A stretch of 63,104 nucleotides of DNA, the filler included, from Limisphaerales bacterium (lineage in GTDB: Bacteria > Verrucomicrobiota > Verrucomicrobiia > Limisphaerales > SIBE01): assembly GCA_044225505.1 (NCBI GenBank). It is 4 parts of 4 records of this genome, joined end to end, with 100 filler letters (N's around TTAATTAATTAA, not from the genome) between each part and the next. Parts side by side here need not be neighbours in the genome. Positions count along the whole stretch, not along the records: positions 1 to 15,758 come from JBGAIN010000184.1; 3 more parts are not named here. One strand, given 5' to 3'. Below are positions 1 through 63,104 of the stretch, one piece after another; positions within the stretch are counted from its first letter, which is position 1; every line of letters starts with the position of its first letter. The notes under the pieces were generated by a model that saw only the letters and a program-made list of their open reading frames with translations, had not been told where the DNA came from and searched no databases. A program made the translations under genes and the position numbers.

Positions 1-2
1 TT

Positions 3-827
3 AGAGTCTTTCCCGGCGGCAAAGGGGCAAATCAAGCCTACGCCTGCGGCAAGCTGGGCGCGGCGGTTTCAATGATCGGACGAGTGGGTAGCGATGGCCA
101 AGCGGAAGGCTTGCGTCGGAACCTGGCCGACGTAAATGTTAACGTGGATCATGTGCAGTCGGTTGCGGGGATCAGCACGGGTGTTGCAACGATCACGATT
201 GACCGTCACGGCCAGAACCAGATCATTATTGTCCCAGGCGCCAACGGGGCGTTTGACGTCACCCAACTCCAACGAAGCGCGCCGGTGATTGCGAAGGCTG
301 GAATCCTGCTGCTCCAGTTGGAGATCCCAGTCGAGACGGTTTTGGCGGCCGCCCAGGTTGCGCGCAAGTCCGGTGCGATTGTGATTCTGGATCCAGCTCC
401 GGCGCGCAAGTTGCCCGATGAACTCCTGGCTTGCGCAGACTACCTAACGCCCAACGAAACGGAATTGGCGGTTTTGGCTGGAGTTCCGCCCGCGGCATGG
501 AGTCCACGGGAAGCCTCGCTCATTGCCCGCAAACTCATGGACCGCGGTGCGCGCAAGATCATCGTCAAAATGGGTTCGCAAGGTGCCGTCCTGGTGACTC
601 GCCATGAGGAGCATTTCTGGCCGGCGAGACCGGTAAAGGCCGTCGATAGCACCGCGGCAGGCGACGCTTTCAATGGCGCTTTCGCAGCCGCGTTGGCCCG
701 GGAAGAATCGGAGATAGAGGCTGGGGCGTTCGCCACGGCTGCGGCAGCTCTATCTGTCACGCGTGCTGGGGCGCAGCCGAGTATGCCGTCTGCCGACGAG
801 GTGGCCGCATTCCTCCGGGCCGGTTGA
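3..827 (+). CDS. rbsK: Ribokinase (PfkB family), 5' end outside the window
   Basis: Frame is open from the window start (FPGGKGANQA); PfkB motifs PNETE and DSTAAGDAF. Confidence 0.9.
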   Translation, partial: RVFPGGKGANQAYACGKLGAAVSMIGRVGSDGQAEGLRRNLADVNVNVDHVQSVAGISTGVATITIDRHGQNQIIIVPGANGAFDVTQLQRSAPVIAKAGILLLQLEIPVETVLAAAQVARKSGAIVILDPAPARKLPDELLACADYLTPNETELAVLAGVPPAAWSPREASLIARKLMDRGARKIIVKMGSQGAVLVTRHEEHFWPARPVKAVDSTAAGDAFNGAFAAALAREESEIEAGAFATAAAALSVTRAGAQPSMPSADEVAAFLRAG

Positions 828-842
828 GTAATTGCGGTCGCT

Positions 843-1352
843 TTACGTGAGCAGCAGCGTGGCAACAAAAAGTGTGAGGTTAACGTAGACGGCGGCAAGT
901 AAATCATCAACGGTCACGCCCCACCCACCCGGCAACTGCTGGCTCTGTCGCACGGGCCACGGCTTGGCGATGTCAAAGACCCGGAACGCGATGAAGGTGC
1001 CGACGGTCCACCACACGGTTTCCCGGGCAATAAGCCAGTAAGGTGGGGGTAGATGCCCAAATTTCGCGATGAATCCGGCCAGAGTGCCTCCGAAGCAAAG
1101 GGGTATCGCCGCAATCTCGTCGAGCACGACCGATCCAGGGTCGGTGCGACCGAGGATCCTTTCCGCCTCGCCGCAAAACCAGACGGAAGCGGCTATGCCC
1201 AAGAGGCTTCCGAGGACGTAAGCCCAGAGCGCGCCGGTAGCTAGCAGAGCGGCCACCCAGACTAACCCCAACAAAGAGCCAAACGTTCCGGGGCTACCGG
1301 GGATCCGCCCGATGTAAAACCCCTGGGCAACCCACACGACGAGGGCGTTCAT
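843..1352 (-). CDS. pgpA: Phosphatidylglycerophosphatase A
   Basis: PGTFGSL, DPGSVVLDE, FRVFDIAKPWP and GGWGVTVDDLLA motifs; overlaps pgsA by 4 nt. Confidence 0.92.
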   Translation of the reverse strand: MNALVVWVAQGFYIGRIPGSPGTFGSLLGLVWVAALLATGALWAYVLGSLLGIAASVWFCGEAERILGRTDPGSVVLDEIAAIPLCFGGTLAGFIAKFGHLPPPYWLIARETVWWTVGTFIAFRVFDIAKPWPVRQSQQLPGGWGVTVDDLLAAVYVNLTLFVATLLLT

Positions 1353-2026
1353 GAGCCGTGTCCCAGGTCGTCCAGGTAGAGTAAGCGATTACGCCAAAGA
1401 TAAACGGCGCCGGACGTGAAGGTCAGAATCACGCTCAGCCACTTGGCGACTTCGGTAAACGCCGGCACCCACCAAGCGAAGACCGGTTGGGTCCAGCTTC
1501 CCCATTCCGGGAAGCTTACGAGCGTTAAGACAGAAACGATTGCGACAATTTGTGAAATGGTTTTGTGCTTCCCATAGCCTTCCGCGGCCAGCACCACATT
1601 TTTCGACGCCGCCAATAGTCGCAGGCCGGTGATCGCCAGTTCCCGCGCTACGATAATCACCACCATCCAGCCTGGAACCAGATTACGATCAACGAAGGCG
1701 ATAAATGCGGAGCAGGTCAGAATCTTGTCCGCCAAAGGGTCCATGAGAATCCCGAAATTGGTGATCAGCCCATCGCGGCGAGCAATCTTTCCGTCGAAAT
1801 AGTCCGTCAGACTCGCCGCGGAGAACAAGATCAGGGCGAGTGTATTGCCCAGATGAACCTGGGCGAAGAAGACCGTAAGAAATGCGAGTGTTAGCGCAAA
1901 GCGAGAGAGCGTCAGTTTGTTCGGAAGGTTCATGCCGCGGGCGGGACGAGCACGGGCGTCCGCCTTGGCGTCTAACCCAACGGGCGTGGGGCGGGTGGCA
2001 GAGTTATCGCTGGCGGGAGTGCTCAC
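1349..2026 (-). CDS. pgsA: CDP-diacylglycerol--glycerol-3-phosphate 3-phosphatidyltransferase
   Basis: NLPNKLTLSR; CDP-alcohol motif DYFDGKIARR...G...DPLADK. Confidence 0.93.
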   Translation of the reverse strand: MSTPASDNSATRPTPVGLDAKADARARPARGMNLPNKLTLSRFALTLAFLTVFFAQVHLGNTLALILFSAASLTDYFDGKIARRDGLITNFGILMDPLADKILTCSAFIAFVDRNLVPGWMVVIIVARELAITGLRLLAASKNVVLAAEGYGKHKTISQIVAIVSVLTLVSFPEWGSWTQPVFAWWVPAFTEVAKWLSVILTFTSGAVYLWRNRLLYLDDLGHGS

Positions 2027-3675
2027 ACCGGTTCAGCGATTAAATCATAGTCGGTATGGCCGACCACTTTAACGACGGCAAACTCGCCCGTCGGCAGCTT
2101 GCCGCGAATGAAAACTCGTCCATCAATGTCCGGCGCATCCGCTTCGCCCCGGGCCACCAGATACCGCCCACGAACGGGCAGGGGAGCGGGCGACTCGAAC
2201 CGGGCCAACCCATGTTCCCATGAGCTGACGTCCGCTTTGGAAAGTTCCTTGCGACTGGCTTCCTGCTCCACCAAGACGCGAATCTGGCGGCCGATGTAGC
2301 TTTGCCCGATGGCTCGCGCCACGCGTTGCTGTTCGGCCATCGCTTTGTTTCGTCGCTCTTGCTTCACGGTGTCGGAAATCTGGCCCATCATGCTGGCCGC
2401 TCGAGTTCCATCTTCATGCGAGTACGTAAACACGCCCATCCGTTCAAACCGGGACTCCCGAATAAACTGCAGCAGAGTGTCAAAGCAACCGTCTGTCTCC
2501 CCCGGAAAGCCCACAATGAATGTGGTGCGCAGGGCAATCCCAGGAATGCCTGTGCGAATCCGTGCAATCAAGTCCACAATGAATTCCTGCGACGTCTCGC
2601 GGCGCATACGTTCCAACATGTTGGGATGAATATGCTGGAGGGGCATGTCGACGTAGCGCGCGACCTTGGGACACTCGCGGATCGTTCGAATGAGCTCGTC
2701 CGTCCAATGCGCCGGGTGGGTGTAAAGCAAGCGTATCCAAAACTCGCCCGGTAAATCGTTTAAAGCCCTCAACAATGTGCAGAGCGTCGGTGTATCCTGC
2801 GGCAGATTACGCGCCGCGGTGCGAAAGCGCTCCGGGGATGCAATCGACCCTTGACGATTGGGCCTTAGATCCAGCCCGTAATAGGTCGAATCCTGGGATA
2901 TCAAATCGAGCTCTTTGACTCCTTCGGCCAGCAACTGCCGCGCTTCCGCAACAACGTCGTCGAGGGTCCGGCTCCGATGCGCGCCACGCATTCGCGGGAT
3001 CGTGCAGAAGCTGCACGGGTGATTGCATCCTTCCGCGATTTTCAGGTAGGCAAAGTGCCGCGGAGTCAGGCGAAACCGAGGCGTTGCATAATCCGGGATG
3101 TACTGCGGACGCACTGTCACATGGACGGCCGGCTCGGCCGACCTCGCTGCGGGAGAGGCGTCGCTGTGCGAATGATCGTGGGTTCCGTTCCCTTGACCGA
3201 CGCTGTTCGCTTCGCTGGTTTCGGCCAGACGTGCCACCACCTTGCGCGCTTGTGTTTTGCCGCGCGTTACGGTGCGGCGTTGGGCTCGATGCTCCACGGC
3301 TTCCCGGACGATTTGGGCTACTTGGGCGACCTGGTCGATCCCCATAAAGGCGTCGACTTCGGGAAGCAACTTGGGAAGCTCCTCACGAAACCGCTGCGGA
3401 AGGCAACCGGAGACTACCAATCCTTGGCCACGGTTGTGGGCCTCGCGCAGTTCGGCCGACTCCAAGATGGTGTCGACACTCTCCTCTTGCGCCGCGTCAA
3501 TGAACGAGCAGGTGTTGACAATCAGGACGTCGGCTGTCGCGGCATCATTGGTGATCTCCATGCCGTCCTTGGCCAGGGAGCCCAGCATGATCTCGGCATC
3601 GACCAGGTTCTTGGCGCAACCTAGAGAGATCATCCCGACTCGCAGAGATCGTGGTTTTGTGCGGGCAGTTTTCAC
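2023..3675 (-). CDS. rimO: Ribosomal protein S12 methylthiotransferase (start uncertain)
   Basis: SLGCAKNLVDAE, NTCSFI, radical SAM CNHPCSFC, C-terminal TRAM domain with APDIDG. Confidence 0.93.
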   Translation of the reverse strand: MKTARTKPRSLRVGMISLGCAKNLVDAEIMLGSLAKDGMEITNDAATADVLIVNTCSFIDAAQEESVDTILESAELREAHNRGQGLVVSGCLPQRFREELPKLLPEVDAFMGIDQVAQVAQIVREAVEHRAQRRTVTRGKTQARKVVARLAETSEANSVGQGNGTHDHSHSDASPAARSAEPAVHVTVRPQYIPDYATPRFRLTPRHFAYLKIAEGCNHPCSFCTIPRMRGAHRSRTLDDVVAEARQLLAEGVKELDLISQDSTYYGLDLRPNRQGSIASPERFRTAARNLPQDTPTLCTLLRALNDLPGEFWIRLLYTHPAHWTDELIRTIRECPKVARYVDMPLQHIHPNMLERMRRETSQEFIVDLIARIRTGIPGIALRTTFIVGFPGETDGCFDTLLQFIRESRFERMGVFTYSHEDGTRAASMMGQISDTVKQERRNKAMAEQQRVARAIGQSYIGRQIRVLVEQEASRKELSKADVSSWEHGLARFESPAPLPVRGRYLVARGEADAPDIDGRVFIRGKLPTGEFAVVKVVGHTDYDLIAEPV

Positions 3676-3744
3676 AAGACGCCAGAACCTACGGAAGCAC
3701 CGAGACCAACGCAAAGCAAATGTTGGCTCTGTCCGGAGTGGGCC

Positions 3745-4245
3745 CTAGCGCGCGGGCGCCGTCAAGGGCAGCACCTCTCCGACGTTGGCCGAGGAGGGTT
3801 GGTAAAGCCCTGGTCCTAAACCCGCCAGAGGGTCAGTGGCTCGATGCACTCGCCAGGCTCGGTAACTTACGACGGAAATGTAAAGGACGAGCGCCACGCC
3901 CGTGACCAGTAAGGTGATGCCCCATTTCACTTTGGACAGCTGGAGCATCAACAGATCCACGGGTGTCGGCGCGGGCTTCGCGAACTGAGTCGACTCTTGC
4001 AGGCGTGTTGATTGCCCAAGCTCCGCTTCTAAATCCGTCAGAATCCCGGCCGGCTCGAGCCGCAGGAGGATCGCATAGCTCCGAACGAATCCACGAACGT
4101 AGACGGGGGCCGCAAAGACGTCGTAATCGCCTTCTTCCAAAGCACGGACGTGATCCGACCGGAGCTTGGTTCGCTCTGCAACCTGCGCGATGGATAGCCC
4201 TTGCTTCTCGCGCGCGGCTTTCAACTGTTCACCAACGCTGGTCAT
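3745..4245 (-). CDS. RodZ-like HTH membrane protein (no large periplasmic domain)
   Basis: GEQLKAAREKQGLS...ALEEG...YVRGFVRSYA followed by one TM helix; typical rodZ-rimO-pgsA context. Confidence 0.8.
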   Translation of the reverse strand: MTSVGEQLKAAREKQGLSIAQVAERTKLRSDHVRALEEGDYDVFAAPVYVRGFVRSYAILLRLEPAGILTDLEAELGQSTRLQESTQFAKPAPTPVDLLMLQLSKVKWGITLLVTGVALVLYISVVSYRAWRVHRATDPLAGLGPGLYQPSSANVGEVLPLTAPAR

Positions 4246-4470
4246 TCCAGTTAAGTAAGCCTTCTCCACGGACGTTTGGCAATCTTAGAAGTGCATAGTG
4301 CCCGCTGGCGGGCATAAGTTAAAAGTGGGTGAGGTCAGCCGCAATATACTCCACGGGGCGCGTCTATGGCGAGTCCGACGAAGCCTAGCCGCAGCGCCCC
4401 CCCCCTCAGGCCGCACCTTCGGGAAGGCTTTCAAGCAGCGATCCATCCGGTTAGGCTCGGCGGGAGATTG

Positions 4471-5973
4471 TTACCCAGTCCCTTTTTTGATGGCCTTGAG
4501 CAGCTGCGCTTCGGGCTTCGTCCCGTAATAGCGATCGAGCGGATAACAACCGCTAATTAATCCGTTTCGCGGCCCGGTCGTACAATCGCTGAACGTCCGA
4601 CAAAGGAGCTTCGTTTGCAGTGTTCCTTTCTCGAGAGCGTCCGCAAAAATGCTTGGATACGAAAGGATCATCCGCCCGATCCCCACCACGTCGGTCCAGC
4701 GTTCCCGGAGGACGGCTTGCGCGACGTGGGGCAGGTATTCCTGGAGGTAACTATATGCCGTCCCGACCAGCAGCATGGGGACCGAGCTCGGTGACGCGGT
4801 TTTATCGAGTCGCTGACGCACTTGTCGCACGGCATCGATCTGACGAGCGACGCCAACCAGCGGATCTTCCGGGGGTTGATACCCGTCGCTAGGCGGGTAA
4901 ACCGCAGGCCGCTGAATATGCGGGTTGTAGTAAGGGGATCCGGCCGTCAGGTTCAAGACCTTGACTCCTAGATTCCGGCACAGTTCCGCAAACTGAAAGG
5001 TCTCCGCCAGGTCTGGCTCAATCGGGTTCGACGCATTGGCGCCAAAGGCAAACGGGTAAGGCAGCTCACGTGGATCTTCTGGAATGCCTCGCCCAGGTTT
5101 GCCAGGAATCGATTCGGCTGGGTCTGGCCTAAAGGGCAGGAAATCAAAGGCACTCAAGCGAACTCCGATTTCGATGGGGTTACCGTTGGCCCGAATGCGC
5201 GTCACGATTTCTCGGAGGATTCGAGTCCGGTTTTCGAACGGACCGCCATACGGCCCCGGCCGGTTTCGAGCACTCAGGAACTCGTGCAGCAGGTAGCCAT
5301 GGCAATGCTTGATATCCACAAAGTCCGCACCGACATCCCACGCGATTTTGGCAGCGCGAACATAATCATCGATCAAGACGTCAACCTCACTATCCGTCAG
5401 GACCTGACTGTCCGACGAGACGCCAAACCTGGGGTCGAGCAGCGGATGTCGATACGCCACGCGGGGTTCAAGGCGCTTTTTGTCACGTGGCTTGCAGAAC
5501 CGGCCCGAGTGTGTGAGCTGAAAACCGATCACCAGGTCGTCCGCCGAGCCGAACTGCTTCACATGCGCCTCCTCCAAGATTTGTCGCAGTTCAGCTAAAT
5601 CTCCCTTCGTTTCGGGAAGCAACGCCAGTTGGTTGGGATTCGCACGCGCTTCCAAGTTCACAGCCATGGCTTCGCCGCCGCAAATCAGTTTGGCGCCGCT
5701 CTCGCCGAAACGCTGCCAACGCCTTCGGACGTCGTCGGTGATCCCACCCGTGACGGTGCCATCCCAGCCTTCCATCGGATGAATGGCATACCGATTGCCA
5801 ATCTGTTTTCCGTTGATGCGGACCTGTGAGATCGGTTGTGCCACGGGCGACGCCATTCCCGTCGCAATCTGATCGTCGCAAGGGATGGAGATTTGAAGCT
5901 CGGCCATGCGCGCCCGGAGTTCAGAAACCGTTTTCAGGGCGGGAATGCGCACAATGTGGGTTGGTTCAGGCAT
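4471..5973 (-). CDS. NADH:flavin oxidoreductase (Old Yellow Enzyme family)
   Basis: PMEGWD, QLTHSGR, HCHGYLLHEFLS, YGGPFENRTR. Confidence 0.88.
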   Translation of the reverse strand: MPEPTHIVRIPALKTVSELRARMAELQISIPCDDQIATGMASPVAQPISQVRINGKQIGNRYAIHPMEGWDGTVTGGITDDVRRRWQRFGESGAKLICGGEAMAVNLEARANPNQLALLPETKGDLAELRQILEEAHVKQFGSADDLVIGFQLTHSGRFCKPRDKKRLEPRVAYRHPLLDPRFGVSSDSQVLTDSEVDVLIDDYVRAAKIAWDVGADFVDIKHCHGYLLHEFLSARNRPGPYGGPFENRTRILREIVTRIRANGNPIEIGVRLSAFDFLPFRPDPAESIPGKPGRGIPEDPRELPYPFAFGANASNPIEPDLAETFQFAELCRNLGVKVLNLTAGSPYYNPHIQRPAVYPPSDGYQPPEDPLVGVARQIDAVRQVRQRLDKTASPSSVPMLLVGTAYSYLQEYLPHVAQAVLRERWTDVVGIGRMILSYPSIFADALEKGTLQTKLLCRTFSDCTTGPRNGLISGCYPLDRYYGTKPEAQLLKAIKKGTG

Positions 5974-6081
5974 GGATGGCGGCGTGCTAAGGCGAGAGTG
6001 TGCCTTTCTTTTTTATTGGAAATCAAGCGATCTCCTCATTTCGCATCGACAGTTTCGTGCTGGCCCTACTATAACAACTTC

Positions 6082-6378
6082 ATGAGAACCAGGATCGTGA
6101 CGTTTTGTTGTGTCCTTGCCCTTTTACTCGCTCAAGTGCCGCAGACGAACGCCGTCGAAGACGGGAGCGCGGAGGCGATCGCTGCGGATGTGCTCGTCGT
6201 ACGCCCCGCGTGCTTTGCCATGACCATCATTGGCTCGGCCTTGTTTATTGTCGCGCTACCCGTGGCGGCGATTTCCAAGAGCACCCGGAAGACTGCCCAC
6301 GCGTTGGTCGTCCGGCCAGCACGGGCTACTTTTACGAGACCGGTAGGAGACATGAGCGATCTCGAGAGTGCCGATTGA
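6082..6378 (+). CDS. Small exported/membrane hypothetical protein
   Basis: ATG at 6082 gives a signal peptide followed by hydrophobic DVLVVRP...ALPVAA. Confidence 0.7.
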   Translation: MRTRIVTFCCVLALLLAQVPQTNAVEDGSAEAIAADVLVVRPACFAMTIIGSALFIVALPVAAISKSTRKTAHALVVRPARATFTRPVGDMSDLESAD

Positions 6379-6609
6379 TCCGGCCGAGCCGGTCTCATAC
6401 TCGCTGGCTGGTGACGATTTGTCTCCGAACGTCCGGTCTGACTCCGAGCGGACAATGGAACGTCAGTGCTGGCCCGTGCAGGCCAGCTTGTCGTCCACGA
6501 GGCGAGCGCCTTCCGGTCCGTGGGCCTTAAACAGAAACAGGGAGGGGAGAACGGCTTTCGCGGTCGCCGATCGCTTTACGGGGCTGTATCCGTGAGGTAA
6601 CGTCCCTTC

Positions 6610-7089
6610 ATGGAAGGATTGATCCTGCGGTTCATAGCCTTGGTTCCCCTTTGCGCGTTGCTCGGCGGTTGTGCAGCGGTCGCACCGCTGGCTTCCGGTT
6701 TGACGGGCACAGCCCCTTCCGCAGACGTCGAGGTCCACAGTCAAACGGTCCTGCGCCTTGATCAGGGCAATTTCGTCACCCTCCGGACCAATGCTGTCGG
6801 GCGTAGCAAGGGATTCAAATTGCTCGGATTTATCACGCTCTACCCAGCGACTCTCGATAAAGCCATGGACCGCTTGTACGCAGATGCCCAAGCTGAGCCA
6901 GGGCGCGCCCAAACGCTCGCCCACTTGATCGTCGAACGTTCCGGTATCTACGTCATTCTCTTCTCCATCCCGAAAGTGACCGCTCGGGCGGACCTCGTGG
7001 AGTTTCTGCCTCCGGGCGATGAAAACGAAGACTCACCCCACAGTCTCGGATTGCAGCGCGTGTCACGTCCTCCTCAACGCTTCCATTAA
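6610..7089 (+). CDS. Hypothetical lipoprotein (DUF6567-like, tentative)
   Basis: Signal peptide ending in lipobox-like LGGC; coherent 159-aa ORF. Confidence 0.65.
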   Translation: MEGLILRFIALVPLCALLGGCAAVAPLASGLTGTAPSADVEVHSQTVLRLDQGNFVTLRTNAVGRSKGFKLLGFITLYPATLDKAMDRLYADAQAEPGRAQTLAHLIVERSGIYVILFSIPKVTARADLVEFLPPGDENEDSPHSLGLQRVSRPPQRFH

Positions 7090-7236
7090 GTTGGAGCGGC
7101 ACTGTCGCTGATCGCGAGGCGCTCCTTCGTTCTCGGACGGCGCTGAGCAAAATCCAGCCTGTCGGCTCCCTCGTCCGGGAAATCCGACGCAGAATGGAAT
7201 TGCTCGCGGCGGTGGGAGTGCTAAATCGTTTCCATC

Positions 7237-8502
7237 ATGAATCACAGAATCCAATGGCCGGCACTCTGCTTGTGGGCTTTCACCACACTAGCGGTTGCTC
7301 AAGAGAAGTCCTTTCAATTGAAGGACGGTGACCGCGTGGTGTTTTATGGGGATAGCATCACAGACCAGCGCCTTTACACGACGTTCGCTGAAACTTACGT
7401 CGTCACTCGGTTCCCGAAGCTCGACGTGAGTTTTGTGCACTCAGGTTGGGGAGGTGACCGAGTCAGCGGCGGCGGCGGCGGGGCCATTGGTGTTCGTCTG
7501 GAGCGAGATGTCTTCGCCTACCAGCCCACCGTCATGACGGTGATGCTCGGAATGAATGACGGTTCCTACCGAGCGTTTGATCAGGAGATATTTGATAAGT
7601 ACTCCAAAGGTTACGAGCACATCGTAGATGCCGTCAAAGCGGCCCGCCCAAATCTCAAGCTCACGTTAATCCAGCCGTCTCCGTTCGATGACGTGACGCA
7701 ACCCCCGCGGTTTGAAGGAGGGTACAATCAGGTTCTGGTCCGTTATGGCGAATTTGTGAAAGAGTTGGCCAAGAGCCAGGGCGCTGGGGTGGCCGATCTG
7801 AATGGACCGGTCGTGGCGGCTCTCGAAAAAGCCAAAGCAACGGATGCCGAACTTGCCAAGAAAATCATTCCCGATCGCGTCCATCCAGGACCGGCTGGCC
7901 ACTTGTTGATGGCGGCGGAATTGCTCAAGGCTTGGAACGCACCGAAGGTCGTTGCGGCGGTCGAAATCGACGCGGCCGACGGCAAGGTGGTTCGCTCCGA
8001 ATCAACCCGCGTCTCCGCTTTGAAGGCTTCGGAGAGCGTGACCTGGACGCAGCTCGATACCGCTCTTCCTTGGCCGATTGAGACGAACGACACGGTCATG
8101 GCACTGGCCGTTTCTTCCTCGGACGTCATGGCTGCTCTTAACCAAGAGCCCTTGAAGGTCACCGGCCTCAAGGCCGCCAAATACCAGTTGAGCATTGACG
8201 GCGCCGCCGTGGGCGAGTTTACCAAAGAGCAATTGGCTGAGGGAATCAATCTGGCCTCAATCTCCACCCCAATGCTCAAGCAGGCCGCCGACGTCCATCG
8301 TCTTACTTTGCAGCACAATAACTTGCACGCTGCTCGCTGGCGCCAGGTTCAAGTCCCCCTCGCCAGTTACACTTCCGAAAAGGTCAAATCCGCCGTCAAA
8401 GACTTAATGGCCGCGTTGGATGACGAAGAAAGCGCTGTGATCAAGCGTCAACGGGCGGCAGCACAACCCGTTGAACACCGGTTCGATCTCACCCCTCTCT
8501 GA
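7237..8502 (+). CDS. Secreted SGNH/GDSL hydrolase
   Basis: Signal peptide; GDSIT, GMND and DRVHP blocks. Confidence 0.88.
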   Translation: MNHRIQWPALCLWAFTTLAVAQEKSFQLKDGDRVVFYGDSITDQRLYTTFAETYVVTRFPKLDVSFVHSGWGGDRVSGGGGGAIGVRLERDVFAYQPTVMTVMLGMNDGSYRAFDQEIFDKYSKGYEHIVDAVKAARPNLKLTLIQPSPFDDVTQPPRFEGGYNQVLVRYGEFVKELAKSQGAGVADLNGPVVAALEKAKATDAELAKKIIPDRVHPGPAGHLLMAAELLKAWNAPKVVAAVEIDAADGKVVRSESTRVSALKASESVTWTQLDTALPWPIETNDTVMALAVSSSDVMAALNQEPLKVTGLKAAKYQLSIDGAAVGEFTKEQLAEGINLASISTPMLKQAADVHRLTLQHNNLHAARWRQVQVPLASYTSEKVKSAVKDLMAALDDEESAVIKRQRAAAQPVEHRFDLTPL

Positions 8503-8830
8503 TCGAAGATCGGTCTCCCTGGGTCCCTCTCCGCAGAGCGGACCCGGGACTTAGAAATCGACGATGGCCCCCGGGTTTGACCTGGACGATGGTAACGCTG
8601 GTGCCCTTGGGTCCGCGCTTGCTTTTGAGGTCACCTCCGGGCTAATGAGGCACGTGCGGACCCAGGATCCCGGCGCACCCGTCGCTTTGAATGCGTGAAT
8701 TGCCTCGATTTTCGGGTGGATCATTGGAAATCAACGAATTAGGTGGGATTCACGCGTCCACCTCGCCGCAACTTCTGACGAACCTTTGTCGCTCCGGATA
8801 CGCTGTAAAGCCATCCTTCTACCGCTGCTG

Positions 8831-8869
8831 ACCCACAGGTCACCCACTCCAAGTGGGTGACCTGTGGGT
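8831..8869. repeat. Perfect 18-bp inverted repeat with 3-nt loop
   Basis: ACCCACAGGTCACCCACT-cca-AGTGGGTGACCTGTGGGT; imperfectly extendable to about 8812-8884. Confidence 0.85.
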
Positions 8870-8909
8870 TACCAGCGAAGGATGACCGAAACGTGGGCGA
8901 GTCAGGAAC

Positions 8910-9095
8910 GGTTGTTCCGCATTTTTCGACGATCGGGCGAGGCGGGAAATGTGGCGGCAAACGGCTGATAAAGAGTGATTTGTGCGCTGTCAGAGGCAAA
9001 ATCGCCCCCACCTGCCGTAGCCAGGGCCGACATGCCGGAGGCATGACCGAGAACAGAGGGAACCGCTTCTGTTCCATCGAAAACAGCGAAAAACC
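8910..9095. mobile_element. Degenerate short relative of the MITE at 14443-14801
   Basis: Exact 18-mer GACATGCCGGAGGCATGA (9029-9046 = 14525-14542); right end GAGGGAACCGCTTCTGTTCCATCGAAAACAG resembles GAGGGAACAGCTTCTATCCCACTGAAAACAG; imperfect inverted ends. Confidence 0.55.
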
Positions 9096-9172
9096 CTCGA
9101 CTCGTTCCGGAAGTTTCGCAATTGGTACGTTTCTGGTTGACCTGAAGCCTAAAAGGGTCTAGGAGTTCACGC

Positions 9173-9247
9173 GTGAATTGCAGCCTACTAGGCCGACTGT
9201 CTCTGCTTCTGGCTCTGCCTCTGCGCAGACCGGCAGTCGGGCTTTAG
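9173..9247 (+). CDS. Leucine attenuator leader peptide, 24 aa (MNCSLLGRLSLLLALPLRRPAVGL)
   Basis: GTG start 7 nt after AGGAG; 9 Leu codons including tandem CTA CTA; lies just upstream of a terminator and leuA. Confidence 0.85.
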   Translation: MNCSLLGRLSLLLALPLRRPAVGL

Positions 9248-9266
9248 TGCGATTTACTAAACTTTC

Positions 9267-9305
9267 AACCCCACTGCCGAATCTGCGGCAGTGGGGTTTT
9301 TCTTT
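9267..9305 (+). terminator. Attenuator terminator of the leuA leader
   Basis: AACCCCACTGCCG-aatctg-CGGCAGTGGGGTT plus T-tract; CGGCAGT (9231-9237) can pair with ACTGCCG in the 5' arm as antiterminator. Confidence 0.88.
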
Positions 9306-9367
9306 CGCGAGCGGACGCTTGCGGCCACACTGCGGCAGGAATGGCGAACGAGATAAAGAGTAAGCGT

Positions 9368-10945
9368 ATGAAAAACAATCGGATCATCATCTTTGACACC
9401 ACCCTCCGAGATGGTGAGCAGTGCCCGGGAGCGTCGATGAACTTGCGTGAGAAACTTGAGGTCGCGCGCCAGCTCGCCCGGCTCAAAGTGGACGTGATCG
9501 AGGCGGGATTCCCGATCAGCAGCGAAGGGGACTTTGCGGCGGTCGAGACGATTGCCCGGGAAATCAAAGGCCCTGTGATTGCTGGGTTGGCGCGATGCGT
9601 GCCGAAGGATATTGAGGCCGCGGGCGCCGCGGTAAAGCCGGCCGGGAAACGCGGGCGCATTCATGTGTTCCTCGCCACGTCGAAGATCCATCGGGAGTTT
9701 AAGCTTGGAAAAGCGCAGCACGAAATCGTTCGCTTAGCGGCCGAAGGGGTGAGACAGGCGCGATCTTTGGTTGAGGACGTGGAGTTCTCGCCGGAGGATG
9801 GGTCACGGACGGAACCGGATTTCTTGGTGGAAGTCTGCCGGGCGGCCATTGCCGCCGGGGCGCGCACGTTGAATATTCCAGATACCGTAGGCTGGGCCAT
9901 TCCCGAACAGTATGCGGCGTTGATTGGTCGTTTGGTCGAAGAGCTCCCTGAGGTCCGGGCAGGCAAGGCAGTGATTAGCGTGCATTGTCACGATGACCTT
10001 GGGTTGGCCGTGGCCAACTCGCTCGCGGCAATCCGGGCAGGAGCCCGCCAGGTGGAGTGCACCGTGAACGGGATTGGGGAACGGGCTGGGAATGCCTCGC
10101 TCGAAGAGATCGTGATGGCGCTCAAAGTGCGCCAAGATCATTTCCAAGGCTTGGACTGCGGGGTGAATACCAAGGAAATCGTCAAAGCCTCACGCCTCGT
10201 CTCGCGCATGAGCGGCTTGGTCGTGCAGCGCAGCAAAGCGATTGTGGGCGAAAACGCCTTTGCCCACTCCAGCGGCATCCACCAGGACGGCATTTTGAAG
10301 AAGCGCGAGACTTACGAGATCATGGATCCGGAGCTCGTGGGCTGGGGCAGGACGGAATTGCCGTTGACGAAACATAGCGGGCGGGCGGCGGTGGCGGCGC
10401 GTTTGAAACATCTCGGGTTCCAAATGACCGAGGGGGACGTTAGCGCGATCTTTGCCCGTTTCAAAGAGATTGGAGACAAGAAAAAGTTCGTCTACGACGA
10501 CGATCTCACCGCTTTGGTGGAAGGGCATATTACCGAAGTGCCCGAGACCTGGACTCTCGAATACATCAGCGTGACCAGCGGAAACAAGTTGGTCCCGACC
10601 GCGACCGTGCGATTGAAACGGCAAGGCAGTGCTGACGAAGAAGCGCACGAAGGCTCGCAGGACGCCAGTATCGGAGATGGGCCTGTCGACGCTGCGCTCA
10701 AAGCGATCGATCGTTTGACCAAGACGCGCGGCCGATTATTGGACTACTCGCTCCGGGCTGTTTCCCAAGGCAAGGATGCGCTCGGAGAGGTCACGGTGAA
10801 GGTCGATTTCGGCGATAAACAGTTGGTGACGGGGAAAGGGGCAAGCACGGACGTGATCGAGGCGAGCGCGCGGGCTTACTTGAACGCTGTCAATCGATTC
10901 ATGTGCAGCGGCGCGGAAAAGTCCGGCAAGAGCGGACAGCCCTAG
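9368..10945 (+). CDS. leuA: 2-isopropylmalate synthase
   Basis: DTTLRDGEQ, HCHDDLG, GIGERAGN, HSSGIHQDG and C-terminal regulatory domain (GDGPVDA). Confidence 0.95.
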   Translation: MKNNRIIIFDTTLRDGEQCPGASMNLREKLEVARQLARLKVDVIEAGFPISSEGDFAAVETIAREIKGPVIAGLARCVPKDIEAAGAAVKPAGKRGRIHVFLATSKIHREFKLGKAQHEIVRLAAEGVRQARSLVEDVEFSPEDGSRTEPDFLVEVCRAAIAAGARTLNIPDTVGWAIPEQYAALIGRLVEELPEVRAGKAVISVHCHDDLGLAVANSLAAIRAGARQVECTVNGIGERAGNASLEEIVMALKVRQDHFQGLDCGVNTKEIVKASRLVSRMSGLVVQRSKAIVGENAFAHSSGIHQDGILKKRETYEIMDPELVGWGRTELPLTKHSGRAAVAARLKHLGFQMTEGDVSAIFARFKEIGDKKKFVYDDDLTALVEGHITEVPETWTLEYISVTSGNKLVPTATVRLKRQGSADEEAHEGSQDASIGDGPVDAALKAIDRLTKTRGRLLDYSLRAVSQGKDALGEVTVKVDFGDKQLVTGKGASTDVIEASARAYLNAVNRFMCSGAEKSGKSGQP

Positions 10946-10978
10946 GGAGCTTGTCGGGGAGCGTTCCTCTGCTAGTCT

Positions 10979-12184
10979 GTGCGAGTGAGTTTTGTCACTG
11001 AGTTTAATCGGTTGCCTTTGCGCGACCTGGTGGAGCGTTCAAAAAACGCCACTGTGGCCGCCGCCAGTGCAGCGTTGACCAAGCCGAAGCTGACGCTCTC
11101 GGACCTGGCCGATCTGCTCTCTCCGGCAGCGGGAGGTCTGCTCGAAGCCATGGGACGGCGTTCGCAGGCGCTCACCCAACAACGCTTTGGGCGAGTGGTG
11201 CGCTTTTTCGCCCCGCTTTACTTGTCGAACGAGTGCATCAATAACTGCCGGTATTGCGGGTTCTCACGTGATAACCCGATCCTGCGGGTGACATTGTCCC
11301 TGCCTGAAGTGCTGAGAGAAGCCGCCGCGCTCAAGGCGCAAGGGTTTCGCAACATTCTTCTGGTGGCTGGCGAGCACCCGAAGTTTGTGTCGCAGTCTTA
11401 CCTGGCCGAGTGTGTCGGGGCGTTGCACGCCGAGTTTCCCAGCATCTCGCTGGAAGTGGGCCCCATGGAAACAGAGGAGTATCGCGGGATCTGCGCCGCT
11501 GGGGCGGAAGGGTTGGTTGTCTACCAAGAAACCTACGATCGCGAGGTTTACCTGGAAATGCACACGGCCGGTCCAAAGCGAAGTTTCGACTGGCGCCTGG
11601 AAACGCCCGAACGCGCCTATGCCGCTGGCTTTCGCCGTTTGGGGATTGGAGCGCTCTACGGGCTGAGCGATTGGCGTTGGGAAGCGCTCAGCGTGTCGGC
11701 TCATGCGGACTACCTGCTCCGAACTTGTTGGCGTTCTCAGGTGACGATCTCTTTGCCACGGCTCCGACCAGCTGCCGGAGAATTTGAACCGCTGACCCAT
11801 ATGACCGATCGGGACCTCGTCCAGCTCGTCTGTGCGATGCGGATGATGTTTCCCGATGTCGGGCTGGTTCTCTCCACTCGGGAGGCGCCGCGGCTGCGCG
11901 ACGGCCTTATTCCACTCGGAATCACTTTGATCAGCGCGGGTAGCCATACCGAGCCGGGAGGCTATACCGGGGCGGGAAAAGAGAATACTCACCTGACTGA
12001 AAAAGGACGGATCGTCGCGAGGGCAGGGGCGTCCGAGTGGGAAACGCCCGAGAATGGCACGACCAACGCCACTGGGCAGTTCCAGATCTCCGATGCGCGT
12101 TCCGCGAGTGAAGTGGCGGACGTTGTTCGGCGCTTAGGCTACGAACCCGTGTGGAAAGATTGGGACGCGGCGCTGACCGCTTAG
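10979..12184 (+). CDS. thiH: 2-iminoacetate synthase (tyrosine lyase, radical SAM)
   Basis: FAPLYLSNECINNCRYCGF, YQETY, LSTRE, C-terminal VWKDWD; adjacent to thiS. Confidence 0.92.
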   Translation: MRVSFVTEFNRLPLRDLVERSKNATVAAASAALTKPKLTLSDLADLLSPAAGGLLEAMGRRSQALTQQRFGRVVRFFAPLYLSNECINNCRYCGFSRDNPILRVTLSLPEVLREAAALKAQGFRNILLVAGEHPKFVSQSYLAECVGALHAEFPSISLEVGPMETEEYRGICAAGAEGLVVYQETYDREVYLEMHTAGPKRSFDWRLETPERAYAAGFRRLGIGALYGLSDWRWEALSVSAHADYLLRTCWRSQVTISLPRLRPAAGEFEPLTHMTDRDLVQLVCAMRMMFPDVGLVLSTREAPRLRDGLIPLGITLISAGSHTEPGGYTGAGKENTHLTEKGRIVARAGASEWETPENGTTNATGQFQISDARSASEVADVVRRLGYEPVWKDWDAALTA

Positions 12185-12195
12185 AGGGCTTATTC

Positions 12196-12361
12196 ATGAG
12201 TCCCGATGTCGTGACTGCCAATGGACAGCCCATCCCGCTGTCGCTGCCCTGCACGATCGAGGAGTTCCTCGTGAGCCAGAACCTGCTCCCTCGGAGTGTC
12301 GTCGTAGAGCACAATGGCGAGGCCGTGGCGCCAGATCGTGCGGATTGTGGCGGGCGGTTGA
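12196..12361 (+). pseudogene. thiS: ThiS sulfur carrier with internal deletion and frameshift
   Basis: N-terminal NG...VVVEHNGEAVAP in one frame; canonical C-terminus IVRIVAGG-stop (12335-12361) in the +1 frame. Confidence 0.8.
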
Positions 12362-12405
12362 TTCGTGCTTGAGAGGCGGCAGCGGAGATCGATAATGGCG
12401 TCCGT

Positions 12406-13740
12406 ATGAAGAAGCTGATGCGTCGGGCGCTCTGGTTTTCTGTCGGCCTCTGTTGGACCTGCTTGGTTTGGTTCCCTGCCTTTGGGCAAACCAATACCAA
12501 CACGGTCACTGTCACCGCGGAGGTGCAGTCGACCAACGGCGTCCGGTCGGTGAGCGCGGTGGTGCGTAACCTGGAGCAACAAGTCTACTTCACATTTGGA
12601 TTGAAGCGCATTCCGGTGTTGCAGCGAACTTTGTTTGGCGTCCCTCTCTACCAATATGCCGCTTCATTAATCTACGTTTTCCTGGCCTTTTACTTCTCGA
12701 AGTTCCTCGATTATCTCGTTGGCACGCAGCTGAAACGTTGGGCGTCCCGGACCAAAACCCGCCTGGATGATCTCGTCATCGGCCTGATCCATGGTCCGAT
12801 CAAAATCATCACGTTCGTCATCCTGTTGCACATCGGGCTGCAAGTGTTTCCCTGGCCAGCTTGGATTGCGCATTGGATTTCGAAGGGCCTGCTCGTGATC
12901 GTCGCTTGCTCGGTGACTTATATGCTCCTGAAGTGCGCCGATATTGTTGTGGAATACTGGGGCAGCCGGGCGCGAGCGCGAGAGGATCGAATTTTCAATG
13001 AGCAACTTTTCCCGGTGATCCGAAAGAGTCTGAAAGCATTTGTGATCGTGGTGGCAGCACTCGTCACCACCCAGAACCTGGGATTGGATATTACCGCCAT
13101 GCTCGCTTCGCTATCGATCGGCGGGTTGGCTTTGGGCTTGGCCGCACAGGATACCGTGGCGAATCTCTTTGGCGCGGTCGCCGTTTTTGTCGATAAACCA
13201 TTCCGCGTGGGGGACCGGATCAAGTTGGACAGCATCGACGGCACCGTCGAGTCGATCGGCTTGCGCAGCACTCGAGTGCGCAGTTTGGATGGGTATCTGG
13301 TCACCGTTCCCAACAAAACGATGGGCAATGCGACCATTACCAACGTCACACGCCGGCCCACCATCAAGACCGAGCTCAATATCGGCATCACCTATGACAT
13401 GCCAGCGGAGAAGGTCCAGCGCGCGCTCGATATTCTGACGGATACGTTTCGTAAACATCCGATGACGGCGGACTTGGTCGTTGGGTTTAATCGTTTTGCC
13501 GATTCGGCGCTGAACATTAACGTCGTCCATTGGTGGCGGGGGACGAACGATCACAAGGCTTATGTTCAAGGGATGCAGGAGATGAATCTCGCCATCAAGA
13601 AGCAGTTCGACGCTGAAGGTATTGAGTTCGCCTTCCCGACCCAGACACTCTACGTCAAACGTGATGGAGATCCGCTCTCCGCACTTGCGCCCGGGGTGGA
13701 AAACCCGCCGACTGGGCGGCCTCCTGCGGCGCGCGGTTAG
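12406..13740 (+). CDS. Small-conductance mechanosensitive channel (MscS family)
   Basis: GGLALGLAAQDTVANLFG, DKPFRVGDRI, GTVESIGLRST, IEFAFPTQT. Confidence 0.92.
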   Translation: MKKLMRRALWFSVGLCWTCLVWFPAFGQTNTNTVTVTAEVQSTNGVRSVSAVVRNLEQQVYFTFGLKRIPVLQRTLFGVPLYQYAASLIYVFLAFYFSKFLDYLVGTQLKRWASRTKTRLDDLVIGLIHGPIKIITFVILLHIGLQVFPWPAWIAHWISKGLLVIVACSVTYMLLKCADIVVEYWGSRARAREDRIFNEQLFPVIRKSLKAFVIVVAALVTTQNLGLDITAMLASLSIGGLALGLAAQDTVANLFGAVAVFVDKPFRVGDRIKLDSIDGTVESIGLRSTRVRSLDGYLVTVPNKTMGNATITNVTRRPTIKTELNIGITYDMPAEKVQRALDILTDTFRKHPMTADLVVGFNRFADSALNINVVHWWRGTNDHKAYVQGMQEMNLAIKKQFDAEGIEFAFPTQTLYVKRDGDPLSALAPGVENPPTGRPPAARG

Positions 13741-13822
13741 CCAGGGCGATGTTTGTGGCAATCCCAGTCGCATGGCGTCGGACGGAGTCGGTTTTGGGCC
13801 TGCCCGTGGTGTGATTGGCCTG

Positions 13823-13920
13823 AAAAGCTGTGGAGGGCCACAGCACTCCAAAACCTTGCGGAGCACAGTAGCTGAGTGATTGCGCGGCAGCGTCGCGCAG
13901 TGCGCCAGCCTCTCTGGCGC
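13823..13920. repeat. Pair of REP-like short palindromes
   Basis: GCTGTGG-aggg-CCACAGC followed by ACTCC, and AGTGCGCCAG...CTGGCGC, in opposite orientation. Confidence 0.5.
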
Positions 13921-14442
13921 GGCGTCCCACGTCGAATTGTCGCACACGCCGTCCACAATTGTGGACGCAATCCCAAGTCACACCGCCACAACGAGATCGG
14001 AAACCCCACAAATCGGTAACTGGATCATTGCGGATCGTAGTCTTGCTCGTAATCTAATCGTAATCCTCCCGCACCTTGGTCTGCTGAGCATTTCCCCACC
14101 CCGCCGCAGTGCGAACCATTGATCCATCACATCCAGCCACAGCCTGCGATCACCGCTGGCTGGCCTCAGTTTGGGTTCCCGCTGAACGGCAAGGAACATG
14201 TGGGGATGGCGCCACACGAATCCAGGAGCCGTTCATATGCAGGGATCCAATAAGGAGAGAGATGAGCTTTCTCGAAAAAGACGGCTTAGCGCTTCGATTC
14301 CGATATCCCACCAGGATTTGCGTGATTTGTTTGATCCACCGGACCGGCCGGAGACGCGCCGCCATGCGACCACGCGCTGCAAGAGCATAGCGTTTGAGCC
14401 AATGAATATAAGCCGTTTTAGTATGGATGGAGAGGTGAGGGC

Positions 14443-14801
14443 GGTTCTTTGCTCTTTTCCGTGAAGTTGGATCCCTGATAAGGCAACGGTTAAGTCTCTC
14501 GCCTGCGTGTCCTAGCCAAAGACGGACATGCCGGAGGCATGAATGAAAATAGCTCGGGCGCTTTAGCGCCGAGACCCAGCGACCCATGACGATTAGCCCC
14601 GGACGGGGCGATCGATCCTCCGAAATCACGTTGCTTCTAGGATTGGCAGAGGTTCAGCCGTCCCGTCGGGACTTTGACTCTGCGCGCGGATTCCCGGCAC
14701 TGGAAGTGCCGGGCTAATGTCATTCCGTCCCTGCCGGGACGCCAAACGCCTGTTTCAGAACGAGGGAACAGCTTCTATCCCACTGAAAACAGTCAGGAAC
14801 C
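14443..14801. mobile_element. Non-autonomous MITE, 359 bp
   Basis: 21-bp imperfect TIRs (GGTTCTTTGCTCTTTTCCGTG vs GGTTCCTGACTGTTTTCAGTG, 16/21); degenerate 8-bp TSD GTGAGGGC/GTGGCGAC; excision restores the host frame. Confidence 0.72.
14527..14741. repeat. Inverted doublet of ~88-bp three-hairpin REP-like units
   Basis: Forward unit 14527-14615, inverted unit 14654-14741; third copy at 47233-47321. Confidence 0.7.
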
Positions 14802-14967
14802 GTGGCGACGAGCACAAAGGCTTCGGACGGAATCAATTGCGGTGGTGAGTGGCATAGCCGATTGTCCCGCGCCTGCGAACAAAGCCGAATGACGTAGGGC
14901 AACGGTCGGTAAGGGCAGGGACCTGCCTTGACGCGAGAACTGATGCAATTGGCTAATTGGAAATGGC

Positions 14968-15009
14968 TTGCCGATTAAGTCGGAGTGATCAATATACTAA
15001 CCGTTCGGT
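14968..15009 (+). promoter_or_regulatory. Candidate attI site (core GTTCGGT at 15003-15009)
   Basis: Exact reverse complement of the attC inverse core ACCGAAC (15500-15506); 148 bp from the divergent integrase start; no attC hairpin upstream. Confidence 0.62.
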
Positions 15010-15047
15010 TCGTATCGTTCGTATATTGATGGCTCGGTCGTCGTGCG

Positions 15048-15494
15048 ATGCAACAGCGTCTTGTCACTCGGACAATGATTATTGGAGCCCTGTTGCTCGG
15101 CGCTCTCATAATGGTCGGCTTTTGTCCGGGCAGCCGCAGGGGGATCAACGTCGAGGTTGAGTACAGAGGCGAGACTCATTTGCCAGATGGAACTATTTGG
15201 GCAGATTTTCGGCTCAAAAATCGGGAGGGGCGGAAATTGTTTTTTCAGATTGGGCGGCCGGAGGCTACAGCGATGACGAGCATGGAAGCCAAACCGCCTA
15301 TGTTTGGACGGTCAGAGTGTATCGTGGATTCGGACAGCTCCATTTTTTTCAGAGTGAGGTCTCCTTCGCAACCGGGGTCCTGGAGGCTGCCCGTGAAAGT
15401 GCGGAGAGAGATTCCGGCTCTAGAGAAGGTTCTCGGGCCTAGAGTGCAGGGTTTTCGCGCCGAGCTGGTGTATAGCAGTGAGGTCATCAAATAA
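15048..15494 (+). CDS. Integron cassette 1: hypothetical membrane-anchored protein
   Basis: 148-aa ORF filling the core-site-to-attC interval; N-terminal hydrophobic anchor; stop 5 nt before attC. Confidence 0.75.
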   Translation: MQQRLVTRTMIIGALLLGALIMVGFCPGSRRGINVEVEYRGETHLPDGTIWADFRLKNREGRKLFFQIGRPEATAMTSMEAKPPMFGRSECIVDSDSSIFFRVRSPSQPGSWRLPVKVRREIPALEKVLGPRVQGFRAELVYSSEVIK

Positions 15495-15499
15495 CAGCG

Positions 15500-15588
15500 A
15501 CCGAACGAGCCGCTGCAGTGGACGGCGGGATGGCGTTGGATTGCAACTGGATGCTCTTGGCCCGCCACCACTGAGCTTTGCGTTACAC
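15500..15588 (+). mobile_element. attC recombination site, 89 bp
   Basis: R'' ACCGAAC; L'' GCT[G]CAGTGG pairs with L' CCACTGAGC leaving one extrahelical base; inner stem GGCGGG/CCCGCC; R' GTTACAC. Confidence 0.85.
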
Positions 15589-15593
15589 CTGAA

Positions 15594-15758
15594 ATGAGAT
15601 CCGGCGATTTCAGCGTAGCACGAGATGACGATTACTATCGGAAAGCATTCGCTGAAATCCAGCGCCGGCAATTCGAACAAGTGACATTCTCCACCCGTCC
15701 CGGGCTCCTATCCAAGGAACCCGTCAATGGGCACCGAATGTGGCAGGATTATCACGGT
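15594..15758 (+). CDS. Integron cassette 2 ORF, truncated by contig end
   Basis: ATG 5 nt after the attC R' site; frame open to the gap. Confidence 0.6.
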
Positions 15759-15858
15759 NNNNNNNNNNNNNNNNNNNNNNNNNNNNNNNNNNNNNNNNNN
15801 NNTTAATTAATTAANNNNNNNNNNNNNNNNNNNNNNNNNNNNNNNNNNNNNNNNNNNN
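15759..15858. other. Artificial contig linker
   Basis: N-run with TTAATTAATTAA (stops in all six frames). Confidence 0.98.
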
Positions 15859-16069
15859 ACTAATCTGCGCAAATTTGGTTCAGGATTTACTCTTAAGCGA
15901 AAGTCAGCGGATCTCGAATTGGGTTGAAAAAGGTGGCCAACTCGTTCTGGCAGGGCTGCTTTGGCATCAATTTCAAGCCGTTGCTGACGTTTATTGCCAA
16001 CGAGGGTTTCGTTTGGAAAGAGCTCAACGGCAGGGAGAATGGAAGTCAGGGGCGTTCACCAAGGTCTGA
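15859..16069 (+). CDS. prmA: C-terminal fragment of ribosomal protein L11 methyltransferase
   Basis: LICANL..DLL...GGQLVLAGLL...GEW pattern. Confidence 0.7.
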
Positions 16070-16293
16070 GCGAAGGAGTCTGGCCAGATTTAGCCCATGT
16101 GACTTTTAGAAGCCACGGAGGTGGTCAGATTTTGTTCGTGCTTTTTTGAACAAGAGCTGTATACTACGGGTCAGATACGAACGATGGCCCCTGTGCGGAC
16201 AAAAACGCATCGATCCAACCTCAGAAATGTCGATGAAGTTCCGTTGGCACTCTTCCCGCTAGGTTCGGGGGTCAGAGAAAGGATGCTACGCTT

Positions 16294-16455
16294 ATGTCTA
16301 AATCGTTAGAGACGATCTCAGAAGCAATTCGAAATCCTAAGCACCCGTTTCCGCAGGTCGCAGATCGGCCGGATAAACCGCACAAGAACCGCTATGAAAG
16401 AAGAAAAGTGAAACAATACATCCACCTGGGCGATTGGGAAACCGATTCGAAATAG
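16294..16455 (+). CDS. 53-aa small basic protein (MSKSLETISEAIRNPKHPF...RYERRKVKQYIHLGDWETDSK)
   Basis: GAAAGGA SD upstream and its own terminator downstream; below the ORF-track cutoff. Confidence 0.7.
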   Translation: MSKSLETISEAIRNPKHPFPQVADRPDKPHKNRYERRKVKQYIHLGDWETDSK

Positions 16456-16476
16456 GCACGTTTTCAAGAGTAGATG

Positions 16477-16502
16477 AAGCCACGCGTAAGCGTGGCTTTT
16501 TT
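16477..16502 (+). terminator. Intrinsic terminator
   Basis: AAGCCACGC-gtaa-GCGTGGCTT plus T-tract. Confidence 0.85.
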
Positions 16503-16568
16503 GTGCCGTCACCGATCTTCAAAATCTACCAGATGGGCTTGCTTACTGGTCCGTCAGATCCCGGTAAA

Positions 16569-16835
16569 CTACTTCATCAGCAACATCTGCCTGGCTCGTT
16601 TGATGGAACGATTCAGTTGGCGCTGATAGTGAGCCGGTAGTCCAGTATATTTACGAGGTAGGATACGGCCTTGATCCGTCACAAACTGACGAAGCAAATT
16701 GACGTTCTTATACTCCAGAGCGTCGACGGTAAAGTCGATCTTCGGCTTAGGGCGTGGCGTCCGGACTTCCGAGGAACCGCGCCCGCGGCCCTGACGATCT
16801 TTGCCTGACTTTTCCAGATTAGTTTTACGTGGCAT
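16569..16835 (-). CDS. rpsR: 30S ribosomal protein S18, Cys-free form
   Basis: YKNVNLLRQFVTDQGRILPRKYTG...QRQLNRSIKRARQMLL; no Cys. Confidence 0.95.
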   Translation of the reverse strand: MPRKTNLEKSGKDRQGRGRGSSEVRTPRPKPKIDFTVDALEYKNVNLLRQFVTDQGRILPRKYTGLPAHYQRQLNRSIKRARQMLLMK

Positions 16836-16838
16836 AAA

Positions 16839-17006
16839 CTATTTAATCTCGCGATGGAGCGTGTGTCGACGAAGAAACTTGTTGTACTTCATCAACTCGA
16901 TTTTCTCCGTCTGGAGCTTTTTGTTGCGACTCGTGAGGTATCGGGAAGGGGACTTGCCCTCTTTCCGCGCCTCTGTGCATTCTAGGGTGACAATTTCGCG
17001 GGGCAT
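16839..17006 (-). CDS. rpmG: 50S ribosomal protein L33, zinc-ribbon-less form, 55 aa
   Basis: [12 protein letters not shown]...RYLTSRNKK...[21 protein letters not shown]; one Cys only; missing from the ORF track. Confidence 0.95.
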
Positions 17007-17009
17007 GAT

Positions 17010-17591
17010 CTACTCTTTCTCTTTGGCCGGTTTCTCTTCGGCCTCTTCTTCTTCTTCGACTTCGGTCGCGCCGGTGCTATCAACCGTGCCCAAAGCTCCT
17101 AAGCGCCGTTGACGCAATGCGCCTTCGCGTTCAAGCTGCGCTTGAGCTTCGACCGTGAAGCGGGTCCATGGGATGGCATCCAAGCGGGCCTTGGGAATGG
17201 GCTTTCCTGTTAACTCACAAATGCCGTAAGTGTTCTTCTCGATTCGCTTCAAGGCCTCTTCGATTTCGTATATTGCGTCTTGATCTGAAGAGAGCAAACT
17301 GAGTGCGAAATCACGATCGAAATTGTCCGTTCCGGAATCGGCCATGTGCAAGCTGTAGCCGGCCAGTTCCTCGGCTGATTCCTTGGCCAAACCACTCATC
17401 TGGCTGAGCAAGCGCTCCCGCAATTCCAGGAGGTGCTTCTGATATTTGACCCACTCTGGTTTTACCTCCGCTAGACCGTTCCCAGCAGCAGATGGTGCTT
17501 TTGTGGAAGAGCCGCCAAGAATCGATGCGGCAGTAGCCGAACCAACCGATTTAGGCTTGGCCGTCGCGGGCGAGGATACTTTTTTAACCAT
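17010..17591 (-). CDS. DksA/TraR family transcription factor, DksA2-like (one Cys)
   Basis: HMADSGTD coiled-coil tip; EALKRIEKNTYGICELTGKPIPKARLDAIPWTRFTVEAQ. Confidence 0.9.
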   Translation of the reverse strand: MVKKVSSPATAKPKSVGSATAASILGGSSTKAPSAAGNGLAEVKPEWVKYQKHLLELRERLLSQMSGLAKESAEELAGYSLHMADSGTDNFDRDFALSLLSSDQDAIYEIEEALKRIEKNTYGICELTGKPIPKARLDAIPWTRFTVEAQAQLEREGALRQRRLGALGTVDSTGATEVEEEEEAEEKPAKEKE

Positions 17592-17799
17592 GTGATCTTC
17601 GTCTTCCGTCTTTCTTAAATTCTGATTCTCATCGGCTTGCGTCTTCTGCTGACGCCGGTTGAGAGCGGGAGAATCTAGCAAACAGAGACAAAAGCGCCAC
17701 TAAAAAGTGAAATAAAATGCGGTGTCAGCCTTCGATCGCTCCTGGCTAGGACGGAGTGGGACCCTAGCCCCAACGTAACTTAGGCCAGTGGCAGCTCCT

Positions 17800-18636
17800 T
17801 TAACCCTTCTCAATGCAAGCGTAAGCATTGTGGTTATGAATGCTCTCGAAGTTCTCCGCTTCCACCTTATACCAAGTCACGTCCGGGTGGGCGTTCAGCT
17901 TAACCACCACACTCCGAACGAGATCCTCGACAAAAACTGGATTCTCATAAGCTCGCTCGGTCACTGCTTTTTCGTCCTGCCGCTTGAGCAGCGAGTACAA
18001 CTCGCTGCTCGCAGAGCTTTCCACCATGCGGATGAGATCCTCAATCCAGATGGCTTTGCGCGAGCGAATTTGCACGGTGACGACCCCGCGCTGATTGTGT
18101 GCGCCATATTTGCTAATCGCCCGCGAGCACGGACAAAGCGTAGTTACTCCCACTTCGATCGCTAGTACGAAATCGATCTCTTTGCCGCAGGCAGTTGCGT
18201 TGAAACGCGCCGTGTAATCCATCATCCCTTCTCGGTCAGAAACTGGAGCTTTTTTTACCATGAAGTAAGGAAACTCCATTTCCAAATGGGCGGTATAGGA
18301 ATTGAGCTTCTCCTGCATGGCGTAAAGGATATCCGTGATATTCTCGACGTGGACAACATTGCCGTGAGCGTTAAGCACTTCCACGAACCGGCTCATGTGA
18401 GTTCCTTTGAACTCCTTCGGCAGATCGACATACATCCCGATGGTGGCAACCGTATTCTGCAATGCCCGGGCTTTGTCTCGAACTTGAATGGGAAAGCGCA
18501 AACCCCGCACCCCGACTTTGTCAATGCGAAGCTGCCGATGATCCGGTTCGCTCTGCTTGTCCTGCAGGTTCAGTTTCTCGTCCCGTCTAGCATCCGACGA
18601 CGCGGTCGAGCGCGCGGCCTTTCTCTTCCGTAACAT
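17800..18636 (-). CDS. folE2: GTP cyclohydrolase I type 2 (IB)
   Basis: IDKVGV, KGTHMSRF, TTLCPCS, GAHNQR, NPVFVED, ESIHNHNAYA. Confidence 0.95.
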   Translation of the reverse strand: MLRKRKAARSTASSDARRDEKLNLQDKQSEPDHRQLRIDKVGVRGLRFPIQVRDKARALQNTVATIGMYVDLPKEFKGTHMSRFVEVLNAHGNVVHVENITDILYAMQEKLNSYTAHLEMEFPYFMVKKAPVSDREGMMDYTARFNATACGKEIDFVLAIEVGVTTLCPCSRAISKYGAHNQRGVVTVQIRSRKAIWIEDLIRMVESSASSELYSLLKRQDEKAVTERAYENPVFVEDLVRSVVVKLNAHPDVTWYKVEAENFESIHNHNAYACIEKG

Positions 18637-18889
18637 TGCCGACAAGATAATATCCGGCAGCTGCATTGCAAACGTTTCCCACGGCCTGGGCACCGAGCTT
18701 GGCAGGCAATCGCGCGGGCACCGCCATCCCTGGAGCTGGACCGTCAATCGATGGCTTCGTTCCGTGCCAGATCGTTAGGTCGAGGCCCAAGGTGCGGATG
18801 AAACTCGAGAAATTAGGGGAGCTGTTCTTTGTGGACACTTTGCTGAGCTTTGAATAATAATCGATGAAAGGAGTTGTTTGGAGGTGTTT

Positions 18890-19870
18890 ATGATCAGCCT
18901 ACCCAACGGACGTTTCATCGTTCTTCCCAGCCAATCGTTACGTAACAAGCAAATCGGCTTCCTGCTTTGGATAATGTTCTTAACATTGCCATTTCAAAGA
19001 CTCGCGGCCGAGCATTTTACCATCGGGACTTTTAATCTTGAGAACTACACTGACTCCGTGGGGGCAGGCCGAACGGCGAAATCCGAGTTGAGCCGCAGGA
19101 AAGTTCGCGAAGCGATTTCGGCGTTGCACGCCGATGTATTAGGGCTTCAGGAAATCGGAGATGCGCGTGCTTTGGAGGAACTTCGAGCCGCATTGGAAGC
19201 CGACGGCCTGAAGTATCCGTACTGGGAACACGTTGTCGGCTACGACACGAACATATTCGTGGCGGTTCTGAGCCGCTTTCCCATTGTCGCGAGGCGATCG
19301 CCTGCGCGCGACTCATATCTTCTGCACGGTCGCCGATTTCGGATGTCGCGCGGTGTTGCAGACGTGGATGTGCGCGTCAATTTAGACTACATATTCACGT
19401 TTTTCGTGGCGCATCTTAAATCCCGGCGCCCGTCCGCGGAAGCGGACGAAGAGGAGATTCGAGAGCAGGAAGCGATTTTATTGCGTGAGTGTATTGACGC
19501 CAGGTTGCGCGCGTCCCCGGGCGCTAACATCGCGGTTGTGGGAGATCTCAATGATGTCCCCGATGCGAGATCGACCCGGACCGTCATTGGCAAGGGGAAA
19601 AGGGCCTTAGTCGACACCCGGCCGAGTGAACGGAGTGCCGAGCGGGCGCCTATGCAGGGCCGACCAACGAAGAATCAGAATCGGACGATCACTTGGACAT
19701 ACTTTTACGGAAAGGAAGATACCTACAGTCGGATCGATTACATCCTGTTGAATTCCGCGATGGCTCAGGAATGGCATCCGAGCGGGAGTTTTGTCTTGAA
19801 CCTTCCGGACTGGGGACTGGCATCGGACCATCGGCCTGTCCTGATTGAATTAGAAGCGCAAGACCGTTGA
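18890..19870 (+). CDS. Exported endonuclease/exonuclease/phosphatase family protein
   Basis: TFNLEN, LQEI, HLKS, GDLND, RIDYIL, SDHRPV. Confidence 0.88.
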   Translation: MISLPNGRFIVLPSQSLRNKQIGFLLWIMFLTLPFQRLAAEHFTIGTFNLENYTDSVGAGRTAKSELSRRKVREAISALHADVLGLQEIGDARALEELRAALEADGLKYPYWEHVVGYDTNIFVAVLSRFPIVARRSPARDSYLLHGRRFRMSRGVADVDVRVNLDYIFTFFVAHLKSRRPSAEADEEEIREQEAILLRECIDARLRASPGANIAVVGDLNDVPDARSTRTVIGKGKRALVDTRPSERSAERAPMQGRPTKNQNRTITWTYFYGKEDTYSRIDYILLNSAMAQEWHPSGSFVLNLPDWGLASDHRPVLIELEAQDR

Positions 19871-20104
19871 GCGAGCCGGTCTGAGTTGGGGTGCCATTTG
19901 CACCGGTGGATTCCGCATTTTGCGGACTCCCAACGGCGCGAGAACACTTCGTGATCGGGTTTTGGCCGTCATAAACGCCTGGTTTACAAGGATATCTTCG
20001 CGTCGTGCCTAGGTTGCGACCCAACGCCGAGTCCGTCGTGACCATCCCAGTCCGCCACGGCTCAGCCCTTGTCACCTCGACTGGGGGAGTCTATCCTCCG
20101 GCCG

Positions 20105-20785
20105 ATGACAAGCAATACGGTGGGGTTCATTCGCGAAGACCCCTGGAGGATTTTCCGCATCATGGCGGAATTTGTTGATTCTTTTGAAACCATGTCGCAG
20201 GTGGGTCCGGCTGTGACAATTTTTGGGTCCGCTCGCACCCCGCCTACGGATCCTTACTACCAAGCTGCGGTGACAATTGGCAAGGAGCTAGCCCGGAACC
20301 ATTTAGGTGTCATTACGGGCGGTGGACCGGGGATCATGGAGGCCGCTAACCGCGGTGGAGCGGAAGGAAAGGGGAAATCCGTCGGCCTGAATATTGAACT
20401 GCCTTTTGAGCAAAAAGGAAATCGGTTCGCGAATGTGCCCATACACTTTCACTATTTCTTCTCGCGCAAGGTTTGCTTTGTGAAATACAGCATTGCCTTT
20501 ATTTTCATGCCTGGAGGGTTCGGGACTCTAGACGAGTTTTTTGAGGTCCTAACCCTTGAGCAAACTCAAAGGATTCCAAGATATCCAATGATCCTCTTTG
20601 GACGCGAGTATTGGCAGGGCTTGCTGCGCTGGATGAAAGGGACTTTGGAAAAAGACAAGTTTATCAGCCCGGGCGACTTGGAGATTGCAACCATTACCGA
20701 TGATCCCCAGGAAGCGGTGGCGATCATTCTGGATTACATGCGCCGAGTCGGACCGCCCGAAACGATTCCTCGGGCGCTCTCGTGA
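20105..20785 (+). CDS. LOG family nucleotide phosphoribohydrolase (TIGR00730-like)
   Basis: FGSAR, TGGGPGIMEAAN, PGGFGTLDE. Confidence 0.9.
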   Translation: MTSNTVGFIREDPWRIFRIMAEFVDSFETMSQVGPAVTIFGSARTPPTDPYYQAAVTIGKELARNHLGVITGGGPGIMEAANRGGAEGKGKSVGLNIELPFEQKGNRFANVPIHFHYFFSRKVCFVKYSIAFIFMPGGFGTLDEFFEVLTLEQTQRIPRYPMILFGREYWQGLLRWMKGTLEKDKFISPGDLEIATITDDPQEAVAIILDYMRRVGPPETIPRALS

Positions 20786-22074
20786 GTGACGGTCGAACTA
20801 ACATTATGTATCAAGTCTCACGCCATAAGACGGGTCTGACCGTGGTCACCGCGGAGATGCCGCATATGGCCAGCATTAGTTTGGGGATCTGGGTCGCGGT
20901 GGGAGGACGGCACGAGCCAGCACGGCTATCGGGCGTTTCTCATTTTATTGAACATCTGCTTTTCAAGGGCACGAAGAACCGGACGGCCAAGCAGATTTCG
21001 CAGGATGTCGAAGGTATCGGCGGATATCTGAATGCGTTTACGACGGAAGAGACGACGTGCTTTTACTCCAAGGCTCGCCACGATCGATCCCAAGAGCTTT
21101 TGGACGTGCTCATGGACATGTTCTTGAACTCGACGTTCGATTCCGGGGAAATCGACAAGGAGCGCAACGTGATCAAAGAGGAAGTGGCCATGTACTTGGA
21201 TCAGCCCCAGCATCACGTCCTGGAGTTGCTCAATGAAACGCTCTGGCCAGACCAACCCCTGGGGCGATCTCTGACCGGCACCATCGAGACGCTGGACGCC
21301 ATGACCCGTCGCCAACTTCTTGGTTTTCAGCAACGGAATTATGTCAGCGCTGGAACGCTCGTGGCCGCTGCCGGGCGGCTCAAACACGATAAGTTTGTCA
21401 AAGCAGTTTCCTCCTACGCACGGCGTCTTCCGCTGGGGGATCGTCCGCGTTTTGCCAAAGCCAGCCACGAACAAACCTCACCCCGAACGCGTTTGTTCAA
21501 GAAATCTGCCCAGCAAACTCAACTTGCCATCGGGCTGCGAACGTGCTCTCGCCACGACCGGCGACGGTTTGCCCTGCGACTGCTCAGTACCGTCCTGGGC
21601 GAGAACATGAGCTCGCGTTTGTTCCAGGTGCTCCGGGAAGATAACGGGTTGGCCTATTCGGTCTGCAGTTCGTTGGCGTTCTACGAGGACGTCGGCGCCC
21701 TGATCATCTCCGCTGGTTTGGAACCGGACAATCTCCACCGCGCTTTGAAGCTGATCGTGACCGAGATGAGGCGGCTTAAATCGACCCGCATCACGCCCGC
21801 GGAGCTTCGGCGCGCTCGCGACTATCTCATCGGCCAGATTGACCTAAGCTTGGAGAGCACGGAGAATCAGATGATGTGGCTTGCGGAACAGATGCTTGGC
21901 TACGGCAAAACGATCGCGCCGGAGAACATAAAACAAAGGCTGGCCGAAGTCACGGCGAGTGACATCCAAGCCGCGGCGTGCGATTTCCTTCGGGCGGACC
22001 GGCTCAGTTTGGCGTTGGTTAGTCCTATCAAGTCCGACAAGAGACTCGAGCCGCTGCTCTCCGGTTTACGGTGA
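20782..22074 (+). CDS. M16 family (pitrilysin-like) zinc peptidase
   Basis: Inverted zincin HFIEH, NAFT, SSRLFQVLRE..GLAYSV. Confidence 0.92.
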   Translation: MSDGRTNIMYQVSRHKTGLTVVTAEMPHMASISLGIWVAVGGRHEPARLSGVSHFIEHLLFKGTKNRTAKQISQDVEGIGGYLNAFTTEETTCFYSKARHDRSQELLDVLMDMFLNSTFDSGEIDKERNVIKEEVAMYLDQPQHHVLELLNETLWPDQPLGRSLTGTIETLDAMTRRQLLGFQQRNYVSAGTLVAAAGRLKHDKFVKAVSSYARRLPLGDRPRFAKASHEQTSPRTRLFKKSAQQTQLAIGLRTCSRHDRRRFALRLLSTVLGENMSSRLFQVLREDNGLAYSVCSSLAFYEDVGALIISAGLEPDNLHRALKLIVTEMRRLKSTRITPAELRRARDYLIGQIDLSLESTENQMMWLAEQMLGYGKTIAPENIKQRLAEVTASDIQAAACDFLRADRLSLALVSPIKSDKRLEPLLSGLR

Positions 22075-23564
22075 GAACATTCGCTCCGTTGATGCGGGAG
22101 GTGGGCACGGGCCATACGCCGGAAACGCTCGTCACGCAGCTTGGTCGAGCGCCGGGTATCGTGCTGCTGCAAAGTGCCCGGAGCGATCCCGGGCAAGGGC
22201 GCTATTCTTTGGTCGCTGCACGTCCGATCCTCACTTTCCGCTCCTTCGGCATCCAATGTGAAACATGGGCAGGGGATCATCGGGAGCTCCAGTACGGTAA
22301 CCCATGGCAAATCCTGGATGCCTTAATGACGCGCTTCGAGGTTTTGGACGAAGTGGATCTGCCATTCCCGCTCGGGGGTGCTTTCGGGTTTATCGGGTTT
22401 GGCATGAAACATTTTGTGGAGCCTAGATTGCCGCGCGGCGCCGTCAATGACCTCCCGCTGCCAGATTGTCATTTGGGTTTCTACGGCAGCTTGGTGGTAT
22501 TTGATCATGCGCTTCACAAGACCTGGGTCATCGCGACGGGTTTAGCGATCGACGGTTCGCGCGAGGATTCGGTCGCTCGAGAGGAGCTCCGTTATTGGGC
22601 AGGGATTCTTGAAAGCGGCGAAGGGCCTGCACTTGGAGTGACCGTTCCCGAAAGAAGCGGGAACTTACCGTTGGTCAAGTCGAACCTTACCGAAGCCCAA
22701 TTCGTTCGTATGGTCGAACGCGCGCAACAGTATATTCGGGCGGGCCATATCTATCAGGTTAATCTGTCGCAACGTCTGGAAAGTCCGTCCTACGATTCCG
22801 CTTGGACCCTTTACCAGGATTTAACGGCCGTATCGCCCGCTCCGTTCGCCGCTTATTTGGCGATCCGCGACTGCGAGATTGTTTCTTCGTCACCCGAGTT
22901 GTTCCTTAGGTTGACAGGCAGCCGAATCGTAACACGGCCTATCAAAGGGACACGCCCGCGCTCGCTGGATCCGGTGCAAGACACCCAGCTCGGATACGAA
23001 TTGCAGACCAGTTCCAAGGAACTCGCGGAACTGGTGATGATCACAGACCTGCTGCGAAACGATCTAGGCCGCGTCTGTGAATACGGGACTGTTCAGGTCC
23101 CGGAATTAGTGCGACTCGAGCGCTACTCGCATGTGCAGCATCTCGTTTCGTCCGTGGAGGGGCGGTTGCGCGACGATGTAACGCACCTCGGTGCATTGGC
23201 CGCTTGCTTCCCGGGGGGCAGCATTACCGGCGCGCCGAAGATTCGGGCACTTGAAATAATCGACGAGCTCGAACCGGTCGCGCGGGGTCCTTATACAGGT
23301 GTGACCGGGTACTTCGGGTTCAACCGCGAGAGTCAGTGGAGCATTCTGATACGCACGGCCGTTGTGCACTCGCGAACCGCGTTTTTCCAGGTCGGTGCGG
23401 GCATTGTTGCCGACTCAAATCCCAAGGCTGAGTACGACGAAACTCTGGCGAAAGGGCGCGGCTTTTTCGATGCGTTGCGACGCAGAGCGGGCACACAGCA
23501 GGCAACCGGAGCCTGGCCAGATCAGTTGAGTCACGTATGGGCAAACCTGACTTCGTCTTCTTAA
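22071..23564 (+). CDS. pabB: Aminodeoxychorismate synthase component I
   Basis: YQVNLSQR, SSSPELF, PIKGT (PabB-type rather than TrpE PIAGT), DLLRND, FPGGSITGAPK. Confidence 0.85.
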   Translation: MRTFAPLMREVGTGHTPETLVTQLGRAPGIVLLQSARSDPGQGRYSLVAARPILTFRSFGIQCETWAGDHRELQYGNPWQILDALMTRFEVLDEVDLPFPLGGAFGFIGFGMKHFVEPRLPRGAVNDLPLPDCHLGFYGSLVVFDHALHKTWVIATGLAIDGSREDSVAREELRYWAGILESGEGPALGVTVPERSGNLPLVKSNLTEAQFVRMVERAQQYIRAGHIYQVNLSQRLESPSYDSAWTLYQDLTAVSPAPFAAYLAIRDCEIVSSSPELFLRLTGSRIVTRPIKGTRPRSLDPVQDTQLGYELQTSSKELAELVMITDLLRNDLGRVCEYGTVQVPELVRLERYSHVQHLVSSVEGRLRDDVTHLGALAACFPGGSITGAPKIRALEIIDELEPVARGPYTGVTGYFGFNRESQWSILIRTAVVHSRTAFFQVGAGIVADSNPKAEYDETLAKGRGFFDALRRRAGTQQATGAWPDQLSHVWANLTSSS

Positions 23565-24430
23565 ACGGCCAGATTGTCCCTCTAGCGGACGCCAAGATTT
23601 CCGTCCTGGATCGGTCCTTCCTCTACGGGGATGGGATTTTCGAATCGATTCGGATCGAGCGCGGGCTTCCCGCTTTTTGGTCCCACCATTGGAGTCGGCT
23701 GAAACAGGGAGCTGCCTTCCTGAAGATCACAACGCCGTTTTCCGAGTCGGACGTTGAATCCGCTATTTGGGAGTTGGTCCGCCGGAACGAGCTTCAAACT
23801 GGAGTGGTCCGGATCACTCTCTCCCGTGGAATCGGCCATCGCGGTTATTCTCCGCGGTGCGGACTCGCCGTTCTGGTGATGACGTCCCATGCCATGGCCG
23901 CCGTGGACCTCGCACGCCCTGCCCAATGGCGGCTGATGACTTCCCGTGTCAGGCTGCACTCCAACAATCCGTTCGCGGAGATCAAAAGCTGCAACAAGCT
24001 TCCGCAGGTCCTGGCGCGAGCAGAAGCCGACGCCGAGAACGCGGATGAAGCGCTGCTATCGCTCGATAATGGAGAGATCGTGGAAGGATCCAGCTCGAAC
24101 CTCTTTTGCATTGAACACGGCGCGGTGTGGACTCCGCCTCTCGCTGGGGCAGGCTTGGCGGGAATCACCCGTTCCACGGTCATCTCTCTGTGCAAGAACC
24201 TAAGTATCCCATGTGCCGAACGCTCGTGCTGGATAGACACACTTTACCGAGCGGATGGCGTTTTCCTCACTCTGAGTTCCTGGGGCGTCGTCGAAGCGAT
24301 TGAACTGAACGGGCGGACGCTCCACACCTCTCCGATTACCGAAAAACTGCATCGTGGCTATCAAGCGCTGGTGCAGGGAAACGAATCCAGCTACGGGGTA
24401 GCAACCGTGGATGGCACGGGTCCCGTCTGA
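23537..24430 (+). CDS. pabC: Class IV PLP aminotransferase / aminodeoxychorismate lyase
   Basis: DRSFLYGDGIFES, EGSSSNLF, LAGITR; overlaps pabB. Confidence 0.75.
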   Translation: MGKPDFVFLNGQIVPLADAKISVLDRSFLYGDGIFESIRIERGLPAFWSHHWSRLKQGAAFLKITTPFSESDVESAIWELVRRNELQTGVVRITLSRGIGHRGYSPRCGLAVLVMTSHAMAAVDLARPAQWRLMTSRVRLHSNNPFAEIKSCNKLPQVLARAEADAENADEALLSLDNGEIVEGSSSNLFCIEHGAVWTPPLAGAGLAGITRSTVISLCKNLSIPCAERSCWIDTLYRADGVFLTLSSWGVVEAIELNGRTLHTSPITEKLHRGYQALVQGNESSYGVATVDGTGPV

Positions 24431-24768
24431 AGCAACGACTGCTCCAGGAGGGAGGTGCGTGCTTGATCGACGAAGGATTCATGGAGGCGCCCCGCCAGTT
24501 CCAGCGTTTCCTCCTGGCTGGTGTGTACAGGCTCAAAGTGCATCCCTGAACGCACCCACGTCTGTGCCCGGACCTCTTGCGGACAATCCGCCGCTCGCAA
24601 AAAACAGCGCTGCTCGATCCTCAGCATTCCGTTGGCACTCGTCGTGGCCGCGACGGTATGCGCGATCACGATCCATTCGCTCGCGCGACTATCGGAGTAT
24701 CCATCCAGTGGGTCCCCAGAGCAGCGCCCCAGTTCGGTCTCGGATTCAAATACGAGTTTCAAGGGCAT
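24391..24768 (-). CDS. Hypothetical protein
   Basis: ATG-started 125-aa ORF with protein-like composition; no motif. Confidence 0.45.
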   Translation of the reverse strand: MPLKLVFESETELGRCSGDPLDGYSDSRASEWIVIAHTVAATTSANGMLRIEQRCFLRAADCPQEVRAQTWVRSGMHFEPVHTSQEETLELAGRLHESFVDQARTSLLEQSLLQTGPVPSTVATP

Positions 24769-25440
24769 GACCTTCTGGAGTGGACAATTCTAGACTGTAG
24801 CGATGTGAGATCGATTGGTGACCTAGGTCCGGGTTGCTCCCAGGGTTACGATAGGTGATCTGAATCGGCAGCCACGCGGGCCCCTGGGCGTATCCCTCGT
24901 CCCATTCTAGAATGTTCAGTGCGGCTGGAGAAAATGCCGGTTCCTGATCGTTCGTCGATCGTTCCATTTTTCGTGCCATAATAATTCCCATTTCCATCGA
25001 TTCTTCGAACGCCTGCATCTGACCAAACAGCGAAGCGCGCGACAATCAGGGGTCCGGACGTTTGTGAGTCGTGGGATGCCCCTGAGACCTGAGAAAGGGA
25101 AACCCTGAGCTTAGGAGTTTTCCGGTGACTTTGCGCTCGGCGCTAACAGCGATCCTTCCGGGGAATTGTGTCCTGACCCTCCTTCATCATCCTGCTTCTT
25201 CCCTTAATGTAATCGTATCTGGCAGCTATCGTTTCGTTGGTGTTCACTTTTCCTGGTAAATGGGGGCGAATGTGGACCCAACCTATGGAACATCGGGCTG
25301 CCAGGCCGTTGCAGGGAGAGGCTTGCCCTTCCGAGGAATCGGCCTGCATCCTGCTAACCGGAGCGTGGGGCGATTCCTATCGAATCGCCTTTGACCAGTT
25401 TCGTGACAGCGTCCGACGACGCTGAACAGAAGGAATACGC

Positions 25441-27306
25441 ATGTGCGGCATTGTGGGCTATATCGGTTCACGTCAGGCGCAAGACATCTGTCTGGCAGGC
25501 CTGCGGCGATTGGAGTACCGCGGGTATGATTCGGCAGGCATTGCCGTGACGGCCAATGGCGAACTCGATATTCGCCGCGCCGTCGGTAAACTCGACGGCT
25601 TGTCTACAGCCTTGCGAGCGAATCCGCTCCGAGGTTCGGCGGGCATAGGGCACACCCGTTGGGCGACCCATGGCAAACCCTCGGAGCGCAACTCGCATCC
25701 GCACGCGGACTGTCGCCGCCGCATTGCTGTAGTGCACAACGGCATCATCGAGAATTACCAGGAGCTGCGCCGACAACTCGAAGCGGCCGGTCACGCGTTT
25801 CGCAGTGACACGGACACTGAAGTGATGGCTCACCTGGTGGAGAGCCACTATGAAGGAGATCTCCGAAAGGCGGTCCGGGATTCGGTCCGGGAACTTCACG
25901 GGGCATTTGCTTTCGGAGTGATTGCGGCTGACAAGCCAGGAGAGATGATCGCTGTGCGGCGGTTTTCCCCGTTGGTGATCGGGTTGGGCAAGGGCGAGAA
26001 TTTCATTGCGTCGGATATGGGCGCCATCCGCGCGGAAACGGGACAGGTCTACGTCATTAACGACGATGAACTCTGCCGAATAACTTCCGAAGGAGTCGAA
26101 ATTACCGATCTTGAATTTCGGCCCGTTTCCCGAGCGGTTTACTCCATCCCTTGGCCAGCGGAAGCGGCGGAGAAGGGGGGGCACCGAAAGTTCATGCACA
26201 AAGAAATCCATGAACAACCGGAAACGCTCCAATCAGCGCTAGCTGGCCGGCTCGCTGGGTCCGATCATCCTGTGACTTTCGAAAAGATCGGCCTCAGTGA
26301 CGCGGAAGTCCGAGGGCTTCGACGGGTGGTGTTTACGGCGTGTGGCACCGCTCTTCATGCTTCATTGGTCGGACGGTTTCTCATGGACAAACTGGCGAGA
26401 ATCCCATCCGAGCTCGATCTGGCGTCGGAATTGCGCCATCGCGACCCGGTGGTTTTGGAAAATACGCTTTGCGTCGTGGTGAGCCAGTCTGGCGAGACGG
26501 CGGACTCTCTCGAAGCCCTTCGCACCATGAAAGGGAAAGGGGCCAAGATTCTCAGCATTTTGAATGTGGTCGACAGCTCGATTGCGCGGGAGAGCGACGG
26601 TGTTGCCTACATCCACGCGGGGCCGGAAATCAGCGTGGCCGCGACGAAGACCTACACGTCGCAGGTTCTGACGATGATCTTGCTCGCCTTGCATTTCGCG
26701 GAGGTGCGAGGAACCGCGACGCCCGACGAGTTGAAGGCCATCAAACAGGCGTTGTTGGAGGCGCCTGCGCAAGTGGAAGAATTGCTGCGCCGCGAGAATG
26801 AGGTCTTGGCCATTGCCAAGAAGCATTATCAACGGCAAAACGCCCTTTATCTCGCTCGCGGGATAAACCTTCCGTCCGCCATGGAAGGAGCACTGAAGCT
26901 CAAGGAGATCAGCTATATCCATGCGGAGGCTTACTCTGCGGGCGAAATGAAGCATGGACCGATCGCCTTGGTCTGTCCGGAAATGTTCGTCGTCGCTTTG
27001 GCCTATCGCGGTCCGACCTACGACGAAATGATCGGCAATATCATGGAGATTAAGGCGCGCAGCGGCCCAGTCGTCGCGGTGGCTTACGATGGCGACAAAA
27101 AGATTCTCTCGACGGGAGTCGACGCCTCATTCCACGACGCACAGAAAGATTTCAACGACATCATTTGGGTCCCGCGAACCCACGAATACGTCTCCCCGAT
27201 CACGACGGCAATTCCACTGCAACTTTTGGCCTATCATATCGCTGATCTTCGGGGCGAAGATATTGATCAGCCTCGAAACCTCGCAAAAACCGTCACCGTT
27301 AAATGA
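25441..27306 (+). CDS. glmS: Glutamine--fructose-6-phosphate transaminase
   Basis: MCGIVG, LEYRGYDSAG, GHTRWATHG, SQSGETAD, PRNLAKTVTV. Confidence 0.97.
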   Translation: MCGIVGYIGSRQAQDICLAGLRRLEYRGYDSAGIAVTANGELDIRRAVGKLDGLSTALRANPLRGSAGIGHTRWATHGKPSERNSHPHADCRRRIAVVHNGIIENYQELRRQLEAAGHAFRSDTDTEVMAHLVESHYEGDLRKAVRDSVRELHGAFAFGVIAADKPGEMIAVRRFSPLVIGLGKGENFIASDMGAIRAETGQVYVINDDELCRITSEGVEITDLEFRPVSRAVYSIPWPAEAAEKGGHRKFMHKEIHEQPETLQSALAGRLAGSDHPVTFEKIGLSDAEVRGLRRVVFTACGTALHASLVGRFLMDKLARIPSELDLASELRHRDPVVLENTLCVVVSQSGETADSLEALRTMKGKGAKILSILNVVDSSIARESDGVAYIHAGPEISVAATKTYTSQVLTMILLALHFAEVRGTATPDELKAIKQALLEAPAQVEELLRRENEVLAIAKKHYQRQNALYLARGINLPSAMEGALKLKEISYIHAEAYSAGEMKHGPIALVCPEMFVVALAYRGPTYDEMIGNIMEIKARSGPVVAVAYDGDKKILSTGVDASFHDAQKDFNDIIWVPRTHEYVSPITTAIPLQLLAYHIADLRGEDIDQPRNLAKTVTVK

Positions 27307-27939
27307 TCAGGTTTTTCTGATGTCGGCCGCGCGGCTTCTGGTAAATCTCGAGTCCCGGCGGGCACACAAGGGGTCTGTGGCCGGGACTTGCTGCCGCCGC
27401 TGCCATCACGGTCGCCTCTCCTCGATCGGCCTCTTGATGCGGAAAGCTCCATGCCAACCACGCAAAGCGATTGGCATCGGCCACGGTGAGTCGTTCCCAA
27501 AGCTGCCAAATGGCCACCGCCCACAGTTTATGAAGTTGCCCGGAAGCCCGGGCTGACGAAGACCGCAAAGGGTTGGGCCACTTGCCACCCGCCAATTCCG
27601 GTGCTGGAGCGATCGAGGTTCTTTCGACTCACGTCCTTTTCGTCTCCTAGATTGAGATTTCAAGTAGCTGGTAACTGATCCAAAGGGTCGGCTGCCCAGG
27701 GTGCCCCTCCAACTGCACTTCACGGCATGGCCATAGACGAATACCGGCGGTGGCAATAACAGGGACAATTGCGAATCCTCGCATTTCGCCATAGCGATAG
27801 TGCTTCGCGCCCCTGGAATCACGCGATTCACCACCAAGGTTTGGAAATCTCGTGCAGCAAGCTGTAAGCAATAACCAAGTCACCAGACCGGATACCCGAT
27901 TTCATGAACAATTTAGAAGCACCCGTACGGCATGCTACG

Positions 27940-30096
27940 ATGCGATTCTTGTACTTTTTCACCGGCTTTATTGCCGTTTTTTCGGCCTTGAAGTGCAGGG
28001 CAGCGACGATCGTATGGTACGAGCCCAATCCAAAATACTCGATCGCGCGCAACTGGAATGAGCGTGCGCTGGAGAGCATCCGCATGGACACTCCACACCC
28101 ACCCGTTCAGGCGAGAAATTTATTTAGCTACTCTGTCTGTATGTATGACGCATGGGCGGCTTACGATACCAACTCGGTCGGTTTCATTTATCACTCCAAG
28201 CACACGACTACCGATGTGGCTGCCGCGCGTCGGGAAGCGATCAGTTACGCAATGTATCGGATGATGGTGGAGAGGCTTGCCTTCTCTAGGACCGCGACTA
28301 ACCAGGCGACCAGAAACCCCGAGTTCATGACCGCGTTGGGTTATGATCCCAACAATGATTCGCGCGATCCCTCAACACCCGCGGGGGTGGGAAATCGAAT
28401 CTACGACGCCGTTTCAGCGTATTTCCTCGACGATGGGTCAAGACAAACTTCCGGCACACCCTTTCCGCAGGCGAATCCACCCAGGGCGTATCCAGACGCT
28501 GCCGTGGCGGACGGTGGCTACGGTTATTTTAATCCCCCCGCTGCTGTGGCGCTGCCTGGGCTCACCGATGGCACGAACAACACGATCAAGGATGTCAATC
28601 GCTGGCAACGACTGGTCGTGGCCAATTCGATTGATCAAAATGGCTTTCCTCAGAATCCTCTCCAGCCGTTTGTGGGAGCCCAGTGGCTGCAAGTGCGGCC
28701 GTACCAACTCGCTCGGATTGATCCCACGTTGCCCTGGGTCGACCCAGGCCCTCCACCATTGTTCGGAAAGGCTACTCATGCGCAGTTTATCAATGAAGTT
28801 CTAACCGTGCTGTGGGCGAGCAGCCAGTTGTCCCCTGACGATGGGGAAACGATGGACATTTCTCCCGGAAAGTTTGGCAATAACAGCCTCGATTTCGTCG
28901 GGGAGTACGGCACCAACTCGTTCAAAGTTTATGATGGGCAGGGCTACGCCACGAATCCAATCACCGGGCAGCCTTACGCCCCCAATTTGGTCAAGCGGGG
29001 TGACTTTGCCCGTGTGCTTGCGGAATTCTGGGCCGACGGTCCCAGGTCAGAGACTCCCCCTGGTCACTGGAACGTTGTGGCCAACGACGTCTCTGACAAT
29101 CCGGCGCTAATCAAGCGAATCGGCGGAACAGGGCCAGTTGTCGATGATCTGGAATGGGACGTAAAAACCTACTTTGCGGTCAACGCAGCGACCCATGAAG
29201 CGGCCTGCGCGTGCTGGGCGGTCAAGCGTTACTATGACGGATGGCGTCCGCTCAGTGCGATTCGTTATCTGGCCGGGCTGGGGCAGAGCAGCGATCCAAA
29301 TCTCCAGCCATACAATCCCAACGGCATTCCTCTGGTGCCAAACTTGGTCGAAATCATTACCGACGAATCCATCGCGTCCGGTCGGCACGCTGGATTGACT
29401 AAAGGAAAAATCGCTGTCCGGGCCTGGCCTGGTCAGCCGGAGGACCCAGCCAACGAGGCAAGCGGGGTGAAGTGGATCCACATGGAGAATTGGATTGCGT
29501 ACCAGCTCAAGACCTTCGTGACTCCCGCTTTTCCAGGATATATCTCTGGGCACAGCACGTTCAGCCGATCCGCTGCTGAAGTCCTGACGGCTCTGACCGG
29601 TTCTCCGTTCGTTCCCGGCGGGCTTGGGTCCCACACCTCGGTCGAAGGCACAATCACGGATTTAAAGAACGAAGCCGGGCCTAGCCAGCCGGTGACTCTC
29701 CAATGGGCGACGTTCTACGACGCTGCAGACCAGGCCGGACTCTCGCGCATCTTTGGTGGCATCCATCCACCCGTGGATAACTACTGGGGTCGAATCGTTG
29801 GCTCTCAAGCCGGGAAAGCCGTATGGGAAGTCGCTCGAAAATACTTCGACGGTTCCATCACCAACGCCCCGGTCGCGCTGACTCTGCGGAAGCTCGATGG
29901 CGGCAAATCGGAGGTGCGTTACAACACGGTTCGGGCGATGTATTATGAATTGCAGGCAACGACGGACCTTAGCAAACCCTTCGCTACAGTTTTGGGCGGG
30001 AATGCTGTTCGAGCGCTCGAGTCTTCCTTGGCGATCACCAATAGCGCCGATCAACCTGCGACCTTCTACCGCGCGGTGCAAAAGCCGAGTCCCTGA
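27940..30096 (+). CDS. Secreted vanadium-dependent haloperoxidase-like (PAP2 superfamily) protein
   Basis: Signal peptide; KRYYDGWRP, PAFPGYISGHS, SRIFGGIH; C-terminal ...FYR domain. Confidence 0.85.
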   Translation: MRFLYFFTGFIAVFSALKCRAATIVWYEPNPKYSIARNWNERALESIRMDTPHPPVQARNLFSYSVCMYDAWAAYDTNSVGFIYHSKHTTTDVAAARREAISYAMYRMMVERLAFSRTATNQATRNPEFMTALGYDPNNDSRDPSTPAGVGNRIYDAVSAYFLDDGSRQTSGTPFPQANPPRAYPDAAVADGGYGYFNPPAAVALPGLTDGTNNTIKDVNRWQRLVVANSIDQNGFPQNPLQPFVGAQWLQVRPYQLARIDPTLPWVDPGPPPLFGKATHAQFINEVLTVLWASSQLSPDDGETMDISPGKFGNNSLDFVGEYGTNSFKVYDGQGYATNPITGQPYAPNLVKRGDFARVLAEFWADGPRSETPPGHWNVVANDVSDNPALIKRIGGTGPVVDDLEWDVKTYFAVNAATHEAACACWAVKRYYDGWRPLSAIRYLAGLGQSSDPNLQPYNPNGIPLVPNLVEIITDESIASGRHAGLTKGKIAVRAWPGQPEDPANEASGVKWIHMENWIAYQLKTFVTPAFPGYISGHSTFSRSAAEVLTALTGSPFVPGGLGSHTSVEGTITDLKNEAGPSQPVTLQWATFYDAADQAGLSRIFGGIHPPVDNYWGRIVGSQAGKAVWEVARKYFDGSITNAPVALTLRKLDGGKSEVRYNTVRAMYYELQATTDLSKPFATVLGGNAVRALESSLAITNSADQPATFYRAVQKPSP

Positions 30097-30161
30097 CATG
30101 CCTTGAATCCAGACGTTTGGCAGCCGACCCACGGCGTTGCCCCGAACAGCGATAAATCCCT

Positions 30162-31190
30162 ATGCGTTCGACACTCCAAACTCCAAGCGTCGATCCTTCT
30201 CGATGGCGCCTTCTGGCTGGCATCCTCCTCGCTGGGCTGGGATGCGCTGGTAGCTTCAAGATTCAAAGTGCCCCAGTCTTTCCTCTCCAAGAAGCGGTCG
30301 CTAAAGAACTCGCCGATGCCAGCCCGATGGCTGATCCCGGCGACATCCGGGCGCGGGACCTGGCGGCGGACAGCCTCGTGCGCTGCCGCACCTTTCTGGC
30401 GGCTGCCCAAGACCGCCTCTTGTGGGGTGGATGTGACCCAGTGAAGGGGTTCGATCCTCTCACCTACAACCTGACCGAATTTGAACCCCTGGTCTGGCTC
30501 AGGTTGTATGCCTCCACCATCATGCTGGCGAGTGCGCACGAGATTCGGAAAGAGGGTCCGTACACCATCCTGGAGATGAAGGCGAAATTCCGGTCGAAGC
30601 TCGATCCCGGAGAGTATCCCTATCCCTTCTGGCACTCGGCGAAGAAATGGCAGGCATACCTTAATCTGAAGTCTTTGGCGGTGGTCTTCCAAGACGATCG
30701 GATCGTCGCCGCCTATCGCATTGCGTCGGAGTCGATCACTGCCGCCGAACAGCGTCCTTGGGATGGCCAGTGGCATTGGGAGGATGCCAACGGTCAGGAG
30801 CAGCCGAGAGTTGCGCTATTCAGCTATATGTTTAGCGCGGACAATCCCCATCGCGCACAGGTCGAACAAGCTTACCGCACACTCGAAGCTCAATTCCGCG
30901 CCCAGACCTGCACGGCGTGTCACGCGCCCGACAACAAAGGAAAATCCAAAGCGCTTCTGATGCTGAACTACCCGAATCAATCCCTGGTCTCTCGACATAA
31001 GCTGGTCCAAGTGTTGATGGAAAACCAAATGCCCCCGGCAGACGAAGAAAATGGGCATCCTGCCGGCATTCCTGATAAGGCCAAACGCGACGAGATAGTC
31101 AAACTCGCGAGACGATTTGCGGCGGAGGCCGACGCCGCAGTTGGCTATCAAAAGGCACATGACTTATCGCGCGAACCGAACAGGAATTAG
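30162..31190 (+). CDS. Exported hypothetical monoheme c-type cytochrome
   Basis: N-terminal hydrophobic signal; CTACH heme motif followed by QMPP (candidate axial Met). Confidence 0.72.
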   Translation: MRSTLQTPSVDPSRWRLLAGILLAGLGCAGSFKIQSAPVFPLQEAVAKELADASPMADPGDIRARDLAADSLVRCRTFLAAAQDRLLWGGCDPVKGFDPLTYNLTEFEPLVWLRLYASTIMLASAHEIRKEGPYTILEMKAKFRSKLDPGEYPYPFWHSAKKWQAYLNLKSLAVVFQDDRIVAAYRIASESITAAEQRPWDGQWHWEDANGQEQPRVALFSYMFSADNPHRAQVEQAYRTLEAQFRAQTCTACHAPDNKGKSKALLMLNYPNQSLVSRHKLVQVLMENQMPPADEENGHPAGIPDKAKRDEIVKLARRFAAEADAAVGYQKAHDLSREPNRN

Positions 31191-31659
31191 AGGACAAGGC
31201 TTTGCCAATTCGCTCCCAACGAGCCATGCTCCGAGAGAGAACGAATACTGGACCGATGGCTGCCCGTCAGGCAGGGCGAATTGGAGGTCGCCGGGTTCGA
31301 ACCGAGTGAGCGCTGAATCCCCGAGCGCCTTCGCACTCCGAATCCGCAATCGATTGGCTTTACGCTCTTAGAGGTAAACACCTTTGAAATGGGCTGTAGG
31401 CCAGCCCAAACTGCTTCTTCGCATTCAAGACGAATTCTGAGGCCGAGTTTGATTGTCTTCGAGGTTCGACGCATTCACTGGCCAGCCGCCTTTGTGGCAT
31501 ACCTTAACTGGAGAATACCCTCCCATCTCCAGGCTGGAAGGGGACAAAGCTTAAATGTCCAGGGACAGCATTTTCAGCTCCATTCATCTCCGCGTTCTGA
31601 CTTCCTGAGGAACGCGGAAATTAGAGCTGTCACGCTGCCATCCAGATCGGAACGCGGAC

Positions 31660-31759
31660 NNNNNNNNNNNNNNNNNNNNNNNNNNNNNNNNNNNNNNNNN
31701 NNNTTAATTAATTAANNNNNNNNNNNNNNNNNNNNNNNNNNNNNNNNNNNNNNNNNNNN
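31660..31759. other. Artificial contig linker
   Basis: N-run with TTAATTAATTAA. Confidence 0.98.
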
Positions 31760-32166
31760 TTGCCAAGGATGGGACTTTGGCCAGCCCAGAAGATGCGGAC
31801 CGCAACACCGAGGTCCCACCGAATCTCAGCGTTTCCTATTTGCCAGTGAATGAAATGCTGCCCTGTGTGGGTCAAGGCGCGATTGGGATTGAAGGTCGAT
31901 GCCACGACGAGACGATGTCGTCGGTTTTTGCTCATCTGAACCATCCAGAGACCCTGGCTTGTGTTGAGGCCGAACGCTCCTTCCTCCGCGCCATGGGAGG
32001 CGGATGCCTAAGTCCGGTGGCGGCGTTGGGCGAGTTCGTGAAGAGTCAATTGCGACTTCGTGCGATCTCCTTCAGAGACGCAGCCGTGCGGCGGACCGAG
32101 CGGTTGGGAGCGGTGGAGAATGCAGCTCAGCTCGGGATAGATGCGGCCAACGACGTTCAATCGTAG
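31760..32166 (+). CDS. hemC: Hydroxymethylbilane synthase, C-terminal fragment
   Basis: MLPCVGQGAIGIE, AERSFLRAMGGGCLSPVAA. Confidence 0.88.
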
Positions 32167-32273
32167 CTGGCGCTACCCGTTATGGAGCGCCGATTAGACT
32201 CCCGTTCATTTTCAACCCCCACTCAAGAGAAAACCTATCACCCTGTGCTCCAGTGTGAGTTCAGCGGGTAATC

Positions 32274-34106
32274 ATGGACAATCTTGGCATTCACCGTCCA
32301 CGCAATGTGGACTGGAAGCGTGCCGCAGCGCTGCTCTACGGCGACTGGGGCACGAGCAAGGCCTATGTCATTGGCTTTGCCTTCAGTGGGGCGTTCGCCA
32401 TCCACTATAGCCAAGCGCTGCCGATCATCCTCGCCGTCTCAGCGTTAACAGCGCTCGTGGCCTACAACTATGTTGTCATTTGCCGGCATTTTCCGGACGG
32501 CGGGGGCGTTTACTCCGCGGCGCGTGACCAAAGCCGGCTTCTAGCGGTGATGGGCGCTCTCTTGTTGGTCGCCAACTTCTCCGTCACGGCGGCGATGAGC
32601 GGTTGGGCAGCGATGAGTTATTTTCGTGTCCCATCGCATCACGTTGTGATGGCAACCATTGCGACCATGCTCGCGGTCGGCGCCATCAATTATTTCGGTC
32701 CGAAGCACAGCGGGAGCGTCGCGGTTTCGCTGGCGATTCCGATGGTTCTTGTGGTTCTGGCCGTGGCGGGCCTTAGCGTTGCTTCCGGGACTTTGTCGAC
32801 CGTGAACCTCAAACCACTCGGGCCGTACCCGGCGCGCAATTGGGAGGCGTTTGTCGGAATGATCCTGGCGCTAAGCGGGGTGGAAGCGATTGCCAACCTC
32901 ACAGGCGTGATGAAGCTGGATCCGAATTCGACAATGGAGAAACCCAGGGTCGCGCAGACCGCCCGGAAAGCGATTCTGCCCGTGACCATCGAGGTGGTCT
33001 TAGGAACGGCGTTACTGGGCTGGGCCATGCTATCGCTCCCGATCAAAGCGGCGCCAATTCTTCACGCGCGTTGGCAGGATATGCTCAGCGTGCTCGCGGA
33101 ATTATATGGCACGATGGTCGTCGGAAAGTGGTTCGGTGAGGCGTTCGGCGTAGTTGTCGGAATTGTCGTCGGATTACTTCTGCTCAGTGCGGTCAACACG
33201 GCTATCGGAGCTTTGATCGGTTTGAATTACATGTTGGCACGAGATGGTGAGATGCCAAAACGTTTCACCAAGCTGAATTTGCATGGCGTTCCCAAAATGC
33301 CACTGGCGATTGCTTTGGCTCTGCCGATCACGGTGGTCTCGTTTGCCGGGAATTTGGAGAGCTTGATGGGGCTCTATGCCATCGGCGTGGTCGGGGCCAT
33401 CACCGTCAATCTAGGCTCGTGCACCTTCAACCGTCGACTCCCGCTGCGTTGGTACGAGCGAGGCGTGATGGGATTGACCTTCCTAATCCTGTTCGCGGTT
33501 GAACTCACCGTCGCAAAGACCAAGCCGGACGCACTTTTCTTCGCGTGCTGCGTCGTTGGAGTCGGATTTGGGCTGCGCAACTTTGCCCAACGCAAAGCGG
33601 GCTTGCGAACCTTGACGGTAAGCGAGGAAGTCGCTGCTCACGTCGCGCCAGAGACCGTCCCTGACTTCAAGTTTGACTACAAAGCAGGCCAAACCATTCT
33701 CGTCGCCGCCCGGGGAGTGACGCCGGTCCTGCGGTTCGCGCTGGAAGAGGCGAGCCTTCGCCAAGGGACTTTGTACGTGCTCTACGTCAAAGAACTGGCC
33801 GTCACGTTGCAGGGTCCCGTCGAGTCCACTGAACGATCCCGTTGGCAGGATGATCCCCGAGCTGCTGCCATCATGTACGCCATGCTGAAACAGGGTCAAC
33901 AAGCGGAAGTCCCCGTCATTCCGTTGTATGCCGTGAGCGATAATCCCGCCGCCACGATCTTGGACCTCTCCGCAACACTGGGGATCGATATCCTCATGCT
34001 GGGGACGTCTCACCGGCACGGGCTCGCCACGGTCCTAAAGGGGGATGTGGTTAGCGAAGTGATCCGAAGCTTACCGGAAAGCATCCAATTGGTTATTCAC
34101 GGCTGA
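32274..34106 (+). CDS. APC family amino acid permease with C-terminal universal stress protein domain
   Basis: YGDWGTSKAY, GGGVY, SGVEAIAN, about 12 TM helices, USP-like tail (LKGDVV). Confidence 0.88.
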   Translation: MDNLGIHRPRNVDWKRAAALLYGDWGTSKAYVIGFAFSGAFAIHYSQALPIILAVSALTALVAYNYVVICRHFPDGGGVYSAARDQSRLLAVMGALLLVANFSVTAAMSGWAAMSYFRVPSHHVVMATIATMLAVGAINYFGPKHSGSVAVSLAIPMVLVVLAVAGLSVASGTLSTVNLKPLGPYPARNWEAFVGMILALSGVEAIANLTGVMKLDPNSTMEKPRVAQTARKAILPVTIEVVLGTALLGWAMLSLPIKAAPILHARWQDMLSVLAELYGTMVVGKWFGEAFGVVVGIVVGLLLLSAVNTAIGALIGLNYMLARDGEMPKRFTKLNLHGVPKMPLAIALALPITVVSFAGNLESLMGLYAIGVVGAITVNLGSCTFNRRLPLRWYERGVMGLTFLILFAVELTVAKTKPDALFFACCVVGVGFGLRNFAQRKAGLRTLTVSEEVAAHVAPETVPDFKFDYKAGQTILVAARGVTPVLRFALEEASLRQGTLYVLYVKELAVTLQGPVESTERSRWQDDPRAAAIMYAMLKQGQQAEVPVIPLYAVSDNPAATILDLSATLGIDILMLGTSHRHGLATVLKGDVVSEVIRSLPESIQLVIHG

Positions 34107-35350
34107 GCAGATTCGCCTGGCGCGGACCACTGTCCCCACCACGAATCAAACGTCTCCGCGCTTCGCACCAACCGCAAGGCCCCCGCCTCGTGCCACAGTA
34201 CCGCCGCAGCGCCATGTGAGAACCGCGTTTCCCAAGAAAGGTGGTAAGCCCCGGCATCCATCCAAACCAGCCAGTCGCCCGGTCGCAACGTCCTAGGCAG
34301 GAGACGCCGCGTCAGGGAGTCATAGGCCATGCAGGTCGGTCCGCAAACCGAAGTCAACCTTCTGCCCCCCGCGCGCGTTGGTAGCGAGAACATGTCATGG
34401 CTCTCCCAGCTCGAGACCAGCGCATTCAAGGTCCGGCCGCCGTCGCAGATCAAGTGTCGCACTCGACCACGATCCTTCGCCTCCAGGATCCGAACGATCA
34501 AGACCCCCGAACGAGCACTGACAAACCGACCATTCTCCAACCAAAGCTCCTCCAATCCCGGAAACTGCGCAACGACCTTTCTGTAAAACGCCGCCATCGC
34601 TCGGAGCGAGAAGTCGGCATCATACCGCCGTCCCTGGAAACTCTCGACATGAGGAGCGGGAAAACCACCGCCAAGGTCAAGGTGCTTGGGAAAAAAGCGA
34701 GTCGCACGACATAATTGTGCCACTTCCACCGCCGCCTTGGCGTAGGAGTCCACCGCCGCCACGTTGGTGCGGAGATGAAAGTGGAGAGTTTCCAGGCGCA
34801 CCTTGGCTCGTCGGAGCCGTTCAATCGAAGATGCCAATTCGCCTGGATCCATTCCGAACTGCGTTGGGAATTGCGGAGCTTCAGGATCCACTTCGCCTTC
34901 CGTGTGGCACCGAAGGCCAACACTCCAATTCAATCGACGTGCGAGCGAACAAAGCGACCGCAGCTCGTTGCTCGAATCGAAGTTGACGCGCAAGCCGGGA
35001 AGCGGGTATAGGCCCAGCCAACGATGCTTGGCCGGTCCGTTGACGAGAATCTGGGAAGGAGCGAAGCCCTCGCGCAAAGCCGCCTTCAACTCAAATTCGC
35101 TGACAACTTCGATATCCAAGCCCTGCCTCCGCCACCAGCGTAGAAGCGGCGGTAACGGCTGGGTTTTACATGAAAGCCAATGCCTAATTCCGATTGGGAC
35201 AGAACGTTGAAGCGCTTTCAGTTCCACCAACGCGGCGTTGATCGGTTCCGCTGAGAACACGAAACAGGGCGTTGGAGCCAGACGCACGGCCTGGCGAACA
35301 AGTCTCTTCCAGAAGTGCAAGGTCTGCGGCCCCTGGTCAAACGCGTCCAT
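34097..35350 (-). CDS. Group IV PLP-dependent decarboxylase (LysA/ODC-like)
   Basis: SCKTQ (PLP Lys), HFH, LDLGGGF, ENGRF, GPTCMAYD, GAY. Confidence 0.82.
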   Translation of the reverse strand: MDAFDQGPQTLHFWKRLVRQAVRLAPTPCFVFSAEPINAALVELKALQRSVPIGIRHWLSCKTQPLPPLLRWWRRQGLDIEVVSEFELKAALREGFAPSQILVNGPAKHRWLGLYPLPGLRVNFDSSNELRSLCSLARRLNWSVGLRCHTEGEVDPEAPQFPTQFGMDPGELASSIERLRRAKVRLETLHFHLRTNVAAVDSYAKAAVEVAQLCRATRFFPKHLDLGGGFPAPHVESFQGRRYDADFSLRAMAAFYRKVVAQFPGLEELWLENGRFVSARSGVLIVRILEAKDRGRVRHLICDGGRTLNALVSSWESHDMFSLPTRAGGRRLTSVCGPTCMAYDSLTRRLLPRTLRPGDWLVWMDAGAYHLSWETRFSHGAAAVLWHEAGALRLVRSAETFDSWWGQWSAPGESAQP

Positions 35351-36232
35351 TCACTCGAATGCGAACACAGGTAAGTTCGTTCCTGTTCGGATGGCATCCC
35401 CAATGGCGGCCAATTCGTCCTTCGACAACTTCGTGGCGAAGGGCTCGGGGGTAGGTCGCGCCACGGTGTAAGCATGAACTTCCTTAATCTGCGCCCCCGC
35501 CGCCTTCATGTCGCAAAGCCGCGCGATGTACGCTGCCAGTTCCGCAGCTGGAATGGCTTCGCCGTGGACTTTCAGAAACAGGCTCTGAATCACCATCGGC
35601 CGGACGCGCGAAGCCTCCGTCAGATTCTTAAGAATGCGATCAAAACGAATCGACGTCCGATTAATCCGCTGAAAGTACTCTTCCGTCCCGGCGTCCAGTT
35701 TCCCCCAAATTTCTCCCTGGTTCAGATCCATAATCTCCAATCCCCGGCGCACGTCCGCTTTGTCCAAGCCAGCCGCGTCAGTGATCAAAACGATCTTGGT
35801 GCGCGGCAGGTTCTCCGAGTGTTTGGCGTTCACGACGACTTGCACGCAATCGGCGAAGTTGTGAATCATGGTAGGCTCGCCATCACCGCTGAAAGCAATA
35901 TCTTTGATGTCCCGGGTGAGCCAAGGCACTTCGCTAAACTTGGGTTCCTTGGCAAGACCCCCGTCTTTGGCGAAACGGATCATCGCGATCAATTCGTCCC
36001 GCATCTGGCAGAGATCCACTTGCGAAACTTTCCCAGGGGTTCGTCGGTCCACCTCGCAGTAAATGCAGTCGAAATTACAGATCTTGTCCGGGTTCAAGTT
36101 GATTCCGATGGAGAGACCGCGTGAGCGGCGCGAAATGACCGGATAAACAAAGGTGAAGTCCGCGAACTGCCTGACGTGGTCCTGCACTGCGGCCAACGCT
36201 CGCTTCCGGATCTGTATTAGCTGGCTGCTCAT
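35351..36232 (-). CDS. Radical SAM protein of unknown function
   Basis: YPVISRRS.GLSIGINL, CNFDCIYC, FSGDGEPT. Confidence 0.88.
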   Translation of the reverse strand: MSSQLIQIRKRALAAVQDHVRQFADFTFVYPVISRRSRGLSIGINLNPDKICNFDCIYCEVDRRTPGKVSQVDLCQMRDELIAMIRFAKDGGLAKEPKFSEVPWLTRDIKDIAFSGDGEPTMIHNFADCVQVVVNAKHSENLPRTKIVLITDAAGLDKADVRRGLEIMDLNQGEIWGKLDAGTEEYFQRINRTSIRFDRILKNLTEASRVRPMVIQSLFLKVHGEAIPAAELAAYIARLCDMKAAGAQIKEVHAYTVARPTPEPFATKLSKDELAAIGDAIRTGTNLPVFAFE

Positions 36233-36262
36233 ACATTGCCGCACCGTCGCGCCTCGAATCCG

Positions 36263-37033
36263 CTACATACCCATGATCTGATACCCTGCATCGACGTAGA
36301 TCACCTGGCCTGTTATCGCTGCCGCTCCGTCGCTGGCCAAGAACAAGCCAGTAGCTCCTAATTCATCCGGCAAGACGTTGCGTTTCAGTGGGGCTTTCTC
36401 CTCGTAATGTTTCAACATCGCCGTGAATCCCGATATTCCTCGAGCAGCCAGGGTATTCATTGGGCCAGCGCTAATGCAATTGACCCGGATCGCTTTCGGT
36501 CCCAAATCGTACGCCAGGTAGCGCGTGCTGGCTTCGAGCGACGCTTTCGCCACACCCATGACATTGTAATGCGGCACGACTTTTTCGGCGCCGTAATAGC
36601 TCATTGCCAAGACACTCCCGCCTTCCGTCATTAATGGAGCAGCCGCTCGCGCCAGCGCCACTAAGGAGTAGGCGCTCACGTCGTGCGCAATGCGAAACGC
36701 TTCCCGCGACGTATCCACAAAGTGCCCTTCCAAAGCGTCGCGGGGAGCGAACGCAACGGAGTGGAGCAGCAAATGAAGCTTGCCAAAGCGCTCCTGGAGT
36801 TTCCCAAAAACGGTGGAAATCTCATCGTCCCGAGTCACATCGCACGGCAACACCAACGTCTCGGGGCCAAAAGTCGATACCAGTTCCTCGACGTTCTCTT
36901 TCAGCCGCTCGCCCTGGTAAGTAAACGCCAGGGTCGCCCCCGCACGATGCCACGCTTGCGCAATGGCCCACGCGATTGAACGCTTGTTCGCGACGCCGAA
37001 AACAATTCCAATTTTTCCTGCGAGCAATGACAT
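36263..37033 (-). CDS. fabI: Enoyl-ACP reductase
   Basis: GVANKRSIAW, YNVMGVAKASLE, ISAGP..TLAA. Confidence 0.95.
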   Translation of the reverse strand: MSLLAGKIGIVFGVANKRSIAWAIAQAWHRAGATLAFTYQGERLKENVEELVSTFGPETLVLPCDVTRDDEISTVFGKLQERFGKLHLLLHSVAFAPRDALEGHFVDTSREAFRIAHDVSAYSLVALARAAAPLMTEGGSVLAMSYYGAEKVVPHYNVMGVAKASLEASTRYLAYDLGPKAIRVNCISAGPMNTLAARGISGFTAMLKHYEEKAPLKRNVLPDELGATGLFLASDGAAAITGQVIYVDAGYQIMGM

Positions 37034-37113
37034 AGTTGAGCAGTTCGCTGCCTTTAATCCTGAGCATGGCTAGAACCACGACATAGATCAATGTCGTTTC
37101 TAACTCTGGGCAT

Positions 37114-38238
37114 TCAGCACTCCGCCAGTGTCGAGCCCTGATTCAATTCGCGTTCGGTTTTCAAACGCAACTGCCCGCACGCCGCGTCGATATCATGCCC
37201 TTTTTCGCGCCGCAGAGTCGCGGCTATCCGGCGTTGCTCCAGACCGCTCAAGAAGGCCTCTTGCGCCTCATCGCTCGGGCGTTGCCAGGACAAGCCATCT
37301 ACCACATTGTACGGGATCAAGTTGACCTTGGCATGGAGTCGACGTGCCAACTCGCTCAGCGGCTTTACTTGCTCGAGTCCGTCGTTCACCCCCTCGATTA
37401 GAATATATTCCAGGGTGATCATCTTCCCCTTTTGCGCGAGATAATACTCGCAAGCGGCCGTTAATTCCGCGAGCGGATATTTCCGATTGACCGGCATGAT
37501 TCTCCCGCGCACCTCATCGGTCGCACCATGCAGCGAAATCGCCAATCGAAACTGGAACGGCTCGTCCGCCAGTTGTCGAATCTTCGGTGCCAGCCCACTC
37601 GTCGATACCGTGATTTTCCGAGCTCCAATCCCTCGTCCCCACGGGGCATTGAGAATCCGCAACGCCTTCAGTAAGTGCTCGTAGTTGGCCAGCGGTTCAC
37701 CCATGCCCATGATCACCAGATTATTGATCAGGCGTCCGTCGGACGCTTCCGACTCATCCGCTCCGAGTGTCTCTTGCACTCGATTCCTTTCCACCGCCAA
37801 AACCTGGTCCACAATCTCTGCTGCGCTCAGGTTTCGTTTCCAGCCTTCTAGTCCGCTCGCGCAGAACTTGCATCCATAGGCGCAACCCACTTGAGTTGAG
37901 ACACAAAGGGTGTGCCGATCACTCGCTTCCCCATAAAGAGCCGGATTGGCGGGAATTAGCACGCTCTCCACGAATGCTCCGTCCGCCAGTCGCCACAAAA
38001 ACTTTTGCGTTGAATCCACTGCTCCTTGCTTGCGCACCAAGGCCAAGTTCGCCCAGGCGTACGTCTGCCCGAGTTGATCGCGCAGCGCTTTAGGCAGGTT
38101 CGACATTTCTGCCCAAGACTTCGCATGGCGTCGGTAAAGCCAATCCAAAATCTGCCCGGCACGGTAGGAAGGTTGTCCCCACGCGGCCAATTGTGCCTGG
38201 AGCTCGTCTGGATCTAACGATCGGATGTCCGTCTTCAC
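37114..38238 (-). CDS. rlmN: 23S rRNA/tRNA m2A methyltransferase (radical SAM)
   Basis: CVSTQVGCAYGCKFC, MGMGEPL, DIDAACGQL; GTG start chosen. Confidence 0.94.
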   Translation of the reverse strand: MKTDIRSLDPDELQAQLAAWGQPSYRAGQILDWLYRRHAKSWAEMSNLPKALRDQLGQTYAWANLALVRKQGAVDSTQKFLWRLADGAFVESVLIPANPALYGEASDRHTLCVSTQVGCAYGCKFCASGLEGWKRNLSAAEIVDQVLAVERNRVQETLGADESEASDGRLINNLVIMGMGEPLANYEHLLKALRILNAPWGRGIGARKITVSTSGLAPKIRQLADEPFQFRLAISLHGATDEVRGRIMPVNRKYPLAELTAACEYYLAQKGKMITLEYILIEGVNDGLEQVKPLSELARRLHAKVNLIPYNVVDGLSWQRPSDEAQEAFLSGLEQRRIAATLRREKGHDIDAACGQLRLKTERELNQGSTLAEC

Positions 38239-38269
38239 GGCGATAGCATACCGGAACAAAGCGGCTCCG

Positions 38270-40483
38270 TCAGCTTTCGCTTCGGTCCAAGTCCTCGCTT
38301 CCATCCTTCTGCAAGCGTGGCAACAAACCGGAGAAACGCCGGTGCGTCGCGTTATTCCGAATGGCGGTGGCTAATGCCTGCTTTTGCCCAACCAACACCA
38401 CGAGCTTCCGCCCCCGCGTCACCCCGGTGTAAAGAAGGTTCCTCTGAAGCAAAAGGTATTGCTGCATGGCGATCGGAATAATGACAACCGGGAATTCCGA
38501 CCCTTGTGATTTGTGAATGGTGATCGCATAAGCCAACGAGACTTCATCCAATTCCCCAAAATCGTAGACCACTTCGCGCGTTTCGAAGCGAATCCGAACC
38601 TCACGTTCTACCAAATCGACCGCGATGATTTGTCCAATATCGCCGTTGAAAACTTCCTTGTCGTAATTGTTTCGGGTTTGAATGACTTTGTCCCGCACCC
38701 GAAACTGCCAGCCAAACCGATCCACCACTGGGTCCGCGGGCCCACTCGGATTGAGTTCCGCTTGCAGCCGGGCATTCAGTTCCCGGACCCCAAGCGACCC
38801 CCGATTCATCGGGCAAAGCACCTGGACGTCGCGCACTGGATCACAGCCCAATCGACGGGGCACGCGGGTCTTTACCAGATCCACCAGTGTGCGCAGAATC
38901 TCCACCGGATCTTCTCGTTCGATAAAATAGAAATCAGAGCCTTCCTCTTTGTTAGAGAATTCGGGCATCCGGCCCTGATTGATTTGGTGTGCCGCCGTAA
39001 TAATCCGGCTCTCCGCCGCTTGACGAAAGATTTCGGTGAGCCGAACCACAGGCACCGTTCCGGACTCAATCAAATCGTGCAAGACTAACCCGGGTCCGAC
39101 GGATGGCAACTGGTCCACATCCCCGACCAACAAGAGATGTCCATGCCGTGGGTGAGCCCGCAGCAAGGCGTGCATCAGCTGGACATCCACCATCGAGGTT
39201 TCATCGATCACCAGCATGTCCGCTTCAAGCGGGCGCGCTTCGTTGCGCGTAAACCCGCCCGCTCCCGGCTGATACTCTAGCAGTCGGTGAATCGTTACCG
39301 CTTCGAGCCCCGTCGCCTCCGCTAAACGTTTGGCTGCCCGGCCAGTCGGGGCGCACAACAAACAACGCACTTTTTTCGCCCGCAGGATCCTTAAAATCGA
39401 GTTGAGCAACGTTGTCTTGCCTACCCCAGGACCTCCCGTCACAACGAGAATGCGCTGGCTAAGCGCTTGCCGGAGGGCTTGCTGTTGCGTCACCGCCAGT
39501 CGTTTGCCTGTCTTTTCTTCACACCAGACGATTGCTCGATCCACATCGACCGCCGGCAATTGCGCCCTCCGCCCGCTCATCGCCCGGACCTTGTCCGCAA
39601 TCCCCTCTTCCGCCCGGCGCAAGGCCGGCAGGAAGACCAACATTCCGTCTGCGATCAACTCTTCGGTCAGTTGCCGATTTGCCAACAGCCTGCTCAACGC
39701 CGTTTCCACAGTCGCAGACTCGACCGCCAAGAGCTGCACGGCACCCTCCACCAAGTCAGTGTGCGGCAACGCGCAATGCCCTGTTTCGACGGCCTGAAGC
39801 AGCACGTGCGTTAAACCCGCCTCGGCCCGCGCCAATGAATCCCGCGGTATGCCAACGCGCTGCGCGATCTGATCGGCCGTTTTGAACCCGATACCATGGA
39901 TATCCTGGGCCAGGCAATACGGGTTGGCTTGAACCCGATCAATCGCCGCTTCCCCGTAAGTCTTGTAAATTCGCACGGCCCGGCTGGTACTGACTCCGTG
40001 CGAATGCAGAAACACCATGATCTGCCGAATAAACTTCTGCTCCGCCCAAGCCTCTTTGATCCGCTTACGCCGGCCCGGACCGATTCCGTCAACCTCCTCC
40101 AATCGGGCGGATGAGTCATCGATGATTTCAAAAATCTTATCGCCAAACCGGGCTACCAACTTGCCTGCGTAGACGGGGCCAATCCCTTTGACCATGCCAC
40201 TCCCGAGGTATTTCTCGATGCCTTCCAAAGTCGTGGGAGGACTCGATTTCAGAGTCTCGGCCCGGAACTGCAAACCATGCTCTCGATCGCGTATCCAACG
40301 CCCCTCCGCTGTGAGCCACTCGCCCGCGCTCACGGCGGGGAGCGAGCCGACCACCGTCACCAAGTCCCGCTGTTTCGGTGCTTTGACCCGCAAAACAGCA
40401 AACCCATTCTCATCGTTGAAGAACGTGACACGCTCGATCAGCCCGGAAAGGCTTTCCAGCGGAGTTGGAGAACGATTCTGCAC
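38270..40483 (-). CDS. recD2: RecD2-like SF1B DNA helicase
   Basis: N-terminal OB/HhH region, GGPGVGKT, APTGRAAKR, DETSM, GDVDQL, TIHKSQGSE. Confidence 0.93.
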   Translation of the reverse strand: MQNRSPTPLESLSGLIERVTFFNDENGFAVLRVKAPKQRDLVTVVGSLPAVSAGEWLTAEGRWIRDREHGLQFRAETLKSSPPTTLEGIEKYLGSGMVKGIGPVYAGKLVARFGDKIFEIIDDSSARLEEVDGIGPGRRKRIKEAWAEQKFIRQIMVFLHSHGVSTSRAVRIYKTYGEAAIDRVQANPYCLAQDIHGIGFKTADQIAQRVGIPRDSLARAEAGLTHVLLQAVETGHCALPHTDLVEGAVQLLAVESATVETALSRLLANRQLTEELIADGMLVFLPALRRAEEGIADKVRAMSGRRAQLPAVDVDRAIVWCEEKTGKRLAVTQQQALRQALSQRILVVTGGPGVGKTTLLNSILRILRAKKVRCLLCAPTGRAAKRLAEATGLEAVTIHRLLEYQPGAGGFTRNEARPLEADMLVIDETSMVDVQLMHALLRAHPRHGHLLLVGDVDQLPSVGPGLVLHDLIESGTVPVVRLTEIFRQAAESRIITAAHQINQGRMPEFSNKEEGSDFYFIEREDPVEILRTLVDLVKTRVPRRLGCDPVRDVQVLCPMNRGSLGVRELNARLQAELNPSGPADPVVDRFGWQFRVRDKVIQTRNNYDKEVFNGDIGQIIAVDLVEREVRIRFETREVVYDFGELDEVSLAYAITIHKSQGSEFPVVIIPIAMQQYLLLQRNLLYTGVTRGRKLVVLVGQKQALATAIRNNATHRRFSGLLPRLQKDGSEDLDRSES

Positions 40484-40618
40484 TCGCAGAAAGTGTCGTC
40501 GAAAGAAGCTAGGAAGAAAAGGTTCACGTTGCCGCGACGTCCAACGTTCGCAGGCGCCGGACTGCGGCCCTAGGGTGAGGATGGCCTGGAGTCCTAGTGT
40601 GGTGACCGCTAAGTCCTA

Positions 40619-42226
40619 CTAGTGGCCAAACCCTTTCTCGTCTTCCGGCAACGGTTGATTAACCGTTTCTGGAGCCCAGAAAAGCGCGATGATCCCAACC
40701 AGATAGGAGCAAGCCAGAACCATGGCCGCAAGTCGGAAGCCAGGCAACGGTGTTAAGCCGTGCAACGCCGTGGAGAGCGGTCCCAAGATCAACAGCCCAA
40801 ACGCGGTAATATAACGTCCAACATTGTAGCAAAAGCTCGTCCCAGTGGTCCGAAGCCTGGTGGGGAACAACTCGGGAAAATAAATGGCATAACCGCCAAA
40901 GGGCGCCAAGGTGAAGAACCCGAGGATCGGCCAGAGATACCAAACTTGGCTCGGGCTTTTAATTGTGCTGAATGTCAGAATCAAGCTGGCCCAAGCCAAA
41001 AGCAGCGAGGCGAAGAAAGTGCGTCGGCGTCCCCACCGGGCGGCGACAGCGGTGAAGCAATAAATTCCGAAAAACGCCGCGATCTGCTGTAGCATTCCGC
41101 CTCGCGATTTTAGCTGGGTCTTTTGGTCCTCGGTAATCGCCTTCCGCAGGGTTTTGTGCACATTCTCGCGCGCCTCGGGTGTCGGCCAACGGGCCAGCGC
41201 GACTTCCGGATCCATCATGTGCACCGCACCCGCGGCGCGGGAAAGCAGATCCGCATACTTTCGCTTTTCCTTGGGATCCAAGCTTGCCACCGCGGCGGCG
41301 TGCGCTTCGGCCGAACTCGCGTTTAAGCAAGCCTCAATGCGCGGACGCGCACTCGGTTCAATGGTCGGAATGGCAGAGTCGATCAGCTCCGGTGTGTAAA
41401 ATCCGACCCCCCAAAGGCCGATCTGACCCGCCACGGCGAGCCCTAGACCAACCAGAGTATGCCGACGCCATTTTGGATCGCGAAACAGGTCCGTGATTCG
41501 CCCCAAGCGTTGGTCGGTTTTCGAGAGTTTAGCCGCCGCTTTCGCTGCCACCCAACGTTCCGGTTCACGCAAGCGCCACAGAACGAAGAACGAGATCAAC
41601 GCTGGGAGCGCCCCGATGTAATACAGTCCACGCCACCCCCACCCTAGTCCCTGGTCCGTCACGACCACGCCCAAGGAAAAGGCCGCCAATATATTCCCTA
41701 CCGCCGATAGGGCCTGGAGTAGGCCTAGCGCATAAGGTCGCGCGCGGTCCGGCATGACTTCGGCCACTAACGCCGCTCCCACCGCGAATTCACCTCCGAC
41801 ACCAGCCCCGGTCAAGAAGCGGAACGCGGCGAACGCTTCCCAGCTCTTGGCCAGCCCGCTCAGTCCGGTGAACGCGGCGTATACCATGATGGTTAGGGCC
41901 ATGGTCTTGGCCCGGCCCCAGCGATCCCCGAGGCTCCCAAAGATCAAACCGCCCGTCGCCCATCCCAGGATGAAGATGGACGTTGCCCACCCGCCGTACT
42001 TGATCTGGGTGAGCGGGTCGGCTTGAGGCATGAGGTCGCGCATGGTGATGGAACGCGACATGGTGAAGATCTGTTGATCGAAGCAGTCAAAGAGCCAACC
42101 CAACGCCGCCACGATCAGCACGAACCAGTGGTACTGGTTCATTGTGCGCCACCACGGCCCTGTCGGCGGGGCTGGCTCACTCCCGGAAGAACTCGGTCCG
42201 GTCACTGGCTTTTCTCGGTTCGGCAT
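40619..42226 (-). CDS. MFS transporter
   Basis: GWLFD, GSLGDRWGR, GVGGEF, PELFPTRLR. Confidence 0.92.
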   Translation of the reverse strand: MPNREKPVTGPSSSGSEPAPPTGPWWRTMNQYHWFVLIVAALGWLFDCFDQQIFTMSRSITMRDLMPQADPLTQIKYGGWATSIFILGWATGGLIFGSLGDRWGRAKTMALTIMVYAAFTGLSGLAKSWEAFAAFRFLTGAGVGGEFAVGAALVAEVMPDRARPYALGLLQALSAVGNILAAFSLGVVVTDQGLGWGWRGLYYIGALPALISFFVLWRLREPERWVAAKAAAKLSKTDQRLGRITDLFRDPKWRRHTLVGLGLAVAGQIGLWGVGFYTPELIDSAIPTIEPSARPRIEACLNASSAEAHAAAVASLDPKEKRKYADLLSRAAGAVHMMDPEVALARWPTPEARENVHKTLRKAITEDQKTQLKSRGGMLQQIAAFFGIYCFTAVAARWGRRRTFFASLLLAWASLILTFSTIKSPSQVWYLWPILGFFTLAPFGGYAIYFPELFPTRLRTTGTSFCYNVGRYITAFGLLILGPLSTALHGLTPLPGFRLAAMVLACSYLVGIIALFWAPETVNQPLPEDEKGFGH

Positions 42227-42347
42227 AATGCTGGGAACGGAGCTTGCCTACACACAAAGTCTCCAGCCGCCAAGCCTTTTCGTTGTTCACAAATGATTTG
42301 AAAGGATGCTTTCTTTGGGGAACTATGCGCCGAAACACATGATGAAT

Positions 42348-43211
42348 ATGAAATATTTTACGTTGGTTTTGGCCGTCCTCTTCGCCACGGAGGTGGCGCG
42401 CGCGGAGGACAAGCACGTCCTCAAAGACAAAAAGGAGAAGACGAGCTACAGCATGGGCTACAACATCGGCAATGCCTGGAAACGCCAAGGAATCGAACCC
42501 CAAGACGTGGATGTCGACGTCCTCGTTTCCGCCATCAAAGATGTCATGGCCGGCAAGGACTCCCTGATCACGGACCAGGAAAACCGCGAACTCTTGAGCG
42601 CATTCCAAACGGACCTCCGCAATCGCCGCGAAGAAAAGCGCAAGGTGCAAGGCGAGAAGAACAAAGTCGAAGGCCAGGAATTCCTCACTCAGAATAAATC
42701 CAAGCCCGGCGTGCAGACGTTACCGGACGGCCTCCAGTACAAGGTCCTCACCCCAGGGAACGGTCCCAAGCCGACCACCAACGACACCGTGACCGTCAAT
42801 TACCGCGGCACGCTGATTGACGGCACCGAGTTTGACAGCTCGTACAAGCGCGGACAACCAGCCACATTTAAAGTCACCGGTGTCATCAAAGGCTGGACCG
42901 AAGCGCTGCAATTGATGCCAGTCGGAGCCAAATGGCAACTGTTTATCCCGGCTGATCTGGCCTACGGCGAACGCGGCTCGGGCGCAAATATTGCCCCGAA
43001 CGCGACCCTTATTTTTGAAGTGGAATTGATCTCCATCCAAGCGGCGTCGGACAAGCCGGCGGTCACTGTCACTCCGCAGCAGCCTGTCACGAGCGATATT
43101 ATCAAAGTCCCCTCCGCTGAAGAGCTGAAGAAGGGTGCCAAGATCGAGATTATCAAGCCTGAGCAGCTGGAGCAGGAGAAGGAAAAGGAACGGCTCAAAG
43201 AGAAGAAGTAA
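42348..43211 (+). CDS. FKBP-type peptidyl-prolyl isomerase (FkpA/Mip-like); start uncertain
   Basis: Signal peptide, SYSMG dimerisation domain, YRGTLIDGTEFDSS, VIKGWTEALQLM. Confidence 0.93.
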   Translation: MKYFTLVLAVLFATEVARAEDKHVLKDKKEKTSYSMGYNIGNAWKRQGIEPQDVDVDVLVSAIKDVMAGKDSLITDQENRELLSAFQTDLRNRREEKRKVQGEKNKVEGQEFLTQNKSKPGVQTLPDGLQYKVLTPGNGPKPTTNDTVTVNYRGTLIDGTEFDSSYKRGQPATFKVTGVIKGWTEALQLMPVGAKWQLFIPADLAYGERGSGANIAPNATLIFEVELISIQAASDKPAVTVTPQQPVTSDIIKVPSAEELKKGAKIEIIKPEQLEQEKEKERLKEKK

Positions 43212-43246
43212 ATCCACGCGTCCTTATCTCCAAAGTTTCCGCCCAT

Positions 43247-43278
43247 GCCCAAGTGCTTCAAAGGCGCTTGGGCTTTTT
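43247..43278 (+). terminator. Intrinsic terminator
   Basis: GCCCAAGTGC...GCGCTTGGGC plus TTTTT. Confidence 0.7.
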
Positions 43279-43362
43279 CATGCCCGGGTGCTGCCCTAGC
43301 CCTCTCCAATAATCCGCGTTTGGAATTGGCCTCGTCGCGAGCGGTTGCTAAAACCAACGTCT

Positions 43363-44706
43363 ATGAGTTCAACCTCGCCCCTGTCGCGTCGCCGTTTTCT
43401 CGCGCACACCCTGTTGGCCCTCACGGCTCCGGGGATCGTCCAAAGCGGATGGTCCGCGACCGCGCCCGGAGACCGGATCGCGCTCGGTTTCATCGGTCTG
43501 GGCACTCAGGGCCGCGGTTTGCTCTCTGTATTCCTGGGACGCAAGGATGTGCAAGTGCGAGCGGTCTGTGATGTCGATACGCACCGCCGAGAGGATGCGC
43601 GCCAGAAGGTCGACCAGCATTACCAGAACCTGGCAAACCGAGGATCATTCCAGGACTGCCTTATGTTTGAGGATTTCCGCGAAATGGTGGCGCGCCCGGA
43701 AATCGATGCGGTCGTAATTGCCACACCCGATCACTGGCACGCCTTGACCACCATCGCCGCGGCCAACGCCGGTAAAGACGTCTATTGCGAAAAACCACTC
43801 GCCAAGTCTGTCGCGGAAGCCCAATCCATGATTCGAGCGGTCCAAAAGAACAAACGCGTGCTTCAGGTCGGCTCGATGCAACGCTCCATGCGCGAATTTC
43901 GTGTTGCCTGCGAACTCGTTCGCAACGGATGCCTCGGGAAGATCGATCATGTCGATGTGACCGTCGGTGGACCCGCGGTCCCGTGTGACTTGCCAGAGGA
44001 ATCCGCCGAGCCCGGCCTGAACTGGGACTTTTGGCTCGGACCCGCTCCGAAACGTCCCTACAACTCGGTCCTCAGCCCTCGCGGCGTGCACACCCACTTC
44101 CCGAACTGGCGTCATTACCGGGAGTATGGCGGTGGATCCGTGACCGATTTTGGCGCGCATCATTTCGACATCGCCCATTGGGGTTTGGGAATGGATCGAT
44201 CTGGTCCAGAAGAAATCCTGCCGCCCGCGGACTGGCAGTCGGCTCAGTTCGGCGTGCGGATGCGCTATGCCAGCGGGGTCGAAATCGTACACGCCCGGGT
44301 TCCTGGGCACAACGACATCACGTTTTATGGCCAGGATGGGACCGTGCAAGTGGATCGCGGCCGAATCTCAGTGACCATCGGTGGACGATCATTCGAGAAA
44401 GGTGATCTATCCTTCACCGCGCAGCTCGACGGGATCGAAAAGGAGTTTCTGAAGTCGCCCAAGGTCCCGCTTTACCGAAGTCGGGATCATGCGGAGGACT
44501 GGCTCGCTGCTATCCGGAGCCGCCAACAGCCCATCTGCGACGTTGAAACCGGCGCACGCACCGCCACCGTCTGCAATCTCGTAAATCTGGCCTACTACCA
44601 TGGTCGCCCCATGAAATGGAACCCGGAGGCGGAGACGTTTATCGGCGGGACGGGCGATGCAACGTGGCTGGATGTTCCGCATCGTTCGCCCTGGCGAGTG
44701 AGTTGA
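43363..44706 (+). CDS. Tat-exported Gfo/Idh/MocA oxidoreductase
   Basis: SRRRFL Tat motif, GLGTQG, ATPDHWH, YCEKP, DFGAHHFD. Confidence 0.92.
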   Translation: MSSTSPLSRRRFLAHTLLALTAPGIVQSGWSATAPGDRIALGFIGLGTQGRGLLSVFLGRKDVQVRAVCDVDTHRREDARQKVDQHYQNLANRGSFQDCLMFEDFREMVARPEIDAVVIATPDHWHALTTIAAANAGKDVYCEKPLAKSVAEAQSMIRAVQKNKRVLQVGSMQRSMREFRVACELVRNGCLGKIDHVDVTVGGPAVPCDLPEESAEPGLNWDFWLGPAPKRPYNSVLSPRGVHTHFPNWRHYREYGGGSVTDFGAHHFDIAHWGLGMDRSGPEEILPPADWQSAQFGVRMRYASGVEIVHARVPGHNDITFYGQDGTVQVDRGRISVTIGGRSFEKGDLSFTAQLDGIEKEFLKSPKVPLYRSRDHAEDWLAAIRSRQQPICDVETGARTATVCNLVNLAYYHGRPMKWNPEAETFIGGTGDATWLDVPHRSPWRVS

Positions 44707-44850
44707 GACAGCCATCCACGTTCCGCAAAAATCAGACGGGCTCGCGGACGGACCGCTAAGTCCCGCTCTCCCGCAGAGCTGACGGTCCCGAATTTCCCCG
44801 GTGCCTTCGCCCCGCTTTACTTTGTCGAGGCGCGGTGTTAGCTAGGGATC

Positions 44851-45375
44851 ATGCGACCCATAATCCTTTTCGCATTCGTCAGCGTTGTCACGTTTCAAGC
44901 CCTCGCTGCGCCCCCGTCCGCCAAACAAATCCTGGACGAAGCCAAAACTCGGGCGACTCAGGAAAAGAAAGCGATCTTTGTCCATTTCGGCGCTTCGTGG
45001 TGCGGTTGGTGCAAACGTTTGGATGCCTTTCTCGACAAACCGGAGGTGAAGCCCGTTTTCGAGAAGTATTTTGTTCCCGTCAAACTCGTCGTCCAGGAGT
45101 CCGACAAGAACAAAGCCTTGGAAAACGCCGGCGCGGATGCGGTTTTGAAGAAATTGGGTGGCCCCGCTGGGCTTCCCTACTCCGCCTTTCTCAATGCACA
45201 GGGGGACATGATCGTAAACTCCAATCGCAACGGTGAAGCCGGTCAGAACATCGGGTATCCAGCCCAACCCAACGAGATCGATTGGTTCCTGACTATGATC
45301 CAGAAGGCCGCGCCGAGCATTAGCGTCGACGATAAGAATGCCATTGCGTCCCTCCTGCGCGCCGAGAAGCACTAA
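44851..45375 (+). CDS. Exported thioredoxin-fold protein
   Basis: Signal peptide, ASWCGWC, GLP. Confidence 0.88.
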
Positions 45376-45505
45376 TTATCCCGCATTTGCAGGCGATTCC
45401 CGACGCGTCCGTGTCCACCGACGCCAGCGCCGGACCTGGAGGCTTACAAAACTAGCGGTGTGTTATACTGAAGAGAATCGAGGATCTCTGTGTCATACTG
45501 ATACG

Positions 45506-45952
45506 ATGAATGAGAATTCTAATACCCACAGCAAAGTCATTGGCTACCTGCTCTGGATCTTCGGGTTCACAGGTGCCCACCGATTTTACTTCGGGAAACC
45601 GATTACGGGTGTGCTCTGGTTCTTCACTGGCGGACTCTTTCTGATCGGCTGGATTATCGATCTATTCCTAATCCCATCCATGGATCGCGCCGCAGATCGG
45701 CGGTACCAAGCCGGGCCCGTGGATTATTCGGTGGCATGGTTGCTCCTGACCTTCCTCGGTTTCTTTGGCGCGCACCGGTTTTACATGGGCAAGTGGATCT
45801 CGGGCATCTGTTATCTCCTGACCTTGGGCTTGTTCGGTCTTGGTTATTTATTTGACCTATGCACCCTGAACCACCAGGTGAGTGAGACCAATCAAGCGTG
45901 CGCCTTGACGAGCCCAACCGGCGCGATGCTGACTCCGAACGCGACGGCCTAA
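45506..45952 (+). CDS. Tandem TM2-domain membrane protein
   Basis: Two GAHRFY.GK...G...DL repeats. Confidence 0.88.
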
Positions 45953-45967
45953 ACACACGAGCTTGTT

Positions 45968-46003
45968 GAGCCGACGGAATCGACGAGATCCGTCGGCTCT
46001 TTT
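45968..46003 (+). terminator. Intrinsic terminator
   Basis: GAGCCGACGGA...TCCGTCGGCTC plus TTTT. Confidence 0.8.
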
Positions 46004-46138
46004 GTTGCGTTGCGCCCCGAGCTGTAACGGTGGGTCACATCAACCTGACCAAGAGACTCTTCAACCCGGGATGTCGCTTCTCCGGCTTCTGGCGCACCCG
46101 TTTGTCACCCTTGTCTGAGTGCTCTTTTCCTCCACCCA

Positions 46139-46603
46139 TTAGCCGCACACCTCCCCCTGAATGGACTTGGCCTCCTGCTCCAAGGCGCCGAAAGGATAGC
46201 CCGGAGGCGTCAGGCATTCCCATAAATACTCTTCCAAGAACGGTTGAATGCCTCCCAGACGCTCGTACTGCGCAGTGTGGACTAACTCATGCACCACCAA
46301 GCTGCGATCACCCCAGCAATCGGACCGGATGAAAATACCGTAACGCAGAGCCATCCCCATGCTGAGCGGTGAGATGAGTCCTGCCTTTTCTGCGACCTTC
46401 CGCAACGTGCCGTGTAATGGCGCGGGAATCTCGTCGACGACTCGCAAGCGGACGCGTTCCGGAGTCACCACTCCCACTCGCTGGGCATCCACCATGAGCG
46501 ATGGAGTCAGAGGAACACCATCCCGCAGGATGATTGACTCCTGCTTCTCCACCCAAGCACACGCGACCGGAAGGAGCCGCTTAAACATCGCGCGCTTGAT
46601 CAT
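46139..46603 (-). CDS. Small zincin-like metallopeptidase (DUF4157-like)
   Basis: HELVHTAQY with downstream LEQEA. Confidence 0.75.
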   Translation of the reverse strand: MIKRAMFKRLLPVACAWVEKQESIILRDGVPLTPSLMVDAQRVGVVTPERVRLRVVDEIPAPLHGTLRKVAEKAGLISPLSMGMALRYGIFIRSDCWGDRSLVVHELVHTAQYERLGGIQPFLEEYLWECLTPPGYPFGALEQEAKSIQGEVCG

Positions 46604-47232
46604 GCACCAGGGTCAGTGAAACGAAGTGACTCTCAACCGAGATCGCCAACCCCGCAAGTCCCTTCTGGAACCATCGCCCTGGTCCGGCCTCGGACCACCC
46701 AGGGTTATCCTGGACCATTCGGTCTGCCGTTAAATTGAACGGAACAACCTGGGCCCCACTCGCCTAGCTGCAACTCATGCCTGGCGCGCCGCAGCGTTGC
46801 CGCGAGCTAAATTACGAACAAACGAAACCCTCCGAGCGACCAACTGGGCAGCTCTTCGCTGCTCACGAGGCCTGGCGCAGAACCGCAGCATCGACCTTTG
46901 TTGACTCGGGAGGTCGTTGCCCCTCCCCTAGACAGATTGCCTCCAGCGGTGTTCACAGCCGCTGAAGGCCTTCTTGCTTCCGCAGCCTCTCGCCGGAGCA
47001 AGGCGTAGGGATGGGGGCCTTATCCGTCTTGGGCTTTGCGCTGACTCTTCCGCCTCGCTTCCGCCCCGTCTGGGTCGCGCTTCCCTAAAAAGACGGTGGA
47101 GAACGGAGTTACTTACCGCGACTCCAGAACTCAGTGGGTAGATTTGGTTCTCGGCTTTGCTGCTGTTTAGTTTTTGCTTCAGATATGATCGGATCGCGGA
47201 ATTTATTCTAATGCCATTCGGTAATTCTATTC

Positions 47233-47321
47233 AGTCCCGGAAGGGACAGAATGAGAGAAGCCCGGTCGTTTTAGCGCCGGGTGCTCAAGTGAGAGGGCCC
47301 AAGCCCCGGAGGGGCGGCTGA
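47233..47321 (+). repeat. Three-hairpin REP-like unit
   Basis: GTCCCggaaGGGAC-GAATGA-AGCCCGG...CCGGG...GCCCCggaGGGGC-GGCTGA; aligns with the reverse complement of 14654-14741. Confidence 0.72.
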
Positions 47322-47387
47322 GTGCGGCGAGAAAGGGCGTTTGGGTTCTACGACCTTGTGATCCGCTTATTCTCCGGTTCTTCCGTT

Positions 47388-47487
47388 NNNNNNNNNNNNN
47401 NNNNNNNNNNNNNNNNNNNNNNNNNNNNNNNTTAATTAATTAANNNNNNNNNNNNNNNNNNNNNNNNNNNNNNNNNNNNNNNNNNNN
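47388..47487. other. Artificial contig linker
   Basis: N-run with TTAATTAATTAA. Confidence 0.98.
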
Positions 47488-47866
47488 GGGAGGCGGTGCG
47501 GAATTTGATCGAGGCGAACAAGTCGTGTGCGATGCGCAGGGAAACATCTACTTGACGGGCGTGATCCGAAAGAACGTGGCGACCTTTGATGGATTTACCC
47601 TCACGCCACACGGGCCCGATCCTGCGACCCTCTTCGCGGCCAAACTCAGTCCCGTTCCCCCGCTGCGAATGCGTCAGGCGGGCGGCACCACGACACTCAC
47701 CTGGCCCGCCAAGGCGACCAACTGGGTGCTGGAGGCCACAGGCACGCTGGGCACGCCCGCATGGGAATCGGCGAATCTCAACTCCACCGTCTCCGGCCGG
47801 GATCGGACGGTGACGGTCGATACCGCCGCTGCGACTTCAAGATTCTACCGACTACGGAAGCCCTGA
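47488..47866 (+). CDS. C-terminal fragment of an SBBP beta-propeller repeat protein
   Basis: DAQGNIYLTG repeat; C-terminal LTWP...VLEAT..L...W...RFYRLRKP domain. Confidence 0.75.
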
Positions 47867-47870
47867 TCCA

Positions 47871-48518
47871 ATGACCCGATTCGTTGCATGCGGCTTTCCT
47901 CTGCGGTGCTCCCACGCGCCTGCGACCTTGCTCGCCTTCGGCATCTGCTTGTTTGGCAATGCGGCTCTGACCGTCGAAGAGCCTTACGTCTCCTGGGCTA
48001 CGACCGCCTCCAATATGTACTCGGCGGAGCTCACCACCATCAGTCCCTCGGGCGACCTTTACACAGCCTCCGGTGACATTTTCACGGGTCGTGGACTGCT
48101 CCGCTTCACCCCCTCCGGGGAACTCGCCGAACAGGTCATGTATCCCGGCCTCGAAGTGCAGGGACTGACCTTCGACGCTGTCGGTAACCGCTATCTGACC
48201 GGCAGCGTTTGGACCAACGGAACCTTCTCCGCCAGCCAGCCCAAAGGCTTCTTCGTCGCCAGATTCAACGCGCAAAATGAGCTGGCCTGGGTGCGTTCCG
48301 GGGATGAGGTGGACCGCGAGTTCACCCGCGGAACGTCCGTGCAACTCGACGGGGAAGGGAACATCTGTGTTGGCGGCAGTATTCGCCGGCCTGAAACATG
48401 GGAGGCGTATGCGCCCGGCGATCACGACGGGATCTCCTTACGGAAATACTCGCCAGAGGGTGATCTCCTCTGGGCGCGCCGCATGCGCCAAAACGGTCAA
48501 GGGACAGTGCCTTGCTAG
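47871..48518 (+). pseudogene. Truncated SBBP beta-propeller repeat protein
   Basis: Signal peptide; DAVGNRYLTG and DGEGNICVGG repeats; breaks off after KYSPEGDLLWARR at the integrase 3' end. Confidence 0.6.
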
Positions 48519-49591
48519 CCCACCTTCTGACCGCGCCGGTCAGGAAGCTGAGCCGTTGCGGACAGCGATGCCAACTGGATGATTCTGCCATCCGCCGCTT
48601 GGCGTTCGTAGGTTTCCAGCGAGGGCAACTTCACTTGCGCGCGCCGCGCGTATGCTCGATGCACTGCCTTGCTGTTGTGGCCGAGTGCCTCTTGGGCGAA
48701 ACGTTCGGGGTAGCCGCACTGCTTTGCGCGTTCCGCCCAAGCGTATCTGTAAGAATGCAGGGATACTCCTTTGACGCCCAGCCCTTCGCATCGTTGCTTA
48801 AACTCTGTCGCCCGATCGCCGCAACGGACGGTATGCAGATAGGGGAACAGCGGACCAACTACCGGCAGCCGGCGGAGAACCGCTTCGATTTCGTCTCCAA
48901 AGTGGATCATTGCCAGGCTGCCGGTCTTCTGCCGGTTGTAGGCGATGGTCCGGTTGGGCCAGTCAATGTCCTCGGCCTTGAGGTTGGCGATGTCCGTTTG
49001 CGAGCCGCCCAGATGCCAGCAGAGTTCGTAGAAGCTCTGTCGCTCGGGGTTCTTCTCTCGCTCAATGATCCGCTGATGTTCCTCCAGCGTGATGGCGCGC
49101 TTGGGTTGAAACCGGACTTCCGGCCAGAGTCGCTTCGGAATGATCGGCCACGGCAGCCAGTTCATCGCGAGGCAGAAGTTGTGGAGCTTGCGCAAGTGGA
49201 CGTTGGTGCTGACCGTGCCAGCCTTGAGGCAGGCGAGCAGTTGCTCGGCTTGGGTTTCAAGGATGACCTTCCCGCGAATCAGGTCGAGCGCCGACTCCTT
49301 CGCCGCCCGAACCCAGCGGTCTTTGGTCGAACCCTCCTTGTTTTCAATGATCGCGTTCAGGGCGTCCTGCCAGGTCCGCGTGGAGACGCCGGAATCCGTC
49401 CCCGCCAGGTAGGCTTTGGCAATGTGGAGATTGAGTTGGGGCTGGCGAAACGATTCGTTGCGGGCATTGAGCAGAGTGGTCGCTTCGGCGCGGTCTTTTG
49501 TTCCGAGGCTCTCCTGTTTGCCAGTTTCGGAATCGTGGGCGTAGAACATGCCGCCCTTCTTGCGGCGGTAGAGGCGGAATCGGTTTTTCAT
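48515..49591 (-). CDS. Tyrosine recombinase/integrase
   Basis: N-terminal arm-binding-like region (QESLGTKDRAEA); K222, H279-x-x-R282, H305, Y314; directly downstream of tRNA-Cys. Confidence 0.88.
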   Translation of the reverse strand: MKNRFRLYRRKKGGMFYAHDSETGKQESLGTKDRAEATTLLNARNESFRQPQLNLHIAKAYLAGTDSGVSTRTWQDALNAIIENKEGSTKDRWVRAAKESALDLIRGKVILETQAEQLLACLKAGTVSTNVHLRKLHNFCLAMNWLPWPIIPKRLWPEVRFQPKRAITLEEHQRIIEREKNPERQSFYELCWHLGGSQTDIANLKAEDIDWPNRTIAYNRQKTGSLAMIHFGDEIEAVLRRLPVVGPLFPYLHTVRCGDRATEFKQRCEGLGVKGVSLHSYRYAWAERAKQCGYPERFAQEALGHNSKAVHRAYARRAQVKLPSLETYERQAADGRIIQLASLSATAQLPDRRGQKVG

Positions 49592-49734
49592 GGCTCGAAT
49601 TTTTTGTTCGAGCCTGCCAAGCGAGGACGAGGGGCAGGTGTCTCAATGACACCAAACGCACGGCCAATTGCGTTTCAGCAAGTCGTGCCGGAGTGATTGC
49701 GGAGTTGTTGTTGAGTAATTCCGAGTCACAAATC

Positions 49735-49757
49735 TGCTGGCACTTTTGCTGGCACTT
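49735..49757. repeat. Tandem 11-bp direct repeat, candidate integrase arm-type sites
   Basis: TGCTGGCACTT at 49735-49745 and 49747-49757, between the tRNA 3' end and the integrase. Confidence 0.6.
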
Positions 49758-49803
49758 GAGGGCTGTGAGATTCGTAACTCCTTGTCCAAACAGTGTTTGG
49801 AAT

Positions 49804-49878
49804 TGGAGGCGAGGGTCGGAATCGAACCGACGCATAAGGCTTTTGCAGAGCCCTGCCTTACCACTTGGCTACCCCGCC
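49804..49878 (-). tRNA. tRNA-Cys (GCA)
   Basis: GGCGGGGTAGCCAAGTGGTAAGGCAGGGCTCTGCAAAAGCCTTATGCGTCGGTTCGATTCCGACCCTCGCCTCCA; cloverleaf, U discriminator, encoded CCA. Confidence 0.97.
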
Positions 49879-50099
49879 ATCCCTCACGAGCAGCGCTGAA
49901 GATAGGGTGGTTTACCTGACACGCAAGACTTTATTCCTCACGATGCTATCCCGTTCCTCCTCTCGCGATTCCGTCCATTTCTGCGGTTCGGTTCCAAAAA
50001 CAATTCTCCTGAACGACTTTTGGCTCTGAACCTTTCAGTTTTTCAGGGTTTCGACTTTTCCGCCGACGCCTCGGGGCTTTTGCCGTTAGGGTCTTATCG

Positions 50100-51026
50100 T
50101 TATGGTTCTGCCCAGCCTAACTTGGCGCGCTGACGCCAAAGATCGCGCGGCTTAAAGATCCCCGCCGGCGTGATGATCCCCGTAATTAATTCGGCTGGCG
50201 TCACGTCGAATCCCGGATTCACAGCTCCACTCGTCGGATTCGCCACGCGAACTTGTTCGCGTCGCCCCCTGCGCGTTACGCCCCAGGCCCCTGTCACTTC
50301 GTTTTCATCCCGTTCTTCAATCGGGATTTGCATCCCATCAGTCAGGGTCCAATCGAGCGTCGATAACGGGATGGCAACGTAGAAGGGGATTCTGTGTCGA
50401 TGCGCCAAAACCGCTCGTGTATAAGTGCCAATCTTGTTGGCCACTTCGCCAGACCGTCCCAAGGTGCGATCGCTCCCCACAATGACCAGGTCCACTTCCC
50501 CGCGCTGCATGAGATGGCCCGCAGCGTTGTCCGCTACGATCTGATGCGAAACGCCTTGGTTGGCCAACTCCCAGGCAGTGAGAGTCGCGCCTTGGCTGCG
50601 AGGCCGCGTTTCCGAACAAAAGACATGAAAATCAATGCCGCGGGCTTGCGCTTCGTACATTGGGGCCGTCGCGGAACCGATATCGACAAAGGCCAACCAC
50701 CCTGCATTGCAATGGGTGAGCACTTTCATCCCAGGCTGGATGAGTTTCACGCCGTTCTCGCCGATCGCTCGGCAATGGTCCACATCCTCTTCGGCGAACT
50801 GGTGGGCGCCTTGGGCCAGGCCATAAGCCGCGGTGGCTCCGATCGCCCCGGCCCCACGCACAATCATGTCTTTGATGGCGCGAGCAGTGCCGATGTAATC
50901 CGGGATGGAGACGACCTTGAACTGATGAGGGAGAAGACGTTGCTCGATGAGCAAAATGGCGTTGCGCTCGCGATCGAAACGAACGGTGCGATGCGGGACC
51001 TTTCGCCGACCGATAGTGACATTCAT
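50100..51026 (-). CDS. mtnA: Methylthioribose-1-phosphate isomerase with apparent in-frame internal deletion
   Basis: QRLLP, VRGAGAIG, LTHCNAG, ETRP, NKIGTY and FDVTP present; RPTAV segment absent. Confidence 0.88.
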   Translation of the reverse strand: MNVTIGRRKVPHRTVRFDRERNAILLIEQRLLPHQFKVVSIPDYIGTARAIKDMIVRGAGAIGATAAYGLAQGAHQFAEEDVDHCRAIGENGVKLIQPGMKVLTHCNAGWLAFVDIGSATAPMYEAQARGIDFHVFCSETRPRSQGATLTAWELANQGVSHQIVADNAAGHLMQRGEVDLVIVGSDRTLGRSGEVANKIGTYTRAVLAHRHRIPFYVAIPLSTLDWTLTDGMQIPIEERDENEVTGAWGVTRRGRREQVRVANPTSGAVNPGFDVTPAELITGIITPAGIFKPRDLWRQRAKLGWAEP

Positions 51027-51066
51027 AAGCGAAAACCCGGCGCGGACGACGAAGGGAGCAGCCCGG

Positions 51067-51483
51067 TCACCGCACCCGGATTCGGAGGGTGCGGAATTTG
51101 GCCCGCATTTTCAAGTATTGCGGATGGCGCCGGACGTTGCGCAGGTCGGGATCCGCCGCGAGCCATTTGAAATCACGATACCCGAGGAGCAACGCTTTCT
51201 CGAGGGCGATGAGCGCGTCCTGAACCCTGTCCATCAAGGAGTAACTGCAAGCGAGATTATAGAGAACCAGAGAATCTTCGGGACGGAGTTCCGCAAGTCG
51301 TTCGTCAATGCGAAGGCCATCCCGATAGCGCCCGCGACGTGTGTAATCGTCCCCCAAGATCTGGAGAGCTTCCAGATAACCTGGATCGCGATCGACCACG
51401 CCCTCGATGAAGCCGATCTCAATATCGAGGTTGCGCTGTTCCCGGCGCGTCAGCTTTTTTTGAACTGAACTTTTCTTCGGCAT
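51067..51483 (-). CDS. TPR-repeat protein
   Basis: LGDDYT, YNLACSYS, DPDL. Confidence 0.82.
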   Translation of the reverse strand: MPKKSSVQKKLTRREQRNLDIEIGFIEGVVDRDPGYLEALQILGDDYTRRGRYRDGLRIDERLAELRPEDSLVLYNLACSYSLMDRVQDALIALEKALLLGYRDFKWLAADPDLRNVRRHPQYLKMRAKFRTLRIRVR

Positions 51484-51626
51484 ACGCTGGCTGCGCATAA
51501 TTGCACAACGGGTTTTCAAGTCAAGAGTGTGTGGGATAAATTCTGATCAGGGGCTCGGGGTTTCCAGCATAGAGCCCAGGATTTGCGTTGCAATCGAGGG
51601 TGTGAACCCGCCAATAAAAGCTTTGA

Positions 51627-52637
51627 ATGAAATGTTTTGTGACGGGCGGCTCCGGGTTTGTCGGGGCCAATCTGGTGCACGAACTGAATGCCCATGGGCA
51701 TGACGTGCGGGTGCTCCTGCGACCGGGGAGTGACCGGGGTGGTCTGGCCGGAGCGGTGTATGAGCCTGTGGCTGGAGGACTTGAAGATCAGACTGCGCTC
51801 GACCAAGGCTTAAAAGGCTGCGACTGGTGTTTCCACGTGGCGGCGAGTTACCATTTGTGGTTGAAGGATTACGCTCCGATGTATGCCGCCAATGTGGAAG
51901 GCACGCGACGTGTGCTGGAAGCCGCCGCGCGCGCGGGTTGCGCGCGGATTGTCTACACCAGCACGGTCGGATGCATCGGCTTGCCTAATCCAAAAAACGG
52001 CATTTGGGATCCGACCGACGAAACCACCCCGGTCTCGGAAGGGCAGATGTCGAACCATTACAAACGGTCCAAATGGCAAGCGGAAGTTGTGGCGCGGGAT
52101 TTGGCCGCGCGCGGGTTGCCGATCGTGATTGTCAATCCGACTGCGCCGATCGGACCGCGGGATGTCAAACCGACGCCAACGGGTCAGGTGATTGTCGATT
52201 TCCTCAACGGCGCGATGCCTGGCTATGTCGATACCGGCCTGAACTGGGTGCACGTGCGGGATGTGGCGCGGGGACACATTCGCGCGGCGGAACGTGGGCG
52301 CATCGGGGAACGTTACATTCTGGGAAATAGCGAAGGGAATTGGTCGATGCAAAAGACGTTTGAGGTGTTGGCGGAATTGACGGGATTGCCCGCACCGAAG
52401 CTGCGCGTGCCTTATGGGGTGGCGTTAATGGCCGCGTATGTGAATGAAGCGATCGCCCAGGTCACTGGGAAACCTCCCAAAGCGCCGTTGGCCGGAGTGC
52501 GCATGGCCAAATACAAAATGTTTTTCAAACCGGACAAGGCCATCCGTGAATTGGAGCTGCCCCAAACGCCGCCGCGTGCGGCGCTGACGGACGCCATCGC
52601 ATGGTTCCGGGAGAAGGGGTATGCGCAGAAAATCTGA
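51627..52637 (+). CDS. hpnA: Hopanoid-associated NAD-dependent epimerase/dehydratase
   Basis: TGGSGFVG, HVAASY.LW, YKRSK, GPRDVKPTPTG, GERYILG. Confidence 0.82.
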   Translation: MKCFVTGGSGFVGANLVHELNAHGHDVRVLLRPGSDRGGLAGAVYEPVAGGLEDQTALDQGLKGCDWCFHVAASYHLWLKDYAPMYAANVEGTRRVLEAAARAGCARIVYTSTVGCIGLPNPKNGIWDPTDETTPVSEGQMSNHYKRSKWQAEVVARDLAARGLPIVIVNPTAPIGPRDVKPTPTGQVIVDFLNGAMPGYVDTGLNWVHVRDVARGHIRAAERGRIGERYILGNSEGNWSMQKTFEVLAELTGLPAPKLRVPYGVALMAAYVNEAIAQVTGKPPKAPLAGVRMAKYKMFFKPDKAIRELELPQTPPRAALTDAIAWFREKGYAQKI

Positions 52638-52806
52638 AACGCTGAAAACTGAACGTTGAAATTGAGATGTCCGTCGGAGGCGGTTTTTGAGGATCGCCAC
52701 CGTCACGGTCCGGGCAGGACTCGGAGAGTGAGCCAATCCAAAGGACCAGCGGTGAAGCGCCGGACCTTGTCGCGAGTCCTGTCTGGGAATGGAAAGGAGA
52801 AACGAC

Positions 52807-53379
52807 TTATGGCGTCGCGAGAGCTGGCAGCTCCATAAACGCGTAGCAGAGCATGTGGCAGATGCCCATATGCGCATCTTCAACTCGGCCGTAATGCTCG
52901 GAATCAATCACGATGACGTGATTGGCAATCTCCGCGAGCCGACCCCGCTTCTTCCCGACCAGCGCGATCGTGACCAATCCGTTCTTCGCGGACCACTCCA
53001 GGGCGCGCACGAGATTGGGAGAGTTACCACTGACACTCATCACGAGAACGACGTCGCCGCGTCGTCCATAGTTTCCTAACTGCCGGACAAAAACATCTTC
53101 GTAGCAATAGTCGTTGCCGAGCGCGGTCATCCAGCTGACGTTGTCGTTGAGCGACAGGCAACGGAATCGTTTGCCGATCTTGTCTGAGGCGCCTTTGCCA
53201 AGGTCCGTAATGAAGTGCGACGCGTTAGCCGCACTGCCGCCATTGCCAAAGACGAAGATTTGGCGATCTTCTTGCAACGCTTTGCGCAAGATCTCCACTA
53301 AATCACTGACGGCCTGCGCCGGGATAGAATCCAGAGCTGCTTTTTGACTCGCGATATACTTGGCGATCCAGTCTTTCAT
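52807..53379 (-). CDS. SIS-domain sugar phosphate isomerase (GmhA-like)
   Basis: GNGGSAANASH, TALGND, SVSGNSPN, VEDAH. Confidence 0.85.
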   Translation of the reverse strand: MKDWIAKYIASQKAALDSIPAQAVSDLVEILRKALQEDRQIFVFGNGGSAANASHFITDLGKGASDKIGKRFRCLSLNDNVSWMTALGNDYCYEDVFVRQLGNYGRRGDVVLVMSVSGNSPNLVRALEWSAKNGLVTIALVGKKRGRLAEIANHVIVIDSEHYGRVEDAHMGICHMLCYAFMELPALATP

Positions 53380-53424
53380 TTGCGGGGAATTATGGCTCGA
53401 CCCGGGCGGACAGCAAGCTTTGTC

Positions 53425-54351
53425 CTACGAGCCTGCGGCTGCTTTGGCCAACTCCAGCGCGCCGGCGGGCACAGCGTCTTCGCCCAATGCGGCCAGGGCT
53501 AATTTCGGTCCGGGTTGGAACGCGTCCATGAGAAAGCCAGGGAGCGCCTGGGCGACGGCCAGGCGGAGCGGTTCGCCGATGAGGGAAAGCCCGCCGCCAA
53601 TCACGATGATTTGGGGATGGAACAGATGCGCGACGTGAGAGAGTCCAAAAGCCAGATCCGCCGCGGTTTCATTTAGAATGGCCTGGGCATCCGCATCGCC
53701 TTGGGCCAGCGCTTGTCCGAGAAACTTGGCTTCGCCTCGTTGCGTCCCGGCGGTTAATTGACTGAGGAGAGTGTCCGGTTTCCGCTTTTTGAGAGCGCGG
53801 ATTTTCCGGTCGACCGCCCAGCCTGAGCACCTGGATTCCACGTAGGCTCCGCGGCGATCGAGGCGCACATGACCGATCTCCGCTTCGCCAGGGGCCATTC
53901 CGTGGTAAATCTGGCCATTGACGGTCAGTCCGCCCCCGACGCCACTCCCGAGGGTGACATAGAAAACCGGGTCAGCCCCCTGCCCTGCACCGTGGAGCGC
54001 TTCGCCAAGCGCCGCGGTATTGGCATCGTTGTCGACGCGGACAGGAGCTCCGGTTAACTGGCGCAGCCAATCGCCCAGTTCAAAATCAGCCCAGCCTTTG
54101 ACTTGATGCGAACAACAGATTTTGCCTGTCCGCCAATCGACAGGGCCGCCAAAACCGACGCCTACACCGCGCAAGACAGCTTTCGCGCGAGCCTCGCCCA
54201 CCACAGCTTGGATCTCGTCCCGTATGCCAGCGCCGCCCTTGGCCACGTCCACGGGGGACCGCCAACGATGGACGATGCGACCGGACGCATCGCCCAATAC
54301 GATAGGCAACTTGCTGCCGCCGATCTCGATGCCGAGATAAAGCTCTTCCAT
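53425..54351 (-). CDS. ROK family sugar kinase
   Basis: EIGGSK, NDANTAALGE, GSGVGGG, EIGH. Confidence 0.9.
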   Translation of the reverse strand: MEELYLGIEIGGSKLPIVLGDASGRIVHRWRSPVDVAKGGAGIRDEIQAVVGEARAKAVLRGVGVGFGGPVDWRTGKICCSHQVKGWADFELGDWLRQLTGAPVRVDNDANTAALGEALHGAGQGADPVFYVTLGSGVGGGLTVNGQIYHGMAPGEAEIGHVRLDRRGAYVESRCSGWAVDRKIRALKKRKPDTLLSQLTAGTQRGEAKFLGQALAQGDADAQAILNETAADLAFGLSHVAHLFHPQIIVIGGGLSLIGEPLRLAVAQALPGFLMDAFQPGPKLALAALGEDAVPAGALELAKAAAGS

Positions 54352-54527
54352 GGGCGGGAGTCAACCATGAGGATGTGCGGCCGGACAAGAAGGAAGTCAT
54401 GGTTCAGTTTCGGCGAATGGCAATGAGGGCGCGGCTGTAACTGAAAGACTTGTTGCGGTCCGTGGAACTTGCGGCGGCTAGTCTGCGCCACACCGCGCTC
54501 CGCCCAAATGACCGCGCCTTCCACCCG

Positions 54528-54932
54528 CTATTTGGCCGACCAAGGGATGAACTGCAAGCCGGGTTTTACCATGGGCATCGAAGCGTCGCGCTCACTCGAC
54601 ATTAAGGCCCGATCATCCACGTGCGGCTCGGGGACGATGACTAAGCCGTGGAACGGAAGGGTTTGGTAAATCCCCGGCTTTAGCTCCTGAGCGGCAGCGG
54701 GCCTATTCGTTCGAGCCAACGCCAAGGCCAACGGAGCCTGAGGCGCGCCCAGACGGAGGGGTTTCGCGCTGTTGGTCCGCGGTGGAGTCACAAGAAAATC
54801 GGGAGTGCGCCAATTCCAGAGCGGCGGCGGGCGGGGCGCCGGCGCCGAAGGAACAGCAGGAGAGGCCGATTGCGCAACGAGGGCCAGCGGGACGGACAGA
54901 GCCAGTGCGATGTAAAGGCACGAGGTCTTCAT
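54528..54932 (-). CDS. Secreted Pro-rich hypothetical protein
   Basis: ATG start, signal peptide, LKPGIYQT.P...LVIVP. Confidence 0.6.
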   Translation of the reverse strand: MKTSCLYIALALSVPLALVAQSASPAVPSAPAPRPPPLWNWRTPDFLVTPPRTNSAKPLRLGAPQAPLALALARTNRPAAAQELKPGIYQTLPFHGLVIVPEPHVDDRALMSSERDASMPMVKPGLQFIPWSAK

Positions 54933-54996
54933 ACCACTTTAGACGGGATCGCACATCAAACCCTCCCGTGATTTGCCGCTTTACGAAGTGCGGCTC

Positions 54997-57900
54997 ATGT
55001 CAGAGATTTTGCGGGTGCAAGTCCGTTTTCTGCTCGGGCCGTCGGGGAGCGGCAAGACATTCCGGTGCGTCGCGGAAGCGCGGGAAGTGCTGCTCCGCGC
55101 GCCCATTGGGGCGCCGCTTCTGTTCCTCGCACCAAAACAAGCCACTTTTCAGATTGAGCGGATGTTGCTTTCCGACCCGAGCTTAGGTGGATATACGCGC
55201 CTGAAAATACTGTCCTTCGACCGGTTGGCAGAGCTCGTTCTAAGTGAGGCGGGCCAGCAACCCCGACTCGTGAGTGAGGAAGGGCGTTTAATGGTGTTGC
55301 GGGCGTTGCTTTCCCAGCATCGGACGGAGCTTAAACTGTTCCGTGCCACCGCCCGCTTGCGTGGGTTTGCCCAGCAATTGAGTGGCATCATTCGCGAACT
55401 GCAACACGCCCAATTATCACCCGATCAGTTGCTGCAGCTCGGGAGTCGCTTGGGACAATCCAGCGCGTTGAGCCTCAAGTTGCACGATCTAGCGGCGCTG
55501 CTGCAAGCGTACCTGGGCTGGTTGAAAGAGCGCGAGTTGAAGGATGCGGACCAGATGCTGAGCTTGGCGACGGGCCTGCTCGAGTCGGGCGCAACGTCAG
55601 GGAACACGCTCGATCGCGAGACGCGCCGCAAAGACCGGGCGAGCTTCGAGCGACGCGCGGCCACTAACGCGCGTGAGGTCGTCTCCACGAGCGGGTTAGC
55701 GCGATTTGAAGCGCTCTGGCTCGATGGCTTTGCCGAACTGACGGCCCAAGAGTTTGCTTTCTTGAAAGCGATCATTCCCAGCTGTGCGCGAGTCACGTTG
55801 GCGTTCAATCTGGAACGAAGCGCCGTTGGCGCGCTGTCTTGGATGTCGCCCTGGGCGGTGGTGCATCGGACATACGAGGATCTGCGCGAGCGTTTGCAAG
55901 GGCAACGCGGCGTCGACCTAACGGTCGAGTGGATGGAGCGGGACGCGCAGCAGAATCGTTTCGCGGCGAGCCCCGTGCTTAAACACCTGGAGATGCACTG
56001 GTCGAGTCCGAGCCCTTACCACGTCGCAGAGACAGGCCAGGCCAACCCGGGGAAAGCGGGCGACATCGGAGAGAGCTTGCGCATCGTGAGTTGCTCGACG
56101 CCCGAGGCAGAAGCCAAAGAAGCGGCGCACGAAATCCTCCGCTTCGTCCGCAAGGGCGGGCGCTACCGAGACGTGGCAATCCTGGTGCGCCAGTTAGAAG
56201 GCTACGAAGATTCCGTCCGTCGCGTCTTCACGGATTACGAGATCCCCTTCTTCCTCGATCGTCGGGAACCGGTCGGCCATCACCCGCTCGCCGAACTGAC
56301 GAGGAACGGGTTTCGCACCGTGGCGTTGACCTGGCAACCGGACGACTGGTTCGGCGCGCTGAAGACTGGACTGGTGCACGGGTCTGAGGACGACATTGAC
56401 CGTCTCGAGAATGAAGCCTTGGCCCGAGGGTGGAGAGGCCAGGTTTGGTTGGACCGTATCCCGATCGCTGACGATCCCGAGTTGGAATCGTGGGTGGAGA
56501 CTCTCCGGGCGAAACTGGTGCCGCCGTTTGCGAAGTTCGCGCTAGCCCTAGGACCACGGCCCTCGGGAGTGCGCCTGGCGGAAGCACTCGTGGCTTTCTG
56601 GCATGACCTTGGCGTTGACACAGCATTGGAGGCTTGGAGTCAAAACGCCGAGCGCCTTAACCCGACAGATCCTGAAGCCCGAGTCCATCGAACGCTTTGG
56701 GACCAGATGCAAGGATGGCTTGAGAATGTGGCGTTGGCGTTTTCGAATGTCAGCCTCAGTTTGCGGGATTGGTTGCCTATCCTGGAAGCCGGTTTAGCCA
56801 ATCAAACCGTGGGTGTCATTCCGCCGACGCTTGACCAGGTATTGGTTGGGGCGGTTGACCGGTCGCGCAATCCCGATCTTCGGTTGGCCATTGTCTTGGG
56901 GATGAACGAGTCGGTTTTCCCGGCGCCGCCGGGAGAAACGACCTTGCTGACGTGCGTGGACCGAGAACAGTTGCTGGAGTTGGGGATTCGGCTGGGCGCT
57001 CGCACCAAGCAACAGATCGCGCAGGAAAGATATTTGGGCTATATCGCGTGCACGCGACCGCGGGAACGTCTGGTGTTGACCTTCGCCTTGCGAGACACGG
57101 AGGATCGCGCGCTCAACGCTTCGCCTTTTGTCGATCACCTGCGAAAACTGTTTCCGACTCTGGCGATAGAACGAGCGCTGGAGAGTCAGCCTTGGACGGC
57201 CTGCGAGCATCTCTGCGAATTGACCACGAAGGTCCTGGCGGATGAAGCGCGTGCGACGACGCCAGAGTTGCCGGACTGGTTGAGAAACCTTTCTCCTTTG
57301 GCCCAACTCCGGAATCGTTGGGCGGAGTTTAAATCCAGTCTCGGGCAGGCGACCTTGGCGCCCGTCTTGGCGGAGGCTCTATACGGCCCGAAGCTCGAGA
57401 CCTCCGTGAGCCGATTGGAAGAGTTTGCGGCGTGTCCATTTCGGTTCGCGCTGCGCTCGGGAATGCGCGCCGAGGAGCGAACGCTGTTCCAGCTGGACGT
57501 GCGACATCAGGGAAGCTTTCAACACGAGGTGTTAGCAACCTTCCACCAACAACTAAAAGCGGAAGGCAAGCGATGGCGGGATTTGAGCATCGCTGAAGCC
57601 CGCGGACGGATCGCGAAAGCGGCCGAGACTTTGCTGCCCGCGTACGGCGGAGGACTACTTCAGTCCAGCGAGCAGTCGCGGTTTGCGGCAGCAGCACTGA
57701 TCGCGGCGCTGCAGGATTTCATTGCGGTGATCATTGGATGGATGCCTCAATATCAGTTTGAGCCCCACGCGGTGGAACTGCCCTTTGGGATTGAAGAGAA
57801 GCCTCTTCCCGCTTGGGAGATCGACTTGGGCGAAGGACATCGACTCTCTTTTCGCGGAAAGATCGATCGGATCGATCTGTGGCGAGATCCGTCCCGCTCG

Positions 57901-58497
57901 GAGGCCTTGTGCGTGGTGATGGATTATAAATCAAGTGCGCGGCGGCTGGACCCTGTGCTGGTGGCCCACGGCATTCAACTTCAGCTGTTGGCTTACCTCA
58001 ACGTGCTGCGATCGCTGCCAACACCGGAACGTATTTTCGGCGTGAGGCAACTGATCCCAGCCGGTGTGTTCTTCGTGAATTTGCGCGGGCGCTACACGGC
58101 GGCTAAGAATCGCACCGAAGCACTGGCGGGAAGACAAACCGCGCGGACGGCCGCTTATCAACACTCCGGCCGATTCGACATCCAAGCATTATCTCAACTC
58201 GACAACCGCACCGAGGTTGACGCTGGAGATCAATTCAATTATCGCAGACGGAAGGACGGTCAAATCCATGGGGGCTGTCGCGAGCCGATGCCCACCGAGG
58301 AGTTTGCCAAACTACTGGATGGAATAGAAGGGCATCTGCGGCGTATGGGTCGGGACATCTACGCTGGGACAGTCAAACTCGATCCTTACCGGCGCGGGCA
58401 GGCGACGCCTTGCGATCAGTGCGACTATTCGTCGGTCTGCCGGATTGACCCTTGGCGACATAGCTACCGCGTATTGCAGGAAGCGCCGGAAGGGTGA
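54997..58497 (+). CDS. addB: ATP-dependent helicase/nuclease subunit B
   Basis: Walker A GPSGSGKT, DGF, RecB-type nuclease GKIDRID..DYKS, Fe-S Cys (ACPF...CDQCDYSSVC). Confidence 0.9.
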   Translation: MSEILRVQVRFLLGPSGSGKTFRCVAEAREVLLRAPIGAPLLFLAPKQATFQIERMLLSDPSLGGYTRLKILSFDRLAELVLSEAGQQPRLVSEEGRLMVLRALLSQHRTELKLFRATARLRGFAQQLSGIIRELQHAQLSPDQLLQLGSRLGQSSALSLKLHDLAALLQAYLGWLKERELKDADQMLSLATGLLESGATSGNTLDRETRRKDRASFERRAATNAREVVSTSGLARFEALWLDGFAELTAQEFAFLKAIIPSCARVTLAFNLERSAVGALSWMSPWAVVHRTYEDLRERLQGQRGVDLTVEWMERDAQQNRFAASPVLKHLEMHWSSPSPYHVAETGQANPGKAGDIGESLRIVSCSTPEAEAKEAAHEILRFVRKGGRYRDVAILVRQLEGYEDSVRRVFTDYEIPFFLDRREPVGHHPLAELTRNGFRTVALTWQPDDWFGALKTGLVHGSEDDIDRLENEALARGWRGQVWLDRIPIADDPELESWVETLRAKLVPPFAKFALALGPRPSGVRLAEALVAFWHDLGVDTALEAWSQNAERLNPTDPEARVHRTLWDQMQGWLENVALAFSNVSLSLRDWLPILEAGLANQTVGVIPPTLDQVLVGAVDRSRNPDLRLAIVLGMNESVFPAPPGETTLLTCVDREQLLELGIRLGARTKQQIAQERYLGYIACTRPRERLVLTFALRDTEDRALNASPFVDHLRKLFPTLAIERALESQPWTACEHLCELTTKVLADEARATTPELPDWLRNLSPLAQLRNRWAEFKSSLGQATLAPVLAEALYGPKLETSVSRLEEFAACPFRFALRSGMRAEERTLFQLDVRHQGSFQHEVLATFHQQLKAEGKRWRDLSIAEARGRIAKAAETLLPAYGGGLLQSSEQSRFAAAALIAALQDFIAVIIGWMPQYQFEPHAVELPFGIEEKPLPAWEIDLGEGHRLSFRGKIDRIDLWRDPSRSEALCVVMDYKSSARRLDPVLVAHGIQLQLLAYLNVLRSLPTPERIFGVRQLIPAGVFFVNLRGRYTAAKNRTEALAGRQTARTAAYQHSGRFDIQALSQLDNRTEVDAGDQFNYRRRKDGQIHGGCREPMPTEEFAKLLDGIEGHLRRMGRDIYAGTVKLDPYRRGQATPCDQCDYSSVCRIDPWRHSYRVLQEAPEG

Positions 58498-58643
58498 GAG
58501 ATTCCTGGTATTTCGCAGCCTGATCCTGATCTCTCCATCGGAGACACTGCCAAAGAACCAAACCCGCAGCGACAATTGCCTATTTTCGCGGAGCGTACAC
58601 CAGAAACGAAGATTCCGGCCTTTAACTCCAGGCGTCGGCTGAC

Positions 58644-59984
58644 TCAGCTCGGTTGTTGACGACAGATCTCAGCCCACTTCTCCATCGCGTCCTTCTTTCC
58701 GATGGCTTCCAAATGCGCCTCGTCCAGCGTCTCTTTGGCCCATTCCGGTGAGGATTCCGCGCGCAGCACCAAGTTCGCAATATGGACCGCAGTGGTGGCG
58801 TTAAAGGTCTCGGAACCGGAGCGGCTCGGCAGATGGTGCCACCCGACCGCTTGGACAATGGGCAGAGGCAACCCCCAAATTCCAAGGAGGGAAGCACCAA
58901 GCAACGGATGTTCCGTTCCGAACACTTCACGTTCAGCCGGACGAAGCCCGCAGCCGGTGCTCTCCGCACGTTGCACGGCCTGCGAATACCGATCGGCGAA
59001 GTTGGCTGCCAGCAAAAATTTGCCAACGTCGTGGAGCAATCCGGCCGTGAACGCCGCATCGGCGAGTTTGTCATCGCGCGTTTCGGCGTTGGCTAACCGG
59101 CGCGCTGCGCAACCGACCGCCATGGCATGCCGCCATTCGGCGACAGGGTCAAAACCACGGCAGGGATTAGAGTTAAACCCGGAGAAAACGTGAGCTGCCA
59201 GGACGAGCGCACTGGTGCGCTGCGACCCAAGAATCATGACTGCCTCCCGAGGACTAACGACAGGCTGGCTCAAACCGAAGAAGGCGGAGTTGACCACTTG
59301 GAGAACCTTGGCGGCCATGAGCGGATCCAAGCTGATCAGGTCTCCCACTTGATCCATGGAGCAGAGGGGGTTGCGAAGTTCTTCGACGACCTGATTGTAG
59401 ACTTCCGGAAACGCCGGAAGAATGCGCAACTGGAACAAGAGCGGCCGAACGGCCCCGTTCCCGATCAACTCCTCGATGACAAAGGTGCGAGTGATGATTT
59501 CGTCAACCGCATCCCAGTCCATGTCCGTCGAAATGAGCGTTGGCGGGATCGGGCCGAGGGCGACCGCACTGGGCTTTGCCGAAGGCGGATGGCGCACGAA
59601 CGGCACAATTGACGGGTACTTCCGCCGCAACTCGTTGAAACCGTCCAACCCAAGGCCGTCATTACACTCCGGTTCATAGATCACGCCTTGGACTTTAGAC
59701 CCCGCCAAAAACTCCTGCGCGCGGCTACAATCGATCGGCAGCACGCCCCATTTCTCGGAATTGCGAGTTAGATGCGCCTCAATATTATGACGCACTGATG
59801 GATTTCGCGACACCACCAGAATCATGCGCTTGCGGAAGTTGGGAGTCCGGCGCACGGGCGGAGCCGCTGGCTTGGGCGCGACCGCTTCGACCGCCTCGAC
59901 AACCACTGCGCGAGACGGCGGCAAGCAGACCGCAGTACCTTCCGATTTTGACCACGCCTTTCGAATGGAACTAAGAAAGCTCAC
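58644..59984 (-). CDS. HDOD-domain signalling protein with degenerate receiver-like domain; start uncertain
   Basis: LPAFP, DPLMAAKVLQVVNSAFFG, GLLHDVGK, WGLP. Confidence 0.88.
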   Translation of the reverse strand: MSFLSSIRKAWSKSEGTAVCLPPSRAVVVEAVEAVAPKPAAPPVRRTPNFRKRMILVVSRNPSVRHNIEAHLTRNSEKWGVLPIDCSRAQEFLAGSKVQGVIYEPECNDGLGLDGFNELRRKYPSIVPFVRHPPSAKPSAVALGPIPPTLISTDMDWDAVDEIITRTFVIEELIGNGAVRPLLFQLRILPAFPEVYNQVVEELRNPLCSMDQVGDLISLDPLMAAKVLQVVNSAFFGLSQPVVSPREAVMILGSQRTSALVLAAHVFSGFNSNPCRGFDPVAEWRHAMAVGCAARRLANAETRDDKLADAAFTAGLLHDVGKFLLAANFADRYSQAVQRAESTGCGLRPAEREVFGTEHPLLGASLLGIWGLPLPIVQAVGWHHLPSRSGSETFNATTAVHIANLVLRAESSPEWAKETLDEAHLEAIGKKDAMEKWAEICRQQPS

Positions 59985-60218
59985 AGAGATAATCGAGCAG
60001 CGGAATTGCCAACTGCTTCGCGCGTGCGGTTTAGCAGGAAATACGCCAGTCCGCCTTGGTCATTGGTGCGAAAAGAAATGGTCCACCTTGCCGAACTTGC
60101 TGTCCTTTAAGGGGAATGCTGAGTTCTCAGGAAACCGTCACGGCGCGGCAGGTGACGGGAAGGAAGCCCCGTCAAGAAGGGCCTGACAGCTCTCCAGGTG
60201 TTGTGTAGCCTCGGCAGG

Positions 60219-61868
60219 ATGAAGTCCAAGGGTGACATTCCATGGCGAAGGTGGCAATGGCCAGAGTCGATTCTCGTGGTGGTTCTTCTCTCGCCGCATC
60301 TAGGTGCGACCGACTTTTATGTTGCCCAGTCTGGAAACGATTCGGCACGCGGGGTTTCGAAAGAAAGTGCATGGAAATCTATCGAGCGAGTGAACGGCAC
60401 ACAACTCTCTCCAGGCGATCGAGTTCTGTTCGAGGGCGGGCAGCATTTCACGGGGAACCTTCGCTTAACAGGCGAAGATGCGGGAACCTGCGATGCGCCA
60501 GTGATCATCGGCTCTTTTGGAAGCGGTCCAGCATGGTTGGATGCAGGCACGGGCACCGGCATCTCCGTGGAGAGCGCCGGAGGCATTCGAATTGAGAACC
60601 TAAACATCCAGGGAGCCGGACGCACGAACAACCATGGCTATGGGATTCTTTGCGACAACAAGCAACCTGGAGACGCCACGCTTAAGTGCTTGCAGATCGA
60701 TCGAGTGCAAGTCGGTGGGTTCGGTGTCTTTGGCATCCTGATCTCAGGCGACCAGGGCGGATACGAGAATGTGCGCGTGACCGACTGTATCCTGCGGGAG
60801 AACCTTCGGGGAGGCATGGAAATCGCCGGACGACTCGCAGTGACCGCGACGAATTACGCTCATGCCAATGTCGAAGTGATTCGGTGTCAGGCCTATGACA
60901 ACTCAGGTGATCCAAATTATCTGAAAAACCATTCCGGCAGCGGGATGGTTTTATACCAGGTAAACGGCGGATTGATCGATCATTGTCAGGCTTGGAACAA
61001 CGGAGCGGAGTGCCGCTCGAAAACTGGCGGCGGCGTCGGAATTTGGACGTGCGCATCCCGTAACGTCGTCATTCAGCATTGCGAAAGTTTCGGGAATCGG
61101 ACAAGCGGTGCGGATGGAGGTGGATTCGACATCGATGGAGGGAGCATCGATTGCACTCTCCAATACAATTACAGCCACGACAATGACGGGCCTGGCCTGA
61201 TGGTCTACACATATCCGTATGCGTCCTACCAAGATCGAGGGTCTGTCGTTCGCTTCAATATCAGCCAGAACGATTCCCGTCGAAGCCGCACTTACGCAGG
61301 TCTTTATGTTCGAAGCTACGGTCCCCCCGTCTCGGGATTAGAAGTTTACAACAACACCATCATCGTCGGCCCCTGGTGTGACCAAGCGGCGTTTGTGTCC
61401 GGGGAGAATGTGCAAGCGCGATTCCAAAACAACATCTTCTTAGGCTCGCAGGGTGCCGTCCCGTTGCGCGTGGAAGCGTCCAACGACGGAATTCAGTTCG
61501 TGAACAATCTATTATGGAGCGATGGACGTGGCCCGGCGGTCGTCTGGGACGGAATGACCAACGCGCCCGGAACCAACGGGATGATTGCGCTAAGTCAGGC
61601 CGCCCAAACTGGGATCCAGAGACTTCTCTGGCAACCTCCCTCGTTCACACATTCCATCTCACTATCCCCCACCCCGAGATTAGGGAATCTGGCAGCCCTG
61701 AGGTTTTTCCGTCCTACACCGCCCTCGCTGGCGGCTCGGGCTGGATTAAATCTTTCTCAACTCTACCGAAACCACGGTCCGCCGCGTGATTTTATGGGAA
61801 ATGTGCTGACAGGAGAGAGCTCCTGGCCCGTGGGTGCGATTGGGCTGGGGTCCGACGGAGCGCCGTGA
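60219..61868 (+). CDS. Secreted right-handed parallel beta-helix protein (pectin-lyase-like)
   Basis: FYVAQSGNDSARG, PGDRVLF, DGGGFDIDGG, QYNYSHDNDG, YNNTI. Confidence 0.85.
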   Translation: MKSKGDIPWRRWQWPESILVVVLLSPHLGATDFYVAQSGNDSARGVSKESAWKSIERVNGTQLSPGDRVLFEGGQHFTGNLRLTGEDAGTCDAPVIIGSFGSGPAWLDAGTGTGISVESAGGIRIENLNIQGAGRTNNHGYGILCDNKQPGDATLKCLQIDRVQVGGFGVFGILISGDQGGYENVRVTDCILRENLRGGMEIAGRLAVTATNYAHANVEVIRCQAYDNSGDPNYLKNHSGSGMVLYQVNGGLIDHCQAWNNGAECRSKTGGGVGIWTCASRNVVIQHCESFGNRTSGADGGGFDIDGGSIDCTLQYNYSHDNDGPGLMVYTYPYASYQDRGSVVRFNISQNDSRRSRTYAGLYVRSYGPPVSGLEVYNNTIIVGPWCDQAAFVSGENVQARFQNNIFLGSQGAVPLRVEASNDGIQFVNNLLWSDGRGPAVVWDGMTNAPGTNGMIALSQAAQTGIQRLLWQPPSFTHSISLSPTPRLGNLAALRFFRPTPPSLAARAGLNLSQLYRNHGPPRDFMGNVLTGESSWPVGAIGLGSDGAP

Positions 61869-61943
61869 GGCCGTGAGCAGCAGCTAATCAGTGAATCTCC
61901 AAGCGCCTTGGGAACTCGAGCGCGCCAACTGGGACAGACAAGC

Positions 61944-61975
61944 AGAATCCCACTCCAACGGTGGAGTGGGATTCT
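61944..61975. terminator. 14-bp stem-loop between convergent genes
   Basis: AGAATCCCACTCCA-acgg-TGGAGTGGGATTCT; no strong T-tract. Confidence 0.55.
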
Positions 61976-62423
61976 AATCAAGATAGAGTGGTCGATAGCG
62001 CGGCGACCTCTCTCCGTTACCCGCGCGGCGCGGGTTTCTCAGCTATCGCTTTAATGCGAAACGTTGTAGTCAACGTGGTGCCAGCAGTGGTGAGGGTGGT
62101 TCTGGTCTTCGGCGTCGTCAGTGCGGTCGTTGCCGAAGTAATGATCACTGTAACTCGTGTTGTTCTCGTTCCGATGTTTCCTGTGTTAGTGGTTCTTGCC
62201 GACATTGCGGTCATGGCCTCATTCGTGCGTTGGCTTGGCGTCCGCACGGTTTCAGCCCTTCCCGACCTTCCTACCGAGGCGCTTGGCGACAGCGTGGGTA
62301 ACAACAAACTCGTCGCCGTGGGTTACACCTCTCTCTTGCCAGCCTTCGACGCTGCGACAAGTCTCTTGGGTGATTGGCGTCATGTTGGGGCAGAGTCTGC
62401 GAAAGGCTTAAGCGTGGGCTCGA

Positions 62424-62624
62424 CTATTTCTTGATAAACAACTTGCGTCCCAGGGCCAAACTTCCAAACGCCGCGCCTAGTAGCAGCCCAGAAGCGCCTG
62501 CATCCGGAACTTGGCTTCTAGGCGGTTGCCACTGATTCCAGTCATTGTGCGCCCAAGCGCTATCCGCAAAGCAGCAAAATGCAGCCAGACAAAGGACGGC
62601 GGAGAGGAGGTTGAATCGTCGCAT
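62424..62624 (-). CDS. VPDSG-CTERM (exosortase target) micro-protein, 66 aa
   Basis: Signal peptide ending AWA, 13-aa linker, VPDAGAS, TM helix, basic tail RKLFIKK. Confidence 0.82.
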   Translation of the reverse strand: MRRFNLLSAVLCLAAFCCFADSAWAHNDWNQWQPPRSQVPDAGASGLLLGAAFGSLALGRKLFIKK

Positions 62625-63104
62625 AGGTGTTTGTTTTCAACTGGCCAACCAGGTCCCGGCGAGCGGCTGTTCCGAGTGGAACGTCATTTTTTCCGTCTCG
62701 ATCTTGGACAAAGTTGCCTAATTTCTATACCCACTTATCAAAACAATTCTCCCCCCCTTCTGGTAACCGTGAGCCTAAAACCGCTCGCCGAGCCGCCGCT
62801 CTGCGGCTACTGAGCAGACGACATGGCAGGAGACAAATCTCGAGAGACCGGTGTTTTTGGGAACGGACCGTTCCCAAATCCTTCAGCCGGAAGGCACACT
62901 AGCCGAGCCACCGACGTGACGAGAGACCGGATCTAAGGAAGCACCACTAAGGAGCGGTCGAGCTGCGACGTCCGACGTCCATCCGATAAACCGCAAGAAG
63001 AATAACGGCGCCGATTACGGAGGCGATAAAGCCCGATGGCTCTCCTTCCGCGTACCAGCCAACCCCTCGGCCGAGGAAGTAGGCAACGTAAGCCCCCGCG
63101 ATTC

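Follow-up and report, generated by a model that had tools for sequence, protein, structure and literature searches.

Cassette arrays that are bounded by attC sites but have no working integrase adjacent to them have been described as CALINs or SALINs, for which mobilization in trans has been proposed (Cury et al. 2016, PMC4889954; Loot et al., bioRxiv 10.1101/2022.09.11.507474). According to these papers, a recognizable intI pseudogene is absent in 95% of CALINs, and the origin of these arrays is left open. attI is described as unknown for most integrons, which is why the available tools do not search for it (PMC4889954; IntegronFinder 2 preprint), and two attC sites constitute the default CALIN rule (IntegronFinder 2 preprint). 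Loot et al. also report that attC inserts into genomes efficiently and attI does not, and that excision is also possible away from the point of insertion. The locus described here, a short array at a contig end of a Limisphaerales bacterium (assembly GCA_044225505.1), resembles these arrays, but both an attI and a 36-codon remnant of intI are identifiable in it, so that its origin is the loss of intI and not insertion at an attG site; the remnant would fail the filter given in the same papers (>50% profile cover).

We consider it probable that the locus is a satellite integron platform, that is, an attI and a cassette array whose own integrase is dead and which is serviced by an integrase made elsewhere, the likely order of events being death of the integrase, duplication of the platform, and capture of cassettes in trans. 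Rescue of a truncated integrase in trans by another IntI is familiar from class 2 integrons, which have a single stop codon in the integrase gene and are carried in Tn7. The truncated integrase is common to that class, in which the cassette promoters are located within attI2 (PMC8876359), whereas the present locus has lost nine-tenths of intI and shows no carrier transposon. In the chromosomal integrons of Xanthomonas (bioRxiv 10.1101/2025.06.18.660453), deletions or frameshifts have likewise destroyed intI and left attI and the array in place; as described there, however, a single platform is fixed beside ilvD and the arrays stabilize after inactivation, in contrast to the multiple copies with differing content found here. 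The CALIN of Shewanella prophage M16-3 (Qi et al. 2023, PMC9892861) is similar in that an integrase-less array headed by a second attI shares its replicon with a complete integron, but that account concerns one extra prophage attI, whereas at least eight attI with a joined cassette occur genome-wide here, with a readable order of events. In the open-access literature, we found no primary paper on multi-copy or solo attI or on attI of Verrucomicrobiota.

The integrase remnant and its lesions

The stretch of DNA analyzed as a whole (the window; 63,104 nucleotides) joins the unrelated contigs C293, C295, C296, and C297 through runs of N at 15759-15858, 31660-31759, and 47388-47487, with a 12-base linker, and nothing across these runs represents biological adjacency. 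The integron locus is the end of C293 (window 1-15758), the run of N after 15758 being a joint between separate contigs; the genome comprises 9.0 Mb in 342 contigs, with an assembly contamination of 4.7%. Across the window, the sole Rfam match at the gathering score is a tRNA gene at 49807-49878 (minus strand). The left edge of the platform is formed by a REP-like dispersed repeat (13819..13920, no strand assigned; ~45 BLAST matches in the genome), which hides the original left junction. An empty site of the platform was sought in a same-genus genome and not found: mscS is followed there by an rlmN-like gene, whose counterpart in the present genome sits elsewhere.

The initial annotation had read a divergent open reading frame from 14855 as the N-terminus of IntI, once an insertion was removed. 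The peptide read through the break (with X at that point) indeed scores 29.4 bits over residues 1-35 against a clade profile made from the 119 best relatives of the intact integrase P0001 (contig C60), as compared with a maximum of 5.0 bits in 1000 shuffles, and its best single relative, P0018, is identical at 21 of 34 residues. The frame corresponds to the initial ~36 codons of an IntI of Verrucomicrobiota type, interrupted by a MITE and ended by a dispersed repeat; these codons are all that is left beside the array in place of an intact intI, and genome searches with PF13495 and TIGR02249 gave no integrase match on C293. The first piece (codons 1-18; 14802..14855, minus strand), which was delimited by the IntI profile alignment and contains the right target duplication, is kept in the platform copies on C132 (39/44 identical), C308 (44/46), and C252 (41/45). 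The second piece (approximately codons 19-36; 14381..14434, minus strand) reaches 12.5 bits alone against the clade profile and is weak in a genome-wide scan (10.1 bits).

Between the two pieces lies a 359-bp element (14443..14801, no strand) having the properties of a MITE, namely terminal inverted repeats (~22-27 bp), a target duplication, the absence of an open reading frame, and multiple copies; it contains two REP-like hairpins, and its matches to Acido-Lenti-1 are below the gathering score. The left copy of the 8-bp target-site duplication (14435..14442, no strand) is eroded and was recognized by comparing flanks with the other platform copies: one identical 8-mer is present in the left flank on C221 and the right flanks on C308 and C252, and the two copies in the window differ from it by one and two bases. 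Full copies of the element occur on C184, C244, C253, and C223, with a perfect 8-bp duplication on C253, and no parent transposase was found beside matching ends. A lone end of the same family is present at window ~9070-9095, upstream of a leuA-like gene. MITE-mobilized integrons are platforms flanked by paired MITEs; unlike these, the present locus, up to the contig end, has a single MITE, which is inside intI.

The 3′ nine-tenths of intI has been replaced by the remnant of a dispersed repeat (13915..14366, plus strand), which the platform copies on C132, C216, and C308 have in common. A six-frame scan of 13915-14366 detected no IntI similarity or C-terminal remnant, the profile alignment ending by residue 35-46. 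The repeat belongs to a family of ~600-700 bp with some 25-36 copies in the genome (36 seed matches), four of which adjoin transposase-like motifs, presumably fragments of RAYT-type transposases.

Cassettes, attC, and attI

The 89-bp attC proposed initially, with its four boxes and an extrahelical base, was confirmed at 15500..15588 (plus strand, recombining as the bottom strand). R″ (15500-15506) is separated by a 5-nt spacer from L″ (15512-15519, with the extra base at 15515), and L′ (15570-15576) by another 5-nt spacer from R′ (15582-15588). In the covariance-model check that had been called for, performed with our own model built from 20 other attC of the genome and excluding the window site, the same interval scores 53.5 bits (E 3e-12) on the bottom strand and 12.6 bits on the top strand, the only other match in the 63 kb scoring 13.3 bits. 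The structure of the model covaries (86 cells changed on both sides versus a shuffle mean of 34), and in the genome it matches 60 of 150 scored candidates, the 20 training sites included. The minimum-energy fold of the bottom strand has the canonical attC shape, and the boxes, extrahelical bases, and bottom-strand bias are those of an attC in a complete integron. The home-made pattern scanner, from whose 68 matches the training sites were picked by eye, was rejected as evidence because it does not discriminate (59 matches in the reversed control), and folding energy alone is a weak discriminator (z -1.7, range -1.4 to -2.3).

Cassette 1 (15033..15582, plus strand), delimited by the attI crossover and the attC crossover, contains a single open reading frame as annotated, but its size is 550 bp and not ~580 bp. 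The gene (15048..15494, plus strand) encodes 148 amino acids with a hydrophobic N-terminus and has two relatives; its product has no Pfam or NCBIfam match, and the best Atlas match is an unnamed cluster (0.91, recognition just under the threshold), which serves as a lead only. The second frame, rightly placed 5 nt after R′, starts at 15594 in cassette 2 (15583..15758, plus strand), where the contig end cuts it to 55 of ~109 residues; it belongs to a family of 10 relatives of 109-112 residues with two CxxC-type pairs and no Pfam match. The view that the array runs past the contig end also holds, in that C298 opens with a match to the C-terminus of the 109-residue relatives, followed by an attC whose R″ complements the R′ of the window. 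Judging from these matches, the array probably continues on C298, although C298 may follow the other copy if cassette 2 is present twice. With regard to the CALIN class proposed initially, no integrase is detected nearby, but C293 on its own has one attC and would not be called a CALIN under the two-attC default rule of IntegronFinder; three more attC are on C298 if this contig is the continuation. Functionally, the locus would be equivalent to a CALIN that has an attI of its own and is served in trans.

Elsewhere in the genome, cassettes of one type, ~180-350 bp long and containing short tandem repeats but lacking an intact open reading frame, recur on C132, C298, C60, C252, C311, C162, and C273; this type sits first at three different attI (C162, C273, and C311), and its start presumably resembles genes of four-helix-bundle proteins. 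Two-gene cassettes at C216:1870-2520 and C311:25040-25570 may, judging by eye, be bacterial toxin-antitoxin pairs.

The spacer between the intI start and attI (14856..14990, no strand), where a promoter region is expected, is conserved in the paralogs. attI itself (14991..15038, plus strand) was delimited by alignment with paralogs and intact integrons and is of the compact Verrucomicrobiota type, with an internal expansion of ~10 bp. The heptamer GTTCGGT at 15003, previously taken as the cassette boundary, exists but is located inside attI, in a stretch that differs between paralogs; the crossover is 29 bp to the right, at 15032|15033, since alignment with the attI of intact integrons places it at G15032, and homology between paralogs ends at 15032-15037. 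In the copy on C132, the heptamer aligned to this crossover is the exact complement of R″ of that copy's own first cassette (7/7). As in a complete integron, the attI divergent from intI has a G|TT-type crossover; being an attI of the clade type next to what is left of intI, the site is not an attG or secondary-site insertion. The deviation of the core sites from the consensus, singled out in the initial annotation, is unexceptional in this group, GTTCGGC being the commonest post-crossover heptamer (9 of the 44 attI sites described below).

When the array was compared in assembled contigs of four sequencing runs from four studies (X1, X2, X4, and X10), position 15033 was C in X1, X2, and X4, as in the window, and T in X10, where it gives a perfect complement of R″; the core site is GCTCGGT in the window and GTTCGGT in X10, and the crossover triplet is GCT and GTT, respectively. 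Among the paralogs, attI is ~89-93% conserved and its flanks 87-96%, so that there is no sign of selection on the site. No match to a consensus promoter was obtained in 14780-15100; the compact attI pattern includes a -10-like hexamer by design, and TT is present at -35 spacing in 15 of 22 sites. In this IntI clade, attI can be as short as ~35 bp and abut the intI start codon (L084, L092, L094, L098, and L100; C60:70256-70300 in genome G000), with a -10-like hexamer on each strand, one toward the cassettes and the other a few bases before the intI ATG; the latter suggests a leaderless intI message.

Strain variation and copies of the platform

The geometry of intI, attI, and cassette, and the death and erosion of the integrase, were correctly recognized at the outset, but the accompanying view of a frozen array is contradicted by three observations: cassette 2 of run X10, the intact IntI on C60, and the differing post-crossover sequences of the paralogs. 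In X10, the spacer, attI, and cassette 1 show 9 differences in 690 bp, and the sequence then departs from the window at 15586, just past the attC crossover, into a different cassette 2 (one contig at depth 4, the flanking mscS being uncovered in this run). In X1 and X2, a separate contig begins at 15582 at ~2x the depth of cassette 1, which would follow from the presence of cassette 2 in two contexts. Position 2 of the array varies between populations, whereas position 1 is probably locked in the window strain. A single chromosomal integron, inert since the loss of its integrase and with copy differences that predate the loss or represent ordinary deletion, could draw on the broken crossover triplet of the window genome, X1, X2, and X4, on the absence of a consensus promoter and of extra conservation in attI, and on the Xanthomonas strains reported usually to keep identical arrays when they share an intI lesion (bioRxiv 10.1101/2025.06.18.660453). 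We regard this reading as improbable, because the point at which copies sharing the truncation diverge is exactly the crossover, X10 has another cassette 2 joined at the attC crossover, and the genome holds an intact IntI.

The search for an intact integrase in the genome, suggested in the initial annotation, returned a single one, P0001 on C60, which scores 268 bits against the TIGR02249 cut-off of 265, well under the 320-460 bits of most full-length relatives. Six further contigs (C132, C216, C308, C252, C221, and C146) carry copies or remnants of the dead platform. The left repeat junction region of C293 is shared at 82-89% by C132, C216, and C308, the truncation being by the same repeat in all four, and the MITE occupies the same base in C293, C308, C252, and C221. 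Platform-borne MITE copies are 90-94% alike and 83-89% similar to the free copies, which fits, at the level of sequence similarity, one insertion inherited through duplication. Because the MITE site is deleted in C132 and C216, their split can be dated by the truncation only. The sequence after the crossover differs among C293, C132, C308, and C146; that on C308 is not demonstrably a cassette, as the contig ends 220 bp after the crossover, and the first cassette of C146 also follows an attC on C273. Because C293 and C132 have the truncation in common, the integrase was already dead when they parted, and their different first cassettes point to an enzyme acting in trans. Cassettes are joined to attI-type sites at G|TT on at least eight contigs of the genome (C60, C132, C146, C162, C273, C293, C311, and C330), a count that takes in other platform families, and an intact intI is present only on C60.

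On C60 (64379-71855 in G000; L007 and L017), two platforms stand in tandem, a dead, internally deleted intI with attI and array being followed directly by the intact intI with attI and a second array, and all the cassettes have the same orientation. At C252:19900-19920, a cassette-type sequence is joined inside the platform spacer, not at attI, at a G|T site corresponding to window 14911, likely through secondary-site recombination. Searches outside the genome gave no close copy of the platform in 109 IntI loci and no exact match of the window-family attI in GTDB; a whole-platform DNA search of 60 relatives matched mainly the REP part of the MITE.

The contigs might come from several related organisms binned into a single MAG, with one decayed integron per organism, as the 342-contig assembly with its contamination would allow and as might be suggested by C132 and C216, which agree at 96%, share a flank, and may be alleles of different strains. 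Such an artefact of binning is highly improbable, however: the flanking genes differ between the copies, the GC and tetranucleotide profiles of C293, C132, C308, C252, and C221 are within the range of the genome (4th-68th percentile), the C308-type left junction and the window locus occur together in run X2, which comes from a different study, and the motif is matched two or three times in each of four other genomes.

The evidence is best accommodated by a succession of four steps leading to the satellite platform. First, as the lesions show, an ancestral integron of a Verrucomicrobiota IntI clade lost the 3′ nine-tenths of intI to the repeat and took up the MITE in codon 18. The dead platform was then copied to several loci, as the common lesions and different flanks show. 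In the third step, the copies took different cassettes at the exact G|TT crossover visible in their junctions, the enzyme being presumably an IntI in trans, most likely the intact one of C60 or a predecessor. Finally, cassette 1 was probably fixed in position in this strain when T became C in the crossover triplet, the attC sites farther along the array presumably staying exchangeable.

As for the copying in the second step, IntI may have excised the platform together with its first cassette in a single circle, which then integrated at a different attC or elsewhere in the genome; platforms on C132, C216, and C60 sit behind an attC inside arrays and are thus excisable with their first cassette. 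Neither the window nor C308 shows a clean junction or an attC at the left edge, which counts against this route. IntI is the leading candidate, at somewhat under an even chance, movement mediated by the repeat is a serious second possibility, and other routes have a minor share. A fuller version of the repeat-mediated route would make the platform a non-autonomous transposable unit, moved by the left dispersed repeat or the MITE and only filled by IntI, and it departs from the satellite reading solely in the origin of the copies. Its left part does belong to the dispersed-repeat family, with four copies by transposase-like motifs, and C146 combines a near-identical attI with a more distant copy of the left repeat; yet no common right end or target duplication surrounds the platform, the MITE is single and internal instead of flanking, and no transposase with matching ends was found, which makes the transposable unit rather unlikely.

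The compact attI motif in Verrucomicrobiota

A pattern for the compact attI ending at GTT, which by construction favors well-preserved sites, finds 44 sites in GTDB, 30 of them in records named as Verrucomicrobiota. At 22 of the 44, an attC follows downstream on the right strand, and in 21 of these 22 the four bases that the pattern leaves free after GTT extend the match to R″ of the first attC to 7/7 (permutation mean 3.2, maximum 11 in 100,000). An intI match above the reversed control occurs within 1.2 kb of 9 of the 44 sites (2 full-length and 7 truncated), with <300 bp of upstream sequence at four of the 44; for the 22 sites with cassettes, intI is full in 2, truncated in 6, and not detectable within 1.2 kb in 14. 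A stricter pattern is present in 8 of 401 genomes of the order (none in the reversed control). The intact integrons of the clade often have, by eye, a compact attI near the intI start, and a looser expression recovers 7 of 33 intact-clade loci, indicating that attI is more varied than the motif and that the motif undercounts.

A search for an IntI-length match in five other genomes with solo attI gave none in two (G061 and G063, each with 21 attC), so that the helper enzyme is not always present today. In G061, the genome of L162, the attI and the 21 attC, in several clusters, are on a single-chromosome record. The solo attI L161, L162, L188, and L190 adjoin, by eye, small genes of helix-turn-helix or phage-like character, a hint that these sites may lie in prophages or integrative elements.

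What the window locus newly provides is a dated intermediate and a validated compact attI motif. We tentatively suggest, as a possibility short of our favored reading of the locus itself, that the integrase-less attI platforms of Verrucomicrobiota may be a propagating class of satellite integrons and not just products of decay. A site of ~35 bp, docking site and promoter in one, would spread through the genome as the cargo of IntI excision circles and create expression-ready capture points served by one integrase, and the window locus would capture an intermediate state on the way from an intact integron to a bare solo attI. The order of the lesions at this locus is readable, and the compact motif provides a direct test: the CALINs and SALINs of Verrucomicrobiota that are headed by a true attI, and hence lost their integrase, can be counted against those at random genomic sites. 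If dead platforms keep capturing genes, such arrays would be not relics but functioning components of a distributed integron.
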